Positions 1 through 64,000 of a DNA stretch of 64,000 bases are shown piece by piece. The DNA comes from Longimicrobiales bacterium. GTDB lineage: Bacteria > Gemmatimonadota > Gemmatimonadetes > Longimicrobiales > Gaopeijiaceae. Where the stretch lies: positions 3,232,001 to 3,296,000 of the forward strand of contig CBDFIQ010000002.1 of NCBI GenBank assembly GCA_965248195.1, in the 5' to 3' direction. The notes beneath the pieces were generated by a model. The model had not been told where the DNA came from, did not search any database, and saw only the letters and a program-made list of their open reading frames with translations. Position 1 is the stretch's first letter, and the number at the start of each line of letters is the position of its first letter. A program made the position numbers and the translations under genes.

Positions 1-406
1 ACCATGATCCGGCTAACCTTTCGCGAGCGATGCGGATCTGCACCGGAACGCCGAAGGTCAAACCATGCGCTCCGAATCCGAAGGCCACGACCGAACCCTG
101 GAGCGCTCGGGCTTCGATCAACACGCTCTCCGAAACTGCCCCCTCCGGAAAGCGGATCTCGACGTCGGTGCCCCAAAGCTGGATTACGCCGCCCGCCGGA
201 CCGATCACTCGGCGGGCTACGACGTCCTCGGCAACCGGTTCACGCCACTCCAGGGCCCCGAAGCCGGGTGCCGGAGCCCGATCGAAGAAGTCCGCCGCCG
301 ACCTCCCGGGGGAGGGGTCGACCGCCGTAGGCAGATCGGTACACGCGAACAGCGCTAGTACGAGTGTCACGGAGGCCAGGGACCAAACGTTCCTCAACAA
401 TTGCAT
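1..406 (-). CDS. Lipoprotein with ZU5-like beta domain (3'-partial, runs off window)
   Basis: Manual translation from ATG 406 (GGAG SD): MQLLRNVWSLASVTLVLALFAC (lipobox) ... IGPAGGVI...FPEGAVSESV...FGAHGLTFGVPVQI. Absent from the ORF track because no stop falls in the window. Confidence 0.65.
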   Translation of the reverse strand, partial: MQLLRNVWSLASVTLVLALFACTDLPTAVDPSPGRSAADFFDRAPAPGFGALEWREPVAEDVVARRVIGPAGGVIQLWGTDVEIRFPEGAVSESVLIEARALQGSVVAFGFGAHGLTFGVPVQIRIARERLAGSW

Positions 407-556
407 CTTTCCACTCCTGGATTGATCGACGGTTCCGAACTGTACCGGGGGAATACCGCAGATGCAATGTCGATGCCAAAGCGTGGAAACCATGTAACAC
501 GTTGTTGGTCAATCATTTACGGTCCGATAGAGTCAATGGGGCTCCAGGTCCACTAT

Positions 557-631
557 GTGTCATATTATTACGTTTTGTGACGTAATGCAACAATTATTTA
601 CGTTATTGCAAAATATGTAATATTATGACAC
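557..631. repeat. 75-bp AT-rich imperfect inverted repeat
   Basis: Nested arms GTGTCATA/TATGACAC, TATTAC/GTAATA, TTTTG/CAAAA, ACGTAA/TTACGT. Confidence 0.7.
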
Positions 632-641
632 GCACCTTGCA

Positions 642-1115
642 CTATTCGGTGCTTGTGAGGCGGACGCCCTCTATGACCACGGGCTCAAGTGGGCGGTCCT
701 CGGGGCCGGTGGCCGTGCGGCCGATCGTGCGGACGGTCTCTATGCCCTCGATCACCTTGCCGAACACCGCGTGCTTTCCGTCCAGCCACGCCGTGGGGAC
801 GAGGGTAATGAAGAACTGGGATCCGCCGGAGTTCGGCCCGGAGTTCGCCATCGAAAGCACACCCTCCGAGTCGTGCGTCAGCTCGGCGTGGAACTCATCG
901 GGAATGGTGTAGCCCGGCCCGCCAGTTCCGTCTCCCTTGGGACAGCCCCCCTGGAGCATGAAGCCCTCGATGACGCGGTGAAAGGCGATTCCGTCGTAGT
1001 AGCCCTTCTCGATCAGGTCGATGAAGTTCTTGGTCGTGACCGGGGCACGGCCCTCGAAGAGCTCGGCCTGGAAGCTGCCGAGGCTGGTTGTGAAGTGGGC
1101 GACTCGGTTTGCCAT
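642..1115 (-). CDS. Cyclophilin-type peptidyl-prolyl cis-trans isomerase
   Basis: [41 protein letters not shown]. Confidence 0.97.
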
Positions 1116-1232
1116 GGTAATCCCGTGGGTTGAGGTGTCGGCCGCGGCCGAACGCTCTTCAGCCGTGAATCGGATTATCCCCCAAGAGCCCGATCAAGTC
1201 CAGACCAGTACGGCGCAGGAGCATCCGATGCT

Positions 1233-1448
1233 TCAGCCAGGTGGCGTTTTGGGCCGATTCATCACGAGGCCCGCACCGCAAATAACACAGATCAGCCAGA
1301 TTCGATCTCTCACATAGGGAACATCCTTCCGTGGGGGGACGTCGGTACGATCGAAGCGGCCCCCGCACCGAGGGCAGGACGGATCGCACCCGCCGGTAAG
1401 AGCGGTGCGGATGCGTTCTATTTCATTGGGCCCGAACTGTTCGGCCAT
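1233..1448 (-). CDS. Small zinc-finger protein (71 aa)
   Basis: From ATG 1448 MAEQFG...; CPRC and CVIC pairs. Confidence 0.7.
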   Translation of the reverse strand: MAEQFGPNEIERIRTALTGGCDPSCPRCGGRFDRTDVPPRKDVPYVRDRIWLICVICGAGLVMNRPKTPPG

Positions 1449-1582
1449 AGGAACGGAAATTCTCAAGGTTGCTTCGAGCTGACCAAATGACTTTAACTCC
1501 CTGCCCGCCCTCAACACTATGGCTGAGAGGCGGGTCTTCCCAAACAGGCGAGGAGGGTTGGGGAGGGGGCGAAGACGCATCG

Positions 1583-1611
1583 TTGCTCCTTGGTTGGGCG
1601 CATGCTATCGT
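1583..1611 (+). promoter_or_regulatory. Sigma70-like promoter of infA
   Basis: TTGCTC-17 bp-TATCGT with TGn extended -10. Confidence 0.5.
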
Positions 1612-1647
1612 GCGACGGGGTCACAACGATCTTGACGCGAGAGGCGA

Positions 1648-1863
1648 GTGGCAAAAGAAGCGATTGAAATCGAGGGATTGGTCAGCGAGGTTCTTCCCAA
1701 CGCCCGATTCCGCGTGGAGTTGGAGAACGGCCACGAGGTCCTGGCGTATCTCTCCGGAAAGATGCGGCAACACTACATTCGCGTGCTCGAGGGAGATCGT
1801 GTGAAGGTGGAGTTGTCGCCCTACGATCTCACTAAAGGCCGCGTAACCTACCGCTACAAGTAG
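1648..1863 (+). CDS. infA: Translation initiation factor IF-1
   Basis: [10 protein letters not shown]...[25 protein letters not shown]...[13 protein letters not shown]. Confidence 0.98.
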
Positions 1864-1877
1864 GCCCCGGGGGGGAT

Positions 1878-2892
1878 TCAGGCTTGGGCGAACTCCCGTA
1901 GCTTAGCCACCTGATGGGGGTGCCCCACCACGATCATCTCATCACCAATGTCGAGCCGGGTATCGGCCGCCGGGTTGAACACGAATTCACGCGTCTCGTC
2001 GAGCTGTTTTCGCACCGCGATGACGATAAGCCCCGTTTCCTGGGGAATGCGAGCGTCGATGAGCGTTCGTCCCGCCAGCCGGGAGTCAGACTCAACAACA
2101 GGATGCTCGAAGCGCAAAGCTAGATCCTCCGACCTGGTCACGATGTCGAGGAAGGAAACCACCTCGGGGCGGAGCAGCAGCGAGGCCATCCTGATCGCGC
2201 CGCTGACATTCGGGCTCACCACGTGGTCGGCCCCAGCTCGGTAGAGCTTCTCCATGCTTCCCTCTTCGAGCGCCCTGGCAACGATCGTGAGATCAGTGTT
2301 GAGGTCCCGTGCCGAGAGACAAACGAAGACGTTGTCGGTATCTGCGCTCAGACACGACAGCAGTCCCCGAGCTTTCAGGATACCGGACTCCCTCAGGTTT
2401 GCGTCCAGCGTGGCGTCTCCAATCACGGTCAAGACCTCGGGATACCGCTCATGGGTCCACTCGAGGCGTTGCGGATCCCGTTCAATCACTACGAAATCCT
2501 GCCCCAGGGCCAACAGCTTTCATCACCTGCTGCCCCATTCGCCCACCCCCACACACGACGATGTGGCCGCCCAGGCGCTCTAACATACGTTCCCTCCAGC
2601 GTCTTTTTCTAACGTCACCAAGGTCGAATTCCACGATGAATGATGTGATCAGCGCGAACCAGACGCCGATTCCCGTGATCCCTGCTGCCACCAGGACCAT
2701 CGTAAAGTCCCGGCCAAGCTCGGACAGTGGGCGGACTTCCTGGAAGCCCACCGCGCTGAGGGTTATCACCGTCATGTATAGGGCTTCCCGCCACGGCCAC
2801 CCCTCGATGGCCACATAACCAACGGCCCCAACGACGGTCAGAGCAACAAGATAGGCGATCGCACCCAAGAATCGGGGGATAAAAACGCGCAT
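1878..2892 (-). pseudogene. Potassium channel with TrkA-N/TrkA-C (RCK) domains, frameshifted near 2517-2520
   Basis: N-half 2482..2892 has TM helices, pore TLSAVGFQEV and GGGRMG. C-half 1878..2513 has the rest of the RCK domain. Junction reads ATG AAA G CTG TTG GCC. Confidence 0.85.
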
Positions 2893-2988
2893 CGCTCGAC
2901 GACTTCTCCGGGTGAAGCTGACCTGACCTCAGGGAATCCCTCGTACGGGAAGCTAGGCAGGACGCGGGTTTTCGGCCAATAAAGTTAC

Positions 2989-3017
2989 TTGACGCTTCGC
3001 TGAGCTAGCCTTACCGT
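2989..3017 (+). promoter_or_regulatory. Sigma70-like promoter upstream of hup
   Basis: TTGACG-17 bp-TACCGT. Confidence 0.55.
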
Positions 3018-3019
3018 TG

Positions 3020-3135
3020 TCTTGACGGATGCTAGCCGGAACCGCTGCCGTCCGAATACAGTGCGTGAAAGGGCCCGACACGCATGAATCCGGAATGGAG
3101 CTGGAGGAAGGCCGGCAGAGGCCGCGAAGTCAAGA
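3020..3135 (+). ncRNA. Candidate rod-like structured RNA / hup 5' leader
   Basis: Nested pairings TCTTGAC/GTCAAGA, GCCGG/CCGGC, TCCG/CGGA, TGCGTG/CACGCA. Confidence 0.35.
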
Positions 3136-3164
3136 GGCATCACCCCCCTTTTGAGGAGTAACAA

Positions 3165-3446
3165 ATGAACAAATCCGATCTAGTAGACGCCCTTGCCGAC
3201 AGCGCTGGCATGACCAAGGCCGACTCATCTCGGGCCCTGGATGCCCTGTTCGGTTCCCGAGGTGTTATCGCTCGCGCTTTGAGGGCCGAGCAGCGGGTGC
3301 AAATTACTGGCTTTGGCACGTTTGAAGCGAAGCATCGCAAGGCTCGCATGGGCCGGAACCCTCGCACTGGCGCCACGATTCACATAGCGGCGTCGAAGAC
3401 TCCCGGATTCCGGGCAGGTAAGGGCTTCAAGGACGCCATCCAGTAG
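3165..3446 (+). CDS. hup: HU family DNA-binding protein
   Basis: MNKSDLVDALA...VQITGFGTF...GRNPRTG...PGFRAGKGFKDAI; GAGGAG SD. Confidence 0.97.
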   Translation: MNKSDLVDALADSAGMTKADSSRALDALFGSRGVIARALRAEQRVQITGFGTFEAKHRKARMGRNPRTGATIHIAASKTPGFRAGKGFKDAIQ

Positions 3447-3491
3447 CAACACTGGGTGGGTAGTCCCCATCGGAAAATCGAAGGATCGGAT

Positions 3492-3527
3492 AGAGGCCAC
3501 CCCTTCGGGCGTGGCCTCTTCTTATTT
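3492..3527 (+). terminator. Intrinsic terminator after hup
   Basis: AGAGGCCAC-loop-GTGGCCTCT followed by TCTTATTT. Confidence 0.75.
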
Positions 3528-3532
3528 ACTCC

Positions 3533-5113
3533 CTATTTACTCCCTTCTCGGCTGCGCGGGCCGCGATGCGTCCTACTCTCTCCCGACTTGGTTCCGCCCC
3601 CGCGGTCGTAGTCCACTCGTGCGCTTCGGCCACGGATGCTCGAGCCGTTTACGGCCTTGATGATTCTCTCCGCTTCAGACGGACGGACTTCAACCAGGGA
3701 GTATGTGTCGCGTATTTCGATCTTTCCGAACGACGAACCGTCCACCCCCGACTCTCCAGCGAGGGCGCCAAGCAGGTCGCGAGGCTTTACACCCTCCATT
3801 TCGCCGATGCTCACGAAAAGGCGAGTCCATCCGTCGGTTCCCGTCGCTCTTTCGGCGCGGGCCTTGCTGCTCGGGGGCACGGCGGCATCGGCTGGTCGAG
3901 GAATGAGCAGGGCGAGGGCGGCCGCCGCGAGTTCCTGGGGGCTGAACCGTTCCAGCAGAGGCTCCAGGACCAGGTAGAGAGGGGCGAGATCCCCCCGGCT
4001 GGCGGCGTCTTCGAGGCGACCGCGAATTTCACCGATACGGTCCTCGACCACAGACTCGGGTGGGGGTAGGGGGCGGACGCGGTAACCGCTGCGGCGGGCG
4101 GTATCCCTGAAGTGGGGAACTTCGCGGGGAAGGAGCAGCACCGTGGCCTGTCCTCCGGCACTATGGCGTCGGTCCATCGTGTCCACGTCCGCGGGGCAGT
4201 CCAAGCTCACGGTCGCCACGGCGGCGGGAGAGGTGCTCTGGTTGAGAGCTTCTCGGGCCGGCAGGGCGTCCACGGCCAACCAGACCGGCGCCGTTTCATC
4301 GCCCGGGGCGCCCGCCACGAATCCGTGAAGGGTCAGGTAGTCTCCGACGTCGGCCGCTCGGTCTGCCGAGCGGCAGAACAAGAGCACATGGCGAGCGTCG
4401 TCGTCGAGAAGCTCGCACACCAGCGGAGCCAAGGCGTCGACTTTGTCCTCTCCCGTGATGCGAAAGCGTATCTCACCTCGCTCCGGTGGCTTCGCGTCGG
4501 CGCCCTCGACGGCCGGGGCGGGTGGAACGCGGACCGCTTTCGTCACGTTTCTAGCCACGAAAGCCCCCGTTGATTTGGTCACCGGCTGGCTCAGGACAAC
4601 CCGCTGCGCTCCAGCCTTCACATACTCGAACAAGGCGCCCACGGTATCGAGGCCTGAAATCGTCTCGATCGCGCTGGCGCCGTCGACAACCAAGAACTGG
4701 ACCCCCTCTAGAGTGAGACTCGATCCGTCGACCGCCGATTTCACGTCGCTTGGCGTCGCGAAGAGCACATCGCATCGTTCGGGCAACAGCCACGCTCCCC
4801 CCAACGCTCCGACCGAATGGCCCGTGGCGGCCGCAAGGCGTCCCAATGATTCGGCGAGGCCCGTGGCGGCGGCCGCCGTCGGCACGAGAACGAGCGCCCC
4901 GGCCCGTCCGGCTTGGGACTCGGTTCTTTCCAGGATGGCCGTTCCATACGCCAGCAACGTTCCGGCTCCAGGGCCGACGGCCCCGAGGAGATTGTTCCCT
5001 CGCCGGAGTATGGGAATCGCCGTCCGCTGAAACTCGGTGGGTTCCTCGAAGCCCTCCGCCGAAAGGGCCTCGGTCATTTCCTCGGGTAACTGGAGATCGT
5101 CGAATGACTGCAT
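3533..5113 (-). CDS. DEAD-box helicase-like protein with C-terminal DbpA RNA-binding domain; catalytic motifs degenerate
   Basis: Start ATG 5113 (TGATG overlap with upstream gene). Q-motif GFEEPTEFQ, Ia LVLVPT, Ib FATPS; DbpA tail RLFVSIGEMEGVKPRDLLGALAGESGV...GKIEIRDTYSLVEV. Confidence 0.85.
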   Translation of the reverse strand: MQSFDDLQLPEEMTEALSAEGFEEPTEFQRTAIPILRRGNNLLGAVGPGAGTLLAYGTAILERTESQAGRAGALVLVPTAAAATGLAESLGRLAAATGHSVGALGGAWLLPERCDVLFATPSDVKSAVDGSSLTLEGVQFLVVDGASAIETISGLDTVGALFEYVKAGAQRVVLSQPVTKSTGAFVARNVTKAVRVPPAPAVEGADAKPPERGEIRFRITGEDKVDALAPLVCELLDDDARHVLLFCRSADRAADVGDYLTLHGFVAGAPGDETAPVWLAVDALPAREALNQSTSPAAVATVSLDCPADVDTMDRRHSAGGQATVLLLPREVPHFRDTARRSGYRVRPLPPPESVVEDRIGEIRGRLEDAASRGDLAPLYLVLEPLLERFSPQELAAAALALLIPRPADAAVPPSSKARAERATGTDGWTRLFVSIGEMEGVKPRDLLGALAGESGVDGSSFGKIEIRDTYSLVEVRPSEAERIIKAVNGSSIRGRSARVDYDRGGGTKSGESRTHRGPRSREGSK

Positions 5114-5415
5114 CACGAGGGGTCCCCGGAACCTCGTCCGCCGGTATCCCCCGGCTCGTAGGGAAGCTCCGCGAGGAACTTCTGAATTTCGTAGTCGAGA
5201 CGCGAGGTCCGGAGCCGGTCGCTGGAGGCCAGGACGTTGGTGTACGGGCCGTGCCGGTGCGCGGCGAGGGTCACCGTGCCTTCCTCCCCCGAAAAGGTCG
5301 CCCCGTGCGACGAACTCTTCGTCCGGGTCAGGCCGATCCACTCGGGAAGCAACTCTTCCGCCTTTGCTAGAATGTCGGCCGGGGAGAGGACAGTTTTTCG
5401 CTGATAGCCTGCCAT
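5113..5415 (-). CDS. Hypothetical protein (100 aa)
   Basis: GGAG SD; stop overlaps the downstream ATG; natural composition. Confidence 0.75.
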   Translation of the reverse strand: MAGYQRKTVLSPADILAKAEELLPEWIGLTRTKSSSHGATFSGEEGTVTLAAHRHGPYTNVLASSDRLRTSRLDYEIQKFLAELPYEPGDTGGRGSGDPS

Positions 5416-5441
5416 TTGGGTGATCTCCCAACAACTCGCCT

Positions 5442-6029
5442 CTATATGAGTCGTGCTTGCTCCAGGAAGTGTCGAACCTCGCCCATCGAACCGGGACCTT
5501 CAAGGCTCATGTCACCAGACTGGAGGGTCGGCACTCGCTCTACGCCCGCCTCCTCCGCCTCCCGCCGAAGATCAACTACGCGGTCCCGATGTTTATCGAC
5601 GTCGAGTACGGCTTTCGATTCGCTCGCATCGAGCCCGACCTTTTCCGCGACCGCGACCAGGACGTCGATGCGTCCGATGTCCGCACCTTCCCGAAAACGG
5701 GTCGCGAAGATCTCATCGTGCATGGGTGACCCCAGTCCCTTCTCGGCGGCGTGCAGGCGCAGCTCGTGCGCCTTCCGGCTCCAGGGTATGAACGCAGGAC
5801 GAGCCATCCGGATCTCTGCCTTCCGCGCCAAACCTTCCACGGTCTCTCCGTAGGCAGTCCAATCGGGGTCCATTCCGTCGATGAGATCCTGAGGCACCGC
5901 GCGCACTTCGAACGGGTGGACAGTGGCTTCGACTCCATCGGGAAGGAGTTGTCCCAGTTGCCGGTGCATCAGGTACGATCCCGGATCGACATAATCGAAG
6001 TAGAACACAAGCCTGGGCGCATCTTCCAT
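5442..6029 (-). CDS. DsbA/FrnE/HCCA-isomerase-like thioredoxin-fold protein
   Basis: YFDYVDPGSY, SRKAHEL, GADIGRIDVL, GVERVPT (cis-Pro). Confidence 0.8.
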   Translation of the reverse strand: MEDAPRLVFYFDYVDPGSYLMHRQLGQLLPDGVEATVHPFEVRAVPQDLIDGMDPDWTAYGETVEGLARKAEIRMARPAFIPWSRKAHELRLHAAEKGLGSPMHDEIFATRFREGADIGRIDVLVAVAEKVGLDASESKAVLDVDKHRDRVVDLRREAEEAGVERVPTLQSGDMSLEGPGSMGEVRHFLEQARLI

Positions 6030-6139
6030 TCGGAGAAGCTGCTCTCCGCCGTCGTCCCGATCAACCTCGCCGGGTCTTCATTAGCGGGGAGCACCCGGCC
6101 TTACTTGATCCGAGTTCGCAGTGATTCGATATTCCCGGC

Positions 6140-7348
6140 ATGAAATTCAGCCCAAACGTCGCCCGCCTGCAGCCATCAGCCACGATGGCGGTCAGCACCC
6201 TCGCCAAGCGTCTCCGGGCAGAGGGCCGCGACATCATAGATTTGAGTGCCGGGGAGCCGGACTTCGGCACGCCGGAGTGGATCTCCGAAGGAGCGATCGA
6301 GGGGATTCGATCCGGTTCCACCCGGTATACGCCGGTGTCGGGTATACCGGAACTGAGACGCGCGATCGCCGGATATCTCGAATCGGTCGGGGGCAAGCCC
6401 GTAGACTGGGAGGGCGTCGTCGTGGGGGCGGGCGCGAAGCAGGCGTTGTTCAACGCCGCGTTCACGCTCTTTGGTCCGGGTGACGAGGTGCTCGTAGGCG
6501 CACCCTACTGGACGAGCTATCCGCAAATGGTCGCACTGGCTCGAGCCGAGCCGGTCCCGGTATCCGGAGATCCCGACCGAAACTTTCTCGTAACCCGAGC
6601 GGATCTCGACGCCGCGTACACGGAGCGGACGCGGGGGCTGATTCTGTGCTCTCCATCCAATCCGACCGGAGCGGTGTATGCCCTCGAGGAGCTACGGGAG
6701 ATCGCCGAGTGGGCAAAGGAAAAGGACGTCGTCCTCATCGCCGACGAGATCTACCGTGAGATCTATTTTGGGGACGACCGCTCTATTGCGCCCAGCATCC
6801 TCGAATTACCGGCGGAGTCCGTGGGCCGTTATGTCCTGATCGACGGGGCCTCCAAGTGTTTTGCCATGACTGGATGGCGCGTCGGGTTCTCGTACACCGA
6901 TGTAGAGCTCGGGAAGAAGCTCGGGGCCTTTCAGAGCCACACGACGTCGAACGTCGCGACACCCTCGCAGATGGCCGCGCTAAGCGCATTCTCCGATCTG
7001 AAGCGCGCGCGGGAGGCCAAGCAGGCGATGGCCGCCACGTTTCGTGGGCGGAGGGACCGGGTCGTCGCGCTACTGGACGCACTCCTGCCGCAGCTTTCCT
7101 TCGTGGAGCCGATGGGTGCGTTCTATTTCTTCATCCGGGTGGATACACTGTTCCGGGAGGGCGTCTCCGACTCCACGGCGCTGTGTTCGTGGCTGCTCGA
7201 GGAGAGCGGCGTGGCCTTGGTGCCTGGTGTCGCCTTTGGCGACGATCGCTTCGTGCGAGTCAGCTTCGCCACGTCGGACGAGTTGATGGAGAGAGCGCTC
7301 AGGCGATTGGCCGAGGTGGTGGGCAGTGCCGCCTCCACGGTAGAGTAA
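6140..7348 (+). CDS. PLP-dependent class I aminotransferase (aspartate aminotransferase-like)
   Basis: GEPDF, SPSNPTG, ADEIY, SKCFAMTGWRVG. Confidence 0.95.
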   Translation: MKFSPNVARLQPSATMAVSTLAKRLRAEGRDIIDLSAGEPDFGTPEWISEGAIEGIRSGSTRYTPVSGIPELRRAIAGYLESVGGKPVDWEGVVVGAGAKQALFNAAFTLFGPGDEVLVGAPYWTSYPQMVALARAEPVPVSGDPDRNFLVTRADLDAAYTERTRGLILCSPSNPTGAVYALEELREIAEWAKEKDVVLIADEIYREIYFGDDRSIAPSILELPAESVGRYVLIDGASKCFAMTGWRVGFSYTDVELGKKLGAFQSHTTSNVATPSQMAALSAFSDLKRAREAKQAMAATFRGRRDRVVALLDALLPQLSFVEPMGAFYFFIRVDTLFREGVSDSTALCSWLLEESGVALVPGVAFGDDRFVRVSFATSDELMERALRRLAEVVGSAASTVE

Positions 7349-7371
7349 CGCGCTACGACTTCGGATCTACC

Positions 7372-8295
7372 TCACCCGGAGCCTAGGGCTCTTCGCAGGG
7401 CCCTTTCCACGCCGTGGACGTAGGCACCCCCAAAGAGGTTCACGTGCACTAGCAGGGGGTAGAGCTGGTACACGTGTCGGCGACCGTCCTCGTACCCGTC
7501 CGAGAGCGGTCGGCAGTCTTCATACGCTGTGTAGAAGGCCCTCGGAAACCCCCCGAAGAGTTCCGTCATGGCCAGGTCGACCTCCCTGTGCCCCCGATAC
7601 ACCGCCGGGTCCACCAGGACCGGCCCCCCGTCAGGACCAGGGTACACGTTTCCACTCCACAGATCACCATGGAGGATAGAGCGCCCGTCGTTCGTCGCGC
7701 CCGCGAGCAGTGCCGGGAGCTTCGACCCGAGCGTGACCCACTCCTGGTCCAGACCGGGCAGCCGCCCATTGTCGAAGGCCAGGGCTAACTGAGGCTCGAG
7801 CCGTTCGGCCCACCAGAACGCGGGCCAGTCCTCCATGCTCGTGTTCGTTTGAGGGAGCGAGCCGATGTAGTTGGAGCGGTGCCAGCCGTATGGGCTTTCC
7901 TGTGCCTCGTGAAGCGCGGCAAGGGACCCGCCGAGGCGCTCCCCGTAATCTGAGGCCGGGCGTCCGTGGGGTACGTACTCAAGAAGTAACCAGGCCGGAT
8001 TCTCCCCGGCACCGGAGTGGCCGATCACCTCCGGAACCGTCAGGTCGGTTGCTTCACGTAGGGCACTCAGGCCATCGGCTTCTGCCGCAAAGACATCCAA
8101 TACGGGCCCCGTTGCCCATTTGAGGAAAAATTTCTCCTGCAGGTTGGTCGACAGACGCGCGGTCTGGTGAATGCACCCTCCGGTCACGGGCTCGGCTCCA
8201 AGGATTTCCACGCTCCGAGCCCCACGCCTCGACAGAGCTGCCTCCACACCCTGCCGGAGGGCGCCAGGGAGCGTGCCTGGAAACCCGCCCCTCAA
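7372..8295 (-). CDS. Fructosamine/ketosamine kinase family protein
   Basis: GGCIH, AEADGL, NYIGSLPQ, LHGDLWSGN, DPAVYRGHREVDLAMTELFGGF, YQLYPLLVHVNLFG; probable TTG start overlapping the PTP stop. Confidence 0.92.
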   Translation of the reverse strand: MRGGFPGTLPGALRQGVEAALSRRGARSVEILGAEPVTGGCIHQTARLSTNLQEKFFLKWATGPVLDVFAAEADGLSALREATDLTVPEVIGHSGAGENPAWLLLEYVPHGRPASDYGERLGGSLAALHEAQESPYGWHRSNYIGSLPQTNTSMEDWPAFWWAERLEPQLALAFDNGRLPGLDQEWVTLGSKLPALLAGATNDGRSILHGDLWSGNVYPGPDGGPVLVDPAVYRGHREVDLAMTELFGGFPRAFYTAYEDCRPLSDGYEDGRRHVYQLYPLLVHVNLFGGAYVHGVERALRRALGSG

Positions 8296-8786
8296 CTCGA
8301 GAGCTCTGAGAGCAGGTGCTCGATGAAGGCGGCGCAGGTCCGATCGACCATGTCGAACATCAGATCGAAACCCTCGGGACCCCCATAGTAGGGATCCGGC
8401 ACATCGAGGTCCCCGTCCTGATGGGGGTCGAACTCTCTGAAGAGGGTGAGCAGGGCGCCACCCTCCCCTTGGGACTCCAGGTGGCGAAGGTCCCGAAGAT
8501 TGGTGCGATCCATCGCGAAGATGTAGTCGAACTCGTGGAAATCCTCGGCGCTCACGAGGCGCGCCCGCCCCCGGAGTGCGATCCCGTGGCGCATGGCGAC
8601 CTCGCTGGAGCGCGGGTCGGGGGGGTCTCCCTGGTGCCACGCCCCCGTGCCTGCCGAGTCCACGCGGACCCGGTTGGAGAGATCCTCTTCTTCCAAACGG
8701 TGTGCCAAGATGCCTTCTCCGAGAGGAGAACGGCAAATGTTGCCCAGGCATACGAAAAGAACGGAGACGTCGTATTTGGCGGTCAT
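8292..8786 (-). CDS. Low-molecular-weight protein tyrosine phosphatase
   Basis: VLFVCLGNICRSP, DSAGT, VPDPYYG; start set at ATG 8786 with GGAG SD. Confidence 0.95.
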   Translation of the reverse strand: MTAKYDVSVLFVCLGNICRSPLGEGILAHRLEEEDLSNRVRVDSAGTGAWHQGDPPDPRSSEVAMRHGIALRGRARLVSAEDFHEFDYIFAMDRTNLRDLRHLESQGEGGALLTLFREFDPHQDGDLDVPDPYYGGPEGFDLMFDMVDRTCAAFIEHLLSELSS

Positions 8787-8933
8787 GTTCTCCGATTCTC
8801 GAGGCGGGGGCGACCCTTGGAGGTTTGGAATCCCGTGGCGGACCCCTAAACTTATAGGCCAATCCAAAGCCGGCCGCACGCGACGTCACTTCGATGCGTG
8901 GTTAATCCGGCTCATCCGTGCAGGAACAACTGA

Positions 8934-10214
8934 GTGGCAGACGAGAAAACGAGCCAGTCCCCACAACTTCGAACCTTCGAGGATCTGGGCGTATCCGACG
9001 CGTTACGTGCCTCCATCGAGGCCCTCGGTTGGGAGCAACCGACTCCGATCCAGGTAAAGAGCATCCCGACCGGCCTAGCCGGGAACGATCTGGTGGGGAT
9101 CGCCCAGACCGGAACCGGGAAAACCGGTGCGTTCATGCTCCCCGCCTTGGAGAGAATCGAAACCGGGGGAGGGCTGCAGGTTCTGGTCCTCTGCCCCACG
9201 AGGGAATTAGCGCAGCAGGTGTGCGATGACACCGAAGCGCTCGCCAAAGGAACTCGGATTCGGGCGGCGGCGATCTACGGGGGAGTGGCGTACGACCCTC
9301 AATTGACCGCGCTCAAGAATGGCTTCGAGGTCATCACCGCGACCCCGGGCCGGTTCCTCGACCACCTCGGGCGTGGCAGGGTCGACCTGAAGAACGTGCG
9401 CACGTTTGTGCTCGATGAGGCGGACCGGATGCTCGACATGGGCTTCCGTCCGCAGATCGAGGGGGTGCTGCGCGAGGTTCCCAGGAAGCGGCAGACGATG
9501 CTGTTCTCGGCCACCATGCCCAATGGAGTCCATGATCTCGCTTCTCGTATTACCAGGGATGCGGTGTGGGTCGAGGCCGCTCCGTCGGGAACCAAGGCTG
9601 AGGGGATCACCGAGCTCGTGTACTCGGTCAAGCCCGAAATGAAGCCGGATCTGCTTCTTCGCCTTCTCGAGGACCCCGCATGGGAGCAAGTGCTCATCTT
9701 CACCCGCACAAAGGCTGGGGCGGATGCGCTGAAAACCCGGCTGGACCGGGAGGGCATCCGCACCGAGGCCCTGCACTCGAACCTTCGCATGGCCCACAGG
9801 ACGAGAGCGTTGGAACGATTCGCGCAGAAGAAAGTTCGCGTGCTGGTAGCCACGGACATCGCCCAGCGGGGTCTGGACGTCGAGGGGATCTCGCACGTCG
9901 TCAACTACGACGTACCAAGGGACCCCGAGGATTACACGCACCGCATCGGCCGGACCGCAAGGGCGGGCGCCGTCGGGACCGCCGTCACGTTCCTGGCCGC
10001 GGCCGACCTTGGCGCGTTCAAGTCGCTGACGTACCATATCGGGAGGGATCTGGAGCGCATCCATCTTCCTGATTTCGACTACACTGGCACGCCACAGGCC
10101 GTGTCGAGCGTATCGTCAACTCGTGGGCGGCACTCTCGTTCCCCGACGGGCATGGGGTCTCGTGACGCCGACGATCTGACCGATGAAGAGTTGGCGGATC
10201 TTTTGAAGTTTTGA
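8934..10214 (+). CDS. ATP-dependent DEAD-box RNA helicase (RhlE-like)
   Basis: AQTGTGKT, PTRELA, DEAD, SAT, HRIGRTAR all intact. Confidence 0.96.
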   Translation: MADEKTSQSPQLRTFEDLGVSDALRASIEALGWEQPTPIQVKSIPTGLAGNDLVGIAQTGTGKTGAFMLPALERIETGGGLQVLVLCPTRELAQQVCDDTEALAKGTRIRAAAIYGGVAYDPQLTALKNGFEVITATPGRFLDHLGRGRVDLKNVRTFVLDEADRMLDMGFRPQIEGVLREVPRKRQTMLFSATMPNGVHDLASRITRDAVWVEAAPSGTKAEGITELVYSVKPEMKPDLLLRLLEDPAWEQVLIFTRTKAGADALKTRLDREGIRTEALHSNLRMAHRTRALERFAQKKVRVLVATDIAQRGLDVEGISHVVNYDVPRDPEDYTHRIGRTARAGAVGTAVTFLAAADLGAFKSLTYHIGRDLERIHLPDFDYTGTPQAVSSVSSTRGRHSRSPTGMGSRDADDLTDEELADLLKF

Positions 10215-10247
10215 TCCCCAAGGTCGACTCGAACCCCATGACTTGAG

Positions 10248-10655
10248 ATGATCCTACGTCGATACGGCACGACCATAAGAAGCGTCGAAACGAACTTCGA
10301 CTCCAAGGCCCTCACTGAGATCGGGTTCCGGCGAGATCACGCCTTTTCTGCGCCGGCCGACGACTTCTTGGCTGGGCACGAACGGGTTTCAGGCCACCTT
10401 CTCGTGGCCGAGTCCGAAGGGGATGTGCAGGACGAAGTCGAATCGGCGATGCTCCAGCAGCTGCTCGATCAGCTTCTGAAAATCGAAGACGATTTGGCCG
10501 AGGGCGAGCTTGTCGTCGTGGAGAGTGAGCAGGGCCAGGACTACCCGAAGACGCGTACCCGGCAGAAAAATGTGGTCGTGGACGGAGAGAATCGCCTCTA
10601 CTTTTTCTCCAGCGTATCCCCGCCGCTGAAGGTGGCCGTGTTCAGAGCCCGTTAG
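10248..10655 (+). CDS. Hypothetical protein (135 aa)
   Basis: Co-oriented after the helicase; natural codon usage. Confidence 0.75.
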   Translation: MILRRYGTTIRSVETNFDSKALTEIGFRRDHAFSAPADDFLAGHERVSGHLLVAESEGDVQDEVESAMLQQLLDQLLKIEDDLAEGELVVVESEQGQDYPKTRTRQKNVVVDGENRLYFFSSVSPPLKVAVFRAR

Positions 10656-10811
10656 GCTCCTGCAACCCTTTGAAACCGTTCGGCGTCCAATTCCGTAGAG
10701 GTGGATGGGTGGTAGGGGATGTGGGTGGTTTCGAAAGCGGCGGAGTCGGTTCGGGACGCTGTGCGGACGTGGGGTGATGATGTGGGAAGGCGTAAATGGC
10801 TTCGGCGCCTA

Positions 10812-10851
10812 GGCCCGGTCGGCTCATCGAGTCGGCCGGGTTCTTTTTTTT
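10812..10851 (+). terminator. Intrinsic terminator
   Basis: GGCCCGGTCGGCTC-ATC-GAGTCGGCCGGGTT plus T8. Confidence 0.8.
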
Positions 10852-10890
10852 GGGTGCGGTAAGTGGCTCGCGAACTTCTGGGACACCACA

Positions 10891-11883
10891 CTAGAGTGCC
10901 AAGGCCGCCGGGTAGCCTCCGGTGTGCCAGAGGACCATCCGATCCTCTGGTGGTATGCGGCCATTCTGGGCCCAGTCCAGCATGGCCGCGGCAGTCTTGG
11001 CCGTATACGCGGGGTCGAGCAAGACACCTTCGGTACGGGCGAGTACAGCGGTCGCCTCCTCCGATGCGTCGGAATGGATTCCGTACCCTGGGCCGACGTA
11101 GTCGTCCGTGGGGTGGAGCAAACCCGGGAGGAGTGGGGTTTGTGTTCCGAGCAGCGCGCCGGCACGGCTCACGAGTCCCTCGGTCAACTCCAGCATTTCG
11201 ACTCGGCTGATGTCGGGGCTCACGCCCACCAACCTCACATCCGTTCGCTCCAGGAGCGTGAACCCCAACGCCAATCCAGCGTACGTGCCGCACGAAGAAG
11301 CCGAAACGAAGATCCAGGTGTCCCCGGCGTGGGGACGGTCACGGAGTTGGACATCGATCTCGGTGGCAGCGCGTACGTATCCCAGTGAGCCGAGAGGGGT
11401 CGAAGCACCGAGAGGGATCACAACGGCGTGGCCCCCGCCCGCTTCGACCTCGGCGGCCACCTCGGCCATGGTCGGTGCCCGCTCTTTCTGCGAGGGGACC
11501 GGCCGGATCTCCGCCCCAAAGAGTCGATGGAGATACGCGTTCCCCTTGTAGGGAGGTGACGTGTCACCGTTGACCACGAGCACGCACTTCAACCCGAGGC
11601 GTGCCGCCGCTGCGGCCGTCAGTCGGGCGTGATTCGACTGGGCCCCCCCGCAGGTGATCACATGGGTGGCACCCTTCAGGCGGTCGGGAGCCAACTCGAA
11701 CTCGAGCTTCCTTGCCTTGTTCCCGCCCAGCCCAAATCCCGACTCGGCGTCCATCTTCAACAGCACGTCCGCCGGAGCCCGGCCGAGCCGTTGGGCCAGG
11801 TTCGGTGCCTCGATCAAAGGGGTCGGTTCCCGGACGAAGGGAGTACGGGGCCACTCCTGGAGCCTGGTGAGCATGCCGTTCAA
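10891..11883 (-). CDS. D-cysteine desulfhydrase / ACC deaminase family PLP enzyme
   Basis: GGNKARKLE, GGAQSNHAR, GVLLDPAYTAK, WHTGG. Confidence 0.93.
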   Translation of the reverse strand: MNGMLTRLQEWPRTPFVREPTPLIEAPNLAQRLGRAPADVLLKMDAESGFGLGGNKARKLEFELAPDRLKGATHVITCGGAQSNHARLTAAAAARLGLKCVLVVNGDTSPPYKGNAYLHRLFGAEIRPVPSQKERAPTMAEVAAEVEAGGGHAVVIPLGASTPLGSLGYVRAATEIDVQLRDRPHAGDTWIFVSASSCGTYAGLALGFTLLERTDVRLVGVSPDISRVEMLELTEGLVSRAGALLGTQTPLLPGLLHPTDDYVGPGYGIHSDASEEATAVLARTEGVLLDPAYTAKTAAAMLDWAQNGRIPPEDRMVLWHTGGYPAALAL

Positions 11884-11975
11884 CGCTCTCCCCCTTCGGT
11901 GGTGGTGCAGCTTGCCCCGTCCACGGAGGCGGTGCCACCCGGGCTCACACGCCCGGGCTCGCCTTCACTGGACGG

Positions 11976-12665
11976 TCAGCGGGCGGGTGCCGGAATCACG
12001 AAGATCCCGTCAGCGAGTTCGGAACCGATGACCTCCTCGTCCCCTCGAATCCCAACGGATACGGTCGTGGGTCCGTCGAAGGGCGCTCTCTCCCGGACGG
12101 TGATCCGCACTCCCGGCACCAGGCCTAAAGTCTCCAGATAACGAAGGCGGTCAGGATCTTCATCCTGCACGGCCCGGATCTGCACGGCCACACCAGGAGC
12201 GACTTCGTTGAGCGTCACGAATCCAGCGACCTCGATTTCGCCGGATGGGGTAGGGATTGGAGCACCGTGAGGATCGTGGCTCGGGTGCTCAAGAATGGCG
12301 GCCATGCGATCGATCAACGCGTCGGATGCGGCGTGCTCCAATCGTTCGGCCTCCTGATGGACGTCCTCCCACGAGTAGCCAAGATGCATGTGCAGATAGG
12401 TTTCGAGGATCCGGTGTCTCCGGATGATCCGTAGGGCTTCGCGCGATCCCGACTCGGTGAGCCGAACGCCGTGGTACCGGGCGTGCTCCACGTACCCGCA
12501 CTCGGCGAGACGTTTGACCATTCCGGTGACGGAAGCCGGCTGTACGGAGAGGCTCTCGGCCAGCGCGCTCGTCGAGGCAGATTCCTCTCTCTCCGTGAGC
12601 GCGTAGACGGCCTTCAGGTAGTCTTCTACCGAGCGGGTAAGGCGGGGTTCGGGAGCCTGGTCCAT
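11976..12665 (-). CDS. DtxR/MntR family metal-dependent regulator with FeoA domain
   Basis: SVEDYLKAVY, RRHRILETYL, EAERLEH, DPHGAPIP, C-terminal SH3-like domain. Confidence 0.95.
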   Translation of the reverse strand: MDQAPEPRLTRSVEDYLKAVYALTEREESASTSALAESLSVQPASVTGMVKRLAECGYVEHARYHGVRLTESGSREALRIIRRHRILETYLHMHLGYSWEDVHQEAERLEHAASDALIDRMAAILEHPSHDPHGAPIPTPSGEIEVAGFVTLNEVAPGVAVQIRAVQDEDPDRLRYLETLGLVPGVRITVRERAPFDGPTTVSVGIRGDEEVIGSELADGIFVIPAPAR

Positions 12666-12772
12666 GTGTAAACATGGGACCGGTCACGCAGCGTGGGAAG
12701 GCCGATGCGTGGCCTCGGCCATTCGAGGTTCGACGATTCGCGTGGCCTTTCGGGACCCGGTAAGATAGCTCC

Positions 12773-13186
12773 ATGGACTACGAGAAAATTACCGAGGGGA
12801 TTCGCGTGTCGGTTCGTCCGAGTTTCTCCTTTCCGTACTCGGACCCGGAGGAAGGAAGGTTTGTCTTTACGTATCTGGTGGAGATGGAGAACCAGGGCGA
12901 GGAGGTGGCTCAGCTTCTTTTTCGTCACTGGTACATTCACGACAGCCGGGGTGAGGATTCGGAGGTCGATGGTGAGGGGGTCGTAGGGGAGCAGCCCACA
13001 CTGGCCCCAGGGAGGTCGCATGTCTACCAGAGCTTTTGCGTCTTGCGGTCCCCGGAAGGTTTCATGGAAGGATACTTTACCTTCGTCCGCCCCACGGGTG
13101 AGGAATTTCGGGTCCCCGTCCCAAGGTTCGAACTGAGAGCTCCGCGGACGGTCGGGAAGGCTCCCGAATCGGACCTGATGAATTGA
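12773..13186 (+). CDS. apaG: ApaG protein
   Basis: QLLFRHWYI, VDGEGVVGEQP, GFMEGYF. Confidence 0.95.
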   Translation: MDYEKITEGIRVSVRPSFSFPYSDPEEGRFVFTYLVEMENQGEEVAQLLFRHWYIHDSRGEDSEVDGEGVVGEQPTLAPGRSHVYQSFCVLRSPEGFMEGYFTFVRPTGEEFRVPVPRFELRAPRTVGKAPESDLMN

Positions 13187-13269
13187 AGTCCGGGTGCCAT
13201 GAGTGCCTCGTTTGGACCCGGAGGTGAAAACAGCTAGTTTCAACAGATTTCGCGCTTGAGGCGTAACCG

Positions 13270-13470
13270 TTGTCCGGGGAGGTGCAGTTGTCGGATTCAG
13301 TCGCTGTTGACGCCAAGCGCATACTTTTGCGCTATGGCGCCCCGATCAATGTCCTTGACGAGGTCTCGGACGAGGATCGGATCACCTTGGCCCGTGCGAT
13401 CGCCAAGACCAATCTTGCGGACCGGGAAACCCGGCTCAAGGAGCTTCTCGCGGAGCAAGGGCACGGGTAG
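13270..13470 (+). CDS. Small hypothetical protein (60-66 aa; start may be TTG 13288)
   Basis: GGAGGT SD; helical amphipathic sequence. Confidence 0.6.
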   Translation: MSGEVQLSDSVAVDAKRILLRYGAPINVLDEVSDEDRITLARAIAKTNLADRETRLKELLAEQGHG

Positions 13471-13518
13471 TAGGACTCCCTCAAGTACCGAAACGCCCCT
13501 GTCATCCAACGGTGCCAC

Positions 13519-16281
13519 TCAAAGCGACGGGGTCTCGGCGCCTGCGAAATCCCCGGCTTTGACGAACGTCATCTTATTCAAATCGAGATGGCGGCGTACC
13601 GCAGCGTTGACATCCTCGACCGCCAGGTCCCCGATCCGATCCTCGAATTCGGAGTCCCACACGAGGGTTCGATCGAAGTACAGCCCCTGACTCAGCATAC
13701 TCACTAAGCTTCGGTCCTGGGCCCGTGCGAGCTCCCGCGACTGCAAGTAACCCCGCTTCGCCACCTCCAACTCTCCGTCGGCGAACCCGGCGTCCAAGAC
13801 CCTCTGGATCTCCTCGCGGAGGGCCGCCTCGACTCTATCTGCGTTTTCCGGTGCCTGAATGGCTACAGCGGAGAACGAGCCGTTTTCGTCGATGGGATGT
13901 CCGCCGATCCCTCCGCCGACGCTATAGCTGAGACCATCCTGCTGCCGAATCCGCACTGCGAGGCGGGAGTTCATGACTCCGCCACCGATCATATACCCTG
14001 CCAGAATCAGTGCCGGGTAGTCAGGATCGTCATCCCGGAGGGCTAAATTCTGCTGGGCGAACAGAAACGCGTTGGCCTTGTCCGGCGTCTCGATCTGAAG
14101 AACCTCCGCGGGTGCGTCAAAGAACTCGGTGAGGATTCGGGTGGCGGGAAACGGGCTCTCCCAGTCTCCGAAGACCTCCTCGATGACCCCACGGATCTCG
14201 TCGGGATCGAAGTCACCGACGACCGCGAACGTGCCGAGCTGCGGTCCGTAAAAGTCGCGGTGGAAGGCCCTCGTCTCGTCGAGCGTAACAGCCTCCAGTG
14301 CGGCCACGCTCTCATCTACCGTAGGGGTGTAGTTCGGATGCCCTGGAGGTGCGGGGTTCATGTGCCGCCCCATGGCGGTTTGCGCCAGGGCCGCTGGATC
14401 CGAGCGCCGCTGCTCCAGAGCGGCGAGTCGCTGCTCCTTTAGCGTCTCGAACTCAACCTCGGGGAAGGTGGGCTCTCGAACGATCTCGGCCATCAGGCGC
14501 AGGGCGTCACCCAGGTTCTCACGGATGGTCTGGACGCCTCCGAATGCCTGGCTCAGGGATCCGCCCACGGAGCCGGTGGCCTGCATCCGGTCGAACTCGT
14601 CCTGGATCTGTTGACGCGTATGGCCGGACGAGCCGCGCATGAGCATCTGCCCGGCGAGGGATCCTGCCGTTCCCCGGCCCGTGAGGGCCTCCTCGTCCCC
14701 TAGGATCACACGAAAGCGTGCGTTCACCGTCTGACCCCTGGTAGCCTTCGGGAGGAGTGCGACCTTCATGCCGTTGGCGAGAGTATACCGGGTGGTGCGT
14801 CGCTCGATATTCGATGGTGAGGGGTCGAACGCCTCTCCGGCTGCTACGGCCTCTCGACCCGTATATCCGTCCAGTGCGGAGGCGATGTCGGGAAGATCAG
14901 GGACTTCGGCCCGGTCCGGTGCGTCGGTAGGGTAGAAGAAGCCGACCGTGCGGTTGTCGGGCTTGAGGTACTCAGCGGCGACACGGTGTACATCCGCCGG
15001 CTCCACCGCGTCGATCCGGTCTCGGTGTAAAAAGAAGAGACGCCAATCGCCCAGGGAAGCCCACTCGCTGAGTTGCAGGGCGATCCTCTCGGGGTTGTTG
15101 AATGTTTGCTCCACGCTGTTGAGTAGGGACGTCTTGGCCCGGTCGACCTCTTCTTCAGTAACCGGAATGCGGAGAGCGTCGACGAGGACCTCATTCATTG
15201 CTGTGACCGCCGCCGACAGGTCGTCTTCGGTTCTCACTTGCGCGAATGTGAGGAGAGGACCGGCCTCCCGGAGCTGGTATGCGAAGGAGCCGGTGGACGC
15301 CGCCAGCCCGGGTTCGACCAGACTTCGATACAGGCGTCCGGAGGGCTGGTCCCCGAGAGCCTGGGCCAGGATGTCGATCGCTGCGTAGTCCGGGTGGGAG
15401 CCAGGGGGCACATGGTGCGACATCATCACGATTTGCACGTCGCCCACTCGGCGGAGCGTGACCGTGCGCTCCCCATCTTGAACGGGCTCGCGGGTGTAGG
15501 TTTCCCACAAGGTGTTCTCACCGCTTCGATCTGGGCGCGGAAGACGGCCGAAGCTTTTGGCGATCAGCTCCAGGGCCCGTTCCGTTTCGAACTTGCCCGT
15601 CACGATGAGCAGCGCGTTGTCCGGCTGGTAATACTTCCGATAGAAGGCCTGGAGGCGGTCGATGGGCACGCTCTCCACATCAGAGCGGGCGCCGATGACA
15701 CCTTTCCCGTAGTTGTGCCACAAGTAGGCCGTAGCGAGGGTACGCCCGAGGAGCACACCGAACGGGCTGTTTTCCCCGGATTCCATCTCGTTCCGGACCA
15801 CGGTCATCTCCGAGTCCAAATCATCCTGGGCGATGAAGGAGTTGACCATACGATCCGCTTCGAGGTCCAGGGCCCACTCCAGATTCTCGTCGGTGCTCGG
15901 AAAGGTCTCGAAGTAGTTGGTACGATCGAAGGAGGTAGTCCCATTGGGGCGTGCCCCGTGCTCCGTCAGCTCCTCATCGATATTCGGGTGATCGGGGGTT
16001 CCCTGAAACACCAGATGCTCCAGGAGATGGGCCATGCCGGTCTCGCCGTAGGCCTCGTGCCGTGAGCCGACGAAGTAAGTGACGTTGACGGTCGCGGTGG
16101 GCTTACTGGCATCCGGGAAGAGGAGGAATCGTAATCCGTTGTCGAGGCTGTACTCGGTGATCCCCTCCACCTGCGTGATCTGCGTGACTTCTTGCCCCGC
16201 GGCCGGAGTGACGACCATGAAGGTCAAGAAGGTCAGCGCCGTCAGGCGGCGGTACCCGGATCGGACGTGACGAAGGGACAT
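13519..16281 (-). CDS. Secreted M16 family zinc peptidase (PqqL/pitrilysin-like, two modules)
   Basis: Signal peptide; GMAHLLEHL (HxxEH); NGTTSFDRTNY; RQQDGLSY. Confidence 0.95.
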   Translation of the reverse strand: MSLRHVRSGYRRLTALTFLTFMVVTPAAGQEVTQITQVEGITEYSLDNGLRFLLFPDASKPTATVNVTYFVGSRHEAYGETGMAHLLEHLVFQGTPDHPNIDEELTEHGARPNGTTSFDRTNYFETFPSTDENLEWALDLEADRMVNSFIAQDDLDSEMTVVRNEMESGENSPFGVLLGRTLATAYLWHNYGKGVIGARSDVESVPIDRLQAFYRKYYQPDNALLIVTGKFETERALELIAKSFGRLPRPDRSGENTLWETYTREPVQDGERTVTLRRVGDVQIVMMSHHVPPGSHPDYAAIDILAQALGDQPSGRLYRSLVEPGLAASTGSFAYQLREAGPLLTFAQVRTEDDLSAAVTAMNEVLVDALRIPVTEEEVDRAKTSLLNSVEQTFNNPERIALQLSEWASLGDWRLFFLHRDRIDAVEPADVHRVAAEYLKPDNRTVGFFYPTDAPDRAEVPDLPDIASALDGYTGREAVAAGEAFDPSPSNIERRTTRYTLANGMKVALLPKATRGQTVNARFRVILGDEEALTGRGTAGSLAGQMLMRGSSGHTRQQIQDEFDRMQATGSVGGSLSQAFGGVQTIRENLGDALRLMAEIVREPTFPEVEFETLKEQRLAALEQRRSDPAALAQTAMGRHMNPAPPGHPNYTPTVDESVAALEAVTLDETRAFHRDFYGPQLGTFAVVGDFDPDEIRGVIEEVFGDWESPFPATRILTEFFDAPAEVLQIETPDKANAFLFAQQNLALRDDDPDYPALILAGYMIGGGVMNSRLAVRIRQQDGLSYSVGGGIGGHPIDENGSFSAVAIQAPENADRVEAALREEIQRVLDAGFADGELEVAKRGYLQSRELARAQDRSLVSMLSQGLYFDRTLVWDSEFEDRIGDLAVEDVNAAVRRHLDLNKMTFVKAGDFAGAETPSL

Positions 16282-16352
16282 GGCTCCCTCCTCCTCGATT
16301 AGGCGCCCCTCGGGCGCCGTCGGAAAATGTTGTTCGGCTCAGGCGCGACCTC

Positions 16353-18089
16353 TCAGAGCCCGCCCCCCGCCGCCTCCGTGGAACACACCTCTAGAGTACG
16401 TAGACGATTGAGAGCGGCAGCGAGTTCCATCGGGCGGAATTGAGCCAGATCGCCGACTCTCCGATCGTCCAGTTCGTCTAGTCCTCCCTCCTCGATCACC
16501 TGCGTGACGAGGGTCAGAATCTCGCTCACGGAACGCCGCCCGTCCATGAACCGGTCACGGGCCATGAGCAACCCGCGGCCCACGGCGAGCGTCTGCGCGC
16601 GAGACACGAGTTGGGTGACGGCGGAAAGGGCGATCGTCTCGTTTCCGAAAACCAGGGAAGGTCCGCTGAAAACTTTGACCTCCGCTTCCCGCTTTGCGGT
16701 GCTGGGATCGACCGAGGTGGGCTTCGGACGCCGCGTCTGGAAGGCTTCGATCGGTCCCGGCGCCTCCCTCTCCCGACCGGTTGGAAGCTCCGACGCGCCG
16801 CGCCGGGCGTCCGCGGTCACGTCGAAGGGGCGGAAGTCCCTCATGGCGACGACCGTGTCGGCGACATCCAGATAATCGCCGCTCCCGCCGAGAACGATCA
16901 TGCAACTGACGCCGCGTGACTCCCACAGGGATCTGACCCGGTCCACCAAAGGCGTAATGGGCTCTCCCTCCTTGGGGACCAGCGCCTGCATTCGCCGATC
17001 GCGGATCATGAAGTTGGTGGCCGCGGTGTCTTCGTCGATCAGCAGGGTGGTCGCTCCGGCCTCGAGCGCCTCCACAATGCCAGCCGCCTGACTCGTGGAA
17101 CCGGATGCATTGAGCGTGGAGAATGAGCGGGTGTCCTGTCCTTGAGGCAGCGTGCCGATGAAGGTGGAAATGTCGACCCCGGCCACGGAACGGCCGTCTT
17201 CGGCCCTGACTTTTACCGCCGAGTCATCCGTCACCACGGACTCCCGGCCGTCTCCGTGGCAATGATTATACACACCACGTTCGATAGCCCGAAGCAAGGT
17301 ACTCTTTCCGTGGTAGCCGCCTCCCACGATCAGCGTGACACCGCGGGGAATTGCCATTCCGCGAATCGTGCCGGCGTTCGGGAGCTCGACCTCCTCCGTC
17401 AGTCCGGCCGGCGCGGAAAACGGGACCGCGGTGTCCCCGAGCAGGGGCCGGTCATCCACACCACTCTTTCGCGCCAATTTCGCGCCATCTGCGACGAAGG
17501 CGACCCAGTGGCGTGTGCCCAACTCCGCGCGCAACGCGTCTGCGTCCTCGTTGGTGAGCGCGTGCTGCAGGATGTCCTGATGTCCCACGGATCCGGCGCG
17601 AAGGCTCTGACCCACGACCGCGGGAACGTCCGTGGTAAGCAGCGCGATCGCCTCACGCCCGCGTGCTCGCCGCCCCTGTGCCGGTAGCCCGATCCGGAAG
17701 CGGGCCTCCACCGTGCCGTCGTCTTCGACGATGACGGCGGTCTGCGCCAATACCTCCTGGCCCGGAGTCTCGATCTCAATGAGGCCGCTCTTGCCGCTTC
17801 CCCGCCGGACCATGGTTCCCTGTGCCGCTTCATGGAAACGCCGGGCGAGCAGACTAGCGACGCCCAGCCTCCTCGAACGGGAGGAGAGCACGTCGTCCTC
17901 GAGCGCGGCCGCCTCCCTGGGAAGAATCACTCGCACCCGACTCGGCAAGGCGAACGGGTCACCCTGGACGTGGTCCACATGCAGGGCGAAGTCTTCAAAG
18001 GCCCACGTGCCTCGCAACCCCTTGTAGGCCTTGTATCCTTGTCCGTCGATTCCCTTGAGGAAACCGATCAGAGCGTCCACGGTGTTCAT
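16353..18089 (-). CDS. ABC-class ATPase domain protein (predicted ATPase family)
   Basis: HVQGDPFA, GGGYHGKST, RAEDGR, ASGSTSQA, LLIDEDTAATNFMIRD. Confidence 0.9.
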   Translation of the reverse strand: MNTVDALIGFLKGIDGQGYKAYKGLRGTWAFEDFALHVDHVQGDPFALPSRVRVILPREAAALEDDVLSSRSRRLGVASLLARRFHEAAQGTMVRRGSGKSGLIEIETPGQEVLAQTAVIVEDDGTVEARFRIGLPAQGRRARGREAIALLTTDVPAVVGQSLRAGSVGHQDILQHALTNEDADALRAELGTRHWVAFVADGAKLARKSGVDDRPLLGDTAVPFSAPAGLTEEVELPNAGTIRGMAIPRGVTLIVGGGYHGKSTLLRAIERGVYNHCHGDGRESVVTDDSAVKVRAEDGRSVAGVDISTFIGTLPQGQDTRSFSTLNASGSTSQAAGIVEALEAGATTLLIDEDTAATNFMIRDRRMQALVPKEGEPITPLVDRVRSLWESRGVSCMIVLGGSGDYLDVADTVVAMRDFRPFDVTADARRGASELPTGREREAPGPIEAFQTRRPKPTSVDPSTAKREAEVKVFSGPSLVFGNETIALSAVTQLVSRAQTLAVGRGLLMARDRFMDGRRSVSEILTLVTQVIEEGGLDELDDRRVGDLAQFRPMELAAALNRLRTLEVCSTEAAGGGL

Positions 18090-18153
18090 CGGAGCCCATC
18101 CGACCCCTGGGGCTCGCGCCGGTTCCAGGATGGCCTACTGGTGCGGAGCTGCT

Positions 18154-18819
18154 CTAGTCCTCCCGCTCCTTCCACTGAAAGCCTGGTGGATTCTTGGACA
18201 CGAGCCACGAGAGGTACCATGGGCGTGGCGTCTGATAAGGCTTCTTAGCCCCGGGCCCTGGCTTGAGACTCATCCCCTCTCCCAACGGGAGCGGGGGCGG
18301 CTTGAGTTCCCTCGAGCGACTAAGTGGAACCTCGGGTGGGGCGGGGTCTGTGGGCTCGATTGGCTTTTCGTCGGCCCGCCTGTCGGACCAGGGCCACTGG
18401 TTGGGTCGGGATGCGCTCCCACCGCGACGGTCCGACCGCCAGTAGAATATCGGGACCTCCTCGACCTCCGGGTCTCCCCAGCTGAATCCGGATTCATGAT
18501 CGGCCGGCGGATCCAGAGGACCCAGGTCGAGCCCGCGGCGTCCTGGACCCTCCCAGCCGCAACGGGGGCACCACCGCCATTGAACCCAACGCGAAAGGAC
18601 TCTCAAAAGTCTCCGGAGGACCACGGGGTTAGTGGCGCCTCCGCAGTGTGGGCACAGTCGTCCACCCGGGAGCGCCAGATAAGCCACAGAGGCGGTGACC
18701 ACGAGCAGCATCGAGAGGATTCCTACAAGTGAAACCAGAACAATCACGAGTTCGCCCGTTGAAAAGCCGCTATCGACATCCAATAAAAATACTATGGCCT
18801 CCGCGAGAGAGTCCAGCAA
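18154..18819 (-). CDS. Membrane-anchored zinc-ribbon protein with Pro-rich tail
   Basis: One TM segment, CPHC...CPRC, low-complexity C-terminus; start uncertain. Confidence 0.6.
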   Translation of the reverse strand: MLDSLAEAIVFLLDVDSGFSTGELVIVLVSLVGILSMLLVVTASVAYLALPGGRLCPHCGGATNPVVLRRLLRVLSRWVQWRWCPRCGWEGPGRRGLDLGPLDPPADHESGFSWGDPEVEEVPIFYWRSDRRGGSASRPNQWPWSDRRADEKPIEPTDPAPPEVPLSRSRELKPPPLPLGEGMSLKPGPGAKKPYQTPRPWYLSWLVSKNPPGFQWKERED

Positions 18820-18954
18820 ATCTTCCGTGCCCGTGCGCGAGCGCTTGCGTTACCTTCTTGGTACCTGGGGTGCTCATCTCCGGGATGACCCCACCGGGGA
18901 TCCGGTGGCCCTTTCTTTTGGGTTCGACCACCTGAGCCGTCTCCCGACCAGAGC

Positions 18955-20784
18955 ATGAAGATCAGGAACATCGCCATCATCGCACATGTGGATCATGGCA
19001 AGACCACGCTCGTGGACGAGATGCTCCGCCAGACGGGCGTCTTTCGTGTCAACGAGAAGGTGCAGGAGCGCGTACTCGACTCCAACCCGCTCGAACGGGA
19101 ACGAGGGATCACGATTCTTGCAAAGAACACCTCGATCCGGTGGGGCGATGTGAAAATCAACATCGTCGATACGCCCGGCCACGCCGATTTCGGCGGGGAG
19201 GTCGAGCGCACTTTACGTATGGTCGACGGGGTGCTGCTGCTCGTGGACGCTGCGGAGGGCCCGATGCCGCAGACGCGGTTCGTGACCCGAAAAGCGTTGG
19301 AGCTCCGGCTCCAGCCGATCGTGCTCGTCAACAAAGTCGATCGGTCGGATGCCCGCGCGATCGAGGTTCACGACGAGGTGCTCGAGCTCTTCATGAACCT
19401 CGAAGCCTCCGACGCGCAATTGGATGCTCCTTTTCTTTATGCCGTCGGACGAGACGGCTGGGCCAGCCCCGATCCGGGTGCGTCGAATGGCGATCTGGAG
19501 CCGCTCCTCGAGACCATCGTCGAGGCCATTGCCGCACCGCTCGTGGATCTCGACGGGGCGTTCCAAATGCTGATCTCGACGCTCGACCACTCGAACTACG
19601 TGGGGCGCATCGGAATCGGACGGATTGAGCGGGGGGGCGTGACCGTCGGCGACGACATCGCTCTGCTGCCTCTAGGGGATCCGGGCTTGGTCGGCGCCGA
19701 CGAGGCGACGCCCGCACGTGTGGTACAGCTCTATGGTTTCGAGGGCTTGGAGCGTGTGGAGATCGAAGCCGCCGACGCCGGGGACATTGTGGCGGTCGCG
19801 GGAATCCCGGGAGTCGAGATCGGGACGACCCTCACCGATGTCGATGAACGCGAGCGGCTGCGCGGGATTGCGGTCGAGGAGCCCACGCTCTCTGTGGACT
19901 TCACCGTGAACGACTCACCCTTCGCGGGCCGCTCGGGCAAATTCGTGACCACCCGGCAGCTTCGCGACCGGCTGATGAAGGAACTCGAGCGTAATGTTGC
20001 CCTTAGGGTCGAGCAGACCGGGGAACCCGATACGTTCACAGTTTCGGGCCGGGGCGAGTTGCATCTCTCGATTCTCATGGAGACGATGCGCCGGGAGGGA
20101 TATGAGTTTCAGGTTTCGAGGCCGCGTGTCATCGAGAAGAGGGGACCCGAAGGTCTTCTCGAGCCCTTTGAAGAGGCGGTCATCGAGGTCCCGGAACAGT
20201 ACATCGGCGTAGTGATGGAAAGGATGGGGTCGCGAAAGGCCGAATTGATCGAGATGAAGCCGACGGACAGGGGTCCTGTCCGGCTCCGGTTCCGGGTGCC
20301 TGCTCGGGGACTCTTCGGATACCGATCCGATTTCATGACGGACACCAGGGGCGAGGGGCTCCTGCACCACCGCTTCCTGGAATACGGTCCGCACGCCGGG
20401 ACGATGGTCGGCCGCAAGAGGGGAGTGCTCGTGGCCGACCGAGAAGGATTTGCCGTAGGCTTCGCCCTCTTCAACCTCCAGGAGCGCGCGACGATGTTCG
20501 TGCGCCCGGGGGACGAGGTATACACCGGAATGATCGTGGGGGAGCACGTGCGTCCGGGCGATCTGGACGTCAACGCCTGCAAGGCCAAGAAGCTCACCAA
20601 CATGCGGACTACGGCAACGGATGAGAACATCAAACTGGAACCGCCACGGGACCTGACCCTCGAACTCGCCTTGGAGTTCATCGAAGACGATGAGCTGATC
20701 GAGGTCACGCCGAGGGGGATCGGGTTGAGAAAGAGGCACCTCGACCCCATTGCCCGCAAGAAGGCTTTACGCAAGAAGGCCTGA
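18955..20784 (+). CDS. typA: Translational GTPase TypA/BipA
   Basis: [53 protein letters not shown]. Confidence 0.98.
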
Positions 20785-20799
20785 GCCGCCGGACGAAAG

Positions 20800-21309
20800 A
20801 TGGCGATTTTTCAAAAAGATCTCGTCTCCGAGAACAACCACCCGTTGAACCTTGTCGATGGCAAGGGGATCGATGAAGCGTCAGTCACCCGCCCCCCGAT
20901 CTTCGAAGTGTTTATGCGTATGGCCGAGGAGTTGGCCAAGCGAAGCACCTGTGCCAGGCTCAGGGTGGGGACAGTCATTACGGACCCGCATCTCGAGAAC
21001 GTGGTCGCCATCGGCTACAACGGAAACGCGCGACGCTTTCCGAACGAATGTGACGGACCGGATCCCGGGGCGTGCGGCTGCATCCATTCGGAGCAAAATG
21101 CCCTCGTAAAAGCCCCCGGAAGCATGCTGGACAAGGTGGCTTTCGTGACCGCGACCCCATGCGTGACCTGTGCCAAATTGCTCATCCAGGGCAACATCTC
21201 ACATGTGTTCTACCGTGAGATCTATCGGGATCCGTCCGGCCTGGAGGTCCTGAAACGCGCGGGTGTAACCCCGGTCCACTATGTACGATGGATGGATGAT
21301 TGGCGCTGA
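20800..21309 (+). CDS. dCMP deaminase family (ComEB-like)
   Basis: RSTC, IGYNG, HSEQNAL, PCVTC. Confidence 0.92.
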   Translation: MAIFQKDLVSENNHPLNLVDGKGIDEASVTRPPIFEVFMRMAEELAKRSTCARLRVGTVITDPHLENVVAIGYNGNARRFPNECDGPDPGACGCIHSEQNALVKAPGSMLDKVAFVTATPCVTCAKLLIQGNISHVFYREIYRDPSGLEVLKRAGVTPVHYVRWMDDWR

Positions 21310-21445
21310 GATTTCCGGGCTTTCGGGACTTGTCCGTCACGTTATCTTCCGGCCTTCGTCACCGCCTCCGGGTGGGTGCTGCCGTCCGCGGGCGGGCCAC
21401 CGTGCGTCGGCATCGTCTGGACCGAAAACAACCTAAAGTAAACGC

Positions 21446-22573
21446 GTGGGAGTTCATTTCGTGAAGTCGTCCACCATAGAGAATACCACCTCGTTTGGCC
21501 GCTTCTTTCTTCCGGGTCCGACAGAGGTCCATCCGGAGGTGCTGAGCGCCCAGAACCGGGCCCTAATCGGGCACCGAGGCCCAGCCATAAAGGAGCTCAT
21601 GAGTAAGCTGCAGACCGGGCTCCGAGATCTGTTTCGCACGGAGAGTCCGGTCCTGATATCGACATCGTCAGCGACCGGATTGATGGAGGCTGCCGTTCGG
21701 AACGGCGCTCGATCTCGCGTTCTGAGTCTAGTCAACGGCGCCTTCAGCCAGCGGTTCGGCCAGATCGCTGAGGCCTGTGGATTCGTGGTCGAGACGCTCG
21801 AGGTGGAGTGGGGCCAGACCTTTACCGCCGACCAGGTGCGTGAGAAGCTGGCTTCGGGTGGGCTCGATGCCGTCACGGTGGTTCACTCCGAGACGTCCAC
21901 CGGGGCGTTGAACCCCATAAGCCAGATCTCGGAGGCCGTCCGGGAGCAGGACGATGTAGTGCTTCTGGTGGACTCGGTGACGGGCGTGGGCGGGGCGGAG
22001 GTTCGGACCGACGAGTGGGCTTTGGACTTCGTGCTCACGGGATCTCAAAAGGCTCTCGCGTTGCCTCCCGGCCTCGCTTTTGGCGTGGCCTCTGAACGCC
22101 TTATGGCGCGTGCTGCCGAAGCGACGCGGAAGGGCGTCTACTTCGATTTAGTATCGTTCCGGAAGCAGCTCGATAATCTCCAGACTCCGACCACGCCTGC
22201 GGTTTCACTCTTCTACGCGTTGGCCAAGCAGTTGGACCGGATCCGGCTGGAGGGGTTGGTGGCCCGATGGGACCGGCACCAGGCGATGGCCGACCGGTGC
22301 GTCCAGTGGGTGGACATGATGCGGGAGCAAAGGGGGGTCGCGCTGTCGGTGCTGGCGCCCGAGGGATCCCGTTCTCCGACCGTGACCTGTGTGGAGCTTC
22401 CTGAGGGGACCACCGGGCCGTCGGTGGTATCGGCAATGAAGGAGAGAGGGTTCACCATCGGCGGAGGTTACGGAAAGCTGAAGGAGGGGACGTTCCGGGT
22501 CGGACACATGGGCGATCATACCGTTGCCGAACTCGATGCAGTGCTGGACGCCCTAGGGGAGGTGCTCTCGTGA
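21446..22573 (+). CDS. Class V aminotransferase (serine-pyruvate/alanine-glyoxylate; probable phosphoserine aminotransferase role)
   Basis: LPGPT, HSETSTG, VDSVT, GSQKALALPPG, FRVGHMG; overlaps serA. Confidence 0.92.
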   Translation: MGVHFVKSSTIENTTSFGRFFLPGPTEVHPEVLSAQNRALIGHRGPAIKELMSKLQTGLRDLFRTESPVLISTSSATGLMEAAVRNGARSRVLSLVNGAFSQRFGQIAEACGFVVETLEVEWGQTFTADQVREKLASGGLDAVTVVHSETSTGALNPISQISEAVREQDDVVLLVDSVTGVGGAEVRTDEWALDFVLTGSQKALALPPGLAFGVASERLMARAAEATRKGVYFDLVSFRKQLDNLQTPTTPAVSLFYALAKQLDRIRLEGLVARWDRHQAMADRCVQWVDMMREQRGVALSVLAPEGSRSPTVTCVELPEGTTGPSVVSAMKERGFTIGGGYGKLKEGTFRVGHMGDHTVAELDAVLDALGEVLS

Positions 22574-24174
22574 GCGAGAAGTTCGTGGTCATCGCGGCCG
22601 ACAAGATCTCCCTTTCGGGCCTTTCACCCCTGACCGAGGATGATCGCTTCGAAGTCCTGGTGCCCGACGGCTGGACCACTGAGGAGATGCAGGAGGCATT
22701 GGGCCGGGCTCACGGTCTCATCGTACGCAGCGCGACCAGGGTGACCCCGGAACTTCTGGAGCAGGCTCCACACCTGAAGGTTATCGGCCGCGCGGGGGTG
22801 GGAGTCGACAACATCGATCTCGAGGCCGCCACTGAGCTCGGGATCCCGGTGATCAACGCTCCCGAAGGCAACACCGTATCCGCCGCCGAACTCGCGATGG
22901 CTCTCATCTTGACCGTCGCGCGTAACGTTTCCTGGGCGGATGCTTCCGTTCGGGGCGGCGCATGGGCTCGATCGCAGTTCTCTGGCATCGAGCTTCGTGG
23001 TAGGATACTCGGACTCATCGGTGCGGGGCGGATCGGGAGCGAGGTCGCATTGCGTGCGCAGGCGTTCGGTATGGAGACGATCGCCTACGATCCGTACCTG
23101 ACGGAGGAACGCGCCAAGGAACTGAGGATCGAACGGGTGGAGCTCGATGACGTGATCGCTCGCGGGGACGTGATCTCGTTACACGTGCCGCTCACACCGC
23201 AAACCGAGGGCATGATCGGTGAGGCGGAACTCAAGGCCATGAAACCCACGGCCATCCTGGTCAATGCCGCACGGGGTGGGGTGGTCGAGGAGGCTGCGCT
23301 GGTTACCGCGCTCGAGTCGGGGGAGATCGCGGCCGCTGCGCTCGACGTTTTCACAACCGAGCCGCTTCCAGACGATAGCCCGCTGAGGGGCACTAAAAAC
23401 CTGCTCCTCACGCCGCATCTCGGGGCCTCCACCATCGAGGCTCAGGAGTTGGTCGCGAACGAGATCGCGGGGGGCGTGAGCGCGGCGCTGCTCGAGGGGG
23501 ACCTTTCCAAGGCGCTGAACGCGCCCGCGATCGGAGGGGAGGACCTCGAGTATCTCAGGCCTCTCATGGATCTCGCGGGCAGGGTCGGACGCGTGGTCGG
23601 CGTCCTGGGCCGGGGCGGAATGCAGCGGGCCGACATCTCGGTCGCGGGGCTGGACGAGGACATTCTTGGACCGCTGACTGCGGCGGCCATGACCGGAGTG
23701 CTCACACCTGTCGTGGGCGCACGCAACGTCAATTACGTAAACGCCCTCCACCTCGCCGAAGGGCGGGGCATCGAGATCGCGACGACGCTGCAGTCCCCAC
23801 GAGTCGACTACGCCAAGTTCCTCGAGATCGTTCTCGAGACAGAGGACCAGAAGGTACGCGTGGCCGGTGCGCTACTGGGCGAGCATCATCATCCTCGGAT
23901 CGTGCAGATCGACGGGTACGCTTTGAGCGTCCAACCTGAAGGGTGCCTGATCGTGCTCCGGAACAATGACGTCCCTGGCGTCATCGGGAGGGTGGGGACC
24001 CTCCTGGCGGCGCACGGCTTGAACATCGCCGAGTACATCCAGTCGAGGGAGGCCAAGGGTGGCCTGGCGTTGGCCGCCGTGTCCGTCGATGGAAAGGTCA
24101 GCCCCGAGTTTCTCGCGACTCTGAGCGAGGACGAGGATATTTTGGACGCGCGGGCGGTCTACTTCGACGGCTGA
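22570..24174 (+). CDS. serA: D-3-phosphoglycerate dehydrogenase (long form with ASB/ACT domains)
   Basis: RAGVGVDNID, GAGRIG, NAARGG, TPHLGAST, NNDVPGVIG. Confidence 0.96.
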   Translation: MSEKFVVIAADKISLSGLSPLTEDDRFEVLVPDGWTTEEMQEALGRAHGLIVRSATRVTPELLEQAPHLKVIGRAGVGVDNIDLEAATELGIPVINAPEGNTVSAAELAMALILTVARNVSWADASVRGGAWARSQFSGIELRGRILGLIGAGRIGSEVALRAQAFGMETIAYDPYLTEERAKELRIERVELDDVIARGDVISLHVPLTPQTEGMIGEAELKAMKPTAILVNAARGGVVEEAALVTALESGEIAAAALDVFTTEPLPDDSPLRGTKNLLLTPHLGASTIEAQELVANEIAGGVSAALLEGDLSKALNAPAIGGEDLEYLRPLMDLAGRVGRVVGVLGRGGMQRADISVAGLDEDILGPLTAAAMTGVLTPVVGARNVNYVNALHLAEGRGIEIATTLQSPRVDYAKFLEIVLETEDQKVRVAGALLGEHHHPRIVQIDGYALSVQPEGCLIVLRNNDVPGVIGRVGTLLAAHGLNIAEYIQSREAKGGLALAAVSVDGKVSPEFLATLSEDEDILDARAVYFDG

Positions 24175-24184
24175 ACGGGGACGC

Positions 24185-25360
24185 TCACTGCGGAGCCGGC
24201 CGTCGGACGACGTTGTACTTTTCCAGGACGCGGGTCACGGCCTCAACGTCGATCGCCTCCACCGTCCTTCCCATTCCTGATACGGTCGTCGCCTTGAGGA
24301 GCGAATTGTAGATCGCTTCTTCCGTGGCCTCCACCGTGCCCTCGAAAAGCGCCGACAGACCACTGTTCGGGACCTCCACGGACTCGGTCCACTCCTCGCC
24401 CAGCGTGCGTCGTACTCCAGCCGCCGTGGAGAAAGCGATGACGTAGTCACCACTTCCGTTCCCGGCGAAGGAGCCGGTGCGGGCGAGTCCCATGACGGCC
24501 CGCTTGGCCAGGCGCTCCAGCTTGAGAGGGGACAGAGGGGCGTCGGTGGCCACGACCATCATGATCGAGCCTTGGCCGTGATCGGCGTCATCCTGCCCTC
24601 CCGCTTCAACCGACTGCCGAAAGGAGTACCGCTCCAACTCGCGCCCGACCGGGGCACCGGCCATGGTCAGGATCCCTCCGAAGTTCGATTGGACCAGGAC
24701 GCCGACCGTAAAACCACCCAGGCTCTCGGGAAGCACGCGGCTGCTCGTCCCGATTCCGCCTTTCCAGCCGAACGCTGTGGTGCCTCGGCCGGCCCCCACC
24801 GATCCCTCGGCCACCGGCCCCGAAGAGGCGATCCCCAAAGCCTCACGCACATGTGCGGCGGTGATCGGGCGGCTTCGGATGTCGTTTAGGCCTCCGTCAT
24901 TGGTCTCCCCCACGACCGCGTTGAGGGATCCGACGCGTTCCATGCCCTCCTGCTCGAGCGCCCACTCCACCAGGGCGTCGGCGGCCTTCCAGACACACAG
25001 CGTGCAGGTCAGGAGGATCGGCGTCTCCAACTCCCCCAACTCACGTACCTGGGTCACACCGAGGAGTTTTCCGAAGCCGTTGCCCACGTAGATGGCGGCG
25101 GGCACTCGCTCGTGGTAGATGCTTCCCGGGTGAGGCCGGATGGCCGTTACACCCGTGTTGACCCGGGCACCTTCGATCACGGTCACCTGTCCGACCCACA
25201 CGCCCTCGACATCGGTGATGGCGTTCCACGGGCCCGGGGGGAAGATTCCCACCTCGATCCCGAGGTCCCGGGCCCTGGGCCGGTCGACCTCCTGACTCGT
25301 GGCATTTGGGGCGAGAAGGAACAGTGGGAGTGTCGCCATCAAGGCGCGCTGTCTGTTCAT
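24185..25360 (-). CDS. DmpA/S58 (P1) family aminopeptidase, secreted
   Basis: NAITDVEGV, GNGFGK, KGGIGTSSR, G|SI cleavage site, GSGDY. Confidence 0.93.
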   Translation of the reverse strand: MNRQRALMATLPLFLLAPNATSQEVDRPRARDLGIEVGIFPPGPWNAITDVEGVWVGQVTVIEGARVNTGVTAIRPHPGSIYHERVPAAIYVGNGFGKLLGVTQVRELGELETPILLTCTLCVWKAADALVEWALEQEGMERVGSLNAVVGETNDGGLNDIRSRPITAAHVREALGIASSGPVAEGSVGAGRGTTAFGWKGGIGTSSRVLPESLGGFTVGVLVQSNFGGILTMAGAPVGRELERYSFRQSVEAGGQDDADHGQGSIMMVVATDAPLSPLKLERLAKRAVMGLARTGSFAGNGSGDYVIAFSTAAGVRRTLGEEWTESVEVPNSGLSALFEGTVEATEEAIYNSLLKATTVSGMGRTVEAIDVEAVTRVLEKYNVVRRPAPQ

Positions 25361-25416
25361 GAGGCAAGCTCTTTGGATGGCCGGCTATGTGGCTTCCCGG
25401 GCGGCGCGCCCGATCG

Positions 25417-26292
25417 TCAGCGAACGGTGTCGACCAAGAGTAGGGCCAGAAGGAGGGGCTGGTAAAGTAGAGACCAGAGAAAGACCCGTCGCGCCCGCGC
25501 CCGCGACATCTCGGACGCTGCGGCTACGGCGACCCCAAGAGTGATCAGCCCCAACACCAGGGCGCCCGCGAGGTAGATTCGGCCAGTGATCCCCAGGAAC
25601 GTGGGGAATCCGCTTATCATCAACAGTGATACGGAATGATAAACCATGTGCCTGCCGATTCGCACGCCCTCGGGGTCGGTCGGAGGGCTCAGGAAAAAGC
25701 CGACGCGGGCGTAGTCCTCCCGGAGTAACCAGGCGAGTGCCAGGACGTGGGGCAGCTGCCAAAGGAACGCGATACAGAACAATATTACGGCGCCGAACTC
25801 TACGGTGCCCGTCGCGGCGCTCCATCCGATCAGAGCCGGAAAGGCTCCGGGTACCGCGCCCACGAGCGTGGCCAGGTACGAACGGGTCTTGAGGGGCGTG
25901 TAGGCGAGGATGTATGCAGCGGCCGAGGCCGCGGTGAGCACGGATGGCAGCCATCCGACCATGAGCCCGAGATAGGCCAGGCCCGCCACGAGGAGTGCCC
26001 ACCCGAACGCCAGCGCCTCCCCAGGGCGCAACCGGCCGGAGGGCAGGGGCCGGGTCCGCGTGCGGGTCATGAGTGCGTCGAGGTCTCGCTCGACGTACTG
26101 GTTGAGGGCGAGTGCGCCGGCCGTTCCGAGAGCGACACCCACGAGGGTATGTATGATCGGGAGGATTTCGGGTCGGCCGCCGGACGCCACGTAATAACTC
26201 ACGCCGGCCGTCATCATGACGTAGCCGGCGATCCCCGGCTTGGTGAGCTCGTACAGTGCGCCGGCCTTGTTTTGGGCCGGCGTCTCCGTCAT
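25417..26292 (-). CDS. cyoE: Protoheme IX farnesyltransferase (heme o synthase)
   Basis: LTKP, NQYVERDLDALMTRTRTRPLPSG, YTPLKTR, WQLPH. Confidence 0.96.
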   Translation of the reverse strand: MTETPAQNKAGALYELTKPGIAGYVMMTAGVSYYVASGGRPEILPIIHTLVGVALGTAGALALNQYVERDLDALMTRTRTRPLPSGRLRPGEALAFGWALLVAGLAYLGLMVGWLPSVLTAASAAAYILAYTPLKTRSYLATLVGAVPGAFPALIGWSAATGTVEFGAVILFCIAFLWQLPHVLALAWLLREDYARVGFFLSPPTDPEGVRIGRHMVYHSVSLLMISGFPTFLGITGRIYLAGALVLGLITLGVAVAAASEMSRARARRVFLWSLLYQPLLLALLLVDTVR

Positions 26293-27110
26293 CCGACCGA
26301 GTCCAGCGTGTCCCTCATGGATCGGGCCAGACCCGTAAAAGCCGGAACGTCGAACAGGGTGTAGGCCGACGCGTCAGTGAGTCGGAGTGCCATGAGTAAA
26401 TCGAGAAAGCGCCCTGGATGGTCCGACTCGAAGGCGACCACGAATTCCTGGTCGTCCAAGCCGTACGAGTAGGTGGTGTTGAGCTTCACGTCAGGCCACT
26501 GGTGCCCGACCCGGATGTGTTCGTCCATCATGCGCTGGCGGTCTTCATGGGGAAGCTTGTACCAGTCCCGGATTTTCGCCATCGGGTAGACGAAAAGATA
26601 CTCCGATCCTTGCGGATTGATGGCGACGCGGGCCGAATCCAGAACCTCCTCACCGCCGTAGGTTTTGACGTACTCCTCCTCGTAGCGGTTGAGGTAGATG
26701 GACCGCTTGGTCATGGCGAAATACGAATGCGCCAAGGAGAGGTATCCTCCGAGGCCCGTCTGGTTCAACGAGGCAGCTAGGTCATGGAGTTGGCCCAGGT
26801 CGCGAGCGGCCTGCCAGAGCAGAAAATCCGCATCACCGCGTGTGCCGACCAGTGCGTAGCTGTAGATCATCATCTCGCGGATGCGGGCCGCCACCACCGA
26901 CTCGAACTCATCCTTATGCTTGGTCCGTTCCTTTACGGAAAGCCGACGCCAAGCGGGGTCGACTTTGAATACCGAGAAGCGGACGAACTCCCGCTCCTTC
27001 ATCTTTTCCTGCTCAGCCTGGATCTTCTCCCAGGCGTCTCCTTCCATCGCGGGTCGCTTGGGGATGTTCGGGCGCACGCCCCGGGGGACGTTCTGCTTCG
27101 TTTCTGTCAT
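26289..27110 (-). CDS. hemQ: Chlorite dismutase family protein, probable coproheme decarboxylase
   Basis: GTRGDADFLLW, YPMAKIRDWY, MMDEHIRVG, YSYGLDDQEFVVAFE; overlaps cyoE; start set at ATG 27110. Confidence 0.8.
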   Translation of the reverse strand: MTETKQNVPRGVRPNIPKRPAMEGDAWEKIQAEQEKMKEREFVRFSVFKVDPAWRRLSVKERTKHKDEFESVVAARIREMMIYSYALVGTRGDADFLLWQAARDLGQLHDLAASLNQTGLGGYLSLAHSYFAMTKRSIYLNRYEEEYVKTYGGEEVLDSARVAINPQGSEYLFVYPMAKIRDWYKLPHEDRQRMMDEHIRVGHQWPDVKLNTTYSYGLDDQEFVVAFESDHPGRFLDLLMALRLTDASAYTLFDVPAFTGLARSMRDTLDSVG

Positions 27111-27244
27111 GACTCGGCTCGTGGGATGGTGGCCTCCCGGAGGGTCCCGGGGGAGCCTCGAAAGTGCCGAAACCGGAGAACCGGAGCAAGGCGGTTCGGA
27201 TTCGGAGGGTGGAAACGAAACATGCGCGGGCGTGATACAGTAGT

Positions 27245-27964
27245 ATGACGGACCCTTTCCATCCTTGCGGGAGACGAACGATCTCAACGCCGATCACCGA
27301 ACCCTTCCACGGCCGCACCAACGCCGAGCGGCGCGTCACCGAGCGAGCGCTTTGGCGGAATGGATTTCTCGGAGCCACGATCATCCATCTCCTGGTCTTC
27401 TTTCTGTGGTGGGGCGAGCCGCTGCCAGAGTCTCCATTCGCGGCGGCCGGACCGCGGGCGGGGGATAATCTGGCGGCGTCCGGCGGCATGCAGGCCCTGA
27501 ATATCCGGGTACCTCCGCCGCGGCCCATCATTCGGCCTCAAGTGCCGCTACTTACCTTCGACCCGGTCACTCCGGTCGAGTTGGAAGAGCAGCAGCAGCA
27601 GGTCGAGACTTCATCCATTCTAGGCGACCGTCCAGGTGTTGATGGTCCGGGCTTGCTCCAAGGGGACGGACGCGGTGACGGTGGGAACGCCGAGGAGGGT
27701 CGTTTCCGCGTCGTACCCCCCTCTCCGCGCGGAATTATCTTGCCGCCGTCCAACCGGAATGTCCGAGGACAGCGGATCGAGGTCTGGGTCTTCGTGGACG
27801 AGCGAGGACGGGTCGTAGCGGACTCGACTCAACTTCGTCCGCCCACGTCCGACAGGGATTTCAACGCGCGCATCGTACGGGAGGCGGCGGAGTGGGTGTT
27901 CGAGCCGGCCAAGAGGGGCGGGGAAGCCGTGGGTTCCTGGTTCCCATATACGATCAGTATGTAG
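27245..27964 (+). CDS. TonB C-terminal domain protein (energy transducer-like)
   Basis: N-terminal TM with His, Pro/Gly-rich linker, VFVDERGRV...WVFEPAKRGG; start uncertain. Confidence 0.75.
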   Translation: MTDPFHPCGRRTISTPITEPFHGRTNAERRVTERALWRNGFLGATIIHLLVFFLWWGEPLPESPFAAAGPRAGDNLAASGGMQALNIRVPPPRPIIRPQVPLLTFDPVTPVELEEQQQQVETSSILGDRPGVDGPGLLQGDGRGDGGNAEEGRFRVVPPSPRGIILPPSNRNVRGQRIEVWVFVDERGRVVADSTQLRPPTSDRDFNARIVREAAEWVFEPAKRGGEAVGSWFPYTISM

Positions 27965-27973
27965 CTTTTGGCC

Positions 27974-29554
27974 ATGAAGCCGTCGGGCAAACGAATCCTT
28001 TGGGTCGACGACGAGATCGACCTCCTCAAGCCGCACCTTCTTTTTCTTCAGGCGCGTGGCTATCACGTGGACGCGATCACGAATGGGGACGACTCCCTCG
28101 TCATGATGCGTCAAAACGCCTACGACCTCGTTCTCTTGGACGAACAGATGCCGGGGCGGAGTGGCCTGGAGGTTCTGGAGATCATGCGGCGTGAGGACCC
28201 GCACGTCCGCGTCGTAATGGTGACCAAGTCGGCCGAAGATCAGACCATGACGGATGCGATCGGACGGCGGGTCGCCGACTATCTGGTGAAGCCGACGAGT
28301 CCCCGCCAGGTTCTTTCAGTCGTCACCCGCATTCTGGAGGGGTCGTCGATCCGCCAGCAACGTGCGGCGCAGGATTTCGCGGCTCGCTTCGGGCGGCTCT
28401 CGCATAAGCGCGAAGAGGCTCGCACCTCCGAGGATTTCGCCGAACTCTACATTGAGCTGACGGGATGGCACGTAAGCCTCGAAGAGGCCGGCGAGCGGGG
28501 CCTCCTCGATACAGTACAATCCCTCATGACCGACCTCCGCTTGGACTTTGGCCGGTGGATTGGACTAGAATATCCGCGCTGGTTGAAGGGTGAAGGGGAC
28601 CCGCCGTGCCTCTCTGTTGACGTCGTGCAGGAGCACCTCCTCCCGCTCCTTGGGCCCTCCCCCGTTTTCTTGGTCGTGTTGGACTGCATGCGCTTGGACC
28701 AGTGGCGTGTGATCGCCCCACTCCTGGCTCCTTTCTTCGAGATCGAGGAGTCGCATCACTACTCGATCCTCCCCACGGCAACACCGTATGCGAGGAACGC
28801 GATCTTCAGCGGCCAGTTTCCGGATGAGATCTCGCGGGACCATCCCGGCTGGTGGAATAAATCGGACGACGAGGGCAGCCTCAACGCGTTCGAGGATGAG
28901 CTCCTCGAAAAGCAACTGAAGCGCCTCACCGGAGAGGACGTTCCTGTTCACTACGAGAAGATCTTCACCGACCGGGAGGAAGATCAGGTACGTGGCCGCG
29001 TCCGTTCGGCGCTCAAGACACCCCACTCCGTTGTCGCGATGGTCTTCAACTTCGTCGACCTCATGACGCACGGGCGAAGCGAATCGCCCATTCTGATGGA
29101 GGTGGCCAAGGACGAGGCTGCCCTCCGCGGGCTGACTCGAGCGTGGTTCAAGCGATCGACCGCGTTCTCTGTTCTCAAGGACGCGGCGGCCGCCGGACAT
29201 CAAGTGATCATGACCACAGATCACGGCTCGATCCTTTGCCAGCGCCCAGCGACCGTCTTCGCACGACGGGACGCCACCAGCAACCTCCGGTACAAGTTTG
29301 GCCAGGATCTCAGAGCCGAGAAGGCCGAAACGGCTTTTTCCACCTCTCGCAGCGAGGATCTTCGTTTTCCCGCCGGAAAGCTGGGTGTGACGTACGCGGT
29401 GGCTGTCGACGACTACTTCTTCGTCTATCCCACCAAGTTGAGGGAGTACCAGCGCCGATACCGCAATTCGTTCCTGCACGGGGGCATCTCCCCTGAGGAG
29501 ATGATCGTGCCGATTGCGCGCCTCACGCCACGTTCCCGCGGCTCCGCAGGCTGA
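27974..29554 (+). CDS. PorX-like response regulator with PglZ (alkaline-phosphatase superfamily) domain
   Basis: REC: ILWVDDE, LLDEQMPG, TKS, KP. PglZ: DCMRLDQW, ILPTATPYARNAIF, FNFVD...H, TTDHG, FLHGGISPEEM. Confidence 0.9.
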   Translation: MKPSGKRILWVDDEIDLLKPHLLFLQARGYHVDAITNGDDSLVMMRQNAYDLVLLDEQMPGRSGLEVLEIMRREDPHVRVVMVTKSAEDQTMTDAIGRRVADYLVKPTSPRQVLSVVTRILEGSSIRQQRAAQDFAARFGRLSHKREEARTSEDFAELYIELTGWHVSLEEAGERGLLDTVQSLMTDLRLDFGRWIGLEYPRWLKGEGDPPCLSVDVVQEHLLPLLGPSPVFLVVLDCMRLDQWRVIAPLLAPFFEIEESHHYSILPTATPYARNAIFSGQFPDEISRDHPGWWNKSDDEGSLNAFEDELLEKQLKRLTGEDVPVHYEKIFTDREEDQVRGRVRSALKTPHSVVAMVFNFVDLMTHGRSESPILMEVAKDEAALRGLTRAWFKRSTAFSVLKDAAAAGHQVIMTTDHGSILCQRPATVFARRDATSNLRYKFGQDLRAEKAETAFSTSRSEDLRFPAGKLGVTYAVAVDDYFFVYPTKLREYQRRYRNSFLHGGISPEEMIVPIARLTPRSRGSAG

Positions 29555-29563
29555 CCGGCCGGC

Positions 29564-31447
29564 GTGAGGCTCTACACTCGGGTCCTCTCGTACCTCCGTC
29601 CCCACCTCACCGCGCTCGCGGCGGCAGGTGGGGCGACGTTCGCCTTCGCCGCCCTCGACGCGTCGGCTTACGTGCTGCTCATCCCCTTTGTGGATGCTCT
29701 CTTCGGTGCCGCACCGACCGGAGGAAGTGGTACGGGTGAGGTAGATCCGATGTCCAGGCTCCTGAATGCTACGGTGTACCGAGTCGTGGATGTCCAGGGC
29801 GACGCCCTCCAGGCGGTCCAGGGAATCATCTTTCTCATCCTGGTCGTGTTTCTCCTCAAGAACGTTTTCGATTTCGCTCGGACCTATCTGGTGGCGTGGG
29901 TGGAGCAGTCCGTCACGAGGGACTTGCGGAACGAGGTCTACGACCACGTGCTAAAGCTCGACCTTTCCTTCTTCGGCCGGACACGGGTGGGACAGATTAC
30001 CTCCCGGCTCACCCACGACGTGGAGCAGATGCGTCGTCTGCTCACGACCGAGTTGGCGAGGCTTCTCTCGTCCGGTTTCGAGTTCGCCGTGGCGGTGGCC
30101 TTCATGCTGCTGCTGTCATGGAAGCTCACGCTCGCGGCCTTCGTGGTGATTCCCGGCACGATGGCGGTCTGGGGGCCATTGGTGAAGCGCCTCCGGCGGG
30201 GCGACCGGCGCGTCTTGGATCTGGCGGGCGACCTGAGCGCTCACATCCAGGAGACTCTGTCCGGAATTCGTGTGGTCAAATCCTCCTCCGCGGAGAACCT
30301 GGAGCGCGGGCGCTTCCGCTCGATCACTGGTGACTATCACAGGACATTCTTGAAGGCGGAGCGGCTACGGGCACTCGCGGGCCCCCTCACCGAGACGCTC
30401 GCGACGGTCGGCACCGTCGTCATCCTGTGGTACGGGGCGCGCCTGGTCGTGTCGGAGGGAGCGTTGAGCGGAGCCCAGTTCGTCGGGTTCGTCGCCCTCA
30501 GTCTCAAGCTCTACGCGCCGGTGAAGTACGGAGCGAAGTTTCCGGCGCTGGTTCAGCCAGGGCTCGCCGGCGCCGAGCGCGTCTTTGAATTCCTGGACAT
30601 TCCGGTGAGGATCAGGGATTGGCCCGGGGCCGCGGTCCTGAGAAATCCTACGGGCGCCATCGGATTCGAAGACGTCGCGTTCGAGTACAGAGCCGGAGAG
30701 CCCGTACTCCAAGACATCACGGTGGAGATTCCCGCCGGAAGCGTCGTCGCCCTGGTCGGACCGAGCGGCGCGGGCAAGACTACGCTCGCCGACCTCGTCG
30801 GGCGGTTCTACGACGTGACGTCCGGTCGGGTGACGGTGGATGAGGTGGATGTACGGGACTGGACGGTTTCGAGTTTGCGCGGAGCGATGGGCATCGTGCC
30901 CCAGGAAACCGTGCTCTTCCACGATACGATCGCCGCCAACATCGCGTATGGGGCCGAGTGCGCGACCGAGGAGGAAGTCCGCCGGGCGGCGCGCACAGCC
31001 AACGCGCACACTTTCATATCTACCTTGCCGGAGGGGTACGATATGGTGGTGGGGGAACGGGGTGCCCGCCTTTCGGGCGGCGAACGCCAGCGCATCGCCA
31101 TTGCGAGAGCGATCCTCTCAGACCGTCCCATCCTCATTCTCGACGAGGCCACTAGCGCCCTCGATACGGAGTCGGAGCGCCTCGTACAGGAGGCCGTCGG
31201 ACGCCTCATGGGCGGGCGCACGGTGCTGGTGATCGCTCACCGCCTGTCGACCGTGCGACGCGCCGATCTCATCCTCGTGCTGAGCGAGGGACGGATCGTA
31301 GAGCGGGGAGACCACGCGTCCCTGTTTGCGGCCGGTGGGCTGTATCGGCGTCTCTACGAGCTTCAGCATTCGAACTCGACCGAGGTCGAGCGCGCGACCG
31401 GCCCTGCGGGCCGCAGACCCGCCCTACGCGAGGCGGCCTCTTCGTGA
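29564..31447 (+). CDS. MsbA-like ABC transporter (TMD+NBD)
   Basis: GPSGAGKT, LSGGERQR, ILILDEATSALD; adjacent to lipid A acyltransferase. Confidence 0.92.
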   Translation: MRLYTRVLSYLRPHLTALAAAGGATFAFAALDASAYVLLIPFVDALFGAAPTGGSGTGEVDPMSRLLNATVYRVVDVQGDALQAVQGIIFLILVVFLLKNVFDFARTYLVAWVEQSVTRDLRNEVYDHVLKLDLSFFGRTRVGQITSRLTHDVEQMRRLLTTELARLLSSGFEFAVAVAFMLLLSWKLTLAAFVVIPGTMAVWGPLVKRLRRGDRRVLDLAGDLSAHIQETLSGIRVVKSSSAENLERGRFRSITGDYHRTFLKAERLRALAGPLTETLATVGTVVILWYGARLVVSEGALSGAQFVGFVALSLKLYAPVKYGAKFPALVQPGLAGAERVFEFLDIPVRIRDWPGAAVLRNPTGAIGFEDVAFEYRAGEPVLQDITVEIPAGSVVALVGPSGAGKTTLADLVGRFYDVTSGRVTVDEVDVRDWTVSSLRGAMGIVPQETVLFHDTIAANIAYGAECATEEEVRRAARTANAHTFISTLPEGYDMVVGERGARLSGGERQRIAIARAILSDRPILILDEATSALDTESERLVQEAVGRLMGGRTVLVIAHRLSTVRRADLILVLSEGRIVERGDHASLFAAGGLYRRLYELQHSNSTEVERATGPAGRRPALREAASS

Positions 31448-32349
31448 GCACGGTCCGGTATCGGATCGAGTTTTGGATCTTTCGAGCGCTTTCCTGGATT
31501 GTGATCGCGCTTCCTGAGCGAGCTGCGCTTGGCTTGTTCAGCCTACTCGGGTGGTTTGTCGGTGTGGTGGTAGGGGTCCGCCGCGTGGACACCCATCAGC
31601 ATCTCCAGATCGCATTTCCTGAACGGGATCCGGCCTGGCGGCGGCGGGTGGCGCGAGGCAGTTACATGCACCTCGCCCGGGAGGGGGCCATGACCATCCG
31701 TCTGTACCGAATGGCGCCGGAGGAGATCGTTCGGCGCACGGAGATCGTGGGTTTCGAAGCTCTGCGAGATGCCGCCACTGGGGGTAACGGCGCCGTCGTG
31801 ATTTCCGGGCATTTGGGCAATTGGGAGGTCGCTGCGGCCGCCGTAGCGGTAAGAGGTGTGCCGATGGACGTGGCGGCCCATCTTCAGAAGAATCCGTTGT
31901 TCTACCACCATATGGTTGAGCTTCGGGATCGTCTCGGCCTCACCGTCATCGTGAAGAACGAGGCGTTTCGTCTGGTTCCGCAGGCGCTCGCTGCGGGCCG
32001 GGTGGTCGCACTCATTTCCGATCAGAACATGCGGAAACGTGGAGTTTTCGTCGATTTTTTCGGAAGGGCTGCAGCCACCGCGAAGGGTCCCGCCTTGTTC
32101 GCCCTCCGCACCGGTGCCCCGGTCTTCTTGGGCGTCGCGGTCCGGAAGCAGGGTTACCCCTCCCGGTATCGTGTGATCATCGAACGCGTGCCAATCGGCG
32201 GCGGGGCACCCGATGCGGACCCGATCCGCGATTTGACCCAGCGGCACGTCTCCAGACTCGAGGCCCACATCCGCGAAGTGCCGAGCCAGTACTTTTGGCA
32301 ACATCGCCGGTGGAAGACGCGCCCGGAACCCTCCCTGGAACCACCCTGA
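31444..32349 (+). CDS. Lipid A late acyltransferase (LpxL/HtrB family)
   Basis: GHLGNWE, ISDQ, VDFFG, PSQYFWQHRRWK. Confidence 0.92.
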   Translation: MSTVRYRIEFWIFRALSWIVIALPERAALGLFSLLGWFVGVVVGVRRVDTHQHLQIAFPERDPAWRRRVARGSYMHLAREGAMTIRLYRMAPEEIVRRTEIVGFEALRDAATGGNGAVVISGHLGNWEVAAAAVAVRGVPMDVAAHLQKNPLFYHHMVELRDRLGLTVIVKNEAFRLVPQALAAGRVVALISDQNMRKRGVFVDFFGRAAATAKGPALFALRTGAPVFLGVAVRKQGYPSRYRVIIERVPIGGGAPDADPIRDLTQRHVSRLEAHIREVPSQYFWQHRRWKTRPEPSLEPP

Positions 32350-32420
32350 TTCGCGATCTGTATTAGATTTCCCGACTCTCCCGGAAATGGCCGGGTTTTT
32401 CTTCCGGATGGCGTCAACCA

Positions 32421-33173
32421 TTGATCTACGTCTGCATTCCTGCCCACAACGAAGAGCGAACCATCGGGGTTCTTCTTTGGAAGATCAGGAAAGTGATGCT
32501 CGAATTCGGGCGTGACTACGAGGTCCTGGTCCTCGATGATGCTTCCACCGACGGGACCTCCGACGCCCTGGGTCGGTACCGCCGTGTGCTTCCGCTATGC
32601 GTCCTCAAGGAAGAGAGCCGAATGGGATACGCCGGCGCGGTTCAACGTTTGCTCCGGGAGGCGCTAAAGCGCACGAGCTACCCTAAGAGAGACGCCGCGG
32701 TTTTGCTTCAAGCGGATTTCACGGAGAGCCCCGACTACATGGTTCCCTTGATCAAGGCAATGGAGGGTGGGGCCGACGTCGTGGCCGGTGTGGTCGATGT
32801 GAACGGGCGTCCCGCGCCGCGCGCCGTCCGTGTGGCCAGGCGGATGGCGCCATGGGTCCTCGGAAGGGCCTTTGGCGGCGCTCCGGTTTCCGATCCGTTA
32901 TCCGGATTTCGGGCGTACCGATTGATCGTGCTGAAGAAGGCGTTGGCGGAGTTCACGGGCCGACCGTTCTTGACGACCGATGGATGGGCGTCCAACGTAG
33001 AACTATTGGGTCTGGTTGCACCCCACGCGCGCCGGATCGTCGAGGCGCCCCTGACGCTGCGATACGATGTCGGGGGGCGCCCCTCCCGTCTGAGCGCGAT
33101 CCGAACCCTTCGGGGGCTCCTCCGTGTACGAAGGGAAAGATGGGAAGGGCCTGTAAGAGAAGGAAAACAGTAA
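32421..33173 (+). CDS. GT2 family glycosyltransferase
   Basis: IPAHNEE, LDDASTDGT, DPLSGFRAY; DxD appears as QAD. Confidence 0.85.
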   Translation: MIYVCIPAHNEERTIGVLLWKIRKVMLEFGRDYEVLVLDDASTDGTSDALGRYRRVLPLCVLKEESRMGYAGAVQRLLREALKRTSYPKRDAAVLLQADFTESPDYMVPLIKAMEGGADVVAGVVDVNGRPAPRAVRVARRMAPWVLGRAFGGAPVSDPLSGFRAYRLIVLKKALAEFTGRPFLTTDGWASNVELLGLVAPHARRIVEAPLTLRYDVGGRPSRLSAIRTLRGLLRVRRERWEGPVREGKQ

Positions 33174-34072
33174 TGCGACGGATACATGCGGCCACTCATG
33201 TGGCAATAATGCTGGGCCTCGTGACCCCCCAGGTGGGTGTCGCGCAGGCGCCCAGTGTGCCGTCCGCCGTACAGCTGGCCGACAACGATTTAGCGAGAAA
33301 CTCCGAGCCGAGCGACACCCCGGAGGCCCACCGCGCCGAGTCAGTCAGCCACGAGATCGATCCGTTCGCGGCGGTCGTTCCGTTCGGCCCTGGGGAGAGG
33401 CTCGAATACAAGGTCAAGCTCGGCATCTTCAATGCGGGCGAGGCACACATGGAAGTTGTGGGCATCGACTCGGTAAGGGGCGAGCCCGCCTACCACGTCG
33501 ACGTGGCCATGCGGGGGGCCACCCTGTTCGGAATTTTGAAGATGGACAGTCATTATGAGTCGTGGATCGACACGCAACTGATCATGAGTCGCCGGTATAT
33601 CTCGGACGTCAGCAATACCGGTCACAGCAGCTACCGCTCGTTCGAGTTTTATCCGGATGAGGGGTACTGGGACCAGACCGACGAGGGTGTGATCAGCGAG
33701 TTGGCCACGGCCCTTCCTTTGGACGACATCTCGTTTCTGTACTTCGTCCGGTCCATTCCGCTCGAGGTCGGACAGACTTACACGTATTCACGCTACTTCA
33801 AGAAGGACGGCAATCCCGTTGTCCTCGAGGTCGTGCGCCGGGACGTGCGGGAAGTGCCGGCCGGGACGTTCAACACGATCGTAGTGCGTCCGACCATCAA
33901 GACGAGCGGACTCTATGACGAGGGGGGGGACGCCGAGTTGCACTTCACCGATGACGAAAATCGGTACCTCGTGTACATGCGCATCGGTATGCCGGTCGTC
34001 GGGTCCATCACTCTGCACCTCGAGAATATCGTGCCGGGAACCCCTATTCACTCCGGGGCGGCTGCCTGGTAG
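33173..34072 (+). CDS. DUF3108-like exported beta-sheet protein
   Basis: ATG overlapping upstream TAA; signal peptide; PFGPGERLEY, DDISFLYFVR, VPAGTF. Confidence 0.75.
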   Translation: MRRIHAATHVAIMLGLVTPQVGVAQAPSVPSAVQLADNDLARNSEPSDTPEAHRAESVSHEIDPFAAVVPFGPGERLEYKVKLGIFNAGEAHMEVVGIDSVRGEPAYHVDVAMRGATLFGILKMDSHYESWIDTQLIMSRRYISDVSNTGHSSYRSFEFYPDEGYWDQTDEGVISELATALPLDDISFLYFVRSIPLEVGQTYTYSRYFKKDGNPVVLEVVRRDVREVPAGTFNTIVVRPTIKTSGLYDEGGDAELHFTDDENRYLVYMRIGMPVVGSITLHLENIVPGTPIHSGAAAW

Positions 34073-34108
34073 AACCGGGAGGGCTCTTCGCTCCCCGGTG
34101 GTGAGCAC

Positions 34109-34666
34109 GTGCGCCGGCGACTCGATCTGAGAAGACTTCGCCTGAGGGCTGTCTGGCTTCTCATCATTCCGTTTTACATCTATGCGTCCCCCACGACGAT
34201 TTTGATCTGGTCGGGTGCCGGCGTGAGCACTGCCGGCCTGGCACTCCGGGCTTGGGCGGCAGGTTCGATTCAAAAAGACCACGAATTGGCCACGACCGGA
34301 CCATATGCACACACGCGGAATCCGCTCTACCTGGGTAGCTTCATTCTCGGCGTTGGTGTGACGGTTGCGGGTGGGCAGTGGATGTTCGGTGTGGCTTTCC
34401 TGGCATTTTTCCTCGTGTTCTACCGGCCGGCGGTGCTTCGCGAGGCCGCTGAGTTGGAGGTGCGCTTCGGAGAGCGCTACCGAGTGTATGCAGCAAAGGT
34501 GCCCTCGGCGCTGCCACGGATCATCGCCTACCGCGGCGAGCGGACAGAATCGCCACCGGAAGGCTTTTCCCGAGCCCGCTATCTGCGGAACCGGGAATGG
34601 GAGGCGGCGCTCGGAGCGGCTGCGGCATTCGGCGTGCTGGCCTTGAAGCTGAAACTTTGGCCTTGA
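34109..34666 (+). CDS. Isoprenylcysteine carboxyl methyltransferase / PEMT family membrane protein
   Basis: LATTGPYAHTRNPLYLG, RFGERYRVY. Confidence 0.88.
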   Translation: MRRRLDLRRLRLRAVWLLIIPFYIYASPTTILIWSGAGVSTAGLALRAWAAGSIQKDHELATTGPYAHTRNPLYLGSFILGVGVTVAGGQWMFGVAFLAFFLVFYRPAVLREAAELEVRFGERYRVYAAKVPSALPRIIAYRGERTESPPEGFSRARYLRNREWEAALGAAAAFGVLALKLKLWP

Positions 34667-34706
34667 AGCTGAGGCTCCGGCTCCGACGACGAAGCCGACG
34701 AGGGAA

Positions 34707-35162
34707 CTATCCGATCCCGACTTGGCGTTGCAGCCACCGTATGTAGCCCACGATCTCCAGGACCATCGCGTCTGTCACGTCGGGGAGGGGCGCCATGTCC
34801 CCGAATCGCCAGTGATGGGCCCGCACGCCGTTTCGTGCGGCGAGAATGAAGGCCGCATCCGCGTGGTGGTTCGGTTCATAGATGATGTGCACGAGGGGCG
34901 GACCCTGGGTGGTACCGTCACCGGCCGGTCCATGACAGACGCTGCAGTTCTGCTCGAACAGTGCCTTGCCCTGCGTCACTTCGGGTGGGGACGTCGCCGC
35001 GATTTCACGGAGTAAGACCTCGTCGGCTGGGGCGGGCACCGACTGCGGCTCGGGTTCCGACGTGCAGGCCGTGCCCGTGAGGGAGAAAAGGAGGGCCGCT
35101 CCAACGGTCCAGAACCCGGGTATTTTGTGGGTGGTCACGTTTGCTCCGCGTGATTGGGGCAT
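34707..35162 (-). CDS. Monoheme cytochrome c lipoprotein
   Basis: Lipobox TGTAC, CSVCH, GPPLVH, HHWRFGDM. Confidence 0.88.
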   Translation of the reverse strand: MPQSRGANVTTHKIPGFWTVGAALLFSLTGTACTSEPEPQSVPAPADEVLLREIAATSPPEVTQGKALFEQNCSVCHGPAGDGTTQGPPLVHIIYEPNHHADAAFILAARNGVRAHHWRFGDMAPLPDVTDAMVLEIVGYIRWLQRQVGIG

Positions 35163-35197
35163 GGCGTTAGAAGGCTGCCTTCAACAGCCTTCTGGAG

Positions 35198-36244
35198 TCA
35201 CAGATAGCTACGGACGGCCAGGTCCACCTTCTCGAGGACCATTTCGACCGTGACTCGTTTCATGCCGTCTCTATGCTCGGTGGAAATCCGATATTCCTCG
35301 CCTGGAAACTCTGCATAACCGTCGACCCAGAGGTCGTAGTAACGGCGGTAGGGTCCCGTGCGTTTCGGATTCGTGTACCCGTAGATACCGACGACGGGCG
35401 TCTCGAGGGCCCTACTGATATGTAAAGGTCCAGTGTCGGGGCTTACAGTCAAGGCGCTGCCGTCGAGGAGATAGACGAGGCGGCGCAGATCGTCCCCGAG
35501 GGCGTCGACGGGATGGGCCTTCGTCAAGCTGAGAATCTCGTCCGCCATCTGGCGTTCGGGCTGGGAAGGTCCACCGACGAGAATGGGTTGGAGTCCATGC
35601 GTCGACTCGATCTCCTCAAGAACTCGTGCGTATCCCTCGGCCGTCCAGTTTTTCCTGGGGTTGGTGGTGCCCACCACGACACAACAGGCGGGTTTGTCAA
35701 ATTCGGAGAAGAACGATCCTTGGGCCTCACGTTCCTGGTCCGTGATGGGGATGCCCCACTCCACCGGCTCGGGATCGACGCCCAGGTGGTGCAGGAACTC
35801 GAAATACTGCTCCTGCACGTGTTGGGGAGAGTGGTGAGGAATACGCTCATTTGTGAAGAGCCAGTTGCCGTCGCGCGCGCGCGCATGGTCGAAGCCCAGC
35901 TTTCTTTTCGCCGGGAGCATACCCACGATGATACCGGCCTTGAGATAGACCTGGAGCGCCAGGGCGAGATCGAAGCGCTGCCCTCGTAGGTGGTGAGCGA
36001 CGTCGGCGAAGTTGATCCAGGATCGTAATCCCCGACACCTCCTCCCGTACTCGATCAACTCGTCAATGGCGGGGTGTCCCTCGACGAGCGACTTGGGAGT
36101 GCGTTGGATGATCCAGGAAATCCGAACGTCCGGCCAGGCGCGCTTCAGCGCGTTTGCCACCGGGAGCACGTGGACCGTGTCACCGATGGCGCTCAACATC
36201 ACGATGCACACGCTGCGGACGGGGCCGTTTTCCAAGGGCGTCAT
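35198..36244 (-). CDS. GT9 family LPS heptosyltransferase
   Basis: LSAIGDTVH, PDTGPLHI, YGYTNP. Confidence 0.92.
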   Translation of the reverse strand: MTPLENGPVRSVCIVMLSAIGDTVHVLPVANALKRAWPDVRISWIIQRTPKSLVEGHPAIDELIEYGRRCRGLRSWINFADVAHHLRGQRFDLALALQVYLKAGIIVGMLPAKRKLGFDHARARDGNWLFTNERIPHHSPQHVQEQYFEFLHHLGVDPEPVEWGIPITDQEREAQGSFFSEFDKPACCVVVGTTNPRKNWTAEGYARVLEEIESTHGLQPILVGGPSQPERQMADEILSLTKAHPVDALGDDLRRLVYLLDGSALTVSPDTGPLHISRALETPVVGIYGYTNPKRTGPYRRYYDLWVDGYAEFPGEEYRISTEHRDGMKRVTVEMVLEKVDLAVRSYL

Positions 36245-37059
36245 AGTGCCTTCGCTTCGCCGAGCAAACACATTATCTCGTCGGTAGTCAGGTGCCCCTC
36301 TCCGTCATTCTGGGACCGCGGGCGCATGCGTTCGAGCTTTCGGATCGAACGGGCAAGCCGACGCCGAAGCCCTCCGGGATCGACGGGGCTGCCCCGTCCC
36401 GCCACCTTGCACCCGTCCAGGTCGAGCAGAATAGCATGGACCTGCTGCGCGTCTCGTGCAATAAGGACGTTCTCGGCGTTCAGGTCCCGGTGATGCACGC
36501 CCGCCTTCGACAAGCGCGTGATCAAGTTGGCGGTGCAGGCCAAGGCCTCTCGGCGGGCGTCTCCCGTGGTCCGTCCACCCGATGGGTCCTTCTTCCCGAA
36601 AAGCACATCAGCGAGGGTCCGCGCGTGAGGCACGAACTCGGTGACCAAGTCGGCCCGGTAAAGAAGGCCGCTGGGATATACCGCTGCAGCCACGATTCGG
36701 GGTGTGGAGAAGCCCAACTCCTCAATCCGGGTGCTGTTCTCCACCTCGACGAAGCTCCGAGGCCTCCCCCCCCGAAAGAGGCGATCGCCGAAGGCCCTCA
36801 TAAACCCACCGCGGAAGTACCGTCGAACTACCCATGGTGGCCCGACGCCTTCCGGATTCGTCAGGACCAGAACCGGCCCTCTCCCGTAGAGCGTCTGGTT
36901 GGCCGCGACGCGTGCGGCCGAGTAGAGGGACCCGTAATCCAAGACCGCCTGGCGACTCCAGCATAACGCTTCCGTCCGTGCGAGAATCTGGGCTTTCCTT
37001 ACCTTGATCCGCTCAAAGCCTCGAGGCGATGGTCGCTCCGCATTTGTGCCTCTCATCAT
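36241..37059 (-). CDS. Kdo/LPS kinase (KdkA-like)
   Basis: VVRRYFRGG, YRADLVTE, HRDLNAENVL, LARSIRK. Confidence 0.88.
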   Translation of the reverse strand: MMRGTNAERPSPRGFERIKVRKAQILARTEALCWSRQAVLDYGSLYSAARVAANQTLYGRGPVLVLTNPEGVGPPWVVRRYFRGGFMRAFGDRLFRGGRPRSFVEVENSTRIEELGFSTPRIVAAAVYPSGLLYRADLVTEFVPHARTLADVLFGKKDPSGGRTTGDARREALACTANLITRLSKAGVHHRDLNAENVLIARDAQQVHAILLDLDGCKVAGRGSPVDPGGLRRRLARSIRKLERMRPRSQNDGEGHLTTDEIMCLLGEAKAL

Positions 37060-38114
37060 CGGTGCCCAACTCCGTATCGCTCGCGGGCCACGCGGACACG
37101 CTCCAACACGTCAGTCACCGCAATTTCAGGCATGCGTCCATGGCGGGGTGCATAGCGGGCCGGGCTGCCGGCCTCACCCCGATCCGTGTACCGATCCACG
37201 ATCAGGTCGTGGTACTTTTCGTAGGGCCCGACCCGCCATGGGTTGGTATGGCCGAAGAGACCGATCACGGGAGTGCCCATCGCGTGCGCGATATGGAGGG
37301 CTGCGGTGTCTGGGCTTATGACGAGATCACACCCGCGGATGCTCCAGATCAGTTGCCTAACGGAGCTGGACAAGGCCGACCTCGCGGCGACTCTCTCATC
37401 ATCCAGAACGGCCCGCTCGGTCATGCGCTCCGCCTCCCCCGGCCCGCCCAAAAGAACCACGGCGAATCCGAACTCGGCTTCCAGGGCGAATGTGAGCGAC
37501 ACGTACCGGTCTGTTGGCCAATCCTTTGCCGTGTGGGCCGTGCCCAACGCCAGCCCCACGATCGTCTCACCCTTCGAGGGCGAGAAAAAAATCTCGGCTG
37601 CCGACTCTTCCTCGTCCGAGAGGGTGATCTCCCACGCCAGCGGGTCCGGTCTGGCGACGCCCACGACATCCAGGAACTCCAAGAAAAGATCCTGCGTGTG
37701 CCGCCACTCCCCTCCCCGTGTGTACTCGGTGTTGACGAGCCAGACCCCGTCCCGTGTCCTTGAGGGCGCGAGGCCCACTCGCACCGGGGCACCGGAGAGG
37801 TATGCCGGGAAGATGCTCTTGGCGTACCGCTGCATGTTCAGTGTCAGATCGCAGGAGGGTCCGGTGCGAAAGGATCTCCAAAGATCGTATACCCCCCGGA
37901 GACCTTTCTCCGGCCGGAAGACGATGACCTCGTCCACCGCCGGGTGATGATTGAGGACCTGTGCGGGTACGGGCTGTGCCACCCAGACGATCTTCCGGGA
38001 GGGCCTGTCCCGCTTGAGCGCCACGGCGACCGGTAAGCCGTGCACCACGTCCCCGATGCCTGAAAGCAGGACGATGCATACGCGGTCGCCTCGGATGGTT
38101 TGGGCATGGATCAC
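37056..38114 (-). CDS. GT9 family LPS heptosyltransferase (paralog of 35198..36244)
   Basis: LSGIGDVVH, PDTAALHI, FGHTNP. Confidence 0.92.
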   Translation of the reverse strand: MIHAQTIRGDRVCIVLLSGIGDVVHGLPVAVALKRDRPSRKIVWVAQPVPAQVLNHHPAVDEVIVFRPEKGLRGVYDLWRSFRTGPSCDLTLNMQRYAKSIFPAYLSGAPVRVGLAPSRTRDGVWLVNTEYTRGGEWRHTQDLFLEFLDVVGVARPDPLAWEITLSDEEESAAEIFFSPSKGETIVGLALGTAHTAKDWPTDRYVSLTFALEAEFGFAVVLLGGPGEAERMTERAVLDDERVAARSALSSSVRQLIWSIRGCDLVISPDTAALHIAHAMGTPVIGLFGHTNPWRVGPYEKYHDLIVDRYTDRGEAGSPARYAPRHGRMPEIAVTDVLERVRVARERYGVGHR

Positions 38115-38524
38115 GTTTCGGAATTCCCAGGCGGCGCCAGCTCCATGAGGAAAAGGGACGGGCCTTCATAATCTCGGCCCTTTATCCGGATCCCAAAACG
38201 GTACACCCCGGGTTCGGGAAAAATGACCCCCCGAAGGGGCATGACGATCTGAGTTCGTGCGGGAGGGCGGTCCGGGTCACGCCGGTCCACGTCCGAGTGT
38301 CCCTGGATGGTCATGGTGGATTGGCCCGATGGCCCGGTCAGATCCACCTCGAAGTCGTAGTGGCCTACGTCGTCTCGGCTCCACTCCACGGCCATGACCA
38401 GCACCATGTCGTGCTGGGCTGGAAAAGCCGGGGCGGCGAGATCGTTGAAGACTCCTCGAATGTCGAGTTTACCGTCGCCGGTTTGCTCGGCGTGGTCACA
38501 GACGAGGGCCAGTTGCAGTTGCAT
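38111..38524 (-). CDS. Hypothetical Ig-like protein (DUF6941-like)
   Basis: LALVCDHA...GKLDIRGVF...FPEPGVYRF; family name from recall. Confidence 0.65.
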   Translation of the reverse strand: MQLQLALVCDHAEQTGDGKLDIRGVFNDLAAPAFPAQHDMVLVMAVEWSRDDVGHYDFEVDLTGPSGQSTMTIQGHSDVDRRDPDRPPARTQIVMPLRGVIFPEPGVYRFGIRIKGRDYEGPSLFLMELAPPGNSET

Positions 38525-38556
38525 AGGCGCTAGAAGGCTGTTGAAAAATTTCTCGG

Positions 38557-40164
38557 TCAGAGGTCCTCGGCGGAGCCCCATCCTCCTCCGCCCGGCGAAC
38601 GAATGCTGATGACATCGCCGATCTGTGCGGAGAACGTAACCTTCGCCGGAAGCGGCTCTTCAAGACCGTCCCGGATGAGGACGTTTTGGCCGGGGCTCCC
38701 GTCATGCCCGCCGCGTCTACCCGGGGGCCGTCGGTTTCTGCGTTCGGAGAGCAGCGTTACGGTTCCCTCGCACAGTAGCTGCAAGTCTCTGCGGAGACCG
38801 TCTCCTCCCCGGTGAAATCCGGCACCCCCACTCTTGCGTCTCAACGAATACCGGGTGATCCGGAAGGGATAGGCGTGTTCGAGGGCCTCGATCGGCGTGT
38901 TCAGGGAGTTCGACATATGGGTGTGCACACCGGAAAGTCCATGCCCGGTCGGACCCGCACCCATCCCCCCCCCAACGGTTTCGTAGTAGGCAAAATTGGC
39001 TCCATTCCTGGGATCCACACCCCCAACGGTGGTGTTGTTCATCGTGCCCTGGGAGAGTGCCGGCATGAGGTCCGGAAGAGCGCTTGCGAACGCGCGGAAG
39101 AGGACGTCGGTGATCCGCTGGCTCGTCTCGACGTTTCCCGCTGCAACGCTCGCGGGGGGGCTGGCGTTCACGACCGAGTGTTCCGGAAGGATCAGCCGGA
39201 CCATCGACATGGAGCCGCCGCCCGCCGGGAGCGTCTCGCCTAGGAGCGCCTCCACGACGCAGCGCACGGTGTACCTCGCGGCGGAGTCGGTGATGGCGCT
39301 CACCGCGTTGATTCCTCCCTTCACTTGAGGGCCGCTCCCCGTGAAGTCGATGTCTAAACCGTCGTGGCGCCGGACGAGCCTCACGCGGATCGGGATGTCC
39401 ACGGTCCCGAATCCGTCGTCTTCCATGAAATCCTCGGCGTCATACTCACCGGGCTCGATGTGGGCCAGGCCCGCCGCCACGAGTCGGTCCGCGTATTCGA
39501 TCAGTGCGTCCATCGCCGCCTGGGTCGCCTGGGTGCCTCTGCGTTTGACGATCTCCAACAGCCGAGACGCGCCGGTGTGAAGAGCGGCCAGCTGGGCGTC
39601 GAGGTCACCGCTTCGTTCGATCGGGGTTCGGACGTTTGCCAATATGAGGCTCCACACGCCCTCCTGCCGCACCCCCTCCCTGTAGAGATAGATGGGCGGG
39701 ATACGGAGCCCCTCCTGATAGATCTCCTGGGCCAGCGGCATCGATCCCGGGCTCATACCCCCGACATCCGAGTGATGCGCCCTCGACGCCACATAACCAA
39801 GCGGTGTGCCGCGGTCCGGGTCGTGGACCGGGGAAATCAGGGTGATGTCAGGCAGATGGGTACCGCCCCGGAAGGGGTCGTTCAGGCAGACCACGTCCCC
39901 GGGGTCGAGCGGGCCGAGCTCCCCGAGGGCAGACTTCACGCTCCTCGGCATTGCCCCCAGGTGGACCGGCATGTGGTCCCCTAGCGCAATGGGCGCACCC
40001 CTCGCGGAAAAGAGCGCGCACGAGTAGTCTCGACGTTCCTTGATGTTGGGTGAAAAGGACGCTCGCCGGAGTGCGGCACCCATCTCTTCGGTTAGTGCCG
40101 TAAAGAGGTGGCGAAACACTTCGAGGACTATGGCGTCGGGCTCACGCTGTGGTTGGCCGACCAT
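38557..40164 (-). CDS. Hydantoinase B / oxoprolinase family protein
   Basis: SPNIKERRDYSCA, PVHLG, NDPFRGGTHLPD, HHSDVGG, SPGGGGWG. Confidence 0.95.
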   Translation of the reverse strand: MVGQPQREPDAIVLEVFRHLFTALTEEMGAALRRASFSPNIKERRDYSCALFSARGAPIALGDHMPVHLGAMPRSVKSALGELGPLDPGDVVCLNDPFRGGTHLPDITLISPVHDPDRGTPLGYVASRAHHSDVGGMSPGSMPLAQEIYQEGLRIPPIYLYREGVRQEGVWSLILANVRTPIERSGDLDAQLAALHTGASRLLEIVKRRGTQATQAAMDALIEYADRLVAAGLAHIEPGEYDAEDFMEDDGFGTVDIPIRVRLVRRHDGLDIDFTGSGPQVKGGINAVSAITDSAARYTVRCVVEALLGETLPAGGGSMSMVRLILPEHSVVNASPPASVAAGNVETSQRITDVLFRAFASALPDLMPALSQGTMNNTTVGGVDPRNGANFAYYETVGGGMGAGPTGHGLSGVHTHMSNSLNTPIEALEHAYPFRITRYSLRRKSGGAGFHRGGDGLRRDLQLLCEGTVTLLSERRNRRPPGRRGGHDGSPGQNVLIRDGLEEPLPAKVTFSAQIGDVISIRSPGGGGWGSAEDL

Positions 40165-40255
40165 CGAGCATGGGTTAGGTTGAATGGCTAGATTATCGTC
40201 GCATACATCTGAATCCGATATTCTATCCGTTCATGAGGAATTCAGGGAGGTGTCA

Positions 40256-40624
40256 GTGCCCCAAGAGAAGATTTTCGCGCAAGCTCGGGATGAGTTGTTC
40301 AGCCACATCAATCGATGTGGCGTCCTGAGCGCCACGGATGATGACCGCACAGCGTGGATGAACGAGACCATCGACTATATCCGTGAGCGTTATCCGGATC
40401 TGGTGGATCCCGACCTTCGTGAGCTCCATGCGGTCGGTATCAGGTTCTGTCAGCCGGCGATCAACAACGTACCGGCTGCGGTGGTGTCCGAACCGTCGGT
40501 CGAGGGGGTAGCGGTGGAGGTGCCCGGGGAGGCGGCCGGAGGACAGCCACTTTCTGCCTCGTCGGAGGTGGGTTCCGACTCCGAGGCTACGCAGGAGCAG
40601 GATGGAGGCGCCAACGCCGCCTGA
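40256..40624 (+). CDS. Hypothetical protein: helical N-domain plus acidic tail
   Basis: GGAGGT SD before GTG 40256; ARDELFSHINRC...RERYPDL; followed by terminator. Confidence 0.75.
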   Translation: MPQEKIFAQARDELFSHINRCGVLSATDDDRTAWMNETIDYIRERYPDLVDPDLRELHAVGIRFCQPAINNVPAAVVSEPSVEGVAVEVPGEAAGGQPLSASSEVGSDSEATQEQDGGANAA

Positions 40625-40655
40625 CGTCCTACACAGGGGACTCTCATCCTCGATC

Positions 40656-40695
40656 AAACGGCGGGAAGCTGCGCTTTCCCGCCGTTTTTCTTTTT
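40656..40695 (+). terminator. Intrinsic terminator
   Basis: AAACGGCGGGAA-loop-TTCCCGCCGTTT plus T-rich tail. Confidence 0.85.
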
Positions 40696-40871
40696 AAAGA
40701 GCTGAGAATAGATAGTGGAGAAAGGGCGCTTTCAGCGCGCTCTGCTGGGGTGCTGGCGAACCCGCCGGACGCATAGTATGTTGCCGCCCCAGTTGGGCGG
40801 AACTGAAAAATAAGCGCCTCTCGGAGAGGTGACCCGGACGCCTTTATGAGGGACCCTCAAGAAACAGAAGC

Positions 40872-41273
40872 GTGGCGCCGGGCGCGTCGCGACGGTTCAT
40901 GACCAGCCCCCTCAACGACCGAGGTGTGACGGCGGAGAGTGAACGTCTCATCCTACCGGACGAGGATAGCCTGCTGCGCCTGTATTACGACGGAGGGCGC
41001 CTCCCCTCTCCGTCCGGCGGTTTCCTGATGGTTCTGGGGGTCCGGCCTGAGGATGAGGGGTCGGGATCGATCCTCCTGGAGTGCACGTCGTCGTCGCTTC
41101 GGTACCGGATGAGGGTGCCCAAGGCCACCCGCTCTGAAAGGAAAAAGGTGCGGGCCATGATCGATGACGGTAGTGATCCGAAATGCCCCCGGCATCAAGG
41201 CCAACTCTTGGTGCGAAAACGCAACGATCTCGCTTGCCCGAGCTGTGGGGTCCTGTATGCAAAGGCCAAGTAG
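40872..41273 (+). CDS. Zinc-finger hypothetical protein
   Basis: C-terminal CPRH...CPSC; start uncertain. Confidence 0.7.
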   Translation: MAPGASRRFMTSPLNDRGVTAESERLILPDEDSLLRLYYDGGRLPSPSGGFLMVLGVRPEDEGSGSILLECTSSSLRYRMRVPKATRSERKKVRAMIDDGSDPKCPRHQGQLLVRKRNDLACPSCGVLYAKAK

Positions 41274-41360
41274 CCGCCGGTGTGGGTGAGGGTGGTGATC
41301 CCCATCGGCCTCCATTACATTGCGGCCTAGAGCCATTCTAGCTTAAGGAGCTTTGTCGCG

Positions 41361-42458
41361 ATGGGAGAGGGATTCCTCAGCTCTGAGGAGTACGACGAAC
41401 AGGCTCACCAACTATACAACAGTGGCGATTACGAAGGGGCCCTCGAGATGCTCAAAGAGGGCCTCTCACTTTATCCCAATGCGGTTGAGCTCTGCGTGGG
41501 CATGGGCTACGCCCGCCTCGCGAGGGAGGAGTACGCATGGGCGCGCAAGGCGTTCGACCGTGCGCTCGTTCTCGACCAAGGGCATGAGGACGCCCTTGTC
41601 GGGCTGGGCGAGACTCTTCTCCGCTTCGGTGAGCGCGACGCCGCGCTAGCGCTGTTCGAGCGGGTCGCGGGGTTGGGGTTCGAGGATGACGTGGAATTGA
41701 TGCTCACCATGGGGCGGGCGCTCTATCGTGAAAGCCTCTACGCCGAAAGCCGGGATGTGTTCGCCAAGGCTTCCGCCGCCCGCCCGGAAAGTGCGGAGGT
41801 CGCGGCATCGCTCGGTTACGCACTACATCGGCTGGGCGATGAGGTAGGGGCCGGGCGTCAAATCCGGAGATCTCTCCGCCTCGATCCTGACCTCCATGAG
41901 GCCAGGATCTACCTCGGCCATCTCCTGTACGATCGGGGGGACTGGGAGGGGGCGCTGCGCGAGTTCGAGCGCGTGCCGCCACCCGATCACTGGGACGGAT
42001 TGGCGATTTGGCGTCTCGTGGAGCTCAAACGAGCGCTCTGGCATGTGGAAGACGGGGACGAGCGGGTGGTGCCCTGGCAAAAGCGCCTGGACGAACTCGA
42101 AGCGCTACATGATCCCATCGACCGCCTACTTGCCGAGGTCGAAGCAGAGGTCGACGGCAGTGAGCGATCACTGGTCGACCCGAGTCAGCTTGAACTCTTC
42201 GAGCGGGGTGAACGAAGGGGCGCGACGGAGTCGCACGAGGTCCGGTTGGGAAATGGACATCTGTTCCGCGGAACATGGTACGGTATCGTGCGCCAGATGC
42301 GAGATCAGGCTGGGTTCTCCCATGAAACTCTGTCCCAGTACATGAGACGGCTAGCTGAGCGTTGGCACGAACAGCTTGCCGTGGAGATTCCCTTTGCCGA
42401 TCCCGAGAGCTTTCTCGAGGCCGCCATCCGCGCCGGCGTCGTGTATCTCGAAGACTGA
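41361..42458 (+). CDS. TPR-repeat protein with unknown C-terminal domain
   Basis: About six TPR units (e.g. ALVGLGETLLRFG, ARIYLGHLLYDRG); AAGGAG SD. Confidence 0.88.
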   Translation: MGEGFLSSEEYDEQAHQLYNSGDYEGALEMLKEGLSLYPNAVELCVGMGYARLAREEYAWARKAFDRALVLDQGHEDALVGLGETLLRFGERDAALALFERVAGLGFEDDVELMLTMGRALYRESLYAESRDVFAKASAARPESAEVAASLGYALHRLGDEVGAGRQIRRSLRLDPDLHEARIYLGHLLYDRGDWEGALREFERVPPPDHWDGLAIWRLVELKRALWHVEDGDERVVPWQKRLDELEALHDPIDRLLAEVEAEVDGSERSLVDPSQLELFERGERRGATESHEVRLGNGHLFRGTWYGIVRQMRDQAGFSHETLSQYMRRLAERWHEQLAVEIPFADPESFLEAAIRAGVVYLED

Positions 42459-42466
42459 GACGCACA

Positions 42467-43219
42467 ATGTCACAGTCTGGCGATGTTCTGGAGCGATTCG
42501 TCGAGGCACTCGTACAGCAGATCACCGCTACCCGTCCGGAGTACCTGACTGCTCCCTTTGCGGTTGCGGAAATCTATCAGGACCTCGTTCCGTATCGGTC
42601 CCACCGGAATGCGATCGGGGTCGAAATGAACGGGGATTACGAGGACGCCCTCCTGCGGATGCTCTCCGGCGAGGGCGACTACCTCGTGCTCGACTCCGAG
42701 GTGGCCCTGGGAGAGATGCAGGCGGAGCTCGCCAGGCCGAATCCCAACACGGCTCTGTTCCATGAGTTTGCGGCCGTGGACGTGCGTTTGCATCCCAGCC
42801 GGGTGCCCGTGGGCGCCGGCGACCGACCTAAAGTCCACGCCGAGGTGGAGGCCGATGGGCCGTCGGCCGAACCAGCAGCTTCGAACCCGAGCGAAGCCGA
42901 GCCAGCAAAGCCCTCGAGGCCTGAAGCCGGAGGGTCCGGCGAGGATGGCGTGGTGGGTCACATTGAGACGGCTTCTTCTCCACCTCTGGCGTCGGTAGAG
43001 GCGGCGGCACCCCACGGGCCCGATTCGGCGCATGCCGAATCCGGCGATGTAATGACCGTGTGTCACTGGTGCCGTGAGGATCTTCCGGTGCGAGACTCCA
43101 TTCATTTTTGTCCGTTCTGCGGCAGTGACCTCCGCCCATCCCCGTGTCGCGAGTGTGGCGAAGCGATGGAGGCTCGGTGGCAGTTCTGTGTTTCCTGTGG
43201 GACCGACGTACGTGGTTAG
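42467..43219 (+). CDS. Double zinc-ribbon protein
   Basis: CHWC/CPFC/CREC/CVSC at C-terminus, Pro/Ala/Glu linker, compact N-domain. Confidence 0.82.
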   Translation: MSQSGDVLERFVEALVQQITATRPEYLTAPFAVAEIYQDLVPYRSHRNAIGVEMNGDYEDALLRMLSGEGDYLVLDSEVALGEMQAELARPNPNTALFHEFAAVDVRLHPSRVPVGAGDRPKVHAEVEADGPSAEPAASNPSEAEPAKPSRPEAGGSGEDGVVGHIETASSPPLASVEAAAPHGPDSAHAESGDVMTVCHWCREDLPVRDSIHFCPFCGSDLRPSPCRECGEAMEARWQFCVSCGTDVRG

Positions 43220-43664
43220 ACAGATCGGAGCTCTCACCTGCCTGGTGGTCTTGGGGTGTGGGATCGAACCGAAGACGCCTCCCGAAGCGGTCGACGAGGC
43301 CAGCATGGATCCCCACGCGGCGATCGCCGCCAGTGCACAGGTCGTTCAGCTATCCGGAGGCCGAGACGTGGAGCATGTCGTCCCGCCCCACCTCGAGATC
43401 GAGAGGGGAGAATGGGTGCAATTCGTAACGCTCGACCGGCGTGTTCACACGGTGTCCTTCGTAGCTGACTCTCTTTCCACTGAGGCCTTCGAGTACCTGT
43501 CCGACACCGGGCAGCTCCAGGGCCCCCCGCTGCTCGCTCGCGGGAATCGATTCCTCGTCGATTTCCGGAACGCGCCCGCGGGTCGGTATGTTTTCTCGAG
43601 CGCCAGCCACGGAGACCCCGTCTTTGGCAGTGTAACCGTCCGGGAGCCTTCGGTGGAACGGTAG
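43212..43664 (+). CDS. Cupredoxin-fold lipoprotein lacking the type-1 Cu cysteine
   Basis: Lipobox VLGC; PPHLEIERGEWVQF...HTV...AGRYVFSSASH...GSVTV. Confidence 0.7.
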   Translation: MVRQIGALTCLVVLGCGIEPKTPPEAVDEASMDPHAAIAASAQVVQLSGGRDVEHVVPPHLEIERGEWVQFVTLDRRVHTVSFVADSLSTEAFEYLSDTGQLQGPPLLARGNRFLVDFRNAPAGRYVFSSASHGDPVFGSVTVREPSVER

Positions 43665-43702
43665 CTTCGACTCGCCGCACACGAATCAGGGGAGGGGGTA
43701 AG

Positions 43703-44923
43703 GTGGGAACGCAAGGACACGCCAAGGACATCGTCGTTCTCTCGGGAAAGAGGACTCCGTTCGGAACCTTCGGTGGAAGCCTCAAGAGCTTCACGGCGAC
43801 AGATCTCGGGGTTTTCTCGAGTGTCGCCGCCATCGAGGCCGCTGGCGTGGCGCCGGACCAGATCGATCACACCTTCATCGGGAACGCTCTCCAAACCTCT
43901 TCGGACGCGATCTACCTCGCACGACACGTCGCACTACGGTCCGGCATTCCCCAGGAAAGTCCGGCGTTGACCATCAACAGGCTGTGCGGATCCGGGTTCG
44001 AAGCGATCGTACAAGGAGCCAAAGAAATTCTCCTTGGGGGGGCTCAGGTGACGCTGTGCGGTGGTACGGAGTCCATGAGCCAGGCCCCCCACGTCGTGCG
44101 CGGCGCGCGCTGGGGCCAGCTTCGCCTTGGACCAGCTGGGAACTCCTTCGAGGACCTCCTTTGGGAGTCCCTCAGTGACTCCAACTGCGATATGACGATG
44201 GCGCAGACTGCGGAGGAGCTGGCGGAGCGCTACGACGTGACCCGTGAGGAAGCCGATCAAGTGGCCGTCCGTAGCCAGCAGCGCGCCAAGGCGGCGTGGG
44301 ACAGTGGCCACTTTACGGCAGAGATCACTCCCGTCGTAATCAAGAGCCGAAAGGGCGAAAAGGAGTTCGCGCACGACGAGCACATGCGGCCCGACACGAC
44401 GCTTGAAGCGCTGAGTGGACTTCGCCCGTATTTCAAGGAGGATGGTCTAGTGACCGCCGGCAACGCCAGCGGGATCGGCGATGGAGCGGCGAGCGCTGTC
44501 GTGGTGGATGCGGATTGGGCCGATCAACACGGGATAGAGCCGCTCGGCCGCATCGTGTCCTGGGGATTCACCGGGGTCGAGCCGCGCGTCATGGGCATCG
44601 GTCCGGCGCCGGCCTCCCGTCTCGCTCTCGAAAAGGCGGGGTTGAGCTTGGACGATATGGACCTCGTGGAGGTGAACGAGGCGTTCGCGGGCCAATACAT
44701 GGCCGTCGAGAAGGAGCTCGGACTCGATCCGGTGATCACGAACGTGAACGGGGGAGCGATCGCGATCACTCATCCCCTCGCGGCGTCCGGGGCGCGAATC
44801 ACGATCCACCTTCTCCACGAGCTGAGGCGGAGGGGTGCGCGGTACGGCCTCGGGGCAGCCTGCATCGGTGGGGGGCAGGGGGGGGCGGTGGTCGTGGAGG
44901 CCCTTTCCAACGGGGACGGGTAG
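43703..44923 (+). CDS. Acetyl-CoA C-acyltransferase (thiolase)
   Basis: NRLCGSG, TAGNASG, NEAF, HPLAASG, CIGGGQG. Confidence 0.96.
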   Translation: MGTQGHAKDIVVLSGKRTPFGTFGGSLKSFTATDLGVFSSVAAIEAAGVAPDQIDHTFIGNALQTSSDAIYLARHVALRSGIPQESPALTINRLCGSGFEAIVQGAKEILLGGAQVTLCGGTESMSQAPHVVRGARWGQLRLGPAGNSFEDLLWESLSDSNCDMTMAQTAEELAERYDVTREEADQVAVRSQQRAKAAWDSGHFTAEITPVVIKSRKGEKEFAHDEHMRPDTTLEALSGLRPYFKEDGLVTAGNASGIGDGAASAVVVDADWADQHGIEPLGRIVSWGFTGVEPRVMGIGPAPASRLALEKAGLSLDDMDLVEVNEAFAGQYMAVEKELGLDPVITNVNGGAIAITHPLAASGARITIHLLHELRRRGARYGLGAACIGGGQGGAVVVEALSNGDG

Positions 44924-45801
44924 TGGACATCGAAAAGGTAGGCGTAGTCGGATGCGGGCTCATGGGCAGTGGGATCGCCGAAGTCGCGGCGAAGGCGAGC
45001 TTCGACGTCGTCGTGCGAGAGGTCAGTGATGACCTGATCGAGGCCGGCCGGGTGCGGATCCGGAAATCGCTCGACCGGGCAGTAGAGAGGGGGAAACTCA
45101 CGGTGGCCGACCGTGACGCGGCATGGAGTAGTCTCCGTTTTTCGACGGAGCTCTCGGCTTTGGCTGATCGCCATCTCGTGATCGAGGCAATCGTAGAGGA
45201 AGTCGCGGCGAAGAACGAGCTGTTTTCGGCTCTGGATGAACTTTGTGGGCCCGAGACGATTTTCGCTTCCAACACATCTTCTCTGACGATCACCGATATG
45301 GCGGCGGCGAGCGGACGGCCGGATCGTATGGTCGGCCTCCACTTCTTCAATCCGGTCCCCGTCATGGAGCTGGTGGAGGTCGTGCGCACCATCGCGACGA
45401 GCGACGAAGCGTTCAGCGCGGCGTATTCGTTTGCCGAGACGCTAGGCAAGAAGCCGATTACGGCGAAGGACAACTCTGGCTTCGTGGTGAACTTGCTCCT
45501 GGTGCCCTATATGCTCGACGCCATCCGACAGCTCGAGCGCGGCGTGGCCTCGATGGAGGATATCGATCGGGCGATGACGCTCGGACTGGGGCATCCCATG
45601 GGTCCGTTTACTCTTTGCGACTTCGTCGGGATCGATACGGTCTACCGTATCTCGGAGATCATGTTCGACGAGTATCGAGAGGGCCGATACGCGCCTCCTC
45701 CGCTTCTAAAGCGGATGGTCTCGATGGGGCGGTTCGGCCGGAAGAGGGGAAAAGGGTTCTACGATTGGTCCGGAGAAAAGCCGATTCCCCTGCCGCCCTG
45801 A
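44923..45801 (+). CDS. 3-hydroxybutyryl-CoA dehydrogenase
   Basis: GTG overlapping the thiolase stop; GCGLMGSG, EAIVE, SNTSS, HFFNP, HPMGP. Confidence 0.95.
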   Translation: MDIEKVGVVGCGLMGSGIAEVAAKASFDVVVREVSDDLIEAGRVRIRKSLDRAVERGKLTVADRDAAWSSLRFSTELSALADRHLVIEAIVEEVAAKNELFSALDELCGPETIFASNTSSLTITDMAAASGRPDRMVGLHFFNPVPVMELVEVVRTIATSDEAFSAAYSFAETLGKKPITAKDNSGFVVNLLLVPYMLDAIRQLERGVASMEDIDRAMTLGLGHPMGPFTLCDFVGIDTVYRISEIMFDEYREGRYAPPPLLKRMVSMGRFGRKRGKGFYDWSGEKPIPLPP

Positions 45802-45832
45802 GGGGGGATCATGAATGAAGCTCTTCGGTCCG

Positions 45833-46027
45833 CTAAACCTTGCCGCGGCGCTGGCGCCGCCGTTCGCGCCGAATGGCCGCCTCGCGCTTCCGCTTCCGCT
45901 GGGCGCTGGGCTTCTCGTAGAAGCGACGCTTCCGTAGTTCCGAGTAGAGACCCGACCGCTGCACCTTACGCTTGAAGCGGCGAAGCGCCCGCTCGAGGCT
46001 CTCGTTGTCTTGAATAGTTACTTCCAA
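45833..46027 (-). CDS. rpsU: 30S ribosomal protein bS21
   Basis: [13 protein letters not shown]...FYEKPS; TTG start with AAGGAG SD. Confidence 0.96.
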
Positions 46028-46135
46028 AGGACGACAACTCCCTTACTGTGCGATCGAATACTGGTCGATTGAACCCGAATTGACCCGAAAATCCAACCTC
46101 CGACCAAGACTCCAAGGATAGTGGCTACGGCCGAA

Positions 46136-46930
46136 TCAGGGAAGCCTTCGTTCACGGTGGAGGGTGTGCGTGTAGATCACGTACTCCTCCCTGTTGGCGA
46201 GGAAGTCCTCGACCCACACCTCGAACGGTGGCATGGGAATTCGTGCCTCGATGTACTCGATGACGAGCATGCCCAGCTGTAAACGATCCTTGGCGCCGAA
46301 ATCCACTCGTTGGCCCTCCAGAATCGAGTCGACCGCCGCCCCGAAGCTCTCGGGGTCGACGAGGGTGATGAAGTGGCAGACCTGATCGAGCCGGTAGGAC
46401 TGATAGAGAGACCGTAGTTCTGCACTATCCGACTCCCCCTCGGCGTCATCCAGACGCTCCTCGCTGGACGCCGAGAGCTCCCTCGAATTTTCCAGTAGCA
46501 GCTTCTTGAACCACCGGCGGGTCTTGGGAGATTGACGGGCCTCGGCCCCTTGCAACGTGTGCAAGGAGGACGAGAGCAACGCCCTGAAGAGCGGCCGCCC
46601 CAGCCCGCGGGCCTTATGGTCAATCTCCGCCTCGGATGCCTCGATGAATATGTCGGCGGTGCGCACCTCGTCTGATTCCCCGTCGCTGTCCTGCGGGCGG
46701 AACGCGAGATGTCCGTGCCACTGGCCGTCCCGACCGACGAAGGTCACGAGAAAACAGGACCAGGTTTCCTGTTCCCAGTCCAGAAATCCGAGCGATCGCC
46801 TACGGCATCGGTCGATGAGAGCGTGTTCGGTCAAGTCGTCGATCGGGTAGAGGGTACGATACCGAAGTCGGTCTTCAAGACCCCGGGGGAAAATGCGGTC
46901 GTGCCGTGGCGCAGGCAAGCAAAGATCCAA
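46136..46930 (-). CDS. Uncharacterised two-domain protein (novel domain B, then novel domain A)
   Basis: WHGHLAF...RTADIFIE...ALLSSSL, then LRSLYQSYRLDQV...PPFEVW. Confidence 0.8.
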   Translation of the reverse strand: MDLCLPAPRHDRIFPRGLEDRLRYRTLYPIDDLTEHALIDRCRRRSLGFLDWEQETWSCFLVTFVGRDGQWHGHLAFRPQDSDGESDEVRTADIFIEASEAEIDHKARGLGRPLFRALLSSSLHTLQGAEARQSPKTRRWFKKLLLENSRELSASSEERLDDAEGESDSAELRSLYQSYRLDQVCHFITLVDPESFGAAVDSILEGQRVDFGAKDRLQLGMLVIEYIEARIPMPPFEVWVEDFLANREEYVIYTHTLHRERRLP

Positions 46931-46957
46931 CCCTGGTAGACGGATCCGTCGAGCTTC

Positions 46958-46987
46958 TTGCCAGAACCGTAAACATATTGTTATCGT
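46958..46987 (+). promoter_or_regulatory. Sigma70-like promoter
   Basis: TTGCCA-18 bp-TATCGT with TGn extended -10. Confidence 0.5.
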
Positions 46988-46992
46988 GGAGG

Positions 46993-47086
46993 AATCAGAG
47001 TCTAAGAATTGAGCATTCCCGCATTACAAAGCCTTTTATGGATGTTTGTGATGCAGGAGAGTCCCGGCAGGAATGCCGGTTTTTTT
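46993..47086 (+). ncRNA. Candidate sRNA or attenuator leader (~95 nt)
   Basis: Promoter upstream; hairpin GCATTACAAA/TTTGTGATGC (47021-47054); terminator CCGGCA-GGAA-TGCCGG-T7. Confidence 0.5.
47064..47086 (+). terminator. Intrinsic terminator upstream of the 47164 gene
   Basis: CCGGCA GGAA TGCCGG TTTTTTT. Confidence 0.7.
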
Positions 47087-47163
47087 GCCTCGATTCTCTC
47101 GGAGGGCCGCTTCAAGGGTCGGCCGATTGAGGCAGAGACCGCCCATTGGAGATGAGGAGACAA

Positions 47164-48075
47164 ATGGAGGGGACGGCTTTCTCGCTTCACTCTACGGCCC
47201 GGCCGGAGGCCATGGCTGACGTTCCCGGCGTCTGTGACCTTCCACTGACCAGGGCTGTGGTCCACTACCGCGATCTTCACGAGGTGGATCCGCCAGGCGG
47301 GCGCATCCAGGACATTGGACTCGCCCTCGTACTCGAGGGCCGTTTTGCTTCATCCGCCGAAGTCCTGGATCTGGGAAGCTCCACGGTGAAGATGTTGGAC
47401 TTGAGTTCGGAGCTGGTGGTTCTCGACTGGGTCTATGAGCCGACGCTGAAGCACGTCAATCGTTTGCTCATGGAGAGGGCCCGGGGAGGCGAGGAGGTGG
47501 ACGCGGCTGGGCGGCTGGGAACCTACTCGTTCCAGATGGCTCTGACCTTGCTTGGCCGCCTCGGATACGGGCCGCTCACGCGCCCCACGATTCTCAGGAT
47601 TGGATTCCGAGACATATGCCGGGACCTGGATTTTCACGAGGGGACCGCGGTCCGGATCGTCCTCGGTGAGCATCGGGTTGCACGCGCGCACCTCGACTAT
47701 GACGCGAACTCCTTGGTGTTCAGTACGCCTTCGCCGGAGCCGGATGCCATCCTCGAAGCCGGCGTGCTCGAAGCGTTCCCTCACAGCGACGTCATGCGTC
47801 TCAGTGAGGCCCACAACGGTGGGTCGGTGCAATACCAGGTCCGTCTTTCGTTCCCCGCGACGTTGGCCGAGGCGCGTGGGGAGCTGCGTTCGATCCGGCG
47901 AGGCCTCGGGGGACTGTTGGCCCGCTTCGAGCCAGAGCGCTTCAAGGGGATCGAGCAGCATCTCACCACCTTCGGATCGCGGGACACACTCTCCCAATTC
48001 CATGTCCGGGAGCGACGGAGGAAGGTCGAGGCGCTACGAACCCGTCATGGGGCCGGCGGCGGCACCGTCCACTAG
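47164..48075 (+). CDS. Uncharacterised protein (303 aa)
   Basis: GAGGAG SD before ATG 47164; natural codon usage; no recognised motif. Confidence 0.75.
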   Translation: MEGTAFSLHSTARPEAMADVPGVCDLPLTRAVVHYRDLHEVDPPGGRIQDIGLALVLEGRFASSAEVLDLGSSTVKMLDLSSELVVLDWVYEPTLKHVNRLLMERARGGEEVDAAGRLGTYSFQMALTLLGRLGYGPLTRPTILRIGFRDICRDLDFHEGTAVRIVLGEHRVARAHLDYDANSLVFSTPSPEPDAILEAGVLEAFPHSDVMRLSEAHNGGSVQYQVRLSFPATLAEARGELRSIRRGLGGLLARFEPERFKGIEQHLTTFGSRDTLSQFHVRERRRKVEALRTRHGAGGGTVH

Positions 48076-48090
48076 CCCCGTGGCTACGCC

Positions 48091-48701
48091 ATGATCGTCA
48101 CTCCTGAATTCGCCGGGCTCGACGGGCGAAAGGCGCCACCTGAGCCGGTGGACCGTACCGTTTCGCCGTCCGATCTGGGGGCGTTGAAGGGACACTACGA
48201 GGAGTATTGCCGGCAGCAGGTAACCCTTCTCCTGGAGATCATCCCGCTGGAGGCGGTGAGGCCGCTTTACCGTCGCACGAGGATTTGGGCGACAGAGCGG
48301 GGGCTTCACGACACCAAGGATCCCATGTCGACCCTACGCGTTTTTTGCCGTGAGGTGCTGCCCCTCCACCATTCGAAGTCTGGCTCTTGCATCATGCAAA
48401 CCATCGCGTGGCCCCTGCGGGTGAGGGGGTGGAATGGACGCCTCTAGCCGAGCCGATGGAGCTGGTCGCGGTCGATGTCAGGCGAATGGAGCATGAGTCG
48501 GAGCCGTGGCAGGGAACGCTCGAGGTGTACCGAGGCGGCGATGCGTGGCGGGGGCTCATTCGATTCCAGCGCGAGGGAGAGGAAGGCCACTTCCGCACCA
48601 GCGAAATTTTTTGTGAAGATGACCTCCAAGACCTTCGAAATCGTTTCAATTCGTTCACTGCGCCTACCATGAGCGCATTTCTGCGCTCGACCCTCCCGTA
48701 A
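48091..48701 (+). CDS. Uncharacterised two-domain protein (domain A, then domain B), split by a 1-nt frameshift at ~48367
   Basis: Adding one C at CTC-CAC-CAT gives LPLPPFEVWLLHHAN and joins ORFs 48091..48447 and 48387..48701 into 203 aa. Confidence 0.8.
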
Positions 48702-48864
48702 ACCGAGTTTTTAGTAAAAAACGATCTCGGCAGGGAGTCAAGATTTTGCGGAATCAGTTCTCGTAAGTTCCCATCAGAGTTGAATTTCGCTCCTCCGAAC
48801 ACACGAACCCCGGGGTCCTTCGAGCGTCGAGGAACAGTTGATTTCGAGCCAAATATCGAATTCA

Positions 48865-48889
48865 TAAGTAATTGCTGTGTAATGACTTA
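48865..48889. promoter_or_regulatory. AT-rich spaced palindrome (protein-binding / dif-like geometry)
   Basis: TAAGTAATT-GCTGTGT-AATGACTTA, arms match 8 of 9. Confidence 0.5.
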
Positions 48890-48928
48890 CATAATTACGT
48901 TGGGTGCACGACATTTTTGATAACAGGC

Positions 48929-48957
48929 TTGCGCGCGTCGGAAATGACGTGTATGAT
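48929..48957 (+). promoter_or_regulatory. Sigma70-like promoter
   Basis: TTGCGC-17 bp-TATGAT; second candidate TTGACA(48986)-19 bp-TACAGT. Confidence 0.5.
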
Positions 48958-48994
48958 GGCTTCGCCTCGACTCTGTTGCTTTTCCTTGACACTG

Positions 48995-49048
48995 TCGAAA
49001 TTCACGATGGTACAGTCGATTCTATCGGATCATTTCGTGAATTTTCGA
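48995..49048. repeat. Inverted repeat / hairpin upstream of the RHH-like gene
   Basis: AAATTCACGA/TCGTGAATTT perfect 10 bp, flanked by TCGA, with inner GU-containing pairs. Confidence 0.7.
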
Positions 49049-49076
49049 ACCATCAAAATCCGGGAGAATTGTGCCC

Positions 49077-49280
49077 ATGTGGGAGACGCGCTCTGTGGAG
49101 ATTACCGTCCGACTTCCCCATGATATTGCAGAGCAGGCCGAGGAGGTGCAGAAGGCGGATCCGGAATTTTTGAGCCGGGTCGTGCTCTACGGTCTCACTC
49201 GCCGATCTATCTATCAGCAGCTGCGCGAGCGCAGCCGGGACCAAGCTTCCCAGGATCTTCCCGCCCCGCGCGCGATGTAA
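49077..49280 (+). CDS. Small ribbon-helix-helix-like protein (67 aa)
   Basis: GGAG SD; SVEITVRLPHDIAEQAEEV...FLSRVVLYGL gives a strand-helix-helix pattern. Confidence 0.65.
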   Translation: MWETRSVEITVRLPHDIAEQAEEVQKADPEFLSRVVLYGLTRRSIYQQLRERSRDQASQDLPAPRAM

Positions 49281-49392
49281 GGGGCTTGACTCTTCCGCCG
49301 CACCCCAATAATACCTAAGGGCAAGTAGGGCAGGCACTTGCACGTCGCGGGCCGGCGTGCGGGCACGCCTGTACAGTGCTGGGAGGGACGGC

Positions 49393-49740
49393 ATGAGCGA
49401 CGCCCGGCCGGAAAAGCCCCAAAAGCTGAGCCCTGATTTGGCGGAACGCGTGCTCCGGGCAAAGTACTTGGACTACTGTTCCTCTCAAATCGCTGAGCAT
49501 CTGCTCCTGCTTTCGCCGGACGAGATCTACGTCCTTGCTCAGGAGGCGCTCCGTGCGGGCGGCCAGAAGAGCGAACCTTCCCACGAGCAGATGGTGCGAT
49601 TGGCCACCGAGGGTGTCGCTCGACGGCTCACGCTCCCTCCGTTCGAAACGTGGGCTGATGAATACGAACGGGACCCCGCCCGGTATGACGATCAGCTGAT
49701 GGGTCTTTGGAAAAGCGAGTTGGAGGACGTACCTGACTAG
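49393..49740 (+). CDS. Uncharacterised stand-alone domain A protein (115 aa)
   Basis: GGAGG SD; LRAKYLDYCSSQI...LPPFETW; own promoter candidate TTGACT at 49286. Confidence 0.8.
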   Translation: MSDARPEKPQKLSPDLAERVLRAKYLDYCSSQIAEHLLLLSPDEIYVLAQEALRAGGQKSEPSHEQMVRLATEGVARRLTLPPFETWADEYERDPARYDDQLMGLWKSELEDVPD

Positions 49741-50168
49741 AACGGCAGATCGTCATCCGGTTCGGAGATCGGCGGGCCCGGTGACGGGCTGGGATCGCGC
49801 TGAGCGCCTTCGCCGCGGCCACCTCCACCTCCACCGGCGGTGGACCCGAGCATGACCATCTCTGTGACGATGACATCGGTCCAATACCTTTTCTGGCCGT
49901 CCCTTTCGGATTCGGAGTACTCGATACGCCCCTCGACGTAGAGCCGGTCACCCTTCTTTACCCATTGATCGACGATTTCGACGAGGCGACCGAAGAAAGT
50001 CAGACGGTGCCACTCGGTCTTCTCCCTCTGCTGCCCGGAGCCGTCGTTCCACTTGCGGTTGGTGGCCAGGGACACCTTCGCAACTTGGGTGCCCGAAGAG
50101 GTGGCTCGGACGTCAGGGTCGTTTCCCACGTTTCCGATGAGCATGACCTTGTTGAGGGACCGGCTCAT
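49737..50168 (-). CDS. ssb: Single-stranded DNA-binding protein
   Basis: SLNKVMLIGNVGNDP, TEWHR, YVEGR, C-terminal DDDLPF. Confidence 0.97.
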   Translation of the reverse strand: MSRSLNKVMLIGNVGNDPDVRATSSGTQVAKVSLATNRKWNDGSGQQREKTEWHRLTFFGRLVEIVDQWVKKGDRLYVEGRIEYSESERDGQKRYWTDVIVTEMVMLGSTAGGGGGGRGEGAQRDPSPSPGPPISEPDDDLPF

Positions 50169-50351
50169 TATCGTGCACTCCTTGGAGATCGACGCGGGCT
50201 CACGCGCCATTTGGGCCGTGCGGCGCCACAAGGTACCAAGGGCTCCGAGCGGGCGCTATGGGCGGGTGGCGCCCCCTGATCGGCCCTCCTAGCTTTTGCC
50301 TGATGGGCCCCACCCAGGTGCCCTCCTACGCCGGATCTCGCCGAGCCTGCC

Positions 50352-51137
50352 ATGAGTGATCTTCAGTACATTCGAGTGGAGTGGGAGGGGGAGCTGGCCA
50401 TTGTCGTGATCGACCGCGCCGATAAGCTCAACGCCCTGAATGCGGAGGTAGTTCAAGAGCTCGGGGACGTGTTCCGCGACCTCAAGGACGACGACGATGT
50501 CCTGGGAGTGATCCTGACGGGGGCGGGTGAGAAGGCCTTTGTCGCCGGAGCGGACATTGGCGAGCTCGCTCAGCTCACACCGCTCACCGGCGTGAAGGTC
50601 AGCCGGGAGGGGCAGAGGATCTTTGCCGAGATTGAGCGCTTTCCAAAGCCCGTGCTAGCTGCAGTTGGAGGGTACGCATTGGGTGGCGGATGCGAGCTCG
50701 CTCTCGCGTGCCACCTCCGGGTCGCCAGCGAAAATGCCCGCTTTGGGCTTCCCGAGGTGGGGCTCGGCACGATACCCGGCTACGGCGGAACGATGAGGCT
50801 CGCCAGGGTCGTCGGGTTCGGTCATGCCATAGAGATGGTCCTGACCGGCCGGATGGTCGACGCGGAGAGGGCCGAACGGATGGGCCTGGTGAGCGCCGTC
50901 TATCCCCAGGAGGCGCTCCTCGACCAGGCGAAGGTGTTCATTCGGGGAATTACGAAGAATGGCCCGGTCGCCGTTCGCATGGCATTGGAGTCCATTTATT
51001 TGGCCCAAAGCTCGGCACCGGCGGACGCCGCGAGCTTCGAATCCGCAATGTTCGGATTACTCGCTTCCACCACCGATATGAAGGAAGGAATGACGGCCTT
51101 TCTCGAGAAGCGAAAGGCTGCCTTCAAGGGCGAATAG
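50352..51137 (+). CDS. Enoyl-CoA hydratase (crotonase)
   Basis: AFVAGADI, GGGCELA, FGLPEVGLG, EGMTAFLEKR. Confidence 0.95.
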   Translation: MSDLQYIRVEWEGELAIVVIDRADKLNALNAEVVQELGDVFRDLKDDDDVLGVILTGAGEKAFVAGADIGELAQLTPLTGVKVSREGQRIFAEIERFPKPVLAAVGGYALGGGCELALACHLRVASENARFGLPEVGLGTIPGYGGTMRLARVVGFGHAIEMVLTGRMVDAERAERMGLVSAVYPQEALLDQAKVFIRGITKNGPVAVRMALESIYLAQSSAPADAASFESAMFGLLASTTDMKEGMTAFLEKRKAAFKGE

Positions 51138-51220
51138 CCTAGGGAACCGAAAGGTGGCTGTAGGGCCTTCGGACCGTTAAATTTCCCTATGCTTCCAAGG
51201 CTTTTCCTGGCATCCGTTCC

Positions 51221-52345
51221 TTGCACCTGAGTGTGCTGAAAACCCGGCTTTTTCGTAACCTCGGGGACCAGGAGCTTTCCTTCCCTCCGGAGGGCGTGGC
51301 GGTCATCGGAGGGAACGCCCAAGGGAAGTCGAACCTACTCGAGGCCATCTACTATCTGGAGACCTTCCGCTCCTTTCGGGGCGCCCGCATGGAGCACCTC
51401 ATAACATTCGGAGAAGATGTGTTCCGGGTGGCCGGTCAGATGGTCTCCGCGAACGGAAGTGAGGGCTCCCCGACCGAGGTCGCGGCGGCGTATGAAGCAT
51501 CCACTCGTCGCCGCAAGGTGACCATCGACGGTGCGGAGCCGAAGCGCATCGGGGATGCGATCGGGAAGCTGGGCGCCGTGATTTTCTCCCCGGCTGATGT
51601 CGGCATCGTGAACGGGGGACCGAGCCGCCGTCGCCGATTCATGGACGTAGCCCTTTCGCTGAGCGAGGAAGGATACTTGGCCGCCTTACAGGCGTTCCGG
51701 CACGCGCTGGCCCAGCGGAACGCGGCCCTCCGCTCCGGGCAGGTCGAGGCGGTGGTGAGGGCATGGGACGAGCCCCTCGCTCGGAGCGCCGCGACCGTGA
51801 TGGGGGCTCGTCATCTATGGATTTCCGAGTGGCGGGATGCGTTCCGCCGCTACTACGAAGAGGTGAGTGGAGGGGACTCGGCGACGATGACTTACGTGCC
51901 CAAGGTGGCCGTGGACGACTGGGATGAGGATGGAATTCATAAGACTTGCCGAGATGCCTTGGACAGCCGCTGGGCCGTCGATCTTCGACGGCAGAATACG
52001 AGTGCCGGGCCCCATCGGGACGAGCTCATGCTCACGCTCGTAGACGGGGAGAAAGAAGTAGAGATGACGGAATTCGGCTCAGGAGGGCAGCGCCGGACTG
52101 TGGCACTCGCGCTCCGGTTGGTCGAGGGAGATGCGATCCGCAGGGCGAGGGGTAGTGCTCCGGTTCTCCTGCTCGACGACGCGTTTGCCGAGTTGGACGA
52201 CGCTCGAAGAGAGAGGGCTTTCGAGCTGATGGGGCAAGACCGCTTCGGTCAGCTCATCATCACCGCGCCCAAAGAAAGCGACGTACCCGTCCAAGGAGAT
52301 GCGCTTCCCCGGTGGGGGATCCACGAAGGACGGATCTGCGCGTGA
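51221..52345 (+). CDS. recF: DNA replication/repair protein RecF
   Basis: GGNAQGKSNLLEAI, GPHRDEL, GSGGQRR, LLLDDAFAELD. Confidence 0.95.
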   Translation: MHLSVLKTRLFRNLGDQELSFPPEGVAVIGGNAQGKSNLLEAIYYLETFRSFRGARMEHLITFGEDVFRVAGQMVSANGSEGSPTEVAAAYEASTRRRKVTIDGAEPKRIGDAIGKLGAVIFSPADVGIVNGGPSRRRRFMDVALSLSEEGYLAALQAFRHALAQRNAALRSGQVEAVVRAWDEPLARSAATVMGARHLWISEWRDAFRRYYEEVSGGDSATMTYVPKVAVDDWDEDGIHKTCRDALDSRWAVDLRRQNTSAGPHRDELMLTLVDGEKEVEMTEFGSGGQRRTVALALRLVEGDAIRRARGSAPVLLLDDAFAELDDARRERAFELMGQDRFGQLIITAPKESDVPVQGDALPRWGIHEGRICA

Positions 52346-52656
52346 ACGATGTTGGGCCGACGCGGGTGGGGGATCTCCTCGATAACCTTTTGGAGAAGCG
52401 CGGTCTCGGTACACAGATCCGGAGGATCGGTGCGCTCGACGCCTGGTCGAGCGCCGTCGGAGAAAGAATTTCCGAAGTAACGGACGCAAAAACGGTCGTA
52501 GCGTCGACGCTGTTCGTAGGAGTCCGGAGCAGTGCCTGGCTCATGGAATTGAGCCTCATGAAGAAGGCCCTGTTGGAGCGGGTCAATGTGGAGTTGGGAG
52601 GGGAGGGGACGATCGATCGGATTGTTCTGACGCTGATGGAGGGGGATGGATCGTAA
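52342..52656 (+). CDS. DUF721/DciA family protein
   Basis: Between recF and gyrB; AWSSAVG...LFVGVRSSAWLMELSL. Confidence 0.85.
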   Translation: MNDVGPTRVGDLLDNLLEKRGLGTQIRRIGALDAWSSAVGERISEVTDAKTVVASTLFVGVRSSAWLMELSLMKKALLERVNVELGGEGTIDRIVLTLMEGDGS

Positions 52657-52709
52657 CGACCGTTCTAGGGGCGGTGTGGGGTCCAGACCCATAACGGAGT
52701 GAGCTCTAG

Positions 52710-54665
<1,956 letters not shown>

Positions 54666-54789
54666 GGGGTGTTTCCTACTTCTGGTTGCCCCCCCGGAGG
54701 ATTGGGGTCCCAGCGAGCGATGCGCCGGTTTGGGCACTGTTCGTGCGCTAGCTAGATAGAGAACGATCTGACCTGCAACCAATCTAGCT

Positions 54790-54806
54790 TACGTGGAGTC
54801 CAAGTA
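54790..54806. promoter_or_regulatory. Candidate PadR operator
   Basis: TACGTGGA-G-TCCAAGTA palindrome (7 of 8) just upstream of padR. Confidence 0.4.
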
Positions 54807-54834
54807 GACGAACCCAATTGAACGAGGGGACGTT

Positions 54835-55153
54835 GATGGGCGGGATCCGCATGACGTACACGACGGCGATGGTGCTTCAGGCTTTGGACGTCGGGAATCG
54901 ATACGGCTTCGACATTGCCGAGGCGACAGGGCTCAGAGGTGGAACGGTGTATCCGATTCTCCGGCGCCTCGAGGATGCCGGAATGGCGGTCTCCCACTGG
55001 GAAAAAGTCCAGATCTCTCGAGATGAGGGCCGTCCGCCGAGGAAGTATTACAGCGTCACGCCGGCCGCTGCCGAGTTGCTCGCTACGGCACGTGGCCGGT
55101 TTCCACTCCGGCCAGACGTGCCGGCCGTTCGAGCCATGCCGAGAAGGGCCTGA
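54835..55153 (+). CDS. PadR family transcriptional regulator
   Basis: YGFDI, GTVYPILRRLE, RPPRKYY; start approximate (54818-54851). Confidence 0.9.
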
Positions 55154-56371
55154 GGGGAGGGGACGATGAGTGGCGCCAGCGACAAGAGTCACATGATGCG
55201 TATCCTCGCCGGGCTCGTTCCGAGCTCGAAAAGAGAGGATTGGATCAGGGAGTGGGAGGCGGAGCTGAGTGCGCTCGGCACGGCGGGCGGAGCCACGCGA
55301 GGGGCTCGAGCGCGCAGCTTCCTGGCAGCAACCGAGGACGCGATGCGGCTCGGTTTGCGTCACACTCGGCCGGCGTCTTGGGCGCCGAACGTCCGCTTTG
55401 CTCTTCGGACCATGCGGACGAGGCCGGGATACTCCGGCTCGGCGATCCTCACCTTCGCGCTCGGGATCGGCGCGAACGTTGCCATCTTCACAGTGATCAA
55501 CGCCTACGTCCTCCGTCCCTTTCCGATCGAGGACCCGGACCGGGTCGTTTGGCTGAGCGACTTCAAGGAGGGACGTGCCGGCGTGGTATCCGCCCCCGAT
55601 TTCGTGGATTGGCGCGAGCAGAGCCGGTCCTTCGAGGACCTGGTGGCCTTGCAGCCTTTTCCGGTCACGCTGACCCAGCTGGCTCAGCCCCTGAGGGTGT
55701 CGCGGGCTCGGGTCACGCCCGGCTTCTTTGACTTGATCGGTGTGCAACCGATGATGGGCCGGTCGTTCATCGAGGAGGAGGGTCTGGAGGGGAACGACCG
55801 GGCGGCCATACTGAGCTACGACCTCTGGTCCGGTGCCTATGGTGCCGACCCGGGGGTGGTCGGGAAGAGCGTCGTCCTGGATGGCATACCGAGCACGGTC
55901 GTCGGTGTGCTGCCGGCCGGCTTCTTCATGCCGTCCTTCACGTCCCAGATCTGGGGGCCGCTCGCCTTCGACCAGGAGACGCTTGAGTACCGGGGCCGGC
56001 ATAACCTCAGAGTCTTCGGCCGTCTCGCGGACGGTGTGTCCTTGGACGCGGCGAGGGCGGAGATGGACGTCATTACCGAAGGGCTCGCACGGGCCTACCC
56101 GCAATCCAACGAGGGGTGGGGGATCCAGGTCCGGGAACTCCGGGGACAGGTCCTCAGTGGGAGTGCGGGAAGTCTTTGGATGCTTTTCGGGGGTGTAGGC
56201 CTCGTGCTGCTCATCGCCTGCGTGAACGTGGCGAGCCTGACGGTGGCCCGCGGGGCGGGCAGGAAACAAGAGCTTGCGGTACGGGTGGCGCTCGGCGCGT
56301 CCAGGGGCCAACTGCTGAGCCAACTGCTCACCGAGAATCTCTTACTCGCGCTCGTCGGTGGGGCGTTGGGG

Positions 56372-57747
56372 GGTCAAGTCCCGATTTGTGTGTAAAAGCG
56401 GAGGAAGCTCCTCGCCTTCGGCTAGGCTGCTTGGGCGACCTCCTGTTTCTGGAGGAGTGAGAGGTCGAGGTAACGCCGGTCGCCCCAGACGTGTGTGGTC
56501 CTGAGTGCGACGGCCGTGATGAGCCTGAGGGCGCTGGCCCGGTCCGGGAAGGCGCCGGCGGCCTTGATCCTGCGTTTGATCTCGCCGTGCAGCCGCTCGA
56601 GGCTGTTGGTGGTACGCAGCCGGGGCCAGTGCGCCTCGGGGAACGCGTAGAACTGCGTCGCTGCCCCGAAGCCCCGCTCCAGGACCTCCACGGCCTCGGG
56701 CAGCTCCTTCTTCCAGCGTGCGCCGAACTCGCCCAGGAGCTTCTTCGCCTCGGCGAGTCCGGATGTCTGGAAGATCACCGAGACCTCACGCGCCACGCGC
56801 TTGCGTAGGCGGTGGGGGACCCTCGCCCCCACATTACGCTGCAGATGGACCGTACACCTCTGACGGCGTGCCTCGGGCAGGAAGCGGCGGACCGCAGCTG
56901 CCAGGCCTGCGTGCTCATCGGCGATCACGAGCTCGACACCGCCGAGGCCGCGGTCCTGGAGTTGCTCGAGGAGCTCCGACCAGCTCTGCTGCGACTCCTC
57001 AGCGCCCAGCGTGACGGCCAGGAGCCGTCGGTGACCCTCAGGGCCCACTGCATACGCCACGAGCGCACTCACGTTCTCGACTTTGCGGGCCCAGCGGGCG
57101 TCCAAGAACGTGGCGTCCAGGTACAGATAGGGGTGAGGCCCCTCGATCGGCGCACGGCGCAGCCCTTCCACGGCCTCGTCGAGCCGTTTTGCCACACGAC
57201 TCACCGTCGAGCGCCCAACACGCTCGCCCATCAGCGCCTCGGTGACGTCGCCCATCTTGCGCTGTGACACGCCGCTCACATACGCCTCGACCATCATCTC
57301 GTCGAGCTCGGGGCTCCTGCGCTGGTAGCGGCCGATCACGTCGGCCGGCGAACCGTTGTCCCGGCTCCGGGGCATGGCGACCTCGATCTGCCCCAGGCTC
57401 GTCAGCAGCCGCCTCAGGTATGTGCCGTTCCTATGGTCCTTCCGGCTTCCCACCCGCTCGAAGCGGCGTGCACCTACCATGGCCTTCAGCTCCTCTTCCA
57501 GCACCATCTCGAGCGTCAGCCGGATCGCGCCTTGAAACAGCTCGCGCAAATCATCGCGTAGCTCGTCTTGCGTGGCCCGACCGATCTCCACAATCTCTTG
57601 CATCGGAAGCTCCTCTCCGGTTCCGAGCCTGCTCTGCAGACCCGGACTCCCGGGTTCATGTGACAGTGAACAACAACAGAGGAGCTTCCGTTTTTCTTTC
57701 CCTCCTGTCCAGCTTATCCGCTTTTACACAAATCTAGGGACACTACC
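56372..57747 (-). mobile_element. IS256 family insertion sequence (1376 bp)
   Basis: Terminal IRs 56372-56402 and 57717-57747 match 24 of 31 (core TGTGTAAAAGCGGA); 8-bp TSD CGTTGGGG at 56364-56371 and 57748-57755. Confidence 0.95.
56422..57603 (-). CDS. IS256/Mutator family DDE transposase
   Basis: RNGTY.R, YLYLDATF, VIADEHAGL, QRCTVH, RTTNSLERLHGEIKRR. Confidence 0.96.
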   Translation of the reverse strand: MQEIVEIGRATQDELRDDLRELFQGAIRLTLEMVLEEELKAMVGARRFERVGSRKDHRNGTYLRRLLTSLGQIEVAMPRSRDNGSPADVIGRYQRRSPELDEMMVEAYVSGVSQRKMGDVTEALMGERVGRSTVSRVAKRLDEAVEGLRRAPIEGPHPYLYLDATFLDARWARKVENVSALVAYAVGPEGHRRLLAVTLGAEESQQSWSELLEQLQDRGLGGVELVIADEHAGLAAAVRRFLPEARRQRCTVHLQRNVGARVPHRLRKRVAREVSVIFQTSGLAEAKKLLGEFGARWKKELPEAVEVLERGFGAATQFYAFPEAHWPRLRTTNSLERLHGEIKRRIKAAGAFPDRASALRLITAVALRTTHVWGDRRYLDLSLLQKQEVAQAA

Positions 57748-59282
57748 CGTTGGGGCTGGGGGTGGCGTACCTCGGCCTGGAGCCCATGAAGGCTCTGGTC
57801 CCTTCTTCGCTCGCAGACGTTGGCGTGCTCTCGATCGACGGGCGGGTGCTGGCGTTTACCGCGCTCGCCTCTGCCGTGACGGGGTTGGTCTCGGGGGCCA
57901 TACCCGGACTTCGCCTCAGTGGGTCGGCCCTTTCAGGCGGCCGCATAGCCGGGGTGCTACGCACGCGGCCGGGGGGGTCCGGGGTGCAGACCGGACTCGT
58001 CGTCGCCGAGTTTGCGTTGGCGATGATCCTTCTCGTCGGAGCAGGCCTGTTCGTGCGAAGTCTGGCGAATCTCTATTCGGTCGATCTCGGCTTCGAGCCG
58101 AGCGGTACAACCACCTTCGGTCTCACGTTTCCCACGGAGGACTACCGTGAGCCGGCGGAGGTGGTCGCGGGGCTAGACGAGGTCCTCGCGCGGTTCGCGG
58201 CGGCGAACGGCGTCGAGGCGATCGCCGCGACTTCACATTTGCCACTGGCGGGGGGGCGCCTTTCATCCTCTCTCCGACTCGATGGCGACAAGGAGAAGAT
58301 GAGCACGAACTCGCCCTCAGCGGCGATCAAGGTCGTCTCCCCGGGCTACTTCGAATTGCTGGAAATTCCCTTGGTCGAAGGGCGATTCCTGAGTGACGAT
58401 GACGATTCCAGCTCCGAGCTAGCGGTCATGATCAACGAGTCGGCGGCCAGACGTCTTTGGCCGGGGGAAAGCGCGGTGGGCAGGTTGTTGTCCTACGCTG
58501 AGGACGCAGCCGGTGCGCCCATCGAACGCCACGTCGTTGGAGTCGTCGGGGACATTCTCTGGGCCGGCCCGCGAGGTGAAGCTATGGAGGAAGTGTACCA
58601 GAGCCACCTTCAGACGACGGAGGTATGGCGATGGTTTGGACGGGCCATGTCCTTCGTGGCGCGTGCGGGCGGAGGGGAGGCCCTGACCTTGTCTCGCGCT
58701 CAGGGCATGGTATCCGAGATCGATCCCAACATGCCCATCGTCGCCTTCCGTCCCTTCGACGAGGTCGTGGACGGAAACGTGGCGGCCCCGCGCTTCCAAG
58801 GCGCGCTGCTCGGCCTATTTGCAGCGCTGGCTCTGATTCTGGCCGCGGTCGGCACCTACAGTGTGATGGCGTTCTCGGTCCGGCAGCGGACGCGCGAGAT
58901 CGGGGTGCGCTTGGCGGTCGGGGCGGACCGCGCCGACGTCATGGCGTCGGTCCTCCTGGATGGAGCCAAGCTCGCTTTGGTCGGCGTGGCGGTGGGTGCC
59001 CTGGGAGCGCTCCTCCTCAGCCGCCTCATCTCGTCTCTGTTATGGGGCGTCGGCGGGAGCGACCCGCTCACGTACGTGGTGGTGGCGGCTGTGTTGAGTG
59101 GTGTGACATTGCTCGCGTCTTACGTACCGGCCCGCCAGGCCTCCTGCGTGGATCCGATGGTCGCGCTGAGAGACGATTGACGGCGAGCCCGCTTGAGCCG
59201 GGCGCCGGGAAGGCGGTATCTTTGAGGCGCAAAGAAGTTCTCGTGGCTCGAACTTCATGCCACGTATACCAGGAAAATCCCG

Positions 59283-59864
59283 GTGACGGACCCCAAGCGC
59301 CTCAACATGCAGCAGCTGGTCTCGTACTTGGCGGAGAACGCCGGGCACTGGATCGAGAGTCAGCGTGCCCAGCACCGGGTGCACGCGAACCCCCTGCCCG
59401 ATACTACCGTGGCCGCCCTCAGTGGGTTTTTCGAGCCGGAGACGCTGGATCGGACCAGAATCAGGCACGTCACGAGCCTCGACAATCCTCCTTTCTACAG
59501 GGAGTTCGAAGAGGCTGGAGAATCGTTTCCCCTCGACTTCACCGTCTGGGCGGCGATCACGTTCGGGGACGTCATCCTCGTGAACGGGGAGCAGGTGCCA
59601 GGGCCGCCGTCCCATTCGGTCGTCTTCCACGAAATGGTCCATGTGGTGCAGTATGACGTGCTCGGGATCCACGAGTTCGCCCGCAGGTACGTGGAGCCCT
59701 TCATACAGAACCGCTTCAACTACATGTCGATCCCCCTCGAGACTGTCGCCTTCGACCTCCAGGGACGATTCGAGGAGTCGAGCGGAGACCCGTTTTCTGC
59801 GGAGGCGGAGGTTCGTTCGATAATCGGTGCGCCGGGGCTTCCCTACGCGGGGAGTGGAAGGTAG
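59283..59864 (+). CDS. Putative zinc metallopeptidase (DUF4157-like)
   Basis: AITFGDVI...VVFHEMVHVVQY...PLETVA. Confidence 0.7.
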   Translation: MTDPKRLNMQQLVSYLAENAGHWIESQRAQHRVHANPLPDTTVAALSGFFEPETLDRTRIRHVTSLDNPPFYREFEEAGESFPLDFTVWAAITFGDVILVNGEQVPGPPSHSVVFHEMVHVVQYDVLGIHEFARRYVEPFIQNRFNYMSIPLETVAFDLQGRFEESSGDPFSAEAEVRSIIGAPGLPYAGSGR

Positions 59865-59880
59865 AGCCGGTGTCAGCCTC

Positions 59881-61578
59881 CTAGCCCGCCCAGAGTGGTC
59901 CGGAGATCCGCAACACGTAGACGGCTATGAGCCCCAACGTGCCGATTCCGGTCAGATAGTAGATCGTCGGTAGGATCGTCTTCCGCAGCGTGGCTCCTTC
60001 CCGTCCCAGCAGCCCAACCGTTGCCGAAGCGGCGACCACGTTGTGGATCGCGATCATGTTGCCTGCCGCTGCTCCCACGGCCTGGAGAGCCACGACCATC
60101 GAGCTGGAGATGGCCAGCCGCGCCGCCACCCCGTGCTGGAACGCCGCGAACATGAGGTTGCTCACCGTGTTCGAACCGGCAATGAAGGCGCCCAAGGCTC
60201 CCGTCACACCCGCGAAGAGCGGCCAAACGCCCCCTACAGTGTCGGCGACCCAACCTGCCATCTCGAGCGGCATTGATTCGAGGCCTGAGGCGTTCACGCC
60301 CGAATTGATGTAGACACGAACCATGGGCACCGTGAAGACCAGCACGAAGCCGGCCCCCAAAAGGACCCGGCTGGAGTCGACGAACGCGTGTTTTAGGGCT
60401 GCGCCGCTCATGCGGTGCAGGAGGGCCGTTATCCCCACGACGGCGATCAGAATCGTCCCGGGCAGGTAGAGCGGCGCGGTCACCGCGCTCACCGAGGTTC
60501 CGAAGATCTCTGGCCACTCGATGGTGAAGCTTCTGAGTAAACTTCCGAAGGGAAGCGAAGGAAGGCGGCTCAGGACCAGGAGCACCGCCAACAAGAGGTA
60601 AGGCACCCAGGCCTTTCCGGCCGACATCTCCGGGTGCTCTCCTTCGTCGTCGGAGCCGACCTCAAGTGTGCTCACCCACTCCGAGGGCCACTGGTCCGAA
60701 GGGGCAAAGTCCCACGTGTCCTTCGGGAGGAGGAAGCCCGTTCGCGCCGCGGAGGACACGATCGCTAGACCCACCAGGCCCCCCAAGAGCGACGGGAATT
60801 CCGGTCCCAGGAGCCACGCCGTCAGGAAGTACGGAACCGTGAAAGCGATACCGCCGAACAGCGCAAACGGCACCACCGACAGCCCTTCGGTCCAGGACTT
60901 CCGAGCACCGAAGAATCGGGTCATCATGACGACCATCAGAATGGGCATGATCGTTCCGGTGATGGCATGGAGGCCGGCCGCGCGTACGGCCACGGATCTG
61001 ACGTACTCCGGTAGGGTCGCACCGGAAGCGGCGAGCGCCGCCGTAAACTCGGGGCTCACCACGCCCCCCTGGACACCCACAAGAATCGGAGTCCCTACCG
61101 CACCGAACGTCACCGCGGTGCTCTGGATCATCATGCCCAACATCACGGCACCCGCCGCAGGGAAGCCCATGGCGACCATGAGAGGGGCGGCCACAGCGGC
61201 CGGAGTTCCGAATCCGGCGGCACCCTCGATGAAGGATCCGAAAAGCCAGGCGATGATGACGACCTGCACCCGGCGGTCGTCGCTGATGTCGTGGAAGCTC
61301 CTCCGAATGGCGGCTACGCCCCCCGACCGCTCGAGGGTGTTGAGGAGCAGGATGGCTCCAAAGATGATCAGCAAGAGGTCGAACGTGAGAAACAAGCCCT
61401 GGACGGTGGAGGCGGCGACGTCCCCGAACGGCATCCCCCAGACGTTGAGCGCGATGACGACGGCTGTCACGTATACCACCGGCATGGCCCACTTGGCTGG
61501 AATACGGAAGCCTACCAGGAGGACACCACCTAGAAGGATGGGTAGCGCGGCTAGGGCGGCCAGGATTGCAGGGCTCAC
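59881..61578 (-). CDS. lctP: L-lactate permease
   Basis: [37 protein letters not shown] 61578 with AAGGAG SD. Confidence 0.92.
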
Positions 61579-61787
61579 GGGTGCTCCTTTGGGCTCGAGG
61601 GATCGGCCCACCGCTTCGGACCGACCGGACAACATGAGGCGGTGATAGGGTTGGGAAAAGACCAGCACCCGGAAGCAGGAGGAGGCGATTAGCGGTCCGT
61701 TCGCTTGGCGAATGTCGTGGCGACCGTCTATCTTCGGCGCGCCGACGTCAACCCGTGAGCGCTTTCCTCGCCTTGGATAGGAATCGC

Positions 61788-63044
61788 ATGGAGCACAATC
61801 CGGACGCACCCTGGTACCGCCGGTTGCACTGGCAGGTGTTGATCGCCATGGTCCTCGGCGCCCTGGTCGGAGCTCAGTTCGGTGAGCCGATGGCGGATCG
61901 GGTCGGATGGATCGGCGACCTGTTCATGAAGCTGCTCCGTATGATCATCGTGCCGCTGGTGCTGACGTCGATCATTTCGGGCGTGGCGTCGGTGGGCGGG
62001 GGCCGTGCCCTCGGGCGCCTGTTCAGCAAGACGCTGGGCTACTACCTGCTCTCGAGCTTCCTTGCGGCCTTCGTCGGACTGTTGATGGTCAACCTCATCC
62101 GTCCGGGGGTGGGGGCCAACCTGACGGGCACGGATCAAGAAGCGCTCCCTGAGCTGTCCACGCCGGATTCGCCGATCCAACTCCTTTTGGACATCGTCCC
62201 GCAAAACGTCATTCAGGCCGCGGCCACGGCCGACATGCTGGCGCTGATCTTTTTCTGTATCGTCTTCGGCGCCGCGCTCACCACGCTACCGGACAAGACC
62301 CGGGAGCCACTGGTCCAGTTCTTCGAGGCGCTCTTCCATGTGATGATGAACCTCACGTCGGGTATCATCAGATTCTTGCCGATCGGGGTGTTCGCGCTGA
62401 TCACGCGGATGGTCGGAACGACCGGATTCGACGCCTTCCGACCGCTCGCGATGTATGCGCTCACGATTTTTTCCGGCGTGACGATCCACTTCTTCGTGAG
62501 CTTGCCGATCCTGTTGATCCTTGTCGGCCGGATCTCTCCGCGCATCCACTTCGCCAACATGCGTGAGCCGCTGCTGATTGCATTCTCGACCAGCTCCTCC
62601 GGGGCGACGCTGCCCGTGACGATGAAAGTGGTCGAGGAAAAGGTGGGCGTATCGAACAAGATCGCGTCCTTCGTTCTGCCGATGGGGGCGACGGTCAACA
62701 TGGACGGCACGGCGGTCTTCGAGTGTGCGGGTGCCCTCTTCATTGCGCAGGCGCTGGGATTCGATCTGACGATAATGCAGCAGGGGATCGTCGTGCTGAC
62801 GGCCCTCCTGGCGTCGATCGGAGCGGCGGCCGTGCCCTCGGCGGGGCTCGTGGTGATCTTCATCGTGCTCGAGGCAATTGGCCTCAGTGGCCCGAATGTG
62901 AATGTGATCGTAGGCTCGATGCTCGCCATCGACCGGCCGCTCGATATGTACCGCACGGCCGTGAACATCTTCAGCGACTCCTGCGGTGCCGCGATCATCG
63001 CGCGCTCGGAGGGCGAGACCGGGGTCGATACCGAGGTGCGGTAG
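61788..63044 (+). CDS. Dicarboxylate/amino acid:cation symporter (GltP/DAACS family)
   Basis: [29 protein letters not shown]. Confidence 0.95.
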
Positions 63045-63107
63045 GCCGGCTGGGTTGGCTAGGGGATCGGCCTATTGTCATCGGCGACCTGGCGAGGAGG
63101 TAACGCG

Positions 63108-64000
63108 GTGGAGTTCAGGGGTCCTGCTAGAGGGATGTTGCTGATCGTGGCGGCGTTCTTGGGGACTGTGTCTTGCTCTCGCGATGCCGAGCTGTCCATG
63201 GAAGTGGACATGGATCCTGTGCCCGTCGTCTCGAGCCCGGTGTTGCGGGCTGCCATGCTCGAAGAGGAGGACGCGCGGGGCACGGGAGTGTCGGGGATCG
63301 AGTCCCTGCGCGAGGGCCTCATCGCACCGGACGCCGAGGTCCAGCGGCTGGCGGTGCGCGGCATCGGGCGCCTCGAGGATCCCCAGTTCATCCCACTGAC
63401 CTTTCCGCTCCTCTTCTCCAGTGACGAGACGGTCCGAGCCGAGGCCGTCAACGCGCTGGGACAGGCGGCGTTCGGCTCGCTTGGTGACGAGGTCGCGGAT
63501 GTGCTCTTCGAGTACCTCGTTCGGGAGAGTCAAGAGGGTCCGGCCGTACGCGGGGTGATCGGTCGTACCCTGGGACGCCTCCGGTACGCGGACGCGGGCC
63601 GTTTTCGGCGCGCCGAAGAGACGCTGCTCGATTTAACGCACGACGGGGCTGGGGACGCGCCGCTCGTGACGCTCGTGGGTGCCGTGATGGGCTTGGAGTC
63701 GATGGCTCGTCGCACCGGACGGGGCAGGATGTCGGAGGCGTCTGTCGAGAGGCTGAGCGAGTTGGCTGCCCTCGGGCGTGCGGCAGACCCCGCGGGGTCC
63801 GAGGACGGGAGCGTTGCGGATCCCCTGCGACTCGGCGATGCGGTGCGGGTCCGCCGTGTAGCCATGATGGCCCTGTTCACGATCGGTGAGGTGGGGTCGA
63901 ACGTCCTCGAGGGCGCCATGCACGACCCGGATCCCGACGTACGGCGTCTGGCCGTGATGGTCATCGGGCGGGGTCCCTCTGCTGAGGGCGCCTCGGAGCT
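63108..64000 (+). CDS. HEAT-repeat lipoprotein (3'-partial)
   Basis: GAGGAGG SD and GTG; lipobox TVSC; repeats DAEVQRLAVRGIGRL, DETVRAEAVNALGQ, DPDVRRLAV. Confidence 0.8.
   Translation, partial: MEFRGPARGMLLIVAAFLGTVSCSRDAELSMEVDMDPVPVVSSPVLRAAMLEEEDARGTGVSGIESLREGLIAPDAEVQRLAVRGIGRLEDPQFIPLTFPLLFSSDETVRAEAVNALGQAAFGSLGDEVADVLFEYLVRESQEGPAVRGVIGRTLGRLRYADAGRFRRAEETLLDLTHDGAGDAPLVTLVGAVMGLESMARRTGRGRMSEASVERLSELAALGRAADPAGSEDGSVADPLRLGDAVRVRRVAMMALFTIGEVGSNVLEGAMHDPDPDVRRLAVMVIGRGPSAEGASE

Follow-up and report, generated by a model that had tools for sequence, protein, structure and literature searches.

The five-gene cassette between rpsU and ssb is likely a regulatory switch for a surface lifestyle, because one control box is common to the cassette and to type IV pilus genes. 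In its specific form, the explanation that we prefer is put forward tentatively, with slightly less than even confidence: the cassette (g1 to g5) would be a second-tier regulatory switch for a piliated cell-surface state, acting under a non-cleavable second LexA (LexA2). The observed basis consists of the genes, their conservation, the common box, and the positions of that box; a common regulator alone does not imply a role in the pilus. The window refers to the whole stretch of DNA analyzed, which is 64,000 nucleotides long.

Gene content and conservation of the cassette

All five open reading frames between rpsU and ssb were verified as present. The g1–g5 proteins have no match above cut-off in Pfam or NCBIfam and none in PHROGs, none of the five matches a PADLOC defense model at E 0.1, and a PDB sequence search with the cassette proteins returned nothing below E 0.2. 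These comparisons bear out the sequence-only reading, which had recognized no known family for the domains of this locus. Searches of the ESM Atlas with g5 and g2 gave no usable match, a result that says nothing on novelty or absence. The available portions of PMC3919608 and PMC11651109 do not mention the locus. Judged by sequence, the five genes appear to lie outside any known family and to be kept across a mostly uncultured group of Gemmatimonadota.

Domain A is common to three of the five genes (g1, g3, and g5), as that reading had proposed and as motifs and profile comparison both confirm. Its two motifs, L[RK]xxYxxYxxxQ[VI] and PPFE[VT]W, have exactly three copies each in the six-frame translation of the 4.86-Mb genome, all at this locus. 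The spacing of 48 or 49 residues first given for all copies holds for g1 (49 residues) and g5 (48 residues), but the motifs of g3 lie in different frames, 60.67 codons apart from start to start. The domain, which forms five helices in the g1 structure model, spans about 95–100 aa rather than the ~70 aa originally proposed. Profile-profile comparisons of separate ortholog sets relate the three copies of A at 97.8–98.8% probability and the two copies of domain B at 98.8% probability, which supports the suggestion of old duplications. B is joined to A in both orders, and across the class the two domains also stand alone or fused to other domains. In g1 (46136..46834, minus strand), B (about residues 11–97) precedes A (about residues 135–228); an alignment places the start probably at TTG 46834, giving 232 aa. 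This gene has a dN/dS of 0.14–0.16 in comparisons with three relatives, its model (pTM 0.49) has no fixed A-B arrangement, and fold searches with the whole model yielded nothing clear. In g3 (48091..48701, plus strand), A is followed by B, and the assembly shifts the frame by one base near 48365, which may be an assembly error or a real allele. The 29 distinct intact A-B open reading frames in relatives indicate that g3 is one gene with a frameshift here; the extra base is in the contigs of three of four runs, and coverage without it was also counted. Finally, g5 (49393..49740, plus strand; 115 aa) consists of domain A alone and is acidic (23 D+E vs 14 K+R).

The cassette is vertically inherited and syntenic across Longimicrobiales, and the co-occurrence and synteny with the rpsU/ssb neighborhood expected at the outset are thus supported in these relatives. 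Its position in the core genome is fixed, with a single copy and long-term synteny, and dN/dS values from relatives indicate purifying selection on its genes. RNA contigs from relatives span portions of all five genes and are uninformative on transcription or its level. The g4-g5 core is present also in families f2, f6, and f7. Among relatives, g1, g2, and g3 were each lost independently of one another (g2 also independently of g4), and the whole cassette is absent in G016 and some f2 genomes. Because of these piecemeal and complete losses, the parts of the cassette are not essential, which argues against a housekeeping set for protein interaction or scaffolding (an accessory to the nucleoid, to replication, or to a methyltransferase) whose membership of the pilus regulon is incidental. 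The neighboring genes ssb, recF, dciA, and gyrB are in favor of such a set, as are the presence of Ku among the box targets described below and the use of A as the N-terminal domain of a methyltransferase-like protein (71/72 f4 and 29/31 f5 genomes; profile match 91.6%). However, no link to replication was found and dnaA is located elsewhere, and we consider this explanation unlikely. An origin of replication at the locus was ruled out, with zero DnaA boxes within one mismatch in 45800–50400 and both dnaA and dnaN on another contig.

The 303-aa orphan g2 (47164..48075, plus strand; dN/dS 0.08–0.12) is predicted to contain an SH3-like barrel, a helical linker, and an alpha/beta domain (pLDDT 80, pTM 0.76). 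Its likeness to PemK/MazF toxins lies in the barrel, which aligns with Kid/MazF at Z 6.7–6.8 (rmsd 3.1–3.4, 74–82 residues aligned; best fold Z 6.8). However, unrelated SH3-like and transaminase folds reach the same Z of 6.8, and g2 has no Pfam match. For the C-terminal domain, Foldseek found YbjN and type III chaperones at E 0.016–0.05, and YbjN fell outside the top 50 upon realignment of the g2 model. Scores against the toxins, YbjN, and the chaperones are all within the range of common arrangements, with no sequence similarity. A toxin-antitoxin or anti-phage module, in which g4 would be a ribbon-helix-helix (RHH) antitoxin and the toxin would be g5 or else g2 through its MazF-like barrel, is very improbable in our view. 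The small two-gene g4-g5 unit, the Kid/MazF alignment, and the phages that carry g4 alone (see below) would fit such a module, but the fixed single-copy core-genome site with long-term synteny, the tied Z score, the loss of g2 independently of g4, and the lack of PADLOC or PHROG matches all speak against it.

A 16-bp box shared with pilus genes

A 16-bp box, GKAAACA-NN-TGTTTMC, occurs in the promoter spacer of g2 and upstream of g4. The sigma-70-type promoter of g2-g3 (46958..46987, plus strand; TTGCCA, 18 nt, TATCGT), which is conserved in relatives, has the first box, a candidate operator, at 46969..46984 within its -35/-10 spacer (18.5 bits). This box is found in 20/28 g2 upstream regions, and when the matrix is derived from the g4 element, the best match lies in the g2 spacer in 16/20 regions. 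The second box (48830..48845, 15.2 bits; 27/44 loci) is located 35 bp before an IHF-type palindrome. Another position further upstream (48714..48729), 151 bp before the palindrome, has a match in 12/44 loci and scores weakly here (below 6 bits). The likely g4-g5 promoter (48929..48957, plus strand; TTGCGC, 17 nt, TATGAT) was identified by eye, is conserved in relatives, and scored below the threshold of the promoter scan. In keeping with the AT-rich intergenic DNA noted earlier, the g3-g4 spacer ranks in the lowest 0.13% for GC among the 350-bp windows of its contig. Of the small RNA proposed for the same DNA, only a terminator-like hairpin with a T run in the g2 leader stands (47064..47089, plus strand; hairpin 47064–47079), a candidate attenuator or short RNA with similar hairpins visible in close relatives; an Rfam search of the locus returned no match.

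Beyond the cassette, the box is found upstream of pilM (27/30; at least 10 bits in 26, in-gene control 0), a LysM cell-wall gene (25/28; 21 vs control 1), a gene for a 127-aa protein (4/5), and Ku (3/3). In this genome it also precedes pilB and lexA2. As conserved targets, nfo and ftsE are unsupported (0/4 and 0/3, respectively). Counts of strict palindromic boxes compared with reversed-pattern controls were 32 vs 7 in f1 (17 genomes) and 14 vs 22 in f4 (72 genomes); boxes in f5 had little enrichment (16 vs 11 controls), with none of at least 10 bits upstream of pilM (0/8). The box was not seen in f2, f6, or f7, and six sites of G125, outside the order, have no common gene set. Six f1 genomes from other genera have no box within 320 bp before pilM, where the upstream DNA looks coding. 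The possibility of an SOS box was ruled out: none is listed at the genome's own recA or lexA1, and the canonical LexA1 and recA regions carry a different TTCG direct repeat. Among f5 regions, those scoring at least 6 bits were 1/5 for recA and 0/5 for lexA1.

The palindrome upstream of g4 (48865..48889; 25 bp, TAA-N4-TTG-N5-CAA-N4-TTA) is present in 43/45 g4 upstream regions. Its pattern occurs in 131/151 genomes of the phylum, with copies near tRNA genes, promoters, and a DnaA-box-like site, and it was ruled out as a g4 operator because it is equally common in genomes without g4. Each half matches the TAA-N4-TTG of the IHF consensus TAAnnnnTTGATW, as given in the consulted part of PMC10380432. 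Compared with the sites described there, the palindrome is symmetric, and this genome encodes one IHF-like gene instead of alpha and beta (together with one HU-like gene). With the TAAnnnnTTG core and an IHF gene both found, the palindrome is likely a site for a single-subunit IHF. The IHF motif was not taken from PMC6907758, in which the IHF and H-NS rows seen are apparently swapped.

LexA2 and g4 as candidate binders

LexA2, encoded outside the window (G000 C2:1324490–1325137), consists of a LexA DNA-binding domain plus an S24 domain (PF01726, E 6e-20; PF00717, E 3e-12; both above cut-off). In f1, the Ala-Gly site is missing in 14/14 rows and the serine in 13/14. In f5, LexA2 is found in 24/31 genomes, and 7/12 rows retain the Ala-Gly site and the Ser-Lys dyad. 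A search did not find LexA2 in G016, G151, and G167, and these genomes have zero boxes each and no pilM match; the LysM box is absent in all three, compared with at least 7 bits in 7/8 comparators. In G167, g4, g2, and the g2 promoter are kept, but the spacer box is gone (best score -2.3 bits vs 16–21 in 3/3 comparators). Control is likely exerted from outside the locus, because the box is lost in LexA2-minus genomes that keep g4 (G151 and G167), and the earlier proposal of a cassette with its own regulator is likely wrong on this point. This comparison rests on three genomes, and g4 stays a candidate because its strand is also altered in G167. Further points against the preferred explanation are G158 and G177, with LexA2 and zero strict palindromes, the f5 genomes and the six f1 genomes of other genera that lack a pilM box, the failure of nfo and ftsE as targets, the rarity of the box upstream of lexA2, and the g4-g5 core of f2, f6, and f7, where the box was not seen. 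At its core (AAC-N4-GTT), the box is similar to GAAC-N4-GTTC, the LexA motif of Gram-positive bacteria given in PMC3323433. From these patterns, LexA2 appears likelier than g4 to bind the box.

The competing explanation, which we regard as rather unlikely, is that g4 itself is the transcription factor for the box, making the cassette an autoregulated master of a pilus and LysM regulon that the A proteins modulate. Several patterns would agree with it: copies of the box lie at the promoters of the cassette itself, the f1-limited range of the box matches an f1-specific sequence of the g4 strand, G016 lacks both g4 and boxes, the strand is changed in G167, and autoregulation of lexA2 is poorly conserved (box upstream of lexA2 in only 4/30 genomes, p ≤ 0.05). 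Against it are the retention of g4 without boxes in G151 and G167, the LexA-type motif, and the features of g4 itself. Ribbon-helix-helix regulators include Arc, MetJ, and CopG, and g4 (49077..49280, plus strand; 67 aa) is like them in being short (about 55–67 aa) and in placing two helices after an alternating strand. This strand-helix-helix pattern fits the RHH-like protein first proposed, but no family profile does: Pfam RHH models match 0/45 g4 family members at E 0.05, and NCBIfam NF041551 reaches E 0.0056 with 16.7 bits, under its cut-off of 30. In addition, g4 differs from these regulators in that conservation is highest in its C-terminal helix, with the putative DNA-reading strand less conserved, and in the fixed downstream partner gene of unassigned family.

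This partner is an A-only gene, located directly after g4 in 50/52 distinct copies. Complex prediction for g4 and g5 gave a score of 0.47 vs 0.01 for the best control, with contacts agreeing at least 76% and a partner pLDDT of at least 71; two copies of g4 in the prediction have pLDDT 77–79. The mark applied was passed by 116/157 solved and 2/215 mismatched pairs, and passes at or below 0.60 include only 18 solved pairs plus both mismatched ones. The model thus weakly suggests that g4 binds g5. Accordingly, the idea of a protein-interaction module survives in a weak form for g4 with g5 only. Copies of g4 alone are carried by a prophage (dN/dS 0.08) and by two IMG/VR phage contigs.

Proposed mechanism and comparison with known systems

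Under the preferred explanation of a switch below LexA2, this protein would bind the box, repressing g2-g3 and the LysM gene from within the -35/-10 spacer and pilM from just past its promoter. Looping would be possible from box 2, which precedes the IHF-type bend by 35 bp and the -35 element by about 100 bp; the effect there may be the opposite. Dimers of g4 are predicted to bind the acidic A protein g5, and g1 and g3, presenting A (and B) in two orders, may compete for or retune g4, a balance that phages with g4 alone could disturb. A bolder version, which is speculative and improbable, holds that a lifestyle switch was built of new parts: a regulon of pilus and cell-wall genes would be set by a dead LexA paralogue, three A proteins with permuted B fusions would titrate the g4 dimer, and phage-stolen g4 would shut off the pilus after entry, excluding competing phages.

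Few members of the widespread Gemmatimonadota have been cultured, and a literature search found no paper on LexA or a pilus regulon in this phylum. New here are the 16-bp box and its targets, the co-loss of box and LexA2, the symmetric IHF-type site, the g4-g5 pair, and phage g4, which suggests phage capture of a host regulator. Four unnamed protein families (A, B, g2, and g4) are tied to a process, and the box, its targets, and the two named candidate binders are testable with purified proteins, host culture being unnecessary.

Among the closest known systems is that of Synechocystis PCC 6803, in which a non-cleavable LexA binds pilA promoters; according to the consulted part of PMC4759255, it has no SOS role and represses or activates at pilus-gene promoters. 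Both proteins lack the Ala-Gly site and the catalytic serine. The cassette g1–g5 has no counterpart in that part of the description. In addition, an intact LexA1 is present as well, with LexA2 as the second paralogue; the binding of LexA2 is deduced here, and its putative targets are pilM, pilB, and the LysM gene rather than minor pilins. The present system points to another LexA, after that of Synechocystis, with a new role in pili.

Composition and conservation of the cassette

The genome comprises 4.86 Mb in two contigs (C1 and C2), with the window located on C2. Between rpsU and ssb, five cassette genes occur in the order g1 (46136..46834, minus strand), g2, g3, g4, and g5. The flanking genes include dciA and others that we take, from their motifs, to be thiolase, hbd, enoyl-CoA hydratase, recF, and gyrB genes. 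Conserved genes for TPR, double zinc-ribbon, and cupredoxin-like proteins lie upstream of the thiolase gene (window 41361-43664) and are syntenic with the cassette in many loci of f1, the family of this genome (family labels run from f1 to f12).

The sequence-only reading that three cassette genes share one domain (A) was confirmed. Both motifs of A occur three times in the six frames of the genome, all at the cassette. When each of the three A copies was represented by its own ortholog alignment, these alignments matched one another with 97.8-98.8% probability. Compared likewise, the two copies of a second domain (B) match at 98.8% probability. The domain order is B-A in g1 and A-B in g3, and g5 consists of A only. 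The g3 reading frame is shifted near 48365 in the assembly. Public contigs have one extra base at this site in three of four runs, a count that also took in cover without the extra base, and the frameshift may be either an assembly error or a real allele. Broken g3 or g1 genes were also seen in a few relatives. Against three relatives, all six cassette segments have dN/dS values of 0.08-0.38, with the highest value for the A segment of g3. The cassette is genuine and conserved, and it consists of unnamed families (supplements of Gemmatimonadota genomics papers could list its genes).

Distribution and predicted structures

Matches to g5 were found in 35 of 41 near relatives. Among 151 genomes sampled across the phylum, g4 is present in f1 (15/16), f3 (1/1), f6 (1/1), and f7 (7/7) and was not found in the sampled f2 (0/2), f4 (0/72), and f5 (0/31) genomes; three f2 genomes beyond the two sampled do have it. 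In this sample, g2 was found only in f1 (9/16) and f3 (1/1). An A-only gene directly follows 50 of 52 distinct g4 copies, and in two f7 loci g4, A, and B stand side by side as three separate genes. B is also encoded alone, for example at C1:676830 (one of the 18 lone-B rows in the profile comparison is the g3 piece of this genome). The g1 profile matched 419 proteins among 1.84 billion, and the best 150 of these are unnamed and at most 377 aa long.

A methyltransferase-like protein found in f4 (71/72) and f5 (29/31) and in 0/16 f1 genomes has an N-terminal domain homologous to domain A (91.6%, E 8e-7); its match to Pfam Methyltransf_25 fell below the cut-off. This class-wide fusion (L078:5191-6051; loci L080-L129) neighbors rho, ruvX, mltG, and tdh-kbl; in f2 and f3, A stands alone. 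A lone B gene lies within the same 17-20 kb as the fusion gene in 8/8 f4/f8 loci, five of which had been picked for that proximity, versus 0/7 f5 loci.

In the g1 model (pLDDT 82, pTM 0.49), B forms a three-stranded sheet with two helices and A is helical; fold searches with this model gave no clear fold match. The g2 model (pLDDT 80) combines an SH3-like barrel with an alpha/beta domain (best Z 6.8). Two chains of g4, a 67-aa RHH-like protein, predicted together with g5 gave a score of 0.47 versus 0.01 for the best control, with contact agreement of at least 76% and partner pLDDT of at least 71; 18 of the 157 solved complexes fall in this score range, as do both of the two mismatched pairs that passed. 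The predicted g4-g5 binding lends slight support to the earlier proposal of a protein-interaction module, and a mechanism within the cassette may be suggested tentatively.

Putative regulatory sites and phage-associated g4 copies

Of 45 g4 upstream regions, many of them from close kin, 43 contain a 25-bp IHF-type palindrome, which lies at 48865-48889 in the window. Genome-wide, 14 such sites reach at least 18 bits, 10 of them on C2 versus 0-1 in shuffles, and some sites adjoin tRNA genes. Because 131 of the 151 genomes show the pattern, and genomes lacking g4 are among them, the palindrome appears to be the site of a global factor. The IHF consensus (PMC10380432) fits each half. A single IHF-like gene and a single HU-like gene are present in the genome, and homodimeric IHF is the predicted binder. 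The window also contains a strong IHF-type palindrome (493-521) and the HU-like gene (3165-3440). Another IHF-type palindrome, at C1:789976, lies beside a DnaA-box-like 9-mer about 10 kb before dnaA. This site is an origin candidate, but the skew minimum lies closer to 1.0 Mb.

A 16-bp box (GKAAACA-NN-TGTTTMC) lies between the -35 and -10 elements of the g2 promoter in 20 of 28 regions and precedes the palindrome upstream of g4 at 35 bp (27/44) and at 151 bp (12/44). A genome scan located the box before pilM, a LysM gene, Ku/LigD, a 127-aa gene beside rho, nfo, and the second lexA, and a later scan added pilB. Except for lexA, these names are presumptive assignments based on sequence motifs and the order of genes. 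Among relatives, the box is found upstream of pilM (27/30) and the LysM gene (25/28), both sets including this genome and two too-short LysM loci having been dropped, as well as the 127-aa gene (4/5) and Ku (3/3), with 0-1 in in-gene controls. It is not conserved upstream of nfo (0/4 relatives) or ftsE (0/3). The pilM box was found in 1/7 further f1 genomes and, outside f1, in 1/12 f4, 0/8 f5, and 0/9 other genomes. The box matrix is short (16.5 bits) and lone weak matches are near chance; the argument is carried by conserved positions, not single matches. A new result from these sequence patterns is that the cassette appears to belong to a family-wide regulon together with pilus and cell-wall genes.

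The unnamed 127-aa gene (C1:1164834-1165214, L220) is divergent from rho. Separately, a secreted surface-protein gene (C2:262705-264399, L224) has two strong boxes upstream, and a box likewise occurs near its homologues in genomes G005 and G011.

A second g4 copy (83% identical, dN/dS 0.08) is located at C2:536.9 kb among RecT, RecE, and CI-like genes. The prophage-like region bearing it (C2:530798-540495, L061, and about C2:551800-560300) has integrase-like, RecT, RecE, topoisomerase-like, and CI genes. A single viral-contig scan yielded two more copies, one full length at 80% and one matching only residues 22-51; A, B, and g2 were not found within 3 kb of g4 on either contig. Pili are common phage receptors, and a role of phage g4 in superinfection exclusion is speculation.

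Candidate binders of the box

The genome encodes an intact canonical LexA (LexA1) and a paralogue, LexA2 (C2:1324490-1325137, L143, between gltX-like and tadA-like genes), without the cleavage site or dyad. These features are retained in most f5 and f2 rows and lost in f1. LexA2 is our somewhat favored prediction for the box binder. The three f1 genomes without LexA2 (present at E 1e-20 in 13/16) have no strict box and no pilM match. The LysM box is absent in 3/3 genomes without LexA2 and present in 7/8 comparators; likewise, boxes at both g4 positions are absent in 2/2 and present in 9/10. In one such genome, G167, the g2 promoter is kept and its box is gone. However, these losses are few, and the g4 strand is also altered in G167; g4 itself is an unlikely but conceivable binder. 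Autoregulation by LexA2 also appears weak (box at lexA2 in 4/30), and f5 has LexA2 (24/31) yet no pilM box (0/8). Binding by another factor seems slightly less probable again than binding by g4.

Precedent for the favored binder, LexA2, comes from Synechocystis, whose non-cleavable LexA acts on pilus genes (PMC4759255); LexA2 would act on pilus genes through the box. In place of the box, the lexA1 and recA promoters have TTCG direct repeats, which have an 11-bp period (C2:1213230-1213300, L142; L340-L349). The TTCG repeat is likely the SOS box of the class, and it resembles the alphaproteobacterial SOS box of the GTTC-N7-GTTC type.
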